A stretch of DNA of 64,000 nucleotides, taken from Eledone cirrhosa. Taxonomy: Eukaryota. The stretch covers positions 98,456,001-98,520,000 of the forward strand of contig OZ024740.1 of assembly GCA_964016885.1 (NCBI GenBank). Direction: 5' to 3'. Below, piece after piece: positions 1 through 64,000 of this stretch. The position numbers and the translations under genes are program-made. Each line of letters begins with the position of its first letter. Within the stretch, counting starts at the first letter, position 1. Below the pieces are notes generated by a model. That model was not told where the DNA came from and searched no databases. It saw nothing but the letters and a program-made list of their open reading frames with translations.

Positions 1-2779
1 ATCAATAAGTTATAGCAAGATGTTAGCTGCCTATAGGAATAGAAACGAGAAAGAATTAACAGGTAAATTAGAAGAGGCAATCAAGAGCGAAGATGTGGCC
101 AGAGTGCTGGCATCGAGGACGGCCTTGAACCAGTTTTTCGATGCAAAGCACGAAGGCTGCGTCATTCGAAGTAAAATACGTGCTCTAGGTAATGAGGGGG
201 CCAAAGCCGTTGGCTGGGCCGCGTGACAGAAGCTAAGAGTGGAAATCGATCCACCATCCGGTCGTTGCAAGACGGAGATGGACGGGTGATCCGGGATCCT
301 AAGCAGATGTGCGAGGCCTTTCAAAGGCACTTTGCCCGATTGTTCGGGGGAGGCGAGGGTCCGGGCGGGGGCGTGGATTTCGGTCCATACCTCGACGGCC
401 TGCCGCGTCTCTCGAGCGAAGAGGCAGAGTCCTGCGAGGGACCAATCTCGGCTGATGAGATCGGAGATGCGCTGAGCCAGTGCAGCAGACGCAAATCTCC
501 AGGTCTCGATGGTATACCTTACGAACTTTATTTAGCAATGCCGGTCTTCTTCTCCGAACTCCTCGAAGCGGTCTACTGCAATTGGCAGCAGAACGGGAGA
601 ATTCCTTGTTCTGTAGCCAAGGGCGTAGTCACGCTGGTGAGGAATGACGAGAACAACGGAGATAGTATAAATAATTTTCCGCCCATAACCCTGCTAAACA
701 CAGAGTTAAAGATTTTGGCCAAGGTGTTAGCAAAGAGGTTGGCGCTTGTCGTGGGTGGCCTGGTGGGAGATGCGCAGACATGTGCTATCCCATCCAGGTC
801 CATTCATGATAACCTCCACCTCATGCGATACATCATAGAGCGGGTTGGCAACAAACCCGGCTTCGGTGGGGCCCTGATCAACTTGGATCAGTCTAAGGCC
901 TTCGATAGGGTCGACCATGGTTACCTGGATGCGGTGCTAGCGGCGGCTGGGTTCGGTCCTGTTTTCAGAGGCTGGATCACTGCCTTACATAGCAACCACA
1001 TCTGTTCTAGGATCAAGGTGAACGGCTACCTTTCGAAGCCGTTCGAAATCACACGATCCATTCGACAGGGGTGCCCTCTCTCCTCCCTTCTGTACGTATT
1101 GACTCTCGAGCCTTTACTGAGGAAGTTGGAGTTGTTGCAGGGTATCCCCCTGGAACCAGGATTGAGCAAAGCGGTGTCGGCCTACGCCGATGACGTAACA
1201 GTAATGGTATCGACCGACTCGGAGATCGAGGCGATCGGTACCTTACTGGAGGATTACGAAAGGTTGTCAGGAGCGAAACTGAACCGGGAACAATCCATCG
1301 GGCTGCAACTCGGAACGTGGAGAGGCAGACCGATGCCTCCCGACGGTGTCGTCGGACACTGGACGGAGGGCCCGGTAAAGTTGCTTGGGGTCTGGTTTGG
1401 ACCGGACCTCCAGGTGGAAAAGAACTGGAACGAGGTTACGAACAAGGTGTTTGCACTAACCCAGAAATGGGCCAAGTGTAAGCCGTCCCTAAAAGGGCGG
1501 GCGGAGGTGGTGAACATTTACATAGCATCCGTCACTTACTACCACCTGACTGTCGTGCCTTGCCCTAAGGAAACACTCACCACCATGGAACGCATGCTCT
1601 TCCAATATCTTTGGAAGAAGCGCCCTCCTATGGTGAGAAGATCCATCTGCTGCCAACAACCTTCGAAAGGAGGGCTGGGGATGCCGTGGTTGATGATGTG
1701 TAGGCACGCATTAAGGCTACGGCACCTACAGGTATTCCTCACTGGTCAACCGGTGTGGGCTCCGTTCGTGAAACGAGCCTTTCCGAGACTCGTCTCGCTC
1801 ACCGAGCTGCAGTCCTGGGTCAAGCAAAGATCCGGAAAACTGGGGGACTGGCACACTGAGTGTGCTCAGGCGCTCAGGGCTCTCTGGCAAGCGGGCCAGG
1901 CCGTCGGTGGAGAATCCACCTCATCATTCTATAGAGGGCTGGTGGCTAGCAGGGGCGATGACACCCTTGGAGAGTCGCTGGACATGGAAGAGGACGAACT
2001 GGCCAGCCTGTTCGGTAGGACTTTCGGCCCGGGACCAATGGACAACTTCCAGAAGTCACTAGCCTGGCAGTGCTACCGGGGGGCTCTACCCGTTCGAGAG
2101 AGGCTCTACAGACACGGGCGCCCGGGCAGGGATCCCTCAAAAAAATTTACCCTAGATGCGTGCGTCACCAAGAAACCGTTGCGCACGCATTGGTGCAATG
2201 TCCGGGCGTGGCTCATCTGTGGGGCTACGCCGAACGACTGCTGTCGCGGGTGGCGCCGATTCAATTGACCGCCGAGTCCGTGATGACAATCAAACAGCCT
2301 CCCCTCTTCACAAAGGAAGCAAAGGCGCTTTTTCTGTGCGTAATAGCCATGCTGAAAGAGGTTGTTTGGTGGACACGATTGAAAGGTCTGAGGTCAGGCA
2401 ACTTCCTCTCTAGCCATAGTCTGGTCTACTTCTTCCGATATCACTTCGGAAGAAGGATAAGAATGGAGAGAGAGGTGCTTGGCCACAGGCAGTTTTATGA
2501 AAGGTGGGTGATAGTGGCGAGAATGGCTCGTGTAAATGGGCCTTCTCTGTATACCATCCTGTAGGTAAAGAAGTAAAGGAGAGGGGAGCACCTTCTCCAT
2601 GTGCTCCCCGGGCAAAGGATTGCACACTTTTTCGGGGGTGTGTGCAACCCCCATCACGTCCCCTCCCTTTTGAGGTTATTTTCGATTATTTTCATTTTAT
2701 ACCCTTTTTACTCGATTGTATGTAAACTCCCCCTTTGTATTTGTCCCTTCTTTTTATGCCTTTATGGTAAATAAAGAAA
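1..2779 (+). mobile_element. Tx1/L1-clade non-LTR retrotransposon, copy 1 (5' part lies outside the window)
   Basis: RT motifs SPGLDG, ITLLN, LDQSKAFDRVDH, IRQGCPLS, YADD, LLGV; C-terminal zf-RVT-like C..HQETVAHALVQC; short 3' UTR ending AATAAAGAAA (2770-2779). Confidence 0.93.
20..2564 (+). pseudogene. ORF2 (reverse transcriptase + zf-RVT) of Tx1/L1 copy 1, frameshifted at ~225 and ~2140
   Basis: ORFs 20..226, 223..2268 and 2070..2564 join into one L1-type ORF2 collinear with ORF2 of copy 2. Confidence 0.9.
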
Positions 2780-2791
2780 TCTATCTATCTC

Positions 2792-2850
<59 letters not shown>

Positions 2851-2855
2851 CTCTA
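2780..2855. repeat. (TCTA/TATC)n microsatellite between the two Tx1 copies
   Basis: Directly visible. Confidence 0.98.
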
Positions 2856-3057
2856 CCAGACGTGTGTAACTTCGCAGAGAAGTTTCCGTTATTTTATGTA
2901 AGAAAAAAACGAGTTTTCAGTTACATTTTATATTATTGTCTGGACTTTCAGGTGGTGGGTCAACTCATTTTCGCCCATACAGGGGCGAAATATTCGTTTT
3001 GAAAATTTTTTCTCCATCGAATTTTGAAAAAAATATCGTAAGAAGTTTGATTACGTT

Positions 3058-4988
3058 ATGAACGCTGCGTTCAACGATACTGGTGGTGGAGAGTCTGTAA
3101 GACTACATAGCTCGCAGTCAACATCGTCTTCTTCCCTAGATACTATGGTGATGGAAAGACGAAATGAAATTGTAAAAACAAATTCATATTCAAACAACAC
3201 AAATGACACCAAACAGTTCAATGACAACAAAAATAACAACTACACCAATAATGATGATAAAAACAACAATGACAACAACAACAAAGAAAAAAATAAAGAC
3301 AACACCAATAACACCAGCATCAAAGACAACAACAACACCAACACCAACACCAAGGAAAATACGAATAATATCAACATCAGTGACAACAAGAATAACAACA
3401 ACAATAACAACATTAATGACAACACCACCAACACGGATAATTCCACAAAGAAACCAAAATCTCCTTTGCACAGACAGTTCAGAAAAAGGAGGAACTGACA
3501 TATCTCGACATAAGAAATGCCGAACAACTTTTAAAGGACGCTAGGAGATATGTTACTTTCGAAAAAAATGGTGCTTTCAGCATCAATTCTCCGGTAGAAA
3601 TTCGCAAGGAAACTGCTCTCAAAACGATAGTTTTTAGGACAGTTTCCAATTCTACCCGAAAACCAGTCCAATTGTCACAGACAGAAATGGAACTAGTTTT
3701 CAAAAATTCAATGAATGATATTTCATTCATTCAAAGAAGCAAACTCTTTTGGAGTATTTCGGTACTCATGAAGGATCAATTGACGGCCCAAAATTACTCT
3801 GTGTCGCCAATTGTATCCAACCTGTATACCTTTTTCCCTACATACATGGGAAAAAAGGACACAAAAGATTAAAATCACGAGAGTCACACCAAAGGTCAAC
3901 ATATGGTGGATACTGTGCGGCTTCATCAATTTTGATGAAGACAGAATACTGTCAGTAGGAAAGTCCTCCAGAGATGTATTCAATGGGACTAGTGTTGAAG
4001 TTCTGGTGCAAATGAGCCCAGAGCGAATAGCTATGATCCCACAACGTGTACTCCTGGACGGACTCACCTACATAAAGTTTCGGTTGAGGGTAGGCGGCCT
4101 TCATGTTACCATTGCTTTAGCAGGGGTCACCTGGGGGCTTCCTGTCCTAAATTAATGAGTAAAAAAAAGGCTCTTCTGCCGACACCCATCAAAACACAAC
4201 CACCAACACCACCACAACAACAACAACAACAGCAATACACAAAAATAACCACAACAAACACAGCCCCACCCAACCCCACTCCACCTAAAACCACTGCAAA
4301 ATCACATACAGACACAACAGCTCCACAAGACATACCCCTCCCCAATCACACAGACGATACAGCAGATGAGGCTATCTCGCCATCACCCAGTGAAGACGAG
4401 GGAGAACCCCATCGCTCGAAAAGAAAGAAAAGACATCACAAAAGCAAAAAAACAGCAAACACTACCACAAACATACCACCACCAACACAAACAACAAAAA
4501 ACATCACAAACAAAACCCCCACCCCCTGAAAACAAAATACCTACAACAAAACGAAAGCACACACAAGAACTACAGACAAAAACAAACACAACACAAGAAA
4601 ATTACACTTACACTTACATAAACACTGAAAACAAAACACTAATGGAGACCATCACGAACAACCCTTCGGTGGAAACCGAAGGGAAACTTTCGCCCACTCT
4701 ATTAAAAATAACAGAAAACTGAACCTAAAACTGTTTAGGGTCCCTATACAAACTTATAGGTCCTTAAAAGAAACATTTGAAAAGGATGTGGGGAATTCCT
4801 GCGTGAAACCCCTTAACCGCGTCCTTCTCAAATGTCTCCCCACCCCAGACACCCCCATCCCACCAGACCGCACCCCACCAAACATCTCTGTCTCCACCCC
4901 GCCGGAAACCACCACCCACCCAGACAACTCCTTCAACACCCCCATGGAAATCGTGCAGCCTGGTCCCCAGGAGACGAAGGGTGAGTGA
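3058..4988 (+). pseudogene. Disrupted ORF1 (Asn/Thr/Pro-rich with a central folded segment) of Tx1 copy 2
   Basis: Lies directly upstream of the APE ORF; broken ORFs 3058..3498, 3811..4155, 4155..4529, 4788..4988. Identity inferred from position. Confidence 0.6.
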
Positions 4989-5021
4989 TCTATTTTCCTC
5001 TTTTAACTTTTCAGCAACAAC

Positions 5022-8000
5022 ATGGCCAATATAAGAGTTGGATGTGTGAACGTACGCGGCCTGGGGATGCCCTGGAAACAGGGAAAACTCTTAAACGACC
5101 TCAGGTCGCACAGTATGGATGTGGTAGCCATTTGCGAGTCCAGGATCCACAGCGAGCGACAGCTGGCCCCATCTTCGATGACTTTGAGATCTACACATCT
5201 CTCTGTCAACCGAGGGGTGGGGGCGGAGTTGCCGTTTTGCTGCGGAAACACCTGGGCCTCGTAACACAGACGCTACATCTGGACCCGGAGAGTCGACTGG
5301 TGGTCCTAGACGTTGACGGTAGTGAAGGTGGAGCCTTCAGGCTGGTGGCCGCATATGCCCCATCCGGGACACCGCGGCCAGACTTCTTCAAACGTCTAGA
5401 GACTTTTCTGGGAACGTCCCGCTCCTTGCTTTTAGTGGGGGACTGGAATGGAATCCTAGATGCACGTTGGGACTATGAGGGAGCATGTCCCGATAAAGGG
5501 GGGTGTAACAGCCTCAAACAGTTAATCGGCCGATTTGACCTGGCCTATAGATATCGACTAGATTTTCCGACTGTGCCACTGTGGACGTGGACTAATCTTA
5601 GCGGAACATCTAAATCGGACCTAGATAGGGTTCTAGTTAGAAATAAGGATAGGGATATTTTAAGCTGTCCACAAATGTTCATGATTGCCTATTCAGATCA
5701 CAAACTAGTGACCTGCATGGCCAACCTTGATAGAACCCATAGACAAGGACTCGGCTACTGGAAGCTGAACTAGTCGTTATCGACAATCAAAGCCTACAGT
5801 AGATGGATTAGCACTTTAGTTAAACAGCTCTTGACAGGGCCATTGTCAACAACAGATGGTGGTACTCTCTCAAGAGGGCAGTTAGATTAGATTCGTTAGT
5901 TTTTAGTAAAGAATTAGCGTTTGATAGAAATAGAACCGAGAAGGAACTGGTAGATAAAGTAGAAGAGGCAATTAGAAGTGGCCTTGGACCAGTTCTTCGA
6001 CGCAAAGCACGAGGGCTGCGTTGTCAGAAGCAAAATACGTGCTCTGGGAAACGAGGGAGCCAAAGCTGTTAGCTGGGCCCGAGTGACAGAGGCAAAAGGT
6101 GGCAACAAGTCCACGATTCGGTGTTTGAAAGACCAAAACAGAAGCGTAATACGTGAGCCGAAGCAGATGTGTGCGGCCTTTCAGCGGCACTTTGCTCAAC
6201 TGTTCGGGCGGGGCGGCGCGCCGGGAGGGGCTATGGATTTCGCTCTACCTCGACGGCCTACCGCGACTCTCGGACAGCGAGGCAAAGTTCTGCGAAAAGC
6301 CGATCTCAGCCGCTGAGATAGGGAACGCGGCAAACGCAAATCTCCAGGTCTCGACGGTCTACCCTACGAATTTTACGTAGCAATGCAGGACTTATTCTCC
6401 GGTCTCCTGGAAGCGGTCTACTGCAACTGGCAACAGAACGGGAGAATTCCCAGTTCTGTAACCGGGGTCGTGGTCACACTAGTCAGGAAGGACGTGAATA
6501 AGGGGGATGACATAGGCAACTTCCGGCCAATAACTCTGCTAAACACAGAGTTACAGATTTTGGCCAAGGTGTTGGCAAAGAGGCTGGCGCTTGTCGTCGA
6601 GAACCTGGTGGGAGAAGCGCAATGTGCGCAATCCCGACCAGGTCCATACACGACAACCTCCACCTCATGCGATACATCATAGAGAGGGTATGGTGTAAAC
6701 CCGGCTTCGGTGGGGCCCTGATCAACTTGGATCAGTATAAGGCTTTCGATAGGGTTGACGATCGTTACCTGGATGCGGTGCTCGAGGCGGCAGGCTTCAG
6801 ACCCGTGTTCAAGGGCTGGATTGCTGCAATGCACAACAGCAACATCTGCTCAAGGGTCAAGGTGAACGGCTACCTCTCGGAGCCGTTCCATATTACGCGA
6901 TCCATTCGACAGGGATGCCCTCTCACCTCCCTTCTGTACGTACTGACTCTCGAGCCACTACTGCGGAAGTTGGAGCTATTGCAGGGCATCCCTCTGGAAC
7001 CAGGACTGCGGAAAGCGGCATCGGCCTAATGATGTCGAGCGTCTCGCAAATCGAGGAAGTCGGCACCTTACTGAAGGAATACGAAAGATTCGCAGGAGCG
7101 AAGCTGAACCTGGACAAGTCCATCGGTTTGCAACTCGGATCGTGGAGAGGCAAACCGATGCCTTCCGATGGCGTCGTCGGACGCTGGACGGAAAGACCGG
7201 TAAAGCTGCTCGGGGTCTGGTTTGGTCCGGACCTCCAGGTGGAGAAGAACTGGAACGAAGTGACGGCCAAGGTGTTTGCACTCACCCAGAAGTGGACCGA
7301 GTGCAAACTATCCTTGAAAGGTCAAGCGGAGGTGGCGAACACTTTTATAGCGTCCGCCATCTACTACCGCTTGACCGTCGTGCCTTGTCCAGCCAAAACG
7401 CTCGCCAAAATGGAGCGCGTGCTCTTCCAATTCCTTTGGGGATGCCGTGATTGACGATGCGCAAACACGCGCTCAGGCTGCGGCATCTCTACGTATTCCT
7501 CACCGGACAACCGGTGTGGGTCCCGTTAGTGAGGCAAACCTTCCCACGACTCGTCTCGCTGACCGAGCTGCAGTCCTGGGTCAAGCAAAGACCGAGTACA
7601 ATGGGCGACTGGTACATCGAATGTGCTCAGGCGCTCATAGCCCTCTGGCAGGCGGACCCGGCGATCAGTGGAGACTCCACTTCGTCATTCTATAGAGGGT
7701 TGATCCGCAGCAAGTGCGACGACGCGCTCGGTGAATCTCTAGGCGTAGAGGAAGATGAACTGGCCAGTCTGTTCGGTAGGACCTTCCGCACGGGACTGAT
7801 GGACAACTTCCAAAAGTCCCTGGCCTGGCAGTGCTACCGAGGAGCTCTACCAGTTCGAGACAATCTCTACAGATATTGGGCGCTCGGGCAAGGACCCTGC
7901 AAAAAAGATCTGTCCGAAGTGCGTGCTTAACGAAGAAACCGTCGCGCACGCATTCATACACTGCCCGGGCGTCACTGACCTGTGGGGCTATGTAGAACGA

Positions 8001-8326
8001 CTATTGTCGCGGGTGGGACCAATCCGGTTGACCACCGAGTCCATTGTCATGATCAAACCGCCACCCTCCTTCAAAAACGAAGGAGAGGCGGTTTTCCGTT
8101 GTGTGATAGCTATGGCGAAAGAGGTTGTATGGTGGACAAGGTTGAAAGGGCTGAGGTCAGACACCTTTCTCTCCGGCCAACAACTGATTCTTTTTTTCAA
8201 ATACCACTTTGGAAGAAGAATCAGGATGGAGAGAGAGGTGCTGTACTCCAGCAGTTTTATGAAAGGTGGGTGAAAGTGGCGAGAATGGCCCGAGTGAATG
8301 GGCCTTCTCTCTATATCAGCCTGTAG
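5022..8326 (+). pseudogene. ORF2 (APE endonuclease + RT + zf-RVT) of Tx1 copy 2, many frameshifts
   Basis: GCVNVRGL, DVVAICESR, GDWN, LDRVLV, SDH (APE); FRPITLLN, LDQYKAFDRV, IRQGCPL (RT); the YADD segment is deleted at ~7027. Confidence 0.92.
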
Positions 8327-8566
8327 GTTGAGGAAAAGGAGGAGGAGAGGAAAGGAGTACAAACTCTTCGTACTCCTGGAGATGAGGGTTGCACATGTTT
8401 TCGGGGGTATGTGTTACCCATATAAACTGTCTCCCCCTATTGGGGAAAATCGACTAATTTTTTAAATTGCATTTGTGATAACATTTTACGTCTTTATTGT
8501 ATGTAAACTTCCCCCTTTGTAGTTGTCCCCTTCTTTTGTGCCCCTGTGGCTAATAAAGAAACATAT

Positions 8567-8567
<1 letters not shown>

Positions 8568-8627
<60 letters not shown>
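8568..8627. repeat. (TATC)n microsatellite 3' of Tx1 copy 2
   Basis: Directly visible. Confidence 0.98.
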
Positions 8628-8655
8628 GAACTATATATCTATCTATATAGATGCG

Positions 8656-9117
8656 AGTCTACATGTTAACACATATCTGAAGAGCTTCCGATTCAGAGTG
8701 ATGTTCAATCATGAATCGAGTGTTCTACAGGCTGATTGACAGTGAATATGTAATATGTAGATAAATATCAGGCTGATTGACAGGGAATATTACATATTCA
8801 GGCTGATTGACGGACATATGTAATATGTAAATAAATATGTATAGGATGAACCCTGATTCTTTCTTCCCTTATATATTACTATTATCTATCTGTCTATATA
8901 TATTTGTATATATACATAAATATATATATATACAAATATATATAGACAGATAGGTAATCATAATATATAAGGGAACAAAGAATCAGGATTCATCCTATAC
9001 ATATTTAATTTCATATTACATATGTTTCACTGTCGATCAGACTGAAGAACAATCGATTAATGATTGAACCTGACTCTGGAATCGGAAGCTCCTCGGATAT
9101 GTGTTAACATGTAGACT
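8656..9117. mobile_element. Tail-to-tail inverted pair of PLE pseudo-LTR-like ends centred on a (TA)n tract
   Basis: AGTCTACATGTTAACACATATC (8656) is the reverse complement of GATATGTGTTAACATGTAGACT (ends 9117); arms pair through to ~8915; each arm holds a decayed type I hammerhead. Confidence 0.75.
9012..9101 (-). ncRNA. Degenerate type I hammerhead with a long stem II (second copy at 8671-8758 +)
   Basis: Minus strand: CATAT-CCGAGGA-(~60 nt)-GAAA-CATATG-TA-ATATG. The + copy has an intact CTGAAGA but a small deletion at GAAAC. Confidence 0.6.
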
Positions 9118-9140
9118 GACACACATGTATATATATATAT

Positions 9141-9227
9141 GGTTTCTACTTTTGGCACAAGGCCAGCTATTACCCAGTACATTACTGGTACTTTATTTTA
9201 TCGACCCGTAAGGATGAACGGCAAACA
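9141..9227 (-). mobile_element. SINE fragment (family with core GCCTTTCATCCTT..GGGTCGATAAAATAAGTACCAGT)
   Basis: Matches fuller copies at 21487-21662, 28362-28574 and 34474-34645. Confidence 0.75.
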
Positions 9228-12050
9228 TCATTGTCGATTTAACGTCCACTTTCCCTGCGAATAAGGTGTGGGCAGATCCATATAAACCTAGTCTGTACTG
9301 AAGGAAACCCACTGATCTTCCAAGCAAGCCAGGGATATGTGCCTCGCTTATGTACAGTCCCATATTCTATTGAGTTCTCAGGGAAGGTTACCATGCCTTT
9401 GAGACAACTGAGGGTCCTCCTAACCCTTTGTCTGACAAGTGTTCTACAGCTGGATGCTCTTCGTATCCCCACGCTCTTTACAGCTTATACTGGATGAATT
9501 TATTGTGTAGATCACCAACACTAGGGCGTCTATGATACCATTCACTCAACTGGAATGTTCTCACAACACTTTGTCTGGCAGGTTTGCTATGGCTAGATGG
9601 CCTTCCTATCATCAACCACTTTACAGCATGTACTGGGTGCATTTATCATGTAGATCACAAACGCTGGGGAGGCTACCATAGACATGACATGACTGAAGGG
9701 TCCTCCTGACCCCCTTGTTTGGAAAGCTCTCCATGGCTAGAAGCCCTTTATATCACCAACCACTTCACGGGGTGGTACTACCAAGAATGCATATGAGTGT
9801 GTTGAGAATAACTGTTAGGGAATGCTAGTGGAAGTGGGGTGGGTAGATCAGGTCATATTGTAAGATGCATGCTGGGTCTTCTTCAGCACTGTATAGTGCC
9901 AACCCTCACAATCTTTAGTCATTTCTGTTGAAAGATTTATCTTTCTAAGATCAGTTTTACAACTTCATCCCATGACCTCCTGGATCTGCCTCTTCCACAG
10001 GTCCAGGCCACTGGTGTTTCTCTACATTTCTTTGTAGCTTCTGCAGGTCTTCTGCAGTCAAGGCCCATTTTTCTCTGCCATTTAACATTGTGGTACGTAC
10101 ACAAACATCATACCATCTACCCTTCACTCTGAGAGAAAGAATGTTTTTGTGAGCAGTGGTAATAGAACACCAAACTTCTTCCAGTCAGATCTTATCATAT
10201 CTATAACACTTTTAGTGCATCCACCCCAAATATTAATTTGTGCACCTAGAGAGCAAAAGCTATCCACGACTTCTAGAGATCTCACTTGGCAGCTGACGGA
10301 ATCTATTTCATGTCTGTTTTGTTGTGCTTACTTCCCCTGAGCATCTGCCATATATAAATTCTATCTTTTCCATTAGCCTTCCTGCAATCCCACTACATCT
10401 CTTGTGCATACATATTTTACATAGTGAGCACCTTATGGAATTTCTACTTACCCCTTTAAGACATATCAAGCATGACCACTTTCCTGGTGGTATCACATTC
10501 CTGTCTTCTTTCCTACTTATTGAGACTTTCATCTTCGTTAAATTTACTTTTAGGCCTTTCAGCTCTAGGTTCTTCTTCATGCTTGAAGTTTTGCTTCTAA
10601 ATCTCCTTCGGACTCAGCTATGAAGACTAGGTCATCAGCATAAAGGAGCTCCAATGGAGCACCAGGTTTAAATTCCACTGTGATGGCTTGGAGTACAATG
10701 ATAGATAGAAGAGGGCTGAGGACTGATCTTGGTGGGCTCCTACCTTCACTTCAAATTTATCCCTCTACTAATTTCCTAAGTGTCCACCAGATTATAGAGC
10801 AAGGGACCCTGCCAGAGGCTTTCTCTAGATATACAAATACTAAGTAAAGTGACTTACTCTTAAATACATCTCCTGTTGTTGTCTCACCTGAAAGAGGGCA
10901 TCAATAGTATCCCTAACTGGCATACATCTGAACTGCATCTTCTCCAACTTGATTATTCCCTGATTAGTTGTACTATAACCCTTTCAGCAAATTTTCATCA
11001 CCTTGTCCATCAGCTTGTTGGCTCTGTAGTTACCTCTTTCTAGTGCATCTCCTTTCTCATAGTATGTCTTCCATCCCAAACTCTTTTCGTTGTTAGACAG
11101 AGCAAGTGCTCTGCTATTCTTTCTAACCACATCATGATTTTCTCTAATACACTGTCTTTCAAACCTGAACATTTCATGCCTCTAATCATCACGAAGCAGA
11201 ACATGCGCAAACCTCTTCTTTCCAGCCTCTCACCTTCCTTGATATGCCTGGCCCCACTTCTTGCTATCTGGTGTTGCTTTCTGAGCCCCTCCATTCCTCA
11301 AATTTTCCAGGTTTGTCTTTTTGTTTTACTAGCTTTTTCTCCCTTGCCCATCCACTAACTGGCTCATGGCTTCCAGCAGGTTGTCCTTTAGAAATTTCCA
11401 ATTTTTCTCAATGTCATATGTCCCCAGCTCTTCTTCCTTACTGTCATAAGTGTCAAGAAGGATTTCTCTAAATTTGTTACTTACAGAGGGTTCTCTTAGC
11501 TTCCTTCTTTAGACTGGCTTCTGTCTCTAGGTTCACCTAGCTTTACTCTAAAGTCACTGACCACTAATCTATGTTGGGAGATACATTCCTCTCCAGGGAA
11601 GGACTTCATATTTACAACCAATTTCTTGTCTTGTTTCCTGGTGAGGATGAAATCTATTTGGCTACCTGATTAGTAGGTAATCAGGTGGTTGGCTGGTCAT
11701 GTTGTCCATTAGCAAGTCCAGCTAGTGGTGTGTATGTAGATAGTATAGTGGCTTTAGTATTTTCCAGGGCTAGTCTAAGTTTAATTATTCTACCACTCAC
11801 CATAACTACCCCAATTACCTGGTCAAGCCAGCTATCCATGGGGACCATTCCTGCACCCCACCCCGTTTTTGTCATCTATCCAGAAGAATTTGTAATGTGT
11901 TCCTTGCCTGTGATAAATCTAGCTGAACCTCCCCTTCACCTCATTTCTACTTCTCTCCTCATTAACATGCCCACAATCTCACTGCACTTTCCTCTCATTG
12001 TTCCGACATTCAATATGGCAAATCTAAGGACCTGTACTTGATGGAAAGGA
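9228..12050 (-). mobile_element. Heavily decayed RTE-clade LINE (APE, RT, PHD-like insert, repetitive 3' UTR)
   Basis: Minus-strand KWSCLICLKGVSRNSIRCSLCKICMHKRCSG (10308..10580), YADD at ~10630, GDALERGNYRANKLMD, APE remnant IIKLRL near 11780; tail GGACGTTAAA at ~9240. Confidence 0.85.
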
Positions 12051-12635
12051 AGCTGCACAGCTATCGTTTTTCTTTTCCTTGGTTTTAGGAACAGGAGAGC
12101 TGCCCAGCAGTTTGGTGATTCTCTGGGGATTTACATATATGTCAGGCTCTTTCTTGTTTTCTATAGTGTTGTTTATGTTTATTTATCACGCAAATGTATG
12201 CAGTCTTCCACCACGCCAGCGTCAGTAGTAACCACAACTCTTCACTAAGCCTTTTGTACCCTAAATGTTATTTCCAGGACAATGTTATATACTATAGTGG
12301 TGAAGTGTGTGCAGGGGGAAAGAGGTTTTAAAAACTCCCACACACCAAGTGAGTAATGAAATGTGTTGCGGTTGGGATAGGCCAACATGATATAGCATCA
12401 GGGAAGTAATACATTAAGAGGTGGTCTTTCTAAAAAAAAATCATTTTACAATAATGTTTTAGGATTTAGGCTAAGGTAAAGTAGACGATTTCAGACACAA
12501 GTAGCATTTAGGCTTTGCTTTTGTAAATTAATTAACAAAAAAAACGAGAATTACAATACATTACAATAGTGATAAGCTTTTAGTTTTAAAAACTGGAAGA
12601 GTACATGGCAACATAGGGAAGATCTGCATATATGT

Positions 12636-12636
<1 letters not shown>

Positions 12637-12667
<31 letters not shown>

Positions 12668-13520
12668 TGTTTAACGTCTATCTTCCACGCTAGCATGGGT
12701 TAGACGGGAATTGTCCCACATGAGGCAAGATTGATCAAGTGACTGTGTCTCACTCATATAGGACTGTATATGACATGTTTTCTACGGCTAGATGCCCTTC
12801 CTAACACCAACCACATTTTCAGTGTGGACTGGGACCCATTTTACCATGTCTCCTACACGACCACTTTACAGTGTTAACTGGGTGCTTTTTTTCGTAAAAC
12901 CTTTTTAGTTTGGACTGGATGCTCTGTGGCACCAACATAACTTTACAGAGAAAAGGTGGTGTTGGTTGGAGTGGGAAGATGGAGTAGGGGTAGTGGGTTG
13001 GGGTGTATATTTGGTTAGGAGGTGCCTACTGACTGTAGGTTTCACTTTGTACGTAGGGAAGGTGGGTCTTCTGTATATATGCGTAGTGCCAACGGTCTCG
13101 ATAAGCATGCAAGGTTAGAATTTATTATGTTGTCCCAGGTTTTTCTGGGTCTACCTACACCGTAACTTCCATCAATTTTGATCGCCCTTCATTTTTTTAT
13201 ACAGCTGTCATCTTTCATGTACATAACATGACCATATCAATCAAGTAAACAGCATCTGATTCCTCTTATTCTTATTTTCTCACTTAGTTCGTTTATGTTT
13301 TGTCAATGCATGCTTCATTCCTTTCCAATATGCACAGGTCCTCTGCACACTATGCCCATGTCTCACTGCCATGTAACATTGCTGTTCCTATATAAGCATC
13401 ATACAATCTGCCTTTCATTTTTAAGGAGAAACCTTTTGTGGCCAACAGTGGTTTTAGATCTCTGAACATTTTCCAGCCCGTTCTAACTCTGGATACTGTA
13501 CTTTCAGAGCACCCTCCACA
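12637..13520 (-). mobile_element. RTE LINE 3' fragment with 3' UTR and (GAT)n tail
   Basis: GGCSESTVSRVRTGWKMFR..MLHGSETWA (13350-13520); 3' UTR homologous to 50905-51270; (CAT)n at 12637-12668. Confidence 0.85.
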
Positions 13521-13555
13521 CACACATATATATATATAGAGAGAGAAATAGATAT

Positions 13556-13586
<31 letters not shown>

Positions 13587-13619
13587 GATATGATATATAG
13601 ATATATAGGTTGGGGTACT

Positions 13620-14160
13620 ATTGACATGATCCCCTCCATTGACCTGATTGCAGAAAAGGTTCATGAAAAGATCCAGGAACTGTTTATGGTCTTTGTCGAC
13701 GTGACCAAATCCTTTGAAAATCCTAAAAATTTTGGCATACCTGAAAATATGCTGATTATATCATGTTTTTTTCGTTAGGGCATGAAAACATGAATTATAT
13801 TAAATGGTAAATGCTCTGAACCATTTGATGATACAAATGGTACAAAGCAGAATTGTGTCATGGCTCCTGTTCTCTTTGCATTGTTCTTCACTGTAATACT
13901 TCAGTATGCATTTGGTGATTTAGACACTGGTGTCAGATTTGTATTCCATACATCAGGTGAGATATTTAACCACCAGGGCATTATGTCTAAAACACTTATG
14001 CGAACAAGTATTGTTCATGATTTACTGCTTGCCAAAGCTGCTGCACTTATTGCAACATCTCTCAAGAGAGGCATAAGTATTGATGAACCACTTCTCACTT
14101 GTCTTTAATGCCTATGGTTTAATAATCAGTATTAAGAAAACTGATGTGGTACATCAAATT
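13620..14160 (+). mobile_element. Decayed RTE/BovB-type RT fragment
   Basis: FMVFVDVTKSF, GTKQNCVMAPVLFALFF, IVHDLLLA; homologous to the RT at 25748-27359. Confidence 0.75.
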
Positions 14161-14816
14161 TATACCATGCTGGTATGGCAGCGAACATTCTTCATTTACT
14201 AATGGAGAAATATTAATTTATACATTCAAAGAAGCCATCTCATGAAACCGAATTCATTTAATATTGTTCATCTTATGTAATAGCATTGACAATTTTGTCT
14301 TATTAGTGGAAACAGCAGTAATAAAGAGATTAGCAGTAGAGCAAGCTTATTGTGGGTCTCTCTGCTAGGAATCTGCTAACTTTGTATGAGTTAATATACA
14401 TACGTCTCTCTCTGTCTTCCCCTCTCTATCTCTCTCTCTATATATATATATATTCATATAAAATCTGAGTGAAGACAGGAAAATGAATGAATGCAGACAG
14501 TCCTATTTCATCTGTTGACTACTAGAGGTATATGGTTTCAAGATATTTATATATATATGGTTGGTTTAAGTGTACACAGTAAGTTCAATGAAAGGGAAGG
14601 ACCCTGAGCTGTTGCTATGTCATTCTTCTAAGAGGGGGAAACTCTGAATGAAACCTGCAGCTTATGTGACTACTGGTCATCTTGCTTTTACCTGTCACCA
14701 GGTAATAATCACTGAAAATTAGAGAGTGGCACTCCAGTTGTACATGCTTTTGTCACTTTAAACCATGTTGTACTGATATGTCCTATGTTAGAGTGTTGTC
14801 AGTACTGGAGGCTGAG

Positions 14817-14992
14817 GAGTGCTGGATTTACTATTGTGTTTAGGTGTGCTTAAGCACAGGGCACTGTTGGCCAGGTGAGCCCATCGCCTTGCCCCAAAAC
14901 ATTTTTACAATGAATTACCTCCTTCAGGGCCCAAGTATGGGGCATCATATCTTAACTAGAACAGGGCATAATTTGTCCTAAATCCAACACTG
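14817..14992. mobile_element. Possible small hAT-type MITE
   Basis: GAGTGCTGGATTTA / TAAATCCAACACTG, 12 of 14 inverted match; no clean TSD. Confidence 0.4.
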
Positions 14993-15127
14993 TGGGTGGA
15001 CTTGGCCTTGCTTCTTGCTGCTAGATTGAAAAGTTACCTCTGTGGACATGGGAGCTGTAGACTTGCAGCAGTTATTGAGATAATTTTGAGACAGCTATCG
15101 TCTGATGATAAGAAGTAATCATTATAC

Positions 15128-15160
<33 letters not shown>

Positions 15161-15170
15161 AAGGTTTACA

Positions 15171-15545
15171 TATACATAAACTAGACAGAGCCATAGATAT
15201 ATAGAGATATATGTTTTTGGCAACCATTCACGGTGTGGCTAAATGACGAATTAATTAATTAAATAATCAACAATCAGAGCAATATATAAGAAGGTTAGTC
15301 CATACAATCATTTGATAAAATATATACAGTATTTTTTCTCCCAATCAGCATAATCAACCACACAAAAAATCAATTAAACAAAGGCTATAAGTTTAAATTG
15401 TACTTATGAAGAAACAATAGATAAATAAATGATAGCTATTTTATCCGCGATCCACAGCCACAGAATATTTACCTAGTATTTCTAATAGCCCGTTGCCAAA
15501 AACACACACACACATATATATATGGCTCTGTCTAGTTTATGTATA
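15171..15545. repeat. Inverted repeat (~55-bp arms 15171-15224 and 15492-15545) next to (TA)n
   Basis: TATACATAAACTAGACAGAGCCATA...TTTTTGGCAAC versus GTTGCCAAAAA...TATGGCTCTGTCTAGTTTATGTATA. Confidence 0.85.
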
Positions 15546-15944
15546 GGTGGCCGTCAACTAAATGTATACCCCACCCCCCTCAGAGCTCCCTGTGTCGCTT
15601 CAACTGTCTACTGGGTTTTGGTTGCACGCAGTTCTTCGTTCTTTTTGTCTATTTTCTTTGATAGCTTTTTCTAACAAACGCGACGGCTGGCAAAGCCTTC
15701 AAGTAACTCTTATGTATGCTGGGCGCTCAAGCATTAGAATGTGTGTTTTCCTGACAGCGACATATCAAATATATCGATTTTCATCTGAGGAAACCGTTCT
15801 CATAATCAACAGCAAATACATGAAGGACATCTCGATTGTATGGAGAAACGTAGAAATAATTATTATGATTAAACGATATATGTAACATCAGCATCATATT
15901 TTATTATATATATATATAGAGAGAGATGAAGCATATAGACAATA

Positions 15945-16212
15945 CTCCCCCACACCCTCCTACTGCAAAGTGGTCGTGGAGGTGCCACGGCAAAAATGCA
16001 CCCAGCCCACACTGTAAAGTGGATGTGTAGGCGCCATGGAAAAAAACACCCAGCACTCACTGTAAATGAGGTTGGTGTTAAGAAGGGCATCCAACTGTAG
16101 AAATCAAGTCAGAATCAGTTCCCGCATGAGCAAGACAGGGTCAGCCGAACGGACACTGCCCACAACATGCTAGCGTGAAAGAACGGACGTAAAACGGTGA
16201 TGATGATAACGA
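15945..16212 (+). mobile_element. RTE-type 3' UTR/tail fragment (or RTE-dependent SINE tail)
   Basis: GTTGGTGTTAAGAAGGGCATCC..CATGCTAGCGTG..GGACGTAAAACG(ATG)n, as in 51100-51270. Confidence 0.75.
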
Positions 16213-16306
16213 TATATGTATATATATATATATTTATATATATATGTGTGTGTGTGTGTTTGTATGTGTATATATATATACATATATATATGTGTGTGTA
16301 TGTGTA

Positions 16307-16359
<53 letters not shown>

Positions 16360-16364
16360 ATATA

Positions 16365-16399
<35 letters not shown>

Positions 16400-16599
16400 G
16401 TATATGTGTATATATATATGTATATATGACCTCTATCACTGAGAAACGCCGGTGACTGACGAAGGGGCATGCTGGTGGAGGGAGGTAATGACCACTAACA
16501 CTAAGTCAAATTTTCTCATGCTAGTTGATTGGAAACCAATGAATTCTCAAATAAATACACAACTAAAAGCTCAGACGACATCAGTGGCCATCGTTTTGC

Positions 16600-18075
16600 T
16601 TTGACCATCTATAAGATGTGCAATGATAGTTCTATCGTAGTATAAAAGTTGAACCAAATAAATTGATTTATGTGTGAGGTGGAGCCGAAGTTTCGAATTC
16701 GAACAAAATCAGTTGAAAAATGTGGGAGCTAATGATAGGTCGCCGCCCCTGAACAAAAAATGCAAAGTGTAAAGCTACTATAAGATGTGCAATGATAGGT
16801 TCTCTCGTAGTATAAACGTTGAACCAAATAAATTGATTTATGTGTGAGGTGGAGCCGAAGTTTCGAATTTGAACGAAATCGGTTGAAAAATGTGGCAGCT
16901 AATGATAGGTTCTATCGTAGTATAAAAGATGAACCAAAGAAATTGATTTATGTGTAAGGTGGTGCCGAAGTTTCGAATTTGAACGAAATCGGTTGATAAA
17001 TGTGGGAGCTAGAGCCGAAAAAGTGGTATTTTCGAATAATTAAGCTGCTGTCACGCCGTTCCTGAACAAAACCATAGCCTGCGAATCGGCGTTTCCCTGA
17101 GGCTCGGCCTCCGGATCTGCCAGCCACACCAATGTCGCTACGGTTCCACCGTGGACTCTTTCGGCCTCCAACCGCTTTCCTGCCGGCCGCATTCCACGCC
17201 ATACTGCCCTTAACGAGGTCATTAAACATGGCTTGGACGCTGCAGGCTTCCCTTCCCAGCTCGAGCCGGTGGGGCTGGATCGAGGGGACAGCAAAAGGTC
17301 AGATGGCATGACCATCTTCCCGTTCCGCGGTGGATGCCACTTGCACCGACACTTTCTGCAGCCGCAACCTGGTGCTGTCTGCGACTGACCCAGGTTCTGC
17401 TGCACGTCGGGCTGAGGGGGCCAAACTCCTGAAATACCGGTCGCTCTCCGACAGGTTTGCGGTCGTTCCCCTGGCAGTGGACACTTCTGGTGTCCACGGC
17501 CCCAGGGCTACCTCCTTACTCACCACCATAGGCGCTGAGCTGGCCAGCCGCAGGTGTGAGCCCCGCGAGTTGGAGTGGCTTTTCCAGCACGTCTCCCTGG
17601 CCGTCCTCCGGGGAATCGCCTTCTCCATTCAGTCCGCCGGGGCTGTGGATGGACCAATACATTAGTTAAATACCATTCTTTCATCGTTACAATTTATATC
17701 CACATTAATGACGTATTATCTTTGTTGTCACAGTATTTCTCTATGATTGTAAGGAATAAAGTGATTGAATTCGCAAAAAAAAACAAAAAACAAACAAACT
17801 CCAAAGTGTAAAGCCATTTTAAGACGTGAACTAATCAGATCTAGCGTAATGTAAAATTTGAACAAAGTACGTTGATTAATGTGGAAGCTAGAGCCGAAAA
17901 AGTGGAAATTTGAGTCTAAAGTGATATTTTTGAATATTTAAGCGGCTGCCACACTGTCCATGAACAACAAATGCAAAATATAAAGACATTACAGCATGTG
18001 TAATAATAAATTCTATTTTGCTTTAAAATTTGAATGAAATCGGTGGCAAAATGTGGGAGCTAGAGCCAAAAATCT
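16600..18075. repeat. Array of related ~120-180-bp units (..GAACGAAATCGGTTGAAAAATGTGGGAGCTA..), probably the interior of a non-autonomous DNA element
   Basis: Three close copies 16611-17012 and two diverged copies 17800-18075, interrupted by a CRE fragment. Confidence 0.8.
17072..17798 (+). mobile_element. 5'-truncated CRE-clade non-LTR element (CCHC knuckle + restriction-like endonuclease) with poly(A)
   Basis: LRIGVSLRLGLRICQPHQCRYGSTVDSFGLQPLSC..RHTALNEVIK..LEPVGLDRGDSKRSDGMTIFPF..DATCTDT..AEGAKLLKY..VPLAVDTSG; AATAAA ~17755; A-rich tail 17775-17798. Confidence 0.85.
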
Positions 18076-18423
18076 TATTTTTCGATACCTAAAAAAAAGG
18101 TGACCCCCTCCCCTCCTATCGATTTTTATCTAAAGAATGACCCCGGAATAAAAAAACGATACGCTGATATATAGAAAACACTCCCCGATGACTAATCTAT
18201 GAGCCTAAGAGAAACTTCACAATAAGGGGAAGCACCCCAAAACTTGAACCTATTTATAGAATTCTTTCTGCCTTTGTCACCCCAGATTCAGCTCTAAAGA
18301 ATTAGCTTTTAATGAATTCCCTTTTCTTTTAACCCATCAACCAATGACCTCCACCCATCCCAATTCCCACTCTCTCCTACCACCAGAAAAGATATAAATA
18401 CCACCACATTTACTTGGACAGTC

Positions 18424-18474
18424 AGCTTCCTGATGATTTCTCACGAATGAAACAGTTCTAGTCCTGTAGAAGCT
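18424..18474 (+). ncRNA. Type I hammerhead ribozyme, intact core
   Basis: AGCTTC-CTGATGA-T-TTC-TCAC-GAA-T-GAAA-CAG-TTCTAGTC-CTG-TA-GAAGCT: 6-bp stem I, 3-bp stem II, 4-bp stem III, GUA cleavage triplet. Confidence 0.85.
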
Positions 18475-20036
18475 TTTCTATATTAAAATATATACATATA
18501 AGTTTGTATGTATAATTGTCATATTTTATTAAATTATTTGATTAAGAATTCCTTTATCCATTATCTAATTGTCATCATTACGTTTGTGGCAGAGCCATAA
18601 ATTTAAATTAGTGATTTCTATATTTGTTGCTACCGTTTACCAAAGTTGATTGCAATATTTGCTTAGGTGTTTTTACATCATTTAACCTCAATGCCATCCA
18701 AATTATTAATGTTCATATTTAAATTGAAACCTTAATCAAAATTACATTATAACATATCTAATATGAGATTTCAATTCTGCAGTAGCTTACCTTCATAATA
18801 TTGATTCTATGAAAGTTTTGATTATATTGGAAATTAATTTAAACAAGATAGAAATCTAGGCATGAAAGGGTTAATAGGGCATTATTAGAGAAGATATTTC
18901 TAAGATGTTACTAATTTATTGTGCCCCCCCCCCTCCACTATGTGAAACACATCCTCTTATTATCTACAATGTTATTTGCACACTAATTCTAGGTAATAAC
19001 ATAATGTATAAAGTATTGGGAACTAAGGATGAGAGGTAATGTCAAAGTGGTTGTAATCATCAAAAGACTGTTGAGTATCATTTTAACTTTCAATAAATTC
19101 CTAAGTCCCAGTTCTCGTTTCTGTGCTTGGGTATTTCATTTATTTTAGGCATGGCATTTACCCTTTTATTTTTATATAGAAAAACTAAAATGGAGCAGCT
19201 TAATAGTTTTCATACATTTAACTTTCTTAATGTTTAGTTACATTTAAAAAATGTGAAAGGTTACAAATTTAAGGAGTTTTATGTAGTTTCAAATGAACTT
19301 TCTTAATTTGAGTCTATTACAAAACATTTGTTTTTTTATGAGTGAATGTTATGTTTAATTATTGTTTCTGACTATATACTGTGTAACCTATTTTCGTCAT
19401 TCTATTTACAAGTTATATGTTTTAAAAAGAAATGTTCTATTTCATTATATTCATTTTGCTTTAGTTAATATGCAAACCAGTCATTTTCTCATGAGGCAAG
19501 AAAAAAACAAACAGCAAACAAAAGCCATTGAAAATGCCTTAGGTAATTAAACCAATTGTGATAAAGCCTAGTTGGAGAGTTTATTTTATTATGACTCTTA
19601 CAGTATCATATATGAATAATTCATTCAGTTAGATAACATTAAATTAATAAACATCGATGAAGAAAAGATAAACTAACAAACAAAACAGCAAATCGGCAAA
19701 AAATAATTTTTGATGTTGCAAAGATACAGATTTCCAATGAATTCTTCTGGCGTGATTTTGACCTGGAAAATCTAAAGTTCCCAATGAAAATCTATAACAA
19801 TTACGAACAAGTCCTTTCTCTCTCTCTCTCTCTCTCTCTCACTCCATATATATATATATATATAGCACTCTCTCCCCTTCAACATGAAAACACCACCTGC
19901 CATAAAACATCACACAAAAGAAACAGGTAATAATTAAATCAATTTTGCTTTCTTCACAGTTACGGCTTTAATTTCATTTGTGTGTGTATATGCATATATA
20001 TATATATAGTCACACAAACAGACACACACACACACC

Positions 20037-20067
<31 letters not shown>

Positions 20068-20954
20068 TATTCCCCTTCCAAACACATAATGCATGTGGAA
20101 TAGCTTTATTCTTTATGTTTCTTTTTAATATGTTATTAATTTATTTATAAATGCCACATAACTTTCATTCTTCCATTTAAATGACTTGCCACTAAGTATC
20201 ACTGAGCTTCTACTAATATTCTCAATTATAGTTAATTCAATTCTGTATCTGTTACTCTACTAACCATAGAATTAAAAATATTTTTTTGTTTTCTCCTATC
20301 AAAATTATAAAAAAAATCATGGCAACAACAGTATTTTTCCATTTTTTTTTAAAGATTGATGCTATATATTTCCTTCAACCCTAGCGGTGCCATTTGTAGC
20401 TAAGACAGTCAAAACAATGATTTGATTTCTCATTATCAGTATCCATCAATGGATTTTCAACTTTGCTGATTCTTATAGATGATAATGATGATGGACTCTC
20501 CATTTGTTATGACAATGACCATTCATTTGTTTGGTCAACTCCTTGTCCAACTTGTGTATTACTGTGTTAGTGGTTGTGTATTCCACATGCATGTGCAACC
20601 TTAATGTAATTCCCAAGCTGAGTTAGCTTGTCTCAAGAAGTGATAATACAGGATCTTTGAATAATGGGTACAATCCTTTGGACAAGCTTTTACATAATTT
20701 CTATCTAGTCTATTTTATTTGGGTGTACCAAAGACAAAAAAAAAATACTGCTACTTAGAGATTAGACCCATGGGACCAAACCTATCAACTGGTCATGATC
20801 GTGCATTTGGAAAGAGAATTGATTACTGATTCTAACACATTGAGTAACAATGTATAGTCTCTTTTAGCTTTCTTATATTTTAGTATAATAGTACTTTAAT
20901 AGATCCTTTTGTTGTTTGGCTCTTACTCAACCTCGATAGAAGAGACCTATAATG

Positions 20955-21170
20955 TTTTATAATTAAAATACAAACTAACAATTGTGTGGGGAAGAGGAAA
21001 GTCAATTATACCAATACAGTACATTACTGGTATATTATTTTATTGACTCCACAGGGATAAACGGCAAAGTTGACCTCAGTAGGATTTGAAACCAGAATAT
21101 AGATGACATAAAAAGATACTGCAATGCATTTCATCCAACACACTAACAATTCTGTCAATTCACTGCCATA
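20955..21170 (-). mobile_element. tRNA-derived SINE with 15-bp TSD
   Basis: TSD AAGAGACCTATAATG at 20940-20954 and 21171-21185; B-box-like GGTTCAAATCC on the minus strand. Confidence 0.85.
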
Positions 21171-21486
21171 AAGAGACCTATAATGAAAGATATTTCAGCA
21201 ATTGAAAGCTAAGTTTTATTCAGATGGTGTATTCTAGATTAACTTAAAGTGTAATATGCAGGGGATCTGGTTGCAAGTCAACCCCTCTCAGAAGCGTTAT
21301 TCCTTGTACCATTATTAAACTGTTAATATCCTACAATGATTTAGTAGAAAATATAAACAAACAAGTAAATAAATTCAAATGATTATAGTATATTTACTAG
21401 CTGAGTGATCATTGTGAACATTTGCATTAGTACAATGCTGAGATAGAATTATTTTGTTCTTTTACAAGATGATAAAAGTTAATAAT

Positions 21487-21662
21487 TGTTTCTACTTTAG
21501 GCACAGCAATTACCCAGTGCATTACTGGTACTTTATTTTATCGACCCCCGTAAGGATGAAAGGCAAAGTCAACCTCGGCGGGATTTGAACTCAGATTGTA
21601 AAGGGACATAACTATGCTGGAAAGCATGGCCTCCGACTCTCTACTGATGCTGCCAATCCACC
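21487..21662 (-). mobile_element. tRNA-derived SINE with 16-bp TSD
   Basis: TSD GATAAAAGTTAATAAT at 21471-21486 and 21663-21678; B-box GAGTTCAAATCC on the minus strand. Confidence 0.9.
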
Positions 21663-22618
21663 GATAAAAGTTAATAATGTTTGAATATATTTCAGCTCAA
21701 TGTAGAAATTAGAATAGTTCTGATAGTTTATATTTCAATAGTGCCATTGTGACAGGACCATTAGGAACACCAGTGTAAATTCACTACAGTATTTATCTAC
21801 TTCTGTCTAAATCCTCAGTTCAAATCTTTGCTTCACAATAGCATTTGACAGCCTTTCGTATAACAATGATTATATTTCAGTAAAATACAATGTTACAATA
21901 ACTATTCTAATTATTGATGTTGTTTAGCCAGTATTGCTAGATGTTCTAGCTAAGGTCATTCATCTTTTTCTTGTCTTTTTGTTGTTTACTAGCAGTTGTT
22001 CTCATGTTTGCCTGGATGTATTAATACCTAAAATAAATGTAATCGCAGGAATTCACAATATTTTAACAGATGCTGATTATCATCTTCATTGATCTGAGAA
22101 TGTTGATTCACTTAAAATTGTTGCCTCTAGGCCATCCAGAATATGGTTCATATTCAGCTTCATAAAAATATACCAACAAATAAACAAACCAAAGCAGGAC
22201 CCAAAATAAAATTTCATCTTACATCTTATATTTTCTCAGAAAACAATCTACTACATTTTTCAAAGAACCATATTAATTTACTTAATTTATTCTAAATTAT
22301 TTTTTAAGTAATAACTATTCTTTGTAGGGCTTGGCAGAATATAAGATTCTGGAACTGTTAAGAATAAATTCATAGTGTCAAAAGCAAATACTGCTGGTAT
22401 GTCAGTAACTATAGATATATGACGTTTACTATCTAGTAGCTCATTGACTGCTATTTTGGACAAGATGCGAGACCTTTTTAGTACAAAAGCTGGTAAGGCA
22501 TTTGATAAAAAATAAAACAATTCAAAGTTATAAAAATCCCTAAATATCATCTTATATTATGTGTTAGGGTTTAAAATTATATTTTAATATTCTTCTTCTG
22601 AGATCTCTAACAGGCCCT

Positions 22619-22868
22619 TTTAACACTTTGAATAACAAATTGCTTGAAATTAGCCCTGGTTTTCCAATACAAAATTGCTTGATTTAAAGTGTTTATATTA
22701 ATCTAAAATCTCCCATTATAATTTTATAAAAGAACATTTGAGTTATGTTCCAAACCTCAGTTTAATAGTGAAAAAAATTAGTTATATTACTAAATTTCCC
22801 TAAATTCAAAATTATTTGAAAATTATAGGCATTGTCTCTCATGAGAAATATGGTAACAAGTGGGTAAA
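22619..22868. mobile_element. Decayed piggyBac-type MITE (related end at ~35040-35105)
   Basis: TTAACACTTTG..GGTAACAAGTGGGTAA ends resemble TTAA-CCCTTT termini; similar 3' part AAATATGGTAGCAAAAG near 35085. Confidence 0.35.
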
Positions 22869-25395
22869 ATTGTATACATGGGTGAGAGACTTCCTGCTCT
22901 TGATGTAGTCTCCTTCAGTGTAATGAAATGTACTTAAATAGTACTAAAATAAAGTGTACTTTCTATTTGTACTTGGAAATATTCTAGTACTGTTGTTTCA
23001 ATAGGGTAGTAGTGGTAGTAATGGAGGTAGTAGAATTGATACAGTACTACAATAACCTGCTGTTCCCCTTACTCTCCAGTATTTTGTTTCATCCCTCTAC
23101 GTTCACAGTTCAAATTTTTCCATGGTTGACTTTACTTACCATCCATCTGAAGTCGATAAAATAAGAATCAAGTATGTACTGTGATCAATTTGCAGTTTGA
23201 CATTACTGTGACAAAGAAAAAAGCAAAATCAATATTCTGTGCTTTCCACTCATGTTAATGTCTGCTTCAAGGCTGACATCAAATATTCAAATATTTCCAA
23301 CATTTCCATATGAACAGTTTGAATTTCTTTTGTTTTGTTTTATTGTTCTTCTTTTTTGTTCTGAATTTAGTACTTCTGATGCCACAGGTAGACAGGGTTG
23401 ATGCTGTTGTTGTTGTTATCTTAGCTCCAGGTAGAATGGAATAAACCTCCATGGGTTTTGATGATGAGTATTCTAGTTGTTCAATCAATGAAACTGCCTG
23501 CTCATGTAATTACCATGGAAGTGGCCAAGCATTCCATAGACATGTATATGCTTAATGTTACTCTCAGGAAGATTCAGTGCAACATGGTGTATGACAATGC
23601 TGGTTTTTTTAATTACAAGTACAATCCATTCAGCAGGTTTCCAAACAGTTTCTGTCTACCCAATTTCACTTACAAGGCTGGGGTCAAATCGAACCCAAAC
23701 GCCATATAGTGAGATTGAACCCAAAACTTTATGAAGTAAAGTAAACCTCTTTACCATTCAGCCATGCTGCATCAAAATAGTTTCAGGTAAATTCTCATTG
23801 AACTGAAAAGTCTATAAAGAAAAGAATTCCATATAAAGCAATCCTATTTTTTGTATATGTATAAGGACTATATTGTCAAATTTATTATTCTTATTGTTCC
23901 AGATGATAGTGTATGATATGCATACTTCTTATAAGGTAGAGTGAACCTGTCACCTGATCTCACACCAACCCCTTGTTTAACATTACCACCTGGCACTTCT
24001 GCATTTTCAGCAGGATCCAGTCTGTTATAAACATTTAACTCAGGTCTCTTGGTTGATGATACCTTCATCCTTCTCTCCTATCAACCTCTATGGCTATCAC
24101 AGAAAATACTGATACTTTGGCCATTCACTTGGACACTCACAACTCATCCTTACTACAATTATGCTAAGGCCCCTCCTAGTATGGCATAAACAGCAAGGCA
24201 GATAGTTGAAAATGTGGATCGAATTGGTCTAGTCAAATTATGAACTAATATCTGGTCCTTGGATATATGGTGTTTGGAGTTGGAATAATGAGTAGCTAAC
24301 AATGTCTGTGTTGAACATCTGTGATTGTTGTGCATAGGTGGCCACTTTACCTGATGCTGTGGATGCATTGGTTGGAGCCAGTTCATTCCACCCTGAGGGA
24401 CTGCTGATACAAATAAATGTAAGTACAAGGGCACTGCTTTTCTCTCTCTAACTTAATTGCGAATTAAAGAAAATCATGTCAGTTTGAGCAGAGCTGTGAT
24501 CAAATGCATTTTAGTCATGAACACATCACCCTTTTTTAGATTTTAGGCTATATTGTCTAATGCTGCCTTCTTGTTTAAGATAGTAGACTATAATTTGAGG
24601 GAGAGTTGACTGCTATTTGTTAATGTTCTTTATGATATCTTGTAAGTGTGCATGTATGTCAAGATGATGGTTCAATATCTCTTCTAGAGTAAAACATAGA
24701 CATCAATATATTGTAAGTGAATAACAGTTCAGCCCTTTGTTTGGTGGTGGGCTGCAGATGTCTGATTGTGAAAACGTTTGTGTCAAGCTGGAAGTAAATA
24801 GTGAGTTCTGCCTTCATTTTCGCTCACTGTGTAGCCTAGTAGTTAGTGTGTTGGAGTTGTGATCATAATGCTGTCGGTTTGACTCATTGTCTGGGGTACA
24901 CATTATGTTTTTGAGCAGAATGTTTCATTTCACATTGTACTTACATTGCTGACAACAGCTAAATATCGTAAGTAGCTAGAACAGAGGCTTCATATTTATT
25001 TAGCAAAGCATGAAGCACAAATAAAACGGCTTGCCTATGCTCTTTGGCATGATGATCAGGGTTACAAAGTTTACTGGAATACAAGGCAGTATACAAGAGT
25101 GTATCACGATGTCATGATGTAGAATAAAGGTTCTCAACGGTGGGTGGGTGGGGGGCGTTTAGTAGCTCCAGGGGCTAGAAGCCCCTTTAGTTTGGTAAGT
25201 TTTATAAGTCATATTTGTACGTCTCTTAGACAGTCAGTGATTTGAATGAAGAAAACAAAGAAAATAAATTAAAGAAGCTTTTCTACGAATTCCGTAGGGA
25301 GATAAAAGAATATCAAAAGAAATCAAAGAGAATGAAAGTAAGGACTACTTCAACAGAAATGACAAGAAGAAGCAATGGTGGTGAACATACACACA

Positions 25396-25447
25396 CATGA
25401 TGGCTGCCCCCTCGTTATCGAGTATGGCCATTGCACGAGAAAAAAAA

Positions 25448-25480
<33 letters not shown>

Positions 25481-25575
25481 AAAAAAAACAAGAAATATAT
25501 ATATATATACATACATATATACATACACATACATACACATACACACACATACACACACACACATACATTAATAAC

Positions 25576-25606
<31 letters not shown>

Positions 25607-25694
25607 GCAATAATAATAATAACGACAACAACAATAATAATATACATATTCATATATATATACACACACACACACGCACGCACATAAGCATATC

Positions 25695-25741
<47 letters not shown>

Positions 25742-27360
25742 TAGCAACTAACAGTGCTGCGATCGAATGTGGCTTTTTAGCCCAGCCAATGATCTAAAAT
25801 ATCTTGCACAGAGTCGGCAACCAAAACATTCACTGGGAATAGTCGGCTGTGGTTGGAGTTCGTGTACTTTTGCATGTCGCTTGAGCCCTCCTGCTGATTT
25901 ACATTCTCTACCACATGTTTGGCAAGCATGATGCGTAGCATCTCCAACAGCAGCCTGGTAGTCAACCACTGGTCTTACTTTATGACTGCGAAGATGACTT
26001 TCGAGTCCAGCTTTGCTTAGGCAGAGTCTCGCACAGACGCTGCATGTCAGCACCATAGGAGGACCCTCGCCGTCTGGAAGTGCAACAGCAATGCCCTTCC
26101 TCACATCCCGCTTTACTTTCTCGTGTGCGATTCGAGATGCCTCAAAGGCAACTTTTCCCTCATATACAGTCTTTCTCCATTTATTACGATCAGCAGCAAT
26201 ATTGTCCCATGTATCAGCAGAGATGTTAGCGTCTTTCAGAGAGGCTTTCAAGGAATCCTTATACCTCTTTTTTGGTTTATGTGGTGGTCGTTTTCCTTTA
26301 ACCAACTCTCCATAAGAGAGTTGTTTTGGTATTCTAGAATCCTTCATCCTGGCAAAGTGACCACTCCAACGGAGTCGTTGCTTAAGCACAAGAGCTTCTA
26401 TACTGTCACACATAGAGCTTTCCAAAATCTCGACATCACTGATGTGGTCCCTCCAGTGAACGCCATGGATCCGTCTGAGACACATCTGATGGAAACGCTC
26501 CAATTGCTTAAGGTGGTGTCGATATGTGACCCAGGTCTCGCAGGCATAAAGAAGACAAGAGAGTACACATGCCCTGTACACCTTTACCTTTGTCCTCCTG
26601 CATATGTCTCGCCGACCCCAGAGTCGCCTTTCTAGCTTTCCGAAAGCATCACTTGCTTTCCTAATCCTAAGTGAGATTTCACTGTCAAGGTTGCCGTATC
26701 GATTGACAGTGCTTCCCAGGTAGACAAACTGATCAACCACTCCAAGTCGTTTGCCATACACATAGATGTTTGGTTCAGTGTACTGCTTACTAGGGGCAGG
26801 TTGGTACATGACGACGGTTTTCTTGAGACTGACAGTCAAACCCAGGGCAGTGCAAGCGTCAGAAAATGCATTCAAAATGTGCTGCATATCACTCTCTGTG
26901 TGCGCTACAAGATGGCAATCATCTGCATACAAGAGGTCTCTTATGATTGATGTAAATACTTTTGTCTTCGCAGCAAAGCGCCTGATGTTAAATATGCTGC
27001 CTGAGGTTCGATATCGGATGTAAACAACATGCTCGCAATTCCTGAATGCAATACAGAAAACCATTGCAAAGTATATGGCTAACAGGGTTGGTGCTGGAAT
27101 ATCCCGCTGTTTCACTCCATTTTTTACTGAGATAGGCTCCGACATGTTACCTCCGACATTAACCCAAGCCTTCATGTCGTCATGGAAAGACCTAACTAAA
27201 GCAAGGAACTTATCAGGGCAACCAAGTTTCTGGAGAACCTTCCATAATGCATCTCTGTTGACAGTATCGAAAGCCTTTGTCAGATCGACAAAAACCTGAT
27301 ACAGATCTAAGCCGTGTTCAATGCACTTCTCCTGGAGCTGTCTAGCTGAGAAGATCATAT
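25396..27360 (-). mobile_element. 5'-truncated RTE/BovB-type LINE nested in the hAT element; 3' UTR filled with microsatellites
   Basis: Uninterrupted RT ORF; RTE-like terminal motif TGGCCATACTCGATAACGAGGGGGCAGCCATCAT at 25396-25430 (minus strand). Confidence 0.88.
25748..27359 (-). CDS. RTE reverse transcriptase (N-terminally truncated, open frame) with three C-terminal C2H2 zinc fingers
   Basis: DMIFSARQLQEKC, FVDLTKAFDTV, GVKQRDIPAP, LYADD, FVYLGS, LRWSGH; then CSVC..H..H, CQTC..H..H, CRLC..H..H. The first ~18 aa of the ORF call are microsatellite. Confidence 0.85.
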
Positions 27361-27562
27361 CATACATACATACATACATACACACACACATATACACACA
27401 CACATATATACACACACAGGGCGGTGTTTTTGTTTGATGAAGTTGAGAACCTGGTCAGCTTTCAGCCAGAAGTGTGGTATTTAATCTCCCTAGGTAATAA
27501 AATCTGGCGACAAAAATGTTCTCTCACCAAAAAAAGAAGACATAGATAATATCAACATTTTT

Positions 27563-27661
27563 ACACACTTAAATATAAATGCATGTATATATACAAATGT
27601 ATAAATGCGTAGCTATATACATACGTAAATGTATGTATATATGTATGTATGAATGTAGATT

Positions 27662-27750
<89 letters not shown>

Positions 27751-27868
27751 CTATATACATATATATATATAAATCTACATACAGACATATATACATACAT
27801 TTACGTATGTATATAGCTATGCATTTATACATTTGTATATATATACATGCATTTATATTTAAGTGTGT
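27563..27868. repeat. Fold-back inverted repeat of degenerate microsatellite (~100-bp arms) around a pure (TA)n core
   Basis: ACACACTTAAATATAAATGCATGTATAT.. versus ..ATATACATGCATTTATATTTAAGTGTGT. Confidence 0.9.
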
Positions 27869-27925
27869 GCGGTTATATATATATATATATATAAATGTGT
27901 GTGTGTATAATATATATATTATACC

Positions 27926-27965
<40 letters not shown>

Positions 27966-27969
27966 CATA

Positions 27970-28200
27970 CAGTGTGACAAGAAGCTTGTTTTCCAACCAC
28001 ATATTTCCGGGTTCAGTCCCACTGCCCGAGCCGACCAAAGCCCTGTGAGTGGATTTGATAGATCGAAACTAAAAGAAGCCCGTCGTATATATGTATATAT
28101 GTCTGTGTGTGTCTTTGCGTTTATGTTTGCCCTCCCACCAATCCTTGTTGGTTTGTTGACGTCCCCATAACTTACCAAGGTGATGCTCCAGCATGGGCGT
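27970..28200 (+). mobile_element. tRNA-derived SINE, second family, internally deleted
   Basis: AAGAAGCTTG..CCAACCACAT..CCGGGTTCAGTCCCACTGC..GACCAAAGCC.TGTGAGTGGATTTG; related to 32462 and 36153. Confidence 0.7.
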
Positions 28201-28259
28201 AGTCCAGAGAGAGAAAAAAAGTAAAATATATGTGTGTGTGGGGGGGGGGGGGTGTAGAA

Positions 28260-28663
28260 GAGGGGTCTCAAACTCAAGGACACAAAAGGGCTATTACGTC
28301 CTGGAGGAGAGGCACAGTGGGCCAAACGTGGTAGTGGGTGATAATTTTCACCAGTTATAATCATTTCTACTATGGGAACAAGGCATGAAACTTGGGATTT
28401 AGGCTTCAGTCGATTGCATCGATCCTAGTACACAACTGGTACTTAATTCATCGACCCCAAAAGGATGTAAGGCAAAGTTGAGATCGGCGGAATTTGAACT
28501 CAGAACGTAAAAACGGAAGAAGTACGTTAAGCATTTCGCCAGATGTGCTAACGATTCCACCAGCTCGCCGCCTTATTTTCACCAGTTATAATGCGATATG
28601 AAATATTGGGTCTAACACGGGCCACAGATAAGTAGTTCGCGGGCCGCATGTGTGAGCCCCCTG
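28260..28663. mobile_element. Non-autonomous Charlie-like hAT MITE containing a SINE
   Basis: Ends (G)AGGGGTCTCAAACTC and GCGGGCCGCATGTGTGAGCCCCCTG; TSD degenerate. Confidence 0.6.
28362..28574 (-). mobile_element. tRNA-derived SINE with 18-bp TSD
   Basis: TSD ATTTTCACCAGTTATAAT at 28344-28361 and 28575-28592; minus strand GGCGGCGAGCTGG..CTGAGTTCAAATTCCGCCG. Confidence 0.92.
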
Positions 28664-28677
28664 TTGGAGATAAATAT

Positions 28678-28722
<45 letters not shown>

Positions 28723-28799
28723 CGTGTACCAAACACACACACATTTCTTACTGTCTCTATTCCTCCCTCTTTTTCTCTTCATTTATATATATATATATA

Positions 28800-29153
28800 T
28801 AAGAAAAATATGGGGAGAAGAATACTGCATGGTTGCACATGGATTACATATTATCAAATTAGTCCCTCATCAGTGATTTGCCAACGATCATTGGTATTTC
28901 ATCGCATTAAAAATCATATACCTCACGTTGGTGCGAGCAATAACTAAAATAAGTTATTGGGACAAATGAAACGCGTAAAGCGAGTGAGACAAGTAAACAA
29001 CACGAAGGGAAGGCTAACCGAAGATGGGAAGAAAAAACAAGCAACATGGTTATTCGATCAGTATAAACTGGGTGAATTCATGAGTGTGTAGGAAACAGAC
29101 CTTTCGCTGTGAGTGAGATGTGAGAAAGAAGGAAAATCTGACCCCTAGCGAAC

Positions 29154-29155
<2 letters not shown>
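28800..29155 (-). mobile_element. Short non-coding element between (TA)n tracts, diverged relative of 39170-40090
   Basis: 28810-29000 aligns with 39780-39975. Confidence 0.7.
28859..28947 (-). ncRNA. Candidate non-canonically permuted, K-turn-containing hammerhead ribozyme, copy A
   Basis: TTAGTT ATTGC TCGCA CCAACG TGA GGTA TA TGATTT TTAA TGCGA T GAAA TACC AAT GAT CGTTGG C AAATCA CTGATGA GG GACTAA; see findings. Confidence 0.65.
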
Positions 29156-29234
<79 letters not shown>

Positions 29235-29719
29235 CGCGTCTATGTGTGTTTGTGTGTGTCTGTGTATCTATCTATGTATATATATATATATATAAGGGAT
29301 ACAAATACGACTTTCTCACTGTCTCCAAGCTTCTCAATTCATTCGTTCCTAAGTATTTTATTTTGCTACGAGGTATTTTATTTTGCAAGGTAGTATTTTT
29401 CCCCTGAGTTTGTGATTTCAGAGAAAGGTAAGACATTCTTCATATTTTACATCTTTTGTATTTTGACTTTACAGTTTGAATTGTAGAATTGTTTATCCAA
29501 TCAAAATATTACAACAGCTAACAGTGAAATATAGAATTTTAAAAAAGCTTATTCTACTGAAATCAAGTCTTTGAGACCATTCACGTCTATGTTTCAAAAA
29601 TATATAATTTGAAATTGTTTGCTTTTGTTTTGGACTGAAACTATTTTTGTATTTAATTCGTACGGGTATTTTTTAAAGATCTTTTTAAAAATTCTAACAT
29701 AACTTTATTTGGCCCATTA

Positions 29720-30170
29720 CGTGCACTGAGGCATTCATATTCCTCAACTTATTATTACTAAGTCCGTACAACCAGCTTCACTTATCAAAACTGTTCTAGC
29801 TTACGTGAATGAATTGCGGAAACTATATAGTACATCAGGGAAATTTAAGCAAGCGTATTTATCACAACATGATGAAGAAAATGAAGTATCATCACCACGC
29901 TCCTTAACACCTGTGTGCCCTACTCGATGGCTAACACGACTTTCTGCAGTCAAATCCCTTCTGGACAATTATTCAGATGTCCCTATTTCTTTACATGAGG
30001 CAACAAATGAGTTTGGCACCAACATTGCATCCAGAGCTAATGTTATTCTTACGTTTCACTCTCCGGGCCAATGTGTTCTTGGAGTGCACGTTGTAGTTCC
30101 ATTACTTCAATTCCTTGAAGGATTGAAGAAATCTTTTCAAAGTACAACCTTCAATCTAGGTAGCATGTTG
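29720..30170 (+). pseudogene. hAT transposase fragment (TRW-motif region; a different hAT lineage from the downstream Buster fragment)
   Basis: RSLTPVCPTRWLTRLSAVKSLLDNY in ORF 29805..30179. Confidence 0.7.
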
Positions 30171-30918
30171 CTTCTTTGAACTGTTCGACTCTATCATTGA
30201 GTTTCTTCGAGGACGCAACACAGAACTGTATAAAAAAAACCTCGATGTGAGGCAAGACTGCGCCTACCTCGCCGACATCTTCGACAAATGCAATAGCCTC
30301 ATTATGGCTTTGCAGGAGGAGAAGATCACCTTGTTTAAAGTAAGGAATGATGTGAAAATATTCCTGCCCAAATTGAAAGTCATCGAAATACATCTTTGTT
30401 GATGGGAATTCTATAATTTTCCTAGTGTCGCCAATGTTCAAAACATTGTGAGCGATGACCAACTCCAAATGTATACCACGCACCTCCATGCACTACAAGA
30501 CAACATGAGAGAACGGTTTGTTGACCTTTTGTAGATGGACATCCCAATGTGGGTAGCAGATCCCTTCATAGCTAACGTCGACGATTTCGACGTTAAATTT
30601 CAGGAAGAATTAATTGAACTTCAGACAGATGACATTATCAAAATTAAATTTTCCAAAATAGGTGAACCCTTTTTTGGATGCAAGAGGAAATTCAGCGTCG
30701 ATTTCCCACTCCTACATGCAGAGGCTAAGAGATTTGCTTTGCCTTTTCCTAGCTCATACTTAGTCGAGAGGGGGTTTGGCGTTGTTTCCAGACTGCATAG
30801 TAAGGCTCGCAACCGCTACAATGTGATTGCACGTGGAGATCTCCGGCTACAGCTCACGAAAATCCAGCCTGACGTCGAAGAGTTAGCTAAACTCCATGAA
30901 GATCAAGGGTACCATTAA
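30170..30918 (+). pseudogene. Buster/Charlie (SCAND3/ZBED5-like) hAT transposase C-terminal remnant
   Basis: LFDSIIEFL..DCAYLADIFDKCN..LQ; DIPMWVADPF..QEELIELQTD..LPFPSSYLVERGFGVV..KARNR..RGDLRLQLTKIQPD..H..QG.H. Confidence 0.88.
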
Positions 30919-32461
30919 TACGAGGTCAAAGTAAGTTGATTTTTTATTTGTAGTTGCAGTCTGACTGGACTGGAAACCATCTACCACAATTCATTTACTC
31001 ATTTGTTGTATATATTTTACCGTTTACTAATGAATATACCCTCTTACGTGGTCATGAAAACCCTCTTGCGTGGTCTCTAAGCTCATAAAGCAGAGGAACA
31101 TCAAGTTAGATATCAACATTTATTCTGTCCGTTTCATTAAAGGTAAAATTGGAAAGCTTTGAAATTATACAATTGCCACTTTCTTCCAGATAAGAGCACT
31201 CTTTGGATAGACAGAGTTGCTCTTGTATAAATGTTCAAAATAGCTGTTATTGTCTGGTGGGAATATAACAAATTCAACTGGCCCTTATTCATAACAAAGA
31301 ACATTTATGTTCCATTTTTTGAAATTTATATACTTCCTTTCAAGGAATGTATTTATACTTTCAACTGCCTGCAATGGTATCTTTGGAATATCGTTAATCA
31401 ATTTTTTAGTAATCTACTGATATCAAAATCAGTAGTATATTGAAAAATGGAAAAATAGGGTAGGGGGCGTTTCGTGATTTTGAGGGGCAAAAGGGGGTGT
31501 TTGGCCGAAATGGGTTGAGAACCTTTGATGTAGAAGAATGACAGTGGATCACTTCCATTTACTGATACTGAAAAGAAAGATGAATGGTCGTACTATAACA
31601 AAATATTGTTGAATGAAGAGTACATATAGGAGAATTAGGGTCTCTCTTAAGTCAATCCAATTGAAGGACTAGCCATTTAATTTGACAGCAGTGTTGTAAA
31701 TATGTTGATTAAGGATATGAAGGTAGAAAAGGCAGATGATATTTCAGGGATTGTTGATAGATACAGGTTATTGACTCATATAATGCAGGAAAGTAGTCTA
31801 CCATGATCAACATATGGCTAGTGAATAAACAAAGTGGCTCAAAGACTAACTGAATACAACTTTGTGAAGAATATATCAATCTCCCTGAAATTGATATAAC
31901 TGACTGTTCCTTTCACCACCATCCGCCCAACACACATCATTTATGGCCTTGTGCTTATTTTAGAAATCATGTTATTATCTTGTTAACTCCTTTTCCCATG
32001 TATGTTGGATTTACTTGTGTATGACTTATTTAGACAGTTTGCGAAAGCAAAGTTACTTAGACCACAAACCTCATTCAACTTAATACAATATAATATTTTG
32101 ACTCAATACAAAGATTGCATTTGTAAATATTTAATCTTACTGCAATCTGTATTTGTTATTTCAGCATTTGTCTGTAAATAGAAAGCTTAAAACATGCCAA
32201 CGATGCATATTCAAAAGATTTTAGATTTCTCTGTTCCATATTACCATTTAACCTTGGAAGAAAGATTTGAAAAACTTGTGTAGATTTATACTTGGTTTCT
32301 GGTTGTTCAGAATTCTATCTGTTATCCTTAAACATAATACATTAAACTCATGGTACTTAAAGATGTTATTTTATTAATTTTGAATATTTTTTTTAGTACT
32401 ACGTTTAATTCAGAAAGCAAAATTAATTATGTATCAATATATGTATATATGTATAAATGAA

Positions 32462-32805
32462 GGCATGGCTATGTAGTTAGGAATTTTGCGTTGCTGCCAT
32501 GTGGTTTCATGTTCAGTCCTACTGTGTGGTACCTTGGCAAGACTCTTCTACTATAGCCTTTGGTTAATCCTCATTATCATCATCACCATCATTAATGTCC
32601 ATATGAGTGAAATTTGGGGCATGGAACTGCAGAAATGTGTCATGTGTGTGTGTGATTCCCTAACTTTGCACTTTAGCAAATGAAATAGATAAAATACATG
32701 CCAGTATTTAAAACAATAGTGGGATGAATATGACTGATTACATCTCTTCAAGTTGGTGGATGATCATGGCTGTCATCTAATGATTGAAACCAATAAAATA
32801 ATCAA
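32462..32805 (+). mobile_element. tRNA-derived SINE (second family), decayed
   Basis: GGCATGGCTATGTAGTTAGGAA..GTTCAGTCCTACTGTGTGGTACCTTGGCAAG..CTTCTACTATAGCC; 3' end TGAAACCAATAAAA. Confidence 0.65.
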
Positions 32806-33368
32806 ATAACTCCTCCTTCTTCTTGTTTTTATCTGGGTTGAAACTAAAGTAAGTAAGGAAAGAAAAAGGCAGACAAACGTAGGATAACAGTTGACAGCAT
32901 GTTTCTTCCTGATAAATCTTGGGATTTATGATAATTTTCTATTCATGTTTTCTAAGTAAACTCAAATCAAGTATATGCAAGAAGAAAAACATGCCAAGCA
33001 TGACCATCCCTCTTTTCATAGAGCTAATTACGTCCTCCCCAATTTTTTTCAAGGCAGTAATTTAAGTTATGATGGAGATTTGGCTACAGTTTCTAGGAAA
33101 TAGAATGCCACTTAGAAGTTTTCTCATTGGCTTTGCTTTTGATTTTAATAGTTGGAACTTGGTGAACTTCCTATTTTATTCATTTAATGGTTTCAGTTTT
33201 TAGACTGATGACATGGTAGTTTCCTGTTTATCATGTTATTTTGTCCCATGTAAACATAAATTGAGTAGGTCTAGGATCAAAAGCATATCCATCATGTCTA
33301 TTTAAAAGTATCTAAGACTACATTATACAGGAGGCTCTTAAAAATGTATGTAGACTGTGAATGTTTAA

Positions 33369-33583
33369 CCCTTTAGCATTTAAACTGGCTATATTCGGCC
33401 AGTATTCTTTCAATTCTTTCTGTTCAAACCAGCCATAACCGGCTGCTCATACTGATGTATTGTTCTCAAAATAAATAATATCAAAATCTCATAGATTTGA
33501 TATTATGTGAGATAATTATGTGAGATAAAGTGTTTACTGTGAAAATATAATAGTGAATATAGAGTAATGTAAATGCTAACGGG
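33369..33583. mobile_element. piggyBac-type MITE
   Basis: TTAA TSD (33365-33368, 33584-33587); TIRs CCCTTTAGCATTTA / TAAATGCTAACGGG, 13/14. Confidence 0.85.
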
Positions 33584-34473
33584 TTAAGATGTATCTAGGT
33601 TTTATAATTCAAATTAGAGAGGTACATGTGTAACCAATTTGAATTATTACAAATGTTTGAACTGATAGTCCTTCTTTTCTAAACTCTGCTGACAATGCAG
33701 ATCAATTGAATTGCAAGCATCACAAATCATTTAACTGTTATTTGAGCTCATTCTCTTTCAATGAATATTTTAATTTTATTCCATTGATTGCTGATGGTTT
33801 TGCATGAGGGAACTTAATCTTTGGAGTCCCCATAACAAAATATGCATGCGCATGAAGTTGGGTGATTGTGAAAGCTAGTAAATGCTATCATTTCACTTAA
33901 TCTCCTAAATTAACAGATGTTTATCGAGGAAGACCTTCACATATTATTAACTAAGGCAACGTACTACATCTTGCTGTAAATAGGACTTCTATTCTTCTAT
34001 TTCTCCTCAAATACCCCTTAAAAATGTGACATGAGAGTATCTTTCAGTGAGTTCAAAGTTATGGCACTAGTCACAAAAAATGTCAAAAAGGAATAGTTCT
34101 GTTAGAGATTGATGTTAAATATCCAGTTGTTTTTCTTCTCTTGTGGGGATTGTTGATGCCTGCAGCCTTCTAAAATAATGATTGAGAATGTCATGACCAG
34201 CTGCTTCTACTTCAAACTTATATATGATGTAAACATTGGTTAAATGTTGTTGGATCTCTTTTAAACTCCTTTCTAAAACGATTTTGCACCTCAGCAACAT
34301 TCTTGCACCTCCACTAGTACTTGATAATACATTTCTTTTTCTCAGTGCTTTGTATCATTTCAGCCATTATTCATAACCAGCTTCACCTGAAGCAGAAACA
34401 TTATTTAATGAGTTATGTGCTGAGAAATATATCTATCTTTTAATTGTGTTGTTGCTTGAAAGAATGTCAGGCT

Positions 34474-34645
34474 AGGTGAATTGGCAGTATCAGTAGAGGG
34501 TCTGACATGCTTTCCAGCATAGTTACGTTCCTTTACGATCTGAGTTCAAATCCCGCCGAGGTTAACTTTGCCATTCATCATTACAGGGTCGATAAAATAA
34601 AGTACCAGTAATGTACTGGCCTTGTTCCAAAAAGTAGAAACAATT
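34474..34645 (+). mobile_element. tRNA-derived SINE (first family)
   Basis: GGTGAATTGGCAGTATC..CTGAGTTCAAATCCCGCCGAGGTTAACTTTGCC..GGGTCGATAAAATAAAGTACCAGT. Confidence 0.88.
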
Positions 34646-35227
34646 ATGATAAAAAATAAAAAAATGTTTCTGATATTTTGCAAATACTGCCTGCAAACAA
34701 ACCTTTGTAAAATATTATTTCGGCCAGTTTTGTTTGTAGAAGGTTTAGTAAATCAAAGTCTACTTTAAACAGTCTAACTACCATCATCAGTATGGAACAT
34801 GAACTAGGAGCTGAGATACAAATTGTGATATCAGTTATTAAATCTGTAAATATGAATTCTGTTTGATTAAATTATTTGATACTGAGTCTGTTCAATCAAA
34901 AGGGAACAGACTGCCCAAAGAAGATAATATTGAGCCAAATGTCTCACACTACAAGCAAAATTACAGGCCTTTAATGATTACAGTAACATAATGAGAAATT
35001 TATTTATTTCACTGAACCTCTCCCAATATTTGATGAATTTCAAAATTATATAAAAGATCATAGGCAGTGTCATTTTTCACCAGAAATATGGTAGCAAAAG
35101 AATTGAAAAGCTCTTATGATTTCCCCTCTTGGTCATTCATATTTATCTAATAATACTGTATGCAGTTGTTTTTTTTTGTTTTATTTATTGTTATTATTAC
35201 TAATTTTTTCCCCCTTTCTTTGAAAAG

Positions 35228-35425
35228 TGATGGATTAGCAGTATTGGTAGAGCATTGGACAACATGCTTTGTGGTATATAGTTACATCCCTATACATTCT
35301 GAGTTAGCTTTACCTTTTATCCTTACAGGGTTGATAAAATAAATATCAGTACTTCACTGGGGTCAATTTAAGCAACTTTTTCCTCCTCAAAAATTGTTGG
35401 CCGTGTGCTTAAATCAGAAACCATT
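35228..35425 (+). mobile_element. Decayed SINE (first family). Further decayed copies at about 23100-23190, 52900-53110, 53690-53850, 53945-54020, 55190-55310 and 56910-57030
   Basis: Core CTTTACCTTTTATCCTTACAGGGTTGATAAAATAAATATCAGT. Confidence 0.65.
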
Positions 35426-35974
35426 ACAAGTTTTTTGTAAGGAAGTGATAATGTAATAATTTTATGATAAGAATAGAAATGTTTAAATCTCTATGAGTTT
35501 CTGCCATTGCACCAATGTTATAAATACTTTAACTGCTTCCTCAGACAATTATGTCTCTAAAAGTCAGTAGAATTTAGATTTACTTAGTTTTACTTTTAGC
35601 TGACTTGCTCCTTGAGTTCTTTTATTTCATTATTTGTCTTGAGTTGTTTGGGATTGTGGCAGAGGTAGTGTTATTGTCCTTCCGTTCTTAACTAAATAGA
35701 AAAAAAAAATCATTTACTAAGCTATTGGTCTTGTATAAACATAATAAATATATCTATCTATCATTTTACTGGTTTCTGCCTCTTTATGGGACCAACAACA
35801 GTGTTAGTACTCAATGTGGCTTTGAAGAGATGGTTTCAACAAGATTAGGCAATGATTAATATAGTTTTTGTAGAAGGCACTTATCACATAAGGTTCCGTC
35901 AAAGATGCCACTCAAGATACAGAATCATATATATATATATACATGTGTTTGTGTGTGTATTGAAACTGAAGTAA

Positions 35975-36093
35975 AAGATAGGTTCTTAATTAGTTCGTTG
36001 TTTTACGGTCTTTTCAGAGGTTTCATTGATCATGGTGCATCGTAAATGGCCTGAAACATTTGTAAAATAATGAACTAATTAAGAACCTATCTT
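35975..36093. repeat. Short fold-back (PLE-end-like) between microsatellites
   Basis: AAGATAGGTTCTTAATTAGTTC / GAACTAATTAAGAACCTATCTT; right arm begins with the 3' half of an HHR-like motif GAAAC-ATTT-GTA. Confidence 0.8.
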
Positions 36094-36152
36094 CAACTTT
36101 TGTTTTATTTTCATTGTTGAGCACACACATATGTATTATTATCATATATATA

Positions 36153-36310
36153 ACTGTGTGGTTAAAGAATTTGCATTGTAACCACAGTAACTTCTTGATT
36201 ATTGGTTCAGTCTTACTGTGTGATACGTTGGGTAAGTGACTTCTACAATAGACTCAGGTTAATCAATGTCTTTAGTGTGAAATTTAGTACTAACTTAGAA
36301 CTAGACTAGA
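36153..36310 (+). mobile_element. SINE head (second family)
   Basis: CTGTGTGGTTAAAGAATTTGC..GGTTCAGTCTTACTGTGTG..TTGGGTAAGTGACTTCTACAATAG. Confidence 0.6.
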
Positions 36311-36788
36311 GACTGTATATAATATGTATGATGAAAATGTGCTGGGGATGATTATTTGCATATACTGGGAACCTGGTTTGCCTTGATTAATTGACAGTAG
36401 CACTACAATGGCATTAAGCATAATGAAAGCATATAATATATGTTTATATAGAAACAAGCATGGGAGCTGATATTTCTATTTCTTATATGCAAATGAGCAT
36501 CAATAGCAGATGTTCACCACACAAAATCTATATAGGCTCTAGTCTATTTTCATGTCAATACCTGTTGAGTGAATGTCATTGAAGAAAGATTAATGAATCT
36601 TAAACAGCACTGTCTGGATTTTTTAACTGCTACTAACTACTAACATTTCTGTGTCATATTCACAGAAAGAAAAATAATTTTTTCATAATAAAAAAATATT
36701 TTTTCTTTGATAGCGAGGCTCCCATATGTTTATTGTATATAAAGATATAGTAAATATCTTTACACAACTTTACTGACATATATATATA

Positions 36789-39163
36789 TCACAAACCCGA
36801 CAACCCCGGCCGCCCCATTGTCTCCGCTTGCAACTGCCCCACTGAACTCATCTAAACCTTTCTTGACTCCATCCTCGCCCCCCTCGTCACCACCCTCCCC
36901 TCATACATCTGCAACACCAACCACGCCCTTCGCCTATTTAACTCCTTCACTTTCCCACCCGGCCCACAGCCCCTCCTCTTCACCCTAGATATCAAGTCGC
37001 TTTATACTGTCATCCCCCACGCTGAGAGCCTACGTGCCCTCACGCACTACCTCGACCTTCGCCCCTCCCTCATCCTTCGCCTCGCCAAGCTGGTCCTCAC
37101 CATAACTACTTCTCCTTCTCGGGTGAGTTTTACCAACAGGTCATGAAGGTAGCCATGGGCACAGGAATGGGCCCAAACTATGCCAACCTTTTTGTTGGCC
37201 ATGTTGAGGTCCAAATCTTTGCCCAGTACACCGGCCCCACGCCCGAACTGTATGGTTGTTACATCGACGGCTGTATCGGAGCCACGACCCCCACCCGAGA
37301 ACAGTTTGACTCATTTCTCTCATTCTTCTGCTCCTTCCCCCTCCCTCCACTTCACCACCTCTATCTCCACCACCCACGTCCACTTCTTAGACATCTCCAT
37401 CGCCATCGACCACTCCCACCACTCCCTCGTCACCTCCGCCTTCTTCAAACCCACCGACTCCCACTCCTATCTCGACTTCACCTCCTTCCACCCTACACAC
37501 ACTAAACACTCTATTCCCTATTCCCAACTCCTCAGGATCCGCCGCCTCTGCAGCCGAGATGCTGAATTTGAGTCCCAGGCCCTTTCCCTAGTCAGCCATT
37601 TCATCCGCAGAGGTTACCATCTTCACCCTATAGACCCACACTCCCCCCGGCCTGAACTCCCCACCTCTATTCCTTTAGCCTTCGACCGCCCTGTTCCTCC
37701 CTCTCACCCCCCCCCACACACACATATCCCCCACTAAGACACTCCTTCTTTTCACTGCTTACCCCACAACTAACAATACTAACACCCCAACCCCACCCCG
37801 ACCACCCTCCCCCAAGTAACAATACTAACCCCCCCCTATCACGCACACACACCTGTACATATGTACACGCACTCACACTATCCACACACCTTACTACCAC
37901 CACTAACCCTCACCCACACATCCACTCCAACCACCACACAACTAATACCACTAACATCCACCTGACCCCACGCACACGAACACACACACGCACCCACACC
38001 CACTTACACCACCCACTCTACACACCTTACCACCACTGACCCCCACTAACACACCCGCATTCAACCCTTTCCCCACCACCAATAAACGAACACCCACTAA
38101 CACCCCCTTCTCCACACACACAGACATCCAAACACGCACACACACACACCAGTACACTACACTCCCTCCACCGTCCCCCATACCTTTTCTCTCCATCTCC
38201 CCGCTCCACCCACACCCCTTCACACACACACACACACATCCCACTAACACCTCTACGAATACACACCCCATCCCCCACCTGACCACTCCCACTCCACCTT
38301 TCACACCTACCAATCCTCTCCCCTGTCCACCGCACCTCCGCACACACTGACACACTGACTTTCTCCACCTGCCATTCTCCTCTACTGCTGCTATGCCTTC
38401 TCCTGCCTTGACCCTCTGACCACTTCCTGTTGCGCGCGCACCCACATCTCCCCTCTTCCGACTACCACAACCAACGGATTACACACCACCGGCCATCGTT
38501 CCCACTATCCACTCCATAACATGGAAAACATTCGGCACCACTTCACACCCTCTACGGAACTACCTTAGGAACTTACCCACGGACATACACTCACAATTTC
38601 TTTCTCGAACCACGCCACCTACATCCACACAAATTATAAACACCATCACACACGTGCGTACCCCAACATATATACACACTCAGCCTCCAGAATCCTCCCC
38701 CCTTCCCCACCCCTCTGACCCCACCCCCCACACAAACACCTTTCCTGAACATGGAACCTCGTTCTTCCCCCAACTCTCACATTCACATACACACACACGT
38801 ACACCTACACACATAAACAAACACCACTTTCAGCCCTCCCCGCTCGGACACCCCACCTCCCTCTCCCCATTCAACCCGCCACCACGCCTACACGCCCCAC
38901 ACCCTTCCACCACTTGTTTATCTTCATGCTTATTCTTATTTTTATTTGTACCCCGTCCACCGTTTTCCTCCGTTTCCTATCTCCCCCCCCCATTTTTATA
39001 AATGTCTCTCCACCACTCCCCCACACACCCTCGGAACTCTCTTCCCACCCACTTTTCTCCTGAAGAAGGGCTTATGCCCGAAACGCCCCCCACTCTCAAG
39101 AGCGTGAATCTAATAAACCTTTGTTTATACTGCCTCTCTGTTTTGTTCCCGTTCCATTTTTCA
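36789..39163 (+). mobile_element. 5'-truncated Penelope-like (probably Neptune-type) retroelement, decayed, between (TA)n tracts
   Basis: HKPDNPGRPIVS, TLDIKSLYTVIPH, VAMGTGMGPNYANLFVG, YIDG, FLDISI, FKPTDSHSYLDFTSFHP..SIPYSQLLRIRRLCS..RGY; HHR-like motif at 39060; AATAAA at 39112. Confidence 0.9.
39057..39090 (+). ncRNA. Partial PLE minimal hammerhead (CTGAAGA-AGGGC-TTAT-GCCC-GAAACG); cleavage strand degenerate
   Basis: Core boxes and stem II visible; no clean UH or stem I partner. Confidence 0.55.
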
Positions 39164-39186
39164 ATATATATATATATATGAATTAA

Positions 39187-39277
39187 TTTAGTCCTTCATC
39201 AGTGATCTTCCAACCTTCTTTGGTATTTCATCGCTTTAACAACCATATACCTCTGGCTGGTGCGAGCAACGGCTAAA
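39187..39277 (-). ncRNA. Candidate non-canonically permuted K-turn hammerhead, copy B
   Basis: TTTAGCC GTTGC TCGC A CCAGCC AGA GGTA TA TGGTT GTTAAA GCGA T GAAA TACC AAA GAA GGTTGG AA GATCA CTGATGA AG GACTAAA. Confidence 0.65.
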
Positions 39278-39831
39278 GAAAGTCATTTGGACAAGTAAAT
39301 AGGGGGAACGAGCGAGACAGTAAACAATCAAAGATGGTAATGCAACGAAAAGTGAGGAAGAAGGAGTCAAGTCCCTGAAATCGATGAACATATTTTCTGT
39401 GAAATCGTGGACGAGAGAGAATAAAGACCATCAAACCTAGTCGACATGTGAGTAAGGAAAGAATTTCGCACAGGTCAAACGGGAGGAAGAAGGTATCAAG
39501 TCCCTGAAATCGATGAATATAAGTTCTGTGAAATCGTAGGCGAGAAGAGAATAAAGACCATCCGACCTGGTCGAAGTGTGCGTGAGAAAAGAATCTCGCA
39601 CAGGTCAAACGGGAGGAAGTAGGAGAGGGCGTAGCAGAGAGTGAGTGAGTGAAAGTGTGAGGAAGTGGCTTACAGAGAGAGTGATTGGTAGAGGGGGTAA
39701 AAGGAAATGAGAGATACAGAGAAAAGGGGAAGCAGTAAGAAAGAAACAGACGGGTCACAGCCGAGGAAAATATATATGAATATGAAAACATGGTGTGCTC
39801 CGTGGTTGCAAATGGGTTACATATGAATAAA

Positions 39832-39922
39832 TTTAGTCCTTCATCAGTGATCATCCAACCTTCATTGGTATTTCATCGCTTTAAAGACCATATACCTCTG
39901 GTTGGTGCGAGCAACGACTAAA
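39832..39922 (-). ncRNA. Candidate non-canonically permuted K-turn hammerhead, copy C
   Basis: TTTAGTC GTTGC TCGC A CCAACC AGA GGTA TA TGGTC TTTAAA GCGA T GAAA TACC AAT GAA GGTTGG AT GATCA CTGATGA AG GACTAAA. Confidence 0.7.
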
Positions 39923-40365
39923 GAAAGTCGTTGGGACACGTAAATAGGGGGAATGGGCGAGACAGTAAACAATCAAAGATGGTAATGCAACGAAAAGTGA
40001 GGAAGAAGGAGTCAAGATGAAAGACTAAATTTATTCATATGTAACTCATCTGCAACCATGCAGCACACCATGTTTTCATATTCATATATATATATATACA
40101 CACACACACACATATGTATATTTGTTTGTTTATTCATTTGTTTCATATATAAGTGCCTGCTACAGGACACAAACTGTTTCATTCATTTAAAATCATCAGT
40201 GTAAATATATTTCTTTTTGAAATAAAAAAGACAAGAAGAGAAGGAGGGATAGAAGAAGTAGAAGTTGAATACGAAGGAGGTGGAGGCCACTACGCTTATT
40301 TGGATAAAGACCCGCCTGCAGGAATGATATGGAGTGGGTTTCAATCTCAATCAATGATTAACGAA

Positions 40366-40452
40366 ATTCTTTCATTCAGAGTTGAAACTCATTAGATTTA
40401 GAAATTACTGTGTGTGTGTTGTGTGCAAATATATATATATATATATATATGC

Positions 40453-40483
<31 letters not shown>

Positions 40484-40611
40484 CATAACACACACACATA
40501 TATATGTATGTATGTTTGTTTATTTTTTCCTTGGTTTTTATGTTTTTCTCTACTGTATCGTGTCTGTGAACAGTAATTTCTAAATCTAATGAGTTTCAAC
40601 TCTGAATGAAA

Positions 40612-40677
<66 letters not shown>

Positions 40678-40682
40678 TTTCA

Positions 40683-40686
<4 letters not shown>
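40366..40686. repeat. Perfect 45-bp inverted repeat (40366-40410 / 40571-40615) plus a second 14-bp inversion across the next (TA)n (40673-40686)
   Basis: ATTCTTTCATTCAGAGTTGAAACTCATTAGATTTAGAAATTACTG and its reverse complement. Confidence 0.9.
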
Positions 40687-40717
<31 letters not shown>

Positions 40718-40720
<3 letters not shown>

Positions 40721-41134
40721 AATGTAAGTATGTATGTATACGTACATACATATATGTATACAGACGTACAGTAGCATGCATATATATATATATATATACA
40801 TATATACATACAGGTACACATACATATATGCACGCATCAGTTTAGCGGACGCTTATTATAACGCCGCTTTGTTCGTTTGTAAACAAACTGAATAGTATAT
40901 ACTTTCGAACGTTCAACTATCTGGCAGATGGGTATACGGTGCTGATGATAGCTAACAAGCTTGAAACTAGTACATCGTTCCTGTGTCAGTGTTGAACAAA
41001 AAGGTGACGTGGTTGCCTTAACACCGTATGGCATAAATTCAGGCTGTTCAGTTTGCTTACAAACGAACAAAGCGGCGTTATAATAAGCGTCCGCTAAACT
41101 GATGCGTGCATATATGTATGTGTACCTGTATGTA

Positions 41135-41206
<72 letters not shown>

Positions 41207-41265
41207 TGCTACTGTACGTCTGTATACATATATGTATGTACGTATACATACATACTTACATTTAA
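40718..41265. repeat. Near-perfect fold-back (arms 40718-40895 / 41044-41265) with a 148-bp spacer holding a hammerhead
   Basis: Arms differ mainly in (TA)n length. Confidence 0.93.
40936..40978 (+). ncRNA. Minimal type I hammerhead of PLE type
   Basis: ACGGTG-CTGATGA-T-AGCT-AACA-AGCT-T-GAAA-CTAG-TA-CATCGT; palindromic stem III ACTAGT. Confidence 0.88.
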
Positions 41266-41329
41266 GTAAGTGCCATACTAAGAGTGAGAAATGAAATTTC
41301 GTTTTCATTTTATTTCAACCTATATATAT

Positions 41330-41497
<168 letters not shown>

Positions 41498-41545
41498 AGC
41501 GTGGATGATGGACGTTAAATGATGATGATGATGACAATATATATT

Positions 41546-41578
<33 letters not shown>

Positions 41579-42184
41579 CTATATATATGTAATTTTGTGG
41601 ATCCTTGTGTATCTGTGTCTGTTGACAATTAATGTATATTTATATGTGTGTGTTTTATGTATACTTTTTGTTTATATCTCATAAACTAGCTGTTTGTCAA
41701 ATAGCGGTTGATAATATATATACCAATCTTTTAAAGATGAATACTGGAGAATGATAAGTCCCGTGGAGGTGTGTCCTCTAATGGTGACAGCCGAATGACT
41801 AAAACCAATAAAAGAATAGAATATAAATTTTGACATAGTATCTGCACTTTTGTACTCCTTTTTCGAGTATATACTTTATAATGCCCATTTCATTGAAAGT
41901 TGGAGAAATAGAATAAAATTTACCAATACATCAATTCCATTGATGACAGTCTATATATATCTATAGGAAAGTAGAATAGTACATCAATTGAAATGGGCCC
42001 AGCATATGACTGATGTTTATGTTTTTTTATTCATGAAGAATGAAAAACAGCTTTGTTTATCATGATTTTAAATGGAAATGTATGTATAAGTATGTAGCTC
42101 TATATACCTAACAGTATATGCATATGTGTTTGTATATGTATATATACATATACACACACACACAGACATATATATATATATATA

Positions 42185-42245
<61 letters not shown>

Positions 42246-42249
42246 TATT

Positions 42250-42915
42250 TATTTATGTTTTCATGGATCAAAGGCATTACCAAAGATATCAAACCCAAAA
42301 TTTTACCATGCCTCCAGAGAGACCCACATTCCATTGTCTGGTGGACTCTTAGAAAATTAGGTGTAAAGGATTAGCTTATGAGAGAAGTACAAGCATGAAC
42401 AATTGCACCTCTCAAAGGCAATGACTCAAGATTGAGATCACTGACATTATGCAATAACATGTAAGACCTGCTATCCCATTTGCTTGAATTGAAGCATACA
42501 TCTAGTATACACCACTTTACCTGCCACTCATTCCATGCACATCCCTCATAAAAGCCTCCACCAACGTCTTAACACTCCACCCATGTCCTAACACCCCATC
42601 CCTCATCCACGAACCTACACCCCCACCCTTCATGAGATAAGTGCCCTACACTAGATCTACTTCTTCAATCTCCATGTACCTTTCCATCCCTCAGTCCACA
42701 GTGTAAATTGGTCGTTTTGTTTTCACAGTTAAAATCACCCAGTCCACACTGTAATATGGTTGGCATTAGAAAGAGCATTCAGGTGTAGAAATCAAGCCAC
42801 AATCAGCTCTGTATGAGCAAGACTTGGTGACCTGATTTGGCTTGTCTCACCATGGGTCAACTCATCTAACCTATGCTAGCATGGAAAAATATACGTTAAA
42901 CATTGATGAGGATGT
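42250..42915 (+). mobile_element. Scrambled RTE remnants (RT piece plus 3' UTR/tail)
   Basis: [13 protein letters not shown] at ~42325; tail ATGCTAGCATGGAAAAATATACGTTAAACATTGATG. Confidence 0.6.
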
Positions 42916-42938
42916 TATATATATATATATATATATAA

Positions 42939-43082
42939 TATAATTGAATATAAAAGAGACATAAACACAGATATATACATATATGTGTTCAAATCATAAG
43001 AGACCAGATTCGCTAAGGTGAAAAAAATAATAACTATGGACAATAGTTAGTATTTTAGCAAATCTGGTCCATTACGATTTGA

Positions 43083-43137
<55 letters not shown>

Positions 43138-43162
43138 TATCTCTCATTTATATTCAATTATA
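42939..43162. repeat. Imperfect fold-back in (TA)n context
   Basis: TAATTGAATATAAA..TGTGTTCAAATC.TAA..GACCAGATT.GCTAA versus TTAGCAAATCTGGTC..GATTTGAACACA..TTTATATTCAATTA. Confidence 0.85.
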
Positions 43163-43242
43163 ATATACGGCTCAGAAAAATCTCTTTCCTAGAGCTATTT
43201 TAAGAGACTATTTTGATTTTCTAACTCAATATATATATATAT

Positions 43243-45480
43243 CATCATTATCATCATCATTTTACATCCGCTTTTCCCTGCTTGCAAGTGTTGGACGGGT
43301 CCTATTCAGCACAGCATCTCTGCACCCATCACGGTCCTTCATCATCTCCTCGGTGAGTTCCAGCGATCTGAGATCTGCTCTCACCACATCCATCCATGTT
43401 TTCCATGGTCTACCACTACTGCATCTTCCCTCCACTGGGACTTCCTGCCACTTCTTCACCCATCGGTCATCCTCCATGCGCATCACATGTCCATACCATC
43501 TCAGCCTTCTCTCCTGCACACCACAACTTATCCCTCTTATACCCAGTTTCTTTCTCAACTCGTCTATGCTTGGTCTTTCACGCACATTACCATTGCACAT
43601 CCAACAGAGCTTGCTTGCTTCATTTCTCTCCAGCCGTCGCATATCTTCTGCAGTTGCTGCCCATGTCTCACTACCATGCAGCGTCACACATCTCACACAG
43701 ACATCATATAACCGTCCTTTCGTATTCAGGGAGAAACCCTTCTTTGTCAACAGAGAAAGTAGCTCCCTAAACTTCTTCCAACCCGTCTTTATTATAGATA
43801 CTATGGCGCGGAACATCCCCCTCCCATGCTAAACTGATCACCTAGGTACCGGAAGCAATCAACCACTTCTATAGAACCCACCTGCATTGGAAAAATGAGT
43901 GTATCACAGCGATTATTATTGCCAACTTTCCCTGTACATCTACTTCATACTTAGTTTTCCCTACCTGTTAGTTTACCTGCTTTCCCACTACATATCTTAT
44001 GTACCCAAAATCTGCATTGCGTACATTTTATGGAATTTATGCCAGTTCCTTTCCTACATATCGCAAATGGCCATTTCCCTGTTGGAATCAGAGTATTGTC
44101 CTCTCTTCTACGTATCAACACTTAGCTAGGTTCACTCTCAGGCCTCTTTATTCCAACTGATATTTCCATAGCCAGAATTTCTTCTCTAGCTCCCCTACTG
44201 ATTCTACTATAAGAACAAGATCATCAGCATAGAGAAGTTCCCATGGGCATCCAGTCTTAATCTCCTCTGTTATGGCTTGGAGGACTATAATGAACAAGAG
44301 TGGGCTGAGGACCGAACCTTGATGTACACCTACTTGTATCTGGAATTCCTCACTAAACTCCATTCCTATTCTCACTTTACTGACAGCACCCCTGTACATA
44401 GCTGGCACTGTCCTCAGAAGCCATTCCTGTACACCTAGTTTCCTTAGGGACCACCAGATGACAAATCGGGGTACCCTATCAAAGCTTTCTCTAAGTCAAC
44501 AAAAGCTAAGTATAGTGGCTTATTCTTCTCTAAGAACCTCTCTCGTTGTTGCCTCACTAAGAAGAGGGCATCTGTTGTACTTTTCCCAGGCACAAAACCA
44601 AACTGCATCTCATCTAAATTGACCCTTTCTCTAATCAGTTGCACTAATATTCTCTCTGCCACTTTCATAACCTGATCCATCAGCTTTATAGCCCTATAAT
44701 TGCTCCTCTCTAGAACATCCCCTTTACCTATGTAGCAATTTATGAGAATACTGCTGTCCCAGTCTTTGGGTATGACACCACCATATATAGCTTGATTAAT
44801 GATTCGTGCAACTAGTTTAGTGCCTACTTCTCCTGATGCCTTCAGCATCTCAGCAACTATCCCCGACGGTCCAGCAGCCTGACCATTCTTCATTTCCTTA
44901 ATTGCCTCTTGTACCCTATATTCGTCAATCTCAATAGCTGGTCCCTCTGTCGGGTCTACTGGGGAAATTGCTCTCTGTCCCATTCGTTTTCTACATTCAT
45001 CAGTCTCTCATAATGACATTGATCATTCGTGACACTAAGGACAACAGCACCATTCCGGACACACTTATCTCCAACAACATCCTGACTTTCACTTACACAC
45101 TGCCTTGCAATGCGGAACACCACACATCTCTGATCTTCCCATCGCAGAACATTGGCAAACCTCCTTCTCTCAGCCTCCCTGCATGCTAAGTACACCTGAC
45201 GTCTTGCTTCTCTCTTGGCAGCTGTGTATCCATCTCTACTCCCACGATTTTTCCAAGCATTTCATGCTTGTCTTTTGTCTCTAATGGCCCTATCTACCAT
45301 GCTGTTTCACGACCAGGTAACTCTCTGTCTGGTTAAAGCTCTGCTCCAACCACAAGTTTCTTCAGTAGCCTGCAGTAAGTTGTCACGCAAGAAATTCAAG
45401 TTATCATCTATGTCATACAACTCTAAATCGTCTTCCTTTTCGTCGTACACATCTTGAGTGGCTTTGCTAAATTTATATTT
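43243..45480 (-). mobile_element. 5'-truncated RTE LINE, frameshifted
   Basis: AGPSGIVAEMLK, NYRAIKLMD, MQFGFVPGKST, FVDLEKA, GVHQGSVLSPLLF, LYADD, RLRWYGHV; (ATG)n tail at 43243-43260. Confidence 0.93.
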
Positions 45481-45488
45481 TAATATAT

Positions 45489-45614
45489 ATATTTATTAAA
45501 ATAACAGATTAAAGTTTAAACAAAGAATCGCTGCTTTCACCCTTAACGGGATGCCGTTAAAGTTGAAAGCAGCGATTCTTTGTTTAAACTTTAATCTGTT
45601 ATTTTAATAAATAT
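45489..45614. repeat. Hairpin palindrome, ~61-bp arms with 2 mismatches and 4-nt loop
   Basis: ..AATCGCTGCTTTCACCCTTAACGG-GATG-CCGTTAAAGTTGAAAGCAGCGATT.. Confidence 0.93.
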
Positions 45615-45702
45615 TTGCTCTACGGTTCTTATATATTTGATATATATTTATCCTTATCGCGCCCTCTTTGGATTTTAGTCTTCAAATTTCTTATTATTAC
45701 TA

Positions 45703-45755
<53 letters not shown>

Positions 45756-45762
<7 letters not shown>

Positions 45763-46708
45763 CGAAACATAAGTCAATTGCATGAACTCATAATCCTTTA
45801 TTTACTGCTATATGTATGTCAATGATAGCCATTAAATGGCTATGACCTCATTAGGCAGTTAGTCAGTTCTTAGATATGCCAGCTCTGTGTTTATAGTGTT
45901 GATGGTATCAGAGCATTGGGACCTATGAGCTTGTTAGGAATAATTTAATGTTGTCAGCAGGAATAGTCTTAATTCTCATTGGTCAGTTTGTACATGCTAG
46001 TAGGGTTGGTATTTGACCTCAAAGAGGCAGTTGGTGTTGTAAAGTTCAAACAAGATGACAATAGTTCCATACGACTGATTTTCACAAAAAGCATTCCTGG
46101 TCAGATATATATTCAATTAAGGTTAATAGTATGAAATAGATACTACAGGTCATTCTTAAATTGAGGAATTTATGTGGAGTGGTGCTACTGAAAATTATGG
46201 TTAGAGTAGAAAATCCAACCTACATTAGTCTTTTTATTTGTAAATTTTCTACTCTAACCATAATTTTCAGTAGCACCACTCCACATAAATTCCTCAATTT
46301 AAGAATGACCTGTAGTATCTATTTCATACTATTAACCTTAATTGAATATATATCTGACCAGGAATGCTTTTTTGAAAATCAGTCATTAGGAACTATTGTC
46401 ATCTTGCCTGAAGGTTTGAACTTTACTACACCACCTGACTCTTTGAGGTCAAATACCAACCCTACTACCATCTACAAACTGACCAATGAGAATTAAGACT
46501 ATTCCTGCTGACAAAATTTAATTATTCCTAACAAGCTCATATGTCCCAAGGCTCTGATACCATAACACTATAAACACAGAGCTGGCATATCTAAGAACAG
46601 ACTAACTGCCTGATGAGGCCATAGCCATTCAATGACTATCATCGAAATATATATAGCAGTAAATAAAGGATTATGAGTTCATGCAATTGACTTATGTTTC
46701 GTCACTAT
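45756..46708. mobile_element. Palindromic PLE remnant: GIY-YIG 3' end plus pseudo-LTR with its inverted copy (arms ~460 bp, 29-bp spacer 46215-46243)
   Basis: Right arm encodes QECFFENQSLGTIVILPEGLN (PLE endonuclease terminal P.GLN motif), then an HHR and AATAAA; (TA)n flanks. Confidence 0.85.
46605..46660 (+). ncRNA. Type I hammerhead (PLE type) with extended stem II
   Basis: ACTGC-CTGATGA-GGCCATAGCCATTCAATGACTATCATC-GAAA-TATATA-TA-GCAGT; the left-arm copy has a perfect ATAGCCAT/ATGGCTAT stem II but a mutated core. Confidence 0.8.
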
Positions 46709-46889
46709 TATAACTCCGGAACTTATATCTTTGTTGAGTGCTCCCTATCCGCATACTGAAGTACTGGATTTTACAAACACTTACTTTCTTGCTTATATAT
46801 ATATATAATTACATATATATATGTATATGTGTATATATATATTTCTTTTTTATACATATATATTTATGTATATATATATATATATATTT

Positions 46890-47550
46890 TAACCCCGGCT
46901 CCTTCCTATCTTCTCCCCCTCCCCTACATCATGCTGGTTCGCGATCAGCCCCACCACTCTACATCATGCTGGTTCGCCCCCCCCCCCCATCTCTCTCTCT
47001 ATCTATATATATAAGGTAAACCCTACAAGTAATCACATTTGCCAAATATACTTTCACGGTATAATGTAATGTAATGTACACATTTTTCTTCCATTTCTCC
47101 ACTCCATTTCAATTCCTTAGTCCACCCATCCGACAATTCTCTATCATTATCATTTTCTTTTCCCCGAATCGAATCTTTGCCTCGCTACTCGCTACTCTAT
47201 CGTATTTTCCAAAACATATCTTGTATTTTTGTTAATGCTTGTTGAATTATGCCCAAATACGAGGATCTTCTTTATTTAAACCTTACCTTCTCTGTCGTAT
47301 TTTCCAAAACAAATCTGTTAAATTATGCCCAAATACGAAGATCTTATTTAAACCTTACCTTCTCGCGTACCTAAACTACCCCAACCTTAATTCTGTCGTA
47401 TTTTTCAAAACAAAAATCCTTCTTATATATTTTTTTAAATATATTTGTTATTTCGAGGACCGTATTTAAACATTCAACCCCTGCTCCTTCATATCTTCTC
47501 CCCCTCCCCTACATCATGCTGGTTCTTATTTAAACCTTACCTTCTCGCTA
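46890..47550. repeat. Mosaic of short dispersed repeats (CTACATCATGCTGGTTC x3; TTTAAACCTTACCTTCTC x3; TCGTATTTT(C)CAAAACA x3)
   Basis: Directly visible; origin unknown. Confidence 0.7.
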
Positions 47551-47789
47551 ACAACTCAACAGCCCTCCCCTCGCCCCCACGCACCAGCATTATTATTACG
47601 TGGACCAATCATAAGTCAGAGGCCTATACTATCGCTTACCTGGTTGCCTTTCGATATGATGGATGGACTACGGAATTCTGGAGAGTTGAAGAGAGAGAAA
47701 TCTGGACGCTCAGCGACAATGCCAAAGATAAAGACAAATTCACCTCGTGGACGAGAATGCGAGCACTCCTCTTTGTTTCGGCCGCGGAT

Positions 47790-50700
47790 GGCTAACATAA
47801 CCCCATCTCCCCCCCGCGCCCCACCGCTCCCCCCTCCAAACGCAATCCAAAACTTCAGAGTTGGTACCATGAATGTAGGCACCTTAAAGGGTCGCTCTAA
47901 CGAGGTTGTAGAAATGCTTGAACGTAAGGAGGTCGATGTTTGTTGTATTCAAGAGACCAGGTGGAAGGGTGGGTCTGCAAGATTCATTGTGGGTAAAAAA
48001 CGATGCTATAAGCTTTTCTGGGTGGGAAATGACAACGGGCTGGGTGGAGTAGGAATCATGGTAGCAGAAAAGTGGGCAGATAAGATAATAGACGTAAATA
48101 GAGTGAACGACAGAATAATTAAAATAAGACTTGTCCTCAATAGAACTACGGTGACAGTAATATCTGCGTACGCACCCCAATCCGGACTGCCCGGCACTAT
48201 AAAAGACAGATTCTATGAGACACTGATGCTCACTACCTCCCAAATAACCAACAGTGACTATATAATTATTGCAGGCGACCTAAATGGCCACGTTGGACAA
48301 CATTGTGACGGCTACGACGGAATCCATGGAGGCTATGGGTTTGGTACTAGAAATGAGGCAGGCTCCAGAATCCTGGAATTCTGTGACGCAAATAACCTAA
48401 CTATCTGTAACACTAACTTCAAAAAACGAGACAATCACCTGATCACCTATAGATCGGGGGAACACACAAGCCAGGTAGATTATCTCCTTACCAGAAGACG
48501 TGACAGAGTGTCTATTGTAAACACTAAATCCCTCCCCCATGAAGAATGCACCTCCCAACATAGACTGATAATTAGCGACCTAATAGTCAGGACGAGACGT
48601 ACTAGACAGCAGAAGAGGATTATCCTCAGGAGAAAAATATGGAAGCTAAAGGACCCCACAGCCAGAAATAAATTTAAAAGCATACTACTTGATACTTTCA
48701 ACAGTAAGGAAGAGCAATTAGAGTCGTACAATATAGAAAAACAGTGGGAATTTCTGAAAGCAAACCTGCTGATGGCGGCAGACGAAGTCTATGGCTGGAG
48801 CAGGCCTGTAGGCAGGAGGAGAGTAACATGGTGGTGGAACAGTAAGGTGGAGGGGTCAATTAAGGCCAAAAAGCAAGCTTGGAAAGTATGACGGGATGGG
48901 TGAAGTAGAGAAGACTATCAAGTGGCCAGGAGGGAAGCTAGGAGACAAGTGTACTTCGCAATAAGGGAAGCAGAGGAAAGAAAGTTCAAGCATGTTCTAC
49001 AAGGCGAGGACCAAAAACGTGAGGTGTTCAGGATTGCTAGGAAATGTGTCAAGGAAAACCGTGATATTGTCGGGGAGAAGTGTGTACTTAATGATGATGG
49101 CGTACTTGCCATCACCGACGCTGATAAGAAGGTAGCTTCGAAGTGTCACTACGAAAGGCTACTAAATGAGGAGAATAAATGGGAGAAAGACAGTCTCCCC
49201 CACATCGACCCAATAGAGGGACCAGCAGTGTTAGTCGAGGGTAGTATAATAAGTAAGGCAATCAAAGATATGAAGACGGGTAAGGTAGCTGGGACTTCGG
49301 AAATAGTTGCTGAGATGCTGAAGGCATCTGGAACGGTGGGACACACCATGGTCACCCAGATAGTAAACCAAGTCGTACATAATGGGGTTTTCCGAAGGAC
49401 TGGCGTAGCAGCATCATCATTAACTGTTATAAGGGTAAAGGAGATGCCTTAGATAGGAGTAACTATAGAGGCATTAAATTAATCGACCAGGTCATGAAGG
49501 TCACGGAAAAAGTAATAGCGCAACTAATCAGAGAGAGAATTGATCTAGATGAAATGCAGTTCGGGTTTGTGTCAGGCAAAAGTTCCACAGACGCTCTTTT
49601 CATTGTACGACAACTACAGGAGAAGCACCTAGCTAAAAGTAAACCCCTATACTTACCTTTTGTCGACTTGGTGAAAGCCTTCGACAGAGTCCCCCGTTCC
49701 ATTATCTGGTGGTCTCTTAGAAAACTAGGTGTTGACAAATGGCTTGTGAGAGCTATACAAGCCATGTATAAAGAAACAGTCAGTAAGGTTAGAATTAACA
49801 ACGAATATAGTGAAGAGTTTAGCGTAAAAGTTGGTGTCCACCAGGGCTCTGTTCTTAGCCCCCTACTATTTATTATTGCCCTTCAGGCTATAACAGAGGA
49901 GTTCAAGACCGGCTGCCCATGGGAACTCCTATACGCAGATGATCTAACGCTCATAGCTGAATCAATGACAGAACTAGAGAAGAAATTCCAAACATGGAAG
50001 CACGGCCTAGAATCAAAAGGCCTTAAAATTAACCTGGCTAAGACTAAAGTTCTAGTTTGTAGGAAAGAAAATAAGGCAGCGGTCCCATCTGGGAAATGGC
50101 CATGCTCAGTGTGTAGGAAAGGCGTAGGTAGAAACTCCATTTTATGTCCCAAATGCAAAGTATGGGTGCATAAAAGATGTAGTGGGATCACAGGTAAGCT
50201 AACTAAGAACATAGATTTTACATGTGGCCGGTGCTCTGGTGCAATAAGTAGCAGCAAGTGCCCACAAAATACTAGCTCCTTCAACTGCGCAGAGGGTTCT
50301 ATAGAAATAGTGGACAGCTTCCGTTACCTGGGTGACAAAATCAGCAGTGGGGGAGGGTGCTCTGAAAGTACAGTAGCTAGAGTCAGAACTGGATGGAAAA
50401 AGTTCAGAGAGCTTATACCACTATTAGCCGCTAGAGGGTTCTCCCTAAAAATGAAAGGCAGGTTTACGATGCCTGCATACGAACAGCAATGCTGCATGGC
50501 AGTGAGACCTGGGCATTGTGTGCAGAGGATATACGCAGACTAGAGAGGAACGAAGCTTGCATGCTCCGCTGGATGTATAATAGTAATATACGTGAACGGC
50601 AAAGCATAAACGAACTAAGGAAAAAATTAGAAATAAGAGGAATCAGATGTTGTTTACTCGAGAGAAGGCTACGTTGGTATGGTCACGTCATGCGCATGAA

Positions 50701-51265
50701 AGACGACAGCTGTATAACAAAGTGCAGGGCAATAAAGATAGACGGTAGCCACGGAGTAGGCAGACCCAGAAAAACCTGGGACGAGCTGATAAATTCCGAC
50801 CTCACACACTTACACCTCTCCAAGACAATGTCACTGGACCGAGACCTTTGGCGGTACTCAGTAATAGAGAAGACCCGCCTTACCTAAATACAAAGTAAAA
50901 CCTACTACAGCCAGTAGGCATCTCTAACAAAATACACCCCCCGTCCCACCTCCCCCACCCCATCCACACCTTTCAATGTAAAGTTATGTTGGTGCCACAA
51001 CATCCAGGCCGAAACAAATGAGATCGTGTAGGTGTCACGACAAAAAAACACACAGTCTACGCTGTAATGTGGCCGTGTAGGCAACACGGTAAAAACCTCC
51101 CAGCCCCACACTGTAAATGTGGTTGGTGTTAGGAAGGGCATCCAGCTGTAGAAAACCCGCCAGACAGTCCTATGCGAGCAATGACAACCACTCTTGCCTC
51201 AAGTCGAAAAACTCCCGTCCAAACCCATGCAAGCGTGGAACATGGACGTTAAACGATGATGATGA

Positions 51266-51270
<5 letters not shown>
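47790..51270 (+). mobile_element. Near full-length RTE-clade LINE (single ORF APE + RT with PHD-like insert), with stops and frameshifts
   Basis: GTMNVGTL..CCIQETRW..SAYAPQ..GDLNGHVG..QVDY..SQHRL; FVDLVKAFDRV, GVHQGSVLSP, LYADD, FRYLG, LRWYGHV; stops at 48889 and 48901, frameshifts near 49390 and 50460; (GAT)n tail. Confidence 0.95.
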
Positions 51271-51304
<34 letters not shown>

Positions 51305-51702
51305 ATTGCATATGTATATGTATGAGCGAGACGCAGTCTTCTAACCAATCTTGCCTCAAGTGGAACAAAACTGTCCAACCCATACTAGCATGGAAGATGG
51401 ACGTGACATGATGATGATGACGATGATGATAGATAGATATTTTCTATAAAGTGAAATGTCGTGAGACCAAATATGTTGAATTTCCTTAATTTTATATTCC
51501 TACAAACACTATGCAGATTTCAGTGGCCAGGTTGCATACAAACCTGGTGACATCTTCAGGTATAAATTTCGTAATAGATGCATACCAGCACAATAATGGT
51601 AAAGTTGAAGGATAGAAGCAAAGAAAAAACAGAGGGGGAGAAGTTTGTATTTATGTTTTTGTCCCAGAGATGGGTGAAGTACATGCTGCCACCTTGCTCC
51701 GC

Positions 51703-52071
51703 CATCATCATCATCATCATCATCATCGATTAACGTCCATCCTCCATGCTTGCATGGGTTTGGACGGGAATTTTCCCACTTGAGGTAAGAATGGTTGTCT
51801 TGCTCATATAGGACTGTCTGGCGGGTTTTCTATGGCTGGATGCCCTTCCTAACACCAACCACGTTTACAGAGTGGACTGGGAGGTTTTTACCATGTTACC
51901 TACACGGCCACATTACAGCGTGGACTGTGTGTGTTTTTGTCGTGACACCTACACGATCTCATTTATTTCGGACTGGATGTTGTGGTACCAACATAACTTT
52001 ACATTGAAAGGGGTGGTGTGGGGGTAGTGGGACGGGGATGTAATTTTGTTAAGAGGTGCCTACTGACTGTC
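51703..52071 (-). mobile_element. Isolated RTE 3' UTR, inverted relative to 50905-51270
   Basis: Reverse complement aligns over ~365 bp including the (GAT)n tail. Confidence 0.88.
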
Positions 52072-52099
52072 ATATATATATATATACATACACACACAC

Positions 52100-52261
<162 letters not shown>

Positions 52262-52296
52262 GTACATATACATATATATATATATACATACATGTA

Positions 52297-52333
<37 letters not shown>

Positions 52334-54299
52334 GTAGTCATTATATATGTATGTATATTGCTCGTGAAATTTCATCACTGTAAAAATATTTATAATTAAT
52401 AATGATACATCGTTTATACCTAATAAAAGGTAATTATATTAGACATAGATTAATTTATTACAATTATCAAACAATTAATAAACAATGAAGAAATGCTCAC
52501 AATGAAAAGATATTAATCATTTAATAAGTTTTAATTACATATAGAAAATAAAATTATGAATTCATTATTTCATGCCCATTGCGTGTATGCAGAACACAAC
52601 ATATGCAATTTGAATCTAAGTGTGAGATGTAAATGTGTTGTAGGAATTGGTGTAATTGCCTCAGGTGTAATGTTTTCACTGTCCTATAAATGTCTCCTAA
52701 TTAAAGTGAGAGCACCAAAAGTGTTTTTGCCCTCAGGGTGCTAAGAACAATTGTCTGCTATAGCTGATAAGTCAATATATTATCATCTTATATTTTACAT
52801 TTTCTTCATTCCGAAAAACAAAGAAATGGCTTGTTGCTGTCTGCCAGACATAATTCCTGGCAGAAGCATCACTGTTTTTTTTTTGTTTTGTTTTTTTCGG
52901 TGATGAGAGATGGGATTTGAATTCAGAATGTGCAGAGCCAGAACAGATACAACAAAGCAATCCAACCAACTTTTGAAAAATCACTCCTGGAATTGTATTT
53001 TATTTACAAAAAAGCGAAGTTGACATTGGTATGATTTGAACTCAATGGACAGAGACTGGAACAAATATTAAAATATTTAATCCCAGTTCTAATGGTTCTG
53101 TCAATTTGTCACATTTCTTTGTTATTCTTTTATTTCCTATTTATTTACTCAACAAACTAGTGTGAAAAAATAGTCAATTGTTTGATATTTCATTGATAAA
53201 TAGTATCCATCAATAGGTGGTCATTTTTACTGTTTCTGTTTTTGTTATTTTTTTGTTGTTGTTGTTATTTGTAGGGCGATTATTCCAGACCTAATACTCA
53301 AAAATTCATTATCTAATCAATCAAAAGCTGAAAGGTAACCTTGGTGAAATTTAAACACAATGTAAATGCCAGTGGAGGGAAGTTGCAGTAGATGTAGACC
53401 AAGGATAACCTGGGCAGTGGTTGTGAGAGCTGACTTTAAATCATTGTGACTCACAGATGTAAAGAGATGCTGTGCTGGGAAGGATCTGTCCAACCCATAC
53501 AAGAGTGGAAAAGCAGGCATGAAAACAACAATGATGATGATGATGATGGTAAAGAGCCATAATTAAATACTACAAATAATTTTGTATGATTTTTTAATAG
53601 TTCTGCCAATCTACCCAACTAAGCTTTGCAAACAATATACCACAAGGTATTTTCACTTATAATAGAGTTTATAATGTTGATTTCTAATTATCACACAAAG
53701 TCAGACATTTTGAAGTGATGTATAGTGGATTAAATCGTTCTTAACTGGTATTAATTACATCAAACTCTGAAAGATGAATAAAAAAGCTGACCTTGGTGGG
53801 ATTTGAACTTACAGAGAAGAGGGGCTTAACTAAATATTGCAAAACATTTAGTTGAAAGGTTGGAAGGTTGAAAGGTTGATGAAGTACAAGAAATCAGGGA
53901 ATGCTGAAGAAATTGCCTTGTGATAATTTGCTATTCTCACTTGTATCCTGAGTTCAAACACCACAGGGTCAAATTTGCATTTTATCTATAAAAAGTCAAT
54001 AAGTAAAGAATCAATCATATCATCAGTCAGAAACTCGAAAAGCTTCTGATGGAAATATTAGGCTACTTTGCTTCAAGGCAAACTAATACATACTGATACA
54101 AAGATTCTTAATCTCACTATAAATATGTGGCATGTTCTAAGTTGGTCTCATCACTGAGTCTCCAATTGTTTGAATAACAAAATTCCTCCTTCTGAAATTA
54201 ATGTGTAAAAACTGAATATTTCGTTAGCACTAGTTCTAGATCAAATCAGTGTGACATCTTTGAATAAGGCTAGACCAGAGAGAAAGGAGGATCAACGGA

Positions 54300-54301
<2 letters not shown>

Positions 54302-54331
<30 letters not shown>

Positions 54332-54345
54332 CTTCTTCTTCTTCT
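54302..54345. repeat. (CTT)n microsatellite, possibly the tail of a very decayed minus-strand RTE remnant at ~54470-54760
   Basis: Repeat visible; RRSMGTPQVSWLD..LGIQ..IASDMTHW resembles an RTE C-terminus. Confidence 0.7.
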
Positions 54346-55469
54346 CCTGCTCCTCCTTAACCTTCTCCTCCTCTTGCTCCCCCTTCTTCTCCCCATCCAG
54401 CTCCTGCTTCTGTTCCACTCATCCACCAAATTCTCCCCCTCCTCCTACTTCTGCCTACTTATTCCTGGAAGGGTCATATGGGCAGAATATTTAAGCATGC
54501 ATTCCAATGGGTCATGTCAGAAGCAATAGTGTCCAATTGATCTGACTGGATACCCAAGTGAGATGAACCCAGCTCATGCATGCTATCTAACCAACTTACT
54601 TGGGGTGTACCCATGGATCTCCTATCAATTAATGTTTTTGATAGTGAGCCATTGCTAGAATAGCAGTATAATAATACCACTCCATTCACATTTAGGTTTG
54701 AGTCATTCCCCTCCATGTCAGGGGATCAGTGCCAACATATGCATTGAATCTGTAAGTAGACTATATGACACAGTTTTTACTACACCTAATACTGTAGTGT
54801 GTTAATCAAGAAAGGATCTATATTATGACTTTCTGTATGACATAAACTTGCACTGTGGTGAAGGAGCACAGTGAGACTCTCACAACCCAGCGATGTAGTT
54901 AAAATGAGGTGAGTAAACGCCAACGCTAAAAGCCGCAAGTCTGAGAAAAATTGCCAAATTGGTAACTGGCACATATAAGACCACCAAAAACTGCATTATG
55001 TTTAGATTTAATAAAGCAATCATACTGTATTTATTATCTTTCATGCAGGATAAGAAGAGATGTGTTTGGGTCTTAGCTAGAGGGATCTGTTAAAAAAATA
55101 TATTGCAGTCTCAATCTAATGCTGAAAATACAGGTGATGGGTTTGTGATCTATTTTCGGAAGCATAGGATGGATGCATAAAGTATGTGTATCCCAAGACC
55201 CCAACAAAGGTTCGGAAAGATAAAAGCAAATTTGACTTTGAATTCAGGATGCAAAATGAGAGAACAAAAACAACAAGCATTATATCCAATGCTGTAACAA
55301 TTCCATCAATTTCTTGTCTGATAAATATGCAGGCTTTGGGCTAATGTGAGAAACATAGAATTGTGCCCAAAAGTATGTGTATTACGTGATATTTTTAATG
55401 CTAAACAATTGATAAGGAAATATATATTTAAAATATTGTTTACTCCAAATATTTTGGCATTTAACTGAA

Positions 55470-55810
55470 TATAAGTATTTTTCTTAGTAATCATCCCAAC
55501 TTTAGGGTCAACTTAAGAAGAAACATGTCTCTTCGCTGCACAATTGATATACCATTTCAGTAGCTCAATTTTTATATGGTACTGATCCTTGCATCATATT
55601 CTTCACTTTGGTTTGCAGTCCATTCGATTTTCCTTTAATTTCCAGATGGGTCTAGCTATTAGTTAGTTCCTCTTACCAATATAAATTACAATAACAGGGT
55701 TGTTGTACTAACGTTGCTTGAATTTTCTGTCTGTCATGCATAGATACATTTTTCGAGCTGTATTACAGTTGGGTCCACTGGAGTTGATGTCACTGAGCTG
55801 AATGTTTGAG
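55470..55810 (-). pseudogene. Very decayed GIY-YIG (PLE endonuclease-like) remnant
   Basis: Minus strand KMYLCMTDRKFKQR*YNN..PIWKLKEN resembles PLE Y.G.T...FK.R.NNH..IW.LK. Confidence 0.4.
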
Positions 55811-56485
55811 GTTTCTATTTTTAATTGAAAGATAAAAGCCTCAAAGAGGAATGCATATGTATAAAAAATATAAAATTCCGATTTCTGATTTCAAAAAGAA
55901 ATTCAGTTGTAAATAGTTTTTGTTTCAATGCAAACATTTCCCAATAGATCAGAGAGTAAGATTTACATTTGTGAAATGTTTTTATTATTATTTTTGCTTG
56001 GATACTTTTTGTTCATACTTAAAGTATTCTTTTTTATTCTCAATGCATAAGAAACAAACTTACAAGTGAGCTTCACATATAAATGAAGTGTTACTTTCCA
56101 GCTATTTAGTTTCTGGTACATAAATGTCAAACTGCTAAGATTTATGTATTTCGATTTTGTTTCTATAGTATTCCTAGTGATATACTACTGATATATATTT
56201 CTCTGTTATTTTCTTATCTATCTTTACAGCAACATTTTAGAAATCGCTCTTTACACAGATACACACACAAACAAAATGAAAGGTATACACATGAGTGGTG
56301 ATGCATTTTATGTATATGTGTTTTAGAGTCCATGAGTGTAAGATTATTTACATGAATGCATATATAAGTACAAACACAAACACCAACACACACACATATG
56401 CAAGTATATATGTGTGTATATATATAAATATACCTACATATGTGTAAGTGTGTATATGTATATAGATGTGTGTATATATATATAA

Positions 56486-56559
<74 letters not shown>

Positions 56560-57382
56560 AAGATGATGATGATATACATATATACAGAAATATATATACA
56601 TCTAAAGGAATAACAAGAATTTGAATAAGTTGTAACTGCATACACATATAAACAAACACACAGACATACATATATTCATTATTACTATTTTATATACCTA
56701 TAAAAAATAAAATATGTCTTTAAACCTAGCTCCATCACCAGAAAAACGCACATGATGTAACACATATGCACACACACTGCTCAATGTATAAATGTACTGA
56801 ACTTAAGAAATATATTATTCTGCTTTTATAGCACTATATTTAACACATTCAGACGTTTACTCATGACATGTGTATTTCATATCATTACATGTTTCTATCT
56901 ATGATGTGTTGGCAGTGAGTTGGTAGAATTGTTAGGGCATTTGATAAAATGTTTTGCTGTATTTCGATTGGCTCTGTGAGTCCAAATCTTCCTGAGGGTA
57001 GCTTTGCATTTCATTCTATCTTGAAGAAATCTGTAAACATGGAGAGAGAAGAGTAGAACCATGTTTAAAGTTTCCAAGATATGCCATTTGTTATGATGGC
57101 AAAATTACGATTCCCTTAGAAGTTATGAGAGCAGAGGTCAGTGATATATAAAGTGGTTGAAAGGCACCATCTTTTGCTGCTAGCATTAAAAGGTTATCCA
57201 TTATACATTGCATTTCATTTATTCAATTAGCATTTTGTATTTAATTAGAAATCAATTCTAATTGTAATTTAATCACTAATATGTTTAGTTAGGCATTGCC
57301 TACATTGCCTACATTGCTTATCCAGATGGTACAGCTATTATATATACATGTGTCTACATAAATATATATATATATAAATATA

Positions 57383-57480
<98 letters not shown>

Positions 57481-57518
57481 AGTATTGAAGTTTGCTTGAA
57501 GCATTGTGGAATAATAAG

Positions 57519-58054
57519 ATTTATTATCTTTTGGTCGTTTTGGAAGCCTCAACAATGTAGATGGGTAATTCTCCGGGTAACAGGATCCGGTGGTGAAGAG
57601 AAAGATGTAAGGGAGTATAGAATGTGATGTATAGTGTGTAGAGGAACGTAGGAAAGAGCGTAAAAATAAAAAAAAATAAAAATAATAACACGAGATAGTG
57701 TTATCTTGGGAGTGATTTAATTGTCCCTATATTTCGGATTCACATCCATCAATTAGTCACGAACAGCCAACAGCAGAGGACACGTTCCATTCCTGTCCGA
57801 CAGATAACCTTTCCCCCCGGAAAACCCCCAGTTGATGGATGCGAATCCGAAATATAGGGACAATTAAATCTCTCCCGAGATAACTCTATCTCGTGTTATT
57901 ATTTTTATTTTTTACGCTCTTTCCTACGTTCCTCTACACACTATACATCACATTCCACACTCCCTTACATCTCTCTCTTCACCACCGGATCCTGTTACCC
58001 GGAGAATTATCCATCTGCATTGTTGAGGCTTCCAAAACGGCCAAAAGATAATAA

Positions 58055-58056
<2 letters not shown>
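57519..58056. mobile_element. Fold-back PLE-end-like element (arms ~230 bp, spacer 57753-57831) between (TA)n tracts
   Basis: Clear inverted repeat; degenerate HHR CCC-CAGTTGA-T-GGAT-GCGA-ATCC-GAAA-TA-TA-GGG at 57826-57859. Confidence 0.8.
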
Positions 58057-58118
<62 letters not shown>

Positions 58119-58409
58119 GATACATTCCTCCCACTACATACTGCAAAGTGGCTGGCATTGAAAAAGTCATCCAGCTCTGGAGACCATGCCAAAAGTTGTG
58201 TTAAATGTGGTCGCCTCAACAATCTGGCCTCAAAACATGACAACTCATCTAATCAATGAAAGCAGGAAAGACCACAAATTAGGCTAGTACTTGATGTGCG
58301 GTGAGATACTGATTGTGTATATCAAGGAAAAAGAATCTCAACAGTGAACACTGCTACCCATTTCAATGTGATTTGAGAAGTGCTTGCCATCAGGATTATG
58401 CCTCATCAT

Positions 58410-59243
58410 TACACCATGTTCAATATGTAGGAAAGGAACTGGCATAAATTTCATAAAATGTTCGCAATGCAAATCTTGGTTACGCAAGAGATGTAGTGGG
58501 ATAGCAGGCAAGCTAACAGGTAGGGAAAACTATGTATGCAGTAGGTACACAGGGAAAGTTGGCAGTAGTAATCGCTGTGATAAACACATTTTTCCAATGC
58601 AGGTGGTTTCTATAGAAGTGGTTGATAGCTTTCGGTACCTAGGTGATCAGATTAGCATGGGAGGGGGATGTTCCGAGGCCATAGTATTTAGAATAAGTAC
58701 GGGTTGGAAGAAGTTTAGAGAGCTACTTCCTCTGTTGACAAAGAGGGGTTTCTCCCTGCGTACGAAAGGACGGTTATATGATGCCTGTGTGAGATGTGCA
58801 ATGCTACATAGTAGTGAGACACGGGCAGAAACTTCAGAAGATATGCGACGGCTGGAGAGAAATGAAGCAAGTATGCTCCGTTGGATGTGCAATCTCAATG
58901 TGCATGAACGGCCAAGCATAGACGAGTTGAGAAAGAAACTGGGTATAAGAGGGATAAGTTGTGGTGTGCAGGAGAGACGGCTGAGATGGTATGGACATGT
59001 GATGCGCATGGAGGATGACCGATGGGTGAATAGTGGCAGGAAGTCCCAGTGGAGGGAAGACGCTGTAGAGGTAGACCACGAAAAACTAGGGCAGAGGTGG
59101 TGAGACCAAACCTCAGATCGCTGAAACTCACCGAGGAGAAGACGAAGGGCCGTGATAAGTGTTGAGATGCTGTGCTTAAAGGACCCGTCCAACCCTTGCA
59201 AGCAGGGAAAAGCGGATGTAAAATGATAACGATGATGATGATG
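58410..59243 (+). mobile_element. RTE LINE 3' fragment, same family as 43243-45480
   Basis: PCSICRKGTGINFIKCSQCKSWLRKRCSG..FRYLGD..RLRWYGHV; (GAT)n tail. Confidence 0.92.
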
Positions 59244-60064
59244 GTATATATCAAAATAAATTAACGGAGTCATAAACTCACAATGGTCCTTGTAATTTAT
59301 GAGCTCAAAGGAGAAATCATCCTGGGCTCTTCAAATATAATATATAGAAAAAATAACGCACGAGAGAGAGTGTGTGTTTATCAATGTACTGGGAAAACCA
59401 CCAGTGTATGGAATCTATAAACCTAGAAAGGTGAGGTAGATGCATACTTATTAAAAATATAAATCAGAATGAATTTACCCACCTTTATAACTATATATCA
59501 CACATGTACAAACTCAAAGATTAGTGTATGGAATGAAACACCCAGGTTATTTCAGCGTGCATGCTAAGTGAATACATTCCACACAACTCTAAGAGAACTT
59601 AAGATAACCGCTTTGCAACACGTGGTAGAAAGAAGGAAATATGTGCACAGTAAACTAGTGGCCTGGGTGGGATGAGCCACTAGAGTTGCATGGAATGTAT
59701 TCACTGTGCCTGTGACCAGTGTATTTATATATACACACACAAACATATATATATATGGGTCTTCCAATTTCATTTTACATTATATACATGTTTGTGTGTA
59801 TTTTAATTATTTTAAAATGATGTTTAAGTGAATATGATTTTATAGAAATACTTTTAAGTGAACATGACCCAAAGGATCACTGATGGACTAAGTCTTTCTT
59901 ATATGTCATCTGTCTGTGACCCACCTTGTGGATCGTCTCTCTGTTGACCACCGGCTGATGCTCTCCGACCTCTGGGGCATGCATGCTTATTGCTGTCTTT
60001 GATAGAATTTAGGTGTTTTATTGGCTGTTCTACAGATGAGTTTTCTCATTTTTATATATGTGTG

Positions 60065-60279
<215 letters not shown>

Positions 60280-60493
60280 GTATATATGTATGTGTGTTAC
60301 GTAGAAAACGTAAAGGAAAGAAGAGTGTTCTATGATATATATATATATATATATATATGAAAAGTGTAAGTTTCTACACAAAACGAAGGTTATAGACAAA
60401 ATTGAGGTTGGTAATGGCACATGGAATATATAAGAGACAGAATACTTTTTTGTGAAAAAACATAATTTTATAAGGTTTTAAATAAAGGGTATA

Positions 60494-60543
60494 CAAAATG
60501 ACCGGTTTCGATGGGTCTGCAAAAGCCATCTTTTCAAATGTTG
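60494..60543 (-). ncRNA. Minimal type I hammerhead, U3-A8 variant
   Basis: CAACAT-TTGAAAA-GATGG-CTTTTGCAGAC-CCATC-GAAA-CCGG-TC-ATTTTG. Confidence 0.75.
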
Positions 60544-61093
60544 ATTAATATTAAGAAAATTAATAATAAGAACAGTTAAAATTTGAGATTTGAAAATTCA
60601 AGTATAAAATTCAGTGTGGGATCTGATAGTAGTTTTCATCTTGGTAGCAGCAAGTTGACTGCTGTGTGCCTTTCTGGTAGTGAATGAGTAGTTATTTGGG
60701 GGAGTGGGTTATTTTATAAAGGTCAGATTTAGCAATGACCAGATGGCCAGCTGCTGGTCAGTGAGGGGGTGGAAGCAATATACATACATATATCTCCCTG
60801 TGGTCGGTAGGAGAGGGGAGAGTGATAGAAAGGGATTTAGTGCACTTACACCTATATATACACACATACCCTCATCCACACACACATACATATATATATA
60901 TACATACACATACATATACACACATACATACACACACACATACATATACATACACACACACACATATATACACATACACACATATATATATACACACACA
61001 CACATGTATATACATACATATACATCCAGATACACACATACATACACACACACACACACACATATATACACATACGCATACATCCAGATACAC

Positions 61094-61124
<31 letters not shown>

Positions 61125-61155
61125 CAATACATACACATACATACATCCACATGCA

Positions 61156-61198
<43 letters not shown>

Positions 61199-61590
61199 AT
61201 ACATACACCCACACACATAGAGAAATGGCCTCCAAATATATATATATATACATACATACACATATATTTTTTCCATAATATAAGAAGTTAGGACAGTGAA
61301 ATTAAAATACAAGTCATTCTGATCACATTGAGTTCTTCATGTAGATTGGGCCCCGCAACCGACAGTGGTGAATTCTGTGTGCGCATATATATATAGATAT
61401 ATGTGTGTGCATGTGCAGGGTTTAACATGGATGTGTTGGTCACACAAAGGCATGGTCTGTCAACGAATAAACCTGATTCTACAGAATTGGTCTCTGGTCT
61501 TTAATAGTAGTGATAATTATATACATGCACACATACACATACATATATCTGTCACTCCGTGCGTATGTGTGTTTGTATTTTATGACAATT

Positions 61591-62601
61591 CTATTGGGGT
61601 GATAACCCGTTTAGTTTTGGTTTAAATTTGTTAAGGAATAGATTTTCTTTGTTTATTCTTTGTTGCTGTGTGAACGAATCTGAGCACTTGTAGAAGGGGA
61701 AGATTTTAAAGTTGGGTAGTGTCATTCCTGTGCAGTTCGCAATATGGCTGCTCAAGGGGATTTTTCTTGTGTTGGCGTCCCGGATTTGTTGGCGGTGGAT
61801 GGCCATTCTTTTGCGTAATGAGGTTTCCGTCTGTCCTATGTAGTTGTGTTTGCACCCACCGCAAGTTATTGCGTAAATCAAGTTCTCCGAGTTGCAGGTG
61901 AAATTGTTTTTTACTGTAAATGTTTGGCCATCTTTAAATGTAAATTTGTGTCCTTCAGTGAGGTAGAGGCACGTTCCACAGTTTTTTCTACCACATTTGG
62001 TAACTGTAGGGTTGAGGATTGGTTTGGGTATATTTGGTCCAGTGAGAATGCGTTTTAGTGATTTGGGTTGTCTTTTACTTTTAAGGATCTTGTGTGTTTC
62101 AAGAATAGACTTCATTTTTACATCTTTAAGTAGGATGCGGAGGTTTTTGTGTAGGTGATCAAACATTTCGGTATTTCTGGGGTTGAAAGTGGGTACATAT
62201 GGCAGGGTGTTGAGTGTGGTTTTCTGTTTTGGATTGTTAAGTTGATGGGGATTTAGGTGTTTTGCCCTGTCTATTCGATTGTTGATTATTTCAAGTGGAA
62301 AGGCTCTTAAGATAAGGGTGTCTTTTAGTTCCTTTAGTCTTTGCTCCCGTTTAGGTGGATCTGATACTATGGTACATATACGTTTGGCCAAATTGTAAGG
62401 AGTGTTAAGTTTTGTATGTTTTGGGTGACTTGATGTGAAAAAGAGGTATTGCTTGGAATCTGTGGGTTTATAGAATATATCTGTATCTAATTTCCCTTCT
62501 ATTACAGAGATGAGAATATCCAAGAAGGCTAATTCCTTGGGATTGGATTCCATTGAGAATTGTATGTTATTATCTATGTTGTTTATCATGTTTTTAAACA
62601 T
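61591..62601 (-). CDS. PLE polyprotein C-terminal part: RT motif 7/thumb, Cys-rich linker, GIY-YIG endonuclease (open frame, 5'-truncated)
   Basis: LAFLDILI, TDIFYKPTDSKQYLFFTSSHP, CGRKNCGTC, NLIYAITCGGCKHNYIGQT..LRKRMAIH..KENLFLNKFKPKLN. Confidence 0.9.
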   Translation of the reverse strand: MFKNMINNIDNNIQFSMESNPKELAFLDILISVIEGKLDTDIFYKPTDSKQYLFFTSSHPKHTKLNTPYNLAKRICTIVSDPPKREQRLKELKDTLILRAFPLEIINNRIDRAKHLNPHQLNNPKQKTTLNTLPYVPTFNPRNTEMFDHLHKNLRILLKDVKMKSILETHKILKSKRQPKSLKRILTGPNIPKPILNPTVTKCGRKNCGTCLYLTEGHKFTFKDGQTFTVKNNFTCNSENLIYAITCGGCKHNYIGQTETSLRKRMAIHRQQIRDANTRKIPLSSHIANCTGMTLPNFKIFPFYKCSDSFTQQQRINKENLFLNKFKPKLNGLSPQ

Positions 62602-62902
62602 AGGTGTAAGTGCACTAAATCCCTTTCTATCATCTCCCCTCTCCTACCGACCACAGGGAGATATATGTATGTATATTGCTTCCACCTCCTCACTGACCAG
62701 CAGCTGGCCATTGCTAAATCTGACCTTTATAAAATAACCCACTCCCCCAAACAACTCCTCATTCACTACCAGAAAGGCACACAGCAGTCAACTTGCTGCT
62801 ACCAAGATGAAAACTACTATTAAATCCCACACTGAATTTTATACTTGAATTTTCAAATCTCAAATTTTAACTCTTCTTATTATTAATTTTCTTAATATTA
62901 AT

Positions 62903-62952
62903 CAACATTTGAAAAGATGGCTTTTGCAGACCCATTGAAACCGGTCATTTTT
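62903..62952 (+). ncRNA. Inverted-arm copy of the U3-A8 hammerhead
   Basis: CAACAT-TTGAAAA-GATGG..CCATT-GAAA-CCGG-TC-ATTTTT. Confidence 0.7.
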
Positions 62953-63052
62953 TATACCCTTTATTATTTCCTTACCTTATAAAATTATATTTTTTTTCAC
63001 AAAAAAGTATTCTGTCTCTTATATATTCCATGTGCCATTACCAACCTCAATG

Positions 63053-63111
<59 letters not shown>

Positions 63112-63679
63112 TATATATATATATATATATGCATATATATATATATATATATACATATATATGCATATATATATACATATATATGAATATATATATGCAT
63201 ATATGAGTGCATGTATGTGTGTGTAGTTATAGTCTCACAATCACAAGTGTATATACATACATGAGAAAATATATACTTCCACCAAAACAAACAAACTATA
63301 TATAAATAACTAAATAACCAAAGATGGTTGTATTTATTTTTGTTTACAAACAAAATAATATACATTTTACTATCAGAAATGTAAGAAAATGTTGATTGAT
63401 TTTTGTAAAATACACTCTTTATCTTCATTTTTATATTTTCAATTTTTTTTCTTTGTTTTTTTTTATTTTCTTGTTGACGTATTGTGCAATGCTTACTTTC
63501 AAAATACGATAACATTTCAAGCAATTCACAATGACAAAGCTGACTAAAGTATCAATTATTACTATTATTATTATTATTATTGCACTTTTATTGTTATTGA
63601 TTTCCTCCCTTGTAGTCTTTTTAATTGTTTGCTTTCACTGTATTTCTGAGCATATCTCCGTATGTGAAATGTTTCTCCA

Positions 63680-64000
63680 TTTATTTATATTGCAAGTATT
63701 CTGCATAACGTCTTCAAGTCATATTTTTTGTATGTTGTGAATGTGGAAATCCTGCAAGGTTTTTTAATTACTTCAAAATCTTCTATTTTAATATAATTTG
63801 TCTCTGTTTTCAGTCCTGTTGTTCGTGTTATCTCTTTGGCCAGATGTTTATATTTGGATAATTTCACTATTTCTATAGAAGATATTTTATCATATCTTTG
63901 ATCTGATACTTCAATGAGGGATATTCATTTTCCTGATGGATCTTGACAATAATATCTTGTTGTTATTGTACTTCAGGCCACAACAAAGGAATTTAACATT
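63680..64000 (-). mobile_element. Decayed R4/Dong-like RLE C-terminus
   Basis: DIIV..IEVS..DKISSIEIVKLSKYKHLAKEITR.TGLKTET resembles PD..D..K..KY.DL..EI.R.W.LKT. Confidence 0.6.

Follow-up and report, generated by a model that had tools for sequence, protein, structure and literature searches.

A predicted hammerhead ribozyme with non-circularly permuted strand order in a high-copy, non-coding repeat of Eledone cirrhosa

Predicted ribozyme copies and mobile elements in the window

The DNA analysed in this study, referred to as the window, is a stretch of 64,000 nucleotides (64 kb) of contig OZ024740.1 from Eledone cirrhosa, whose 3.0-Gb genome is rich in microsatellites. Its minus strand carries three predicted ribozyme copies (28867-28900, 39196-39229, and 39841-39874), and the pattern GAAATACC followed by CTGATGA gave 3 matches in the window against 0.01 expected. 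Copy A lies approximately 10 kb from copies B and C, which are spaced 645 nt apart. The original prediction held that CTGATGA, GAAATACC, GGTATA, TCGC, and GCGAT are unchanged in copy A, and this can be seen directly in the sequence. The insertions carrying these copies and the RT-bearing elements around them are as follows.

28801 to 29152, minus strand: copy A, a single-ribozyme, 5'-truncated insertion of an approximately 528-nt subfamily-A unit, flanked by two (TA)n runs (96% over 373 nt versus a subfamily-A tandem locus)
39164 to 40016, minus strand: subfamily-C insertion with two ribozymes (copies B and C), that is, more than one unit
40016 to 40097, plus strand: inverted partial copy of the 3' end of the subfamily-C element, at its 5' side (89% over 84 nt)
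36790 to 39150, plus strand: broken Penelope-type element (PLE) with RT-like frames
61594 to 62643, minus strand: Penelope-type RT fragment of 350 aa
196 to 2265 (plus), 25751 to 27454 (minus), and 49383 to 50540 (plus): LINE-like RT fragments

The predicted cuts at 39891/39890 and 39246/39245 in copies B and C bound one full 645-nt monomer, and the same insertion holds a 130-nt internal duplication (39354-39624). Judging by its sequence, the inverted piece at 40016-40097 is a Penelope-type inverted insertion structure. The Rfam search of the window returned no match at the gathering score and weak noise of the snoRNA and miRNA types by E-value; at the copy A motif, no Rfam hammerhead was found by either measure.

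PLE clades other than Naiad are present in the window, and a Pfam search assigned no family to three PLE fragments. The element at 36790-39150 ends in a 3' canonical-order minimal hammerhead core (approximately 39060-39107, with G at the cleavage position) and meets copy B tail to tail at a common (TA)n run. At a locus elsewhere in the genome (L110), positions 1-1090 correspond to a PLE 3' end, which has a GIY-YIG-like C-terminal region and a canonical-order core of its own; (TA)n and then an independent subfamily-A0 insertion come next. A link of the ribozyme element to either of these two PLEs was weighed but not taken up, since both are set apart by (TA)n and have canonical-order cores of their own.

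Strand order and covariation of the predicted fold

Read on the minus strand from 28968 to 28859, copy A consists of a hairpin, TCGCA, CCAACG, GGTA-U-A, TGATTT, TTAA, TGCGA-T-GAAA-TACC, a 6-nt linker, CGTTGG, and AAATCA-CTGATGA-G-GGAC. The motif had been placed at 28859-28947; the core does lie inside these limits, and the structure extends upstream to approximately 28963. Its predicted parts, all on the minus strand, are listed in 5' to 3' order.

28960 to 28963: 5' strand of helix Pa (GTCC), whose predicted partner, GGAC after CUGAUGA-G, closes the ribozyme (MFE fold)
28938 to 28959: hairpin P0, CAATAACT / AGTTATTG (double changes at 5 of 8 pairs, 92.6% paired)
28932 to 28937: position X (C, 28937), followed by the stem II 5' strand that comes from upstream (Pb, TCGCA; a double change at 1 of 5 pairs in this genome)
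28926 to 28931: 5' strand of helix Pd (CCAACG), the counterpart of the type-SGC "interaction" helix between stems I and II (double changes at 5 of 6 pairs)
28916 to 28922: block S, with stem III strand GGTA, U16.1 (28918), and H17 = A (28917)
28907 to 28916: stem I 3' strand TGATTT and the 4-nt linker TTAA leading to stem II (double changes at 6 of 6 stem I pairs)
28893 to 28906: block G, with stem II 3' strand TGCGA, Y11.1 (28901), GAAA (28900-28897), and stem III strand TACC
28881 to 28892: 6-nt linker AATGAT and Pd 3' strand CGTTGG
28862 to 28879: block C, with stem I 5' strand AAATCA, CTGATGA (28873-28867), the next base G (28866), and Pa 3' strand GGAC

Stems I and III abut the core and pair, as the hammerhead class requires, and the core itself (CUGANGA, GAAA, and U-H with A15.1-U16.1) is present in all 18 rows of the alignment described below, for which the searches required CUGANGA and GAAA. 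The predicted cut of copy A falls after U-H, between 28917 and 28916. The 5' strand of stem II and the interaction strand both lie upstream of block S, joined to stem III by 3 nt, and the strand after CUGANGA pairs upstream in Pa. With the 5' strand of stem II predicted to be supplied from upstream, the CUGANGA block is divided and would be closed by a predicted four-way junction. The unconstrained MFE fold of copy A also contains P0 and Pa, and its nested MFE (z -2.36) includes competing local hairpins.

The fold was evaluated in 18 gap-free natural copies that were hand-picked as colinear lineage representatives (8 H-like, 1 with a replaced 5' part) and from which the structure had itself been derived. 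In these rows, 89.9% of cells were paired, compared with 31-49% in slid controls, and 15 of 23 pairs showed double changes; double-change cells numbered 82 as opposed to 34.9 after shuffling, a value reached by none of 500 shuffles. Pairing was nearly complete in stem I (96% of cells, double changes at every pair) and stem III (99%, double changes at 2 of 5 pairs). Stem II (Pb) was paired in 81% of cells with one double-change pair, and it contained no significant covarying pair in this genome under the tree-based null given below. RNAalifold independently found Pd and stem III. In the 12 rows used for the upstream helices, P0 and Pa jointly were 89.5% paired with double changes at 6 of 12 pairs, which 0 of 500 shuffles reached, and Pa was paired in 83% of cells, its sequence differing in H-type copies as judged by eye. 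These two helices replace a terminal helix, TTAGTT/GACTAA, that had been proposed in the original prediction: it was 76% paired, 79 of 500 shuffles reached this level, it showed one double-change cell, and TTAGTT is the 3' arm of the better hairpin P0, with GTCC/GGAC forming Pa.

As plain shuffles ignore relatedness, an R-scape-like null that permutes substitutions along the tree was also run. The observed pairing of 91% compares with 56±5% under this null (maximum over 300 replicates, 71%), and the 20 additional Watson-Crick pair types that arose by double substitution compare with 7.7±2.2 (maximum 14). The three of 2,850 column pairs that scored highest for covariation were all predicted pairs: one belongs to stem III and two to stem I, where E over all pairs was 0.017, the lowest value that this null can give. 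The C-G to G-C swap in Pd ranked fifth. When only the 22 proposed pairs were considered, E was 0.004 for Pd pair 12-52 and 0.0009 for pair 17-44 of block G. Both stem III and Pd are crossed by stem I, and all three covary; therefore, no nested fold explains the signal, and none holds stem I together with stem III and Pd.

These data bear on the reading that the conservation and compensation are a by-product of repeat-family ancestry, or that the motif forms a nested structure or one resembling a box C/D snoRNA. The number of independent lineages is small, and Rfam snR66 gives a weak match of 25 bits against a cut-off of 65. However, none of the 300 replicates of the tree-based null reached the observed values, subfamilies F and H no longer have the box-C-like letters, and the helices that covary cross each other. 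The reading as a box C/D RNA was rejected, and this explanation as a whole, already largely refuted, is regarded as very improbable.

The compensatory changes claimed for the three copies were then followed into the subfamilies, where compensations persist in the subfamily majorities. The double swap in Pd holds at this level, with G-C in 26 of 32 A copies and C-G in 13 of 14 A0 and 43 of 48 C copies, and a C.C intermediate at the swapped pair occurs in 5 of the 32 A copies. The CCAGCC wobble of copy B, in contrast, is private to that copy (G in 1 of 48 C copies). In stem I, the changes at pair 5 (U-A in A, C-G in C) and pair 3 (A-U in A, G.U in C) are of subfamily level, whereas copies B and C owe their 5-bp stems to private mutations, the majority form of subfamily C being 6 bp long (TGGTCT/AGATCA). 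The extension of stem II stands, its extra pair being A-U in A and A.A in C and D. Besides the C.C form at the swapped Pd pair, stepwise intermediates include U.G and C-G forms of stem I among the matches listed. Taken with thousands of copies and distant subfamilies, the data support selection on a pseudoknotted hammerhead-like fold between subfamilies. The earlier observation is thus partly confirmed and its interpretation partly supported; the upstream hairpin, the split CUGANGA block, the relationship to type SGC, and the link to Naiads are new beyond it.

Concerning the catalytic core, the U16.1-A15.1 pair and the TAA of the linker are invariant in 18 of 18 rows. In a set of 143 colinear copies, from which copies with indels or truncation were dropped and a few mis-registered rows were left out of the majorities, position H17 is occupied by A, C, or U, and by G in none. 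N7 varies among T, C, and A, and the other core bases, which the searches required, are fixed between subfamilies. The proposed covariation of pair 10.1-11.1 was not borne out, as G.U, A-U, G-C, and A.C all occur there and only 10 of 18 rows are paired. Instead, the base after A9 complements 11.1 in 10 rows and the upstream X does so in 8 (both in 1, neither in 1), so that 11.1 keeps a partner in 17 of 18. These alternating partners would correspond to one step of branch migration in the four-way junction. In the young subfamilies the base of stem II is non-canonical and X faces 11.1 as C.U or C.C, which suggests dependence on the base after A9. In the three subfamily-G copies examined (L182, L184, and L185), 11.1 is without a Watson-Crick or wobble partner (A.C and C.C), and stem III is compensated as GATA/TATC in two of the three.

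A rival reading accepts the fold and its ancestry but takes catalysis to be weak or lost in the young subfamilies, copy A among them, where the structure would be kept as a signal for recognition or packaging by a PLE protein. Subfamilies A, C, D, and G have lost the canonical G-C pair at the stem II base, and copy A has the A-U-A cleavage triplet, which is less favourable than G-U-C in hammerheads. In the available part of PMC7229834, poor self-cleavage is mentioned alongside an axolotl retrozyme ribozyme whose helix II has a U.U mismatch at its base. Against this stand the partner retained by 11.1, the movement of H17 among A, C, and U but never to G, and the restriction of core variation between subfamilies to N7. 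We regard this explanation as unlikely. Cleavage after U-H is predicted with good confidence for the ribozyme class as a whole, and for copy A itself it is somewhat more probable than its failure.

A dispersed, non-coding repeat family

Genome-wide searches, which required the core (CUGANGA and GAAA) and underlie all copy counts and alignments, yielded 9,339 matches to the G and C blocks compared with 5 in the reversed control, and 6,279 matches to the S, G, and C blocks together at fixed spacing compared with 0. A gap range without the canonical spacing gave 48 matches, which comprise insertion variants only. The fetched loci sort into subfamilies A, A0, C, D, E, F, and G and an older, more diverse H group. 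The repeat units are dispersed and non-coding, with one ribozyme per unit in tandem loci, where successive ribozymes lie 445-770 nt apart (one spacing is 1,348). No RT-like ORF was found in the units, nor upstream of the two ancestral-like copies for which ORFs were listed. The H/F-type pattern gave 0 matches in one metagenome scan.

Among the A, C, and F loci, which were partly chosen by queries spanning these ends, the downstream ends lie at fixed distances before (TA)n (approximately 65 nt in A, 17 or 58-67 in C, and 32 or 75 in F), unlike the upstream ends, which are scattered. Fixed 3' and ragged 5' ends indicate that the ribozyme strand would be the RNA strand, which fits target-primed reverse transcription. 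The 40 copies closest to copy A are 94-98% identical to it. Between subfamilies, identity is higher in the ribozyme region than in the unit body for A and C (89/110 versus 252/421) and for A and F (78/110 versus 206/448), and it barely differs for C and F (70/110 versus 258/444). Pairs of ribozymes on opposite strands a few bases apart (G000:C1:26994980-26995054, 29085120-29085219, and 63222161-63222243) are palindromic insertions of the element end.

Based on this evidence, we consider it probable that the copy A stretch is a predicted self-cleaving ribozyme with a non-circular S-G-C hammerhead core, whose stem II 5' strand is supplied from upstream, in a high-copy, non-coding repeat likely of the retrozyme type.

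Relationship to type SGC, retrozymes, and Naiads

Non-circular permutations of the hammerhead were described in 2023 from metatranscriptome, metagenome, and RefSeq sequences with poorly understood hosts, and type SGC was defined there with cleavage and helix-by-helix rescue (Eckert et al. 2023, PMC10085705); in the same work, type CSG was represented by two sequences. The predicted ribozyme shares with type SGC (HRIMA-1) the S-G-C order, the full core, the short linker between stems I and II (4 nt here), an interaction helix joining the distal ends of these stems (Pd here), and a frequently unpaired base after CUGANGA. In the HRIMA-1 alignment, as given in the available part of PMC10085705, CUGAUGA is followed by an extra U, stem II, one base, and the interaction helix. 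The present element differs in that the chain is opened after A9, at the site of this extra U, and closed from the interaction helix to stem III; the stem II 5' strand lies upstream of block S, and the Pa/P0 four-way junction is inserted. Block C is therefore interrupted, whereas Eckert et al. assume it whole (at most 1-2 inserted nt). The host is an animal genome with about 10^4 copies, and cleavage is predicted here, in contrast to its validation for HRIMA-1. As modelled, the ribozyme corresponds to type SGC circularly permuted in such a way that block C is split, and this permutation is new. With the type I, II, and III and minimal PLE hammerheads of the Rfam clan, it shares the CUGANGA, GAAA, and UH core around stems I-III; unlike in types I, II, and III, the strand order is not a circular permutation of theirs, and helices cross. 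The terms "Eukaryota", "Mollusca", and "Octopus" had 0 matches in the available part of the supplement of Eckert et al. (PMC10085705). The openly available literature searched, with PMC13725137 covered in part, contained no prior report of non-circular hammerheads in animal genomes or Naiads, and in it the term "type-SGC" is confined to one paper.

The tethers between blocks are short and conserved (4 nt from S to G, 23 nt from G to C), which speaks to another possible arrangement, a double hammerhead. In it, G blocks would be exchanged between two RNAs or between adjacent units of a tandem, giving canonical type II/III connectivity. Such swapping is formally possible in tandem or circular transcripts, and dimer cleavage is reported for PLE hammerheads in the title of Lünse 2017. 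In addition, the links of 3 and 6 nt that join Pd to the stem III end seem to leave little steric room, a puzzle that is also raised in PMC10085705. On the other side, besides the tethers, HRIMA-1 constructs of approximately 80 nt were cleaved nearly to completion (PMC10085705), and the Naiad records covered in full, in supplement parts 19 and 24 of PMC8557442, carry the motif once each. The double hammerhead is accordingly judged improbable, and more so than loss of catalysis in the young subfamilies.

Turning to the repeat unit, animal non-LTR retrozymes carry type I hammerheads in units of 150-450 bp (Cervera and de la Peña 2020, PMC7229834, in the sections available), and monomer release with circularisation is described for them (PMC7229834; 10.64898/2026.07.22.740005, likewise in part). 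In common with these retrozymes, as presented in the accessible parts of PMC7229834 and Li et al. 2026 (10.64898/2026.07.22.740005), the present family consists of non-coding units in tandem, each with a single hammerhead, is dispersed in thousands of copies, and has a proposed PLE origin. It differs in its non-circularly permuted core and its units of 445-770 nt, and circular RNA is inferred here. The element would thus work like a type-SGC hammerhead in a non-LTR retrozyme, and it fails one defining feature of each.

The following mechanism may be proposed for the predicted ribozyme with its upstream stem II strand. A tandem or read-through transcript would fold the knot, with stem I tied to stem II by the 4-nt linker and helix Pd and with the remaining RNA leaving right after A9 through the four-way junction of Pa, P0, Pb, and the core. 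The RNA would cut itself after U-H (28917/28916 in copy A), giving unit-length RNAs of approximately 520-640 nt, and the released monomers would likely be circularised. A Penelope-like RT/GIY-YIG enzyme acting in trans might then reverse-transcribe from a fixed site downstream of the ribozyme (approximately 65 nt in A), and insertion into (TA)n could yield the 5'-truncated, tandem, and inverted copies. Compensations would have been fixed in successive source lineages, copy A being a single-ribozyme and probably passive insertion. The ribozyme most likely descended from Naiad 3' ends.

In the available parts of Craig et al. 2021 (PMC8557442), Naiads are reported to be without canonical HHRs, flagged only as "HHR_core" or "HHR_half_core", and to prefer (TA)n targets; this targeting, tandem and inverted insertions, and a fixed 3' end are not unique to Naiads there, being also found in Neptune, and cephalopod Naiads are described as inactivated long ago. 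The window element resembles Naiads in all three of these insertion features, and it differs from them in having no ORF (N-terminal GIY-YIG and RT). When the accessible supplement of PMC8557442 was inspected by eye, the split-stem-II SGC fold was seen in the 3' UTR of at least 8 of 54 published Naiad consensus sequences (Ovul, Plae, EuTe, Aacu, and Anas, and, by file order, Obim, Amil, and 2_Movir), with a weaker ninth record in supplement part 8 (2-bp stem I). The contexts inspected were 55 of 62 for CTGATGA, 22 of 23 for CTGACGA, 37 of 43 for CTGAAGA, and 22 of 25 for CTGAGGA, matches broken by line ends being missed. An upstream G pairs with C11.1 in all eight of these Naiads, by eye, and the base after CUGANGA cannot; examples of stem II are GACACC/GGTGTC (Ovul) and GGCCCC/GGGGCC (Plae). 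The C-S-G order was seen in the same way in at least five further records (three from Nippostrongylus, two from parts 15-16).

Octopus Naiad records in this partial supplement share with subfamily A, as judged by eye, the loop of P0 and both linkers of Pd, TGA and A(A/G)TGAT, and the AATGAT letters of copy A recur in the record preceding Naiad_Ovul. Several arthropod Naiad 3' ends (parts 16-19) show CCCC-CTGANGA cores, by eye possibly a further permutation, and bivalve Naiads showed no hammerhead-like core among the passages inspected.

Within the E. cirrhosa genome (G000), three patterns for the Naiad RT motif gave 0 matches, which makes ancestry from Naiads better supported than present-day mobilisation by them. 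Further, cephalopod Naiads are described as long inactive, yet the 40 A copies closest to copy A are 94-98% identical to it, so that the present mobiliser may be another PLE clade. A Naiad-type ribozyme pattern matched 6 times compared with 3 in the control, and 3 of the 6 are degenerate copies of the motif by eye. The loci L246, L247, and L249 hold degenerate Naiad-like versions with stem III strand CCAT, and no coding sequence was found upstream of L246 and L247. Overall, we lean towards the view that many Naiads (in cnidarians, acanthocephalans, crustaceans, nematodes, and cephalopods) carry active SGC/CSG hammerheads, including a new four-strand, split-CUGANGA permutation, and that this ribozyme seeded approximately 10,000 circular-RNA retrozymes in the present genome.

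For the family itself, the subfamily series keeps mismatch and wobble intermediates of compensatory change, the stem II base offers a natural and directly testable pair of forms that would lie one step of branch migration apart, and subfamily G provides a natural test of how far this base matters. The predicted topology lies outside the six-permutation scheme. Searches with type I descriptors, such as those in the available part of 10.64898/2026.07.22.740005, would miss the S-G-C element, implying that ribozyme and retrozyme censuses built on type I-III descriptors may miss a whole class. If true, the reading offered here would place non-circular hammerheads in animal chromosomes, in thousands of copies and with a biological context, and it would offer an answer to why Naiads "lack" hammerheads.
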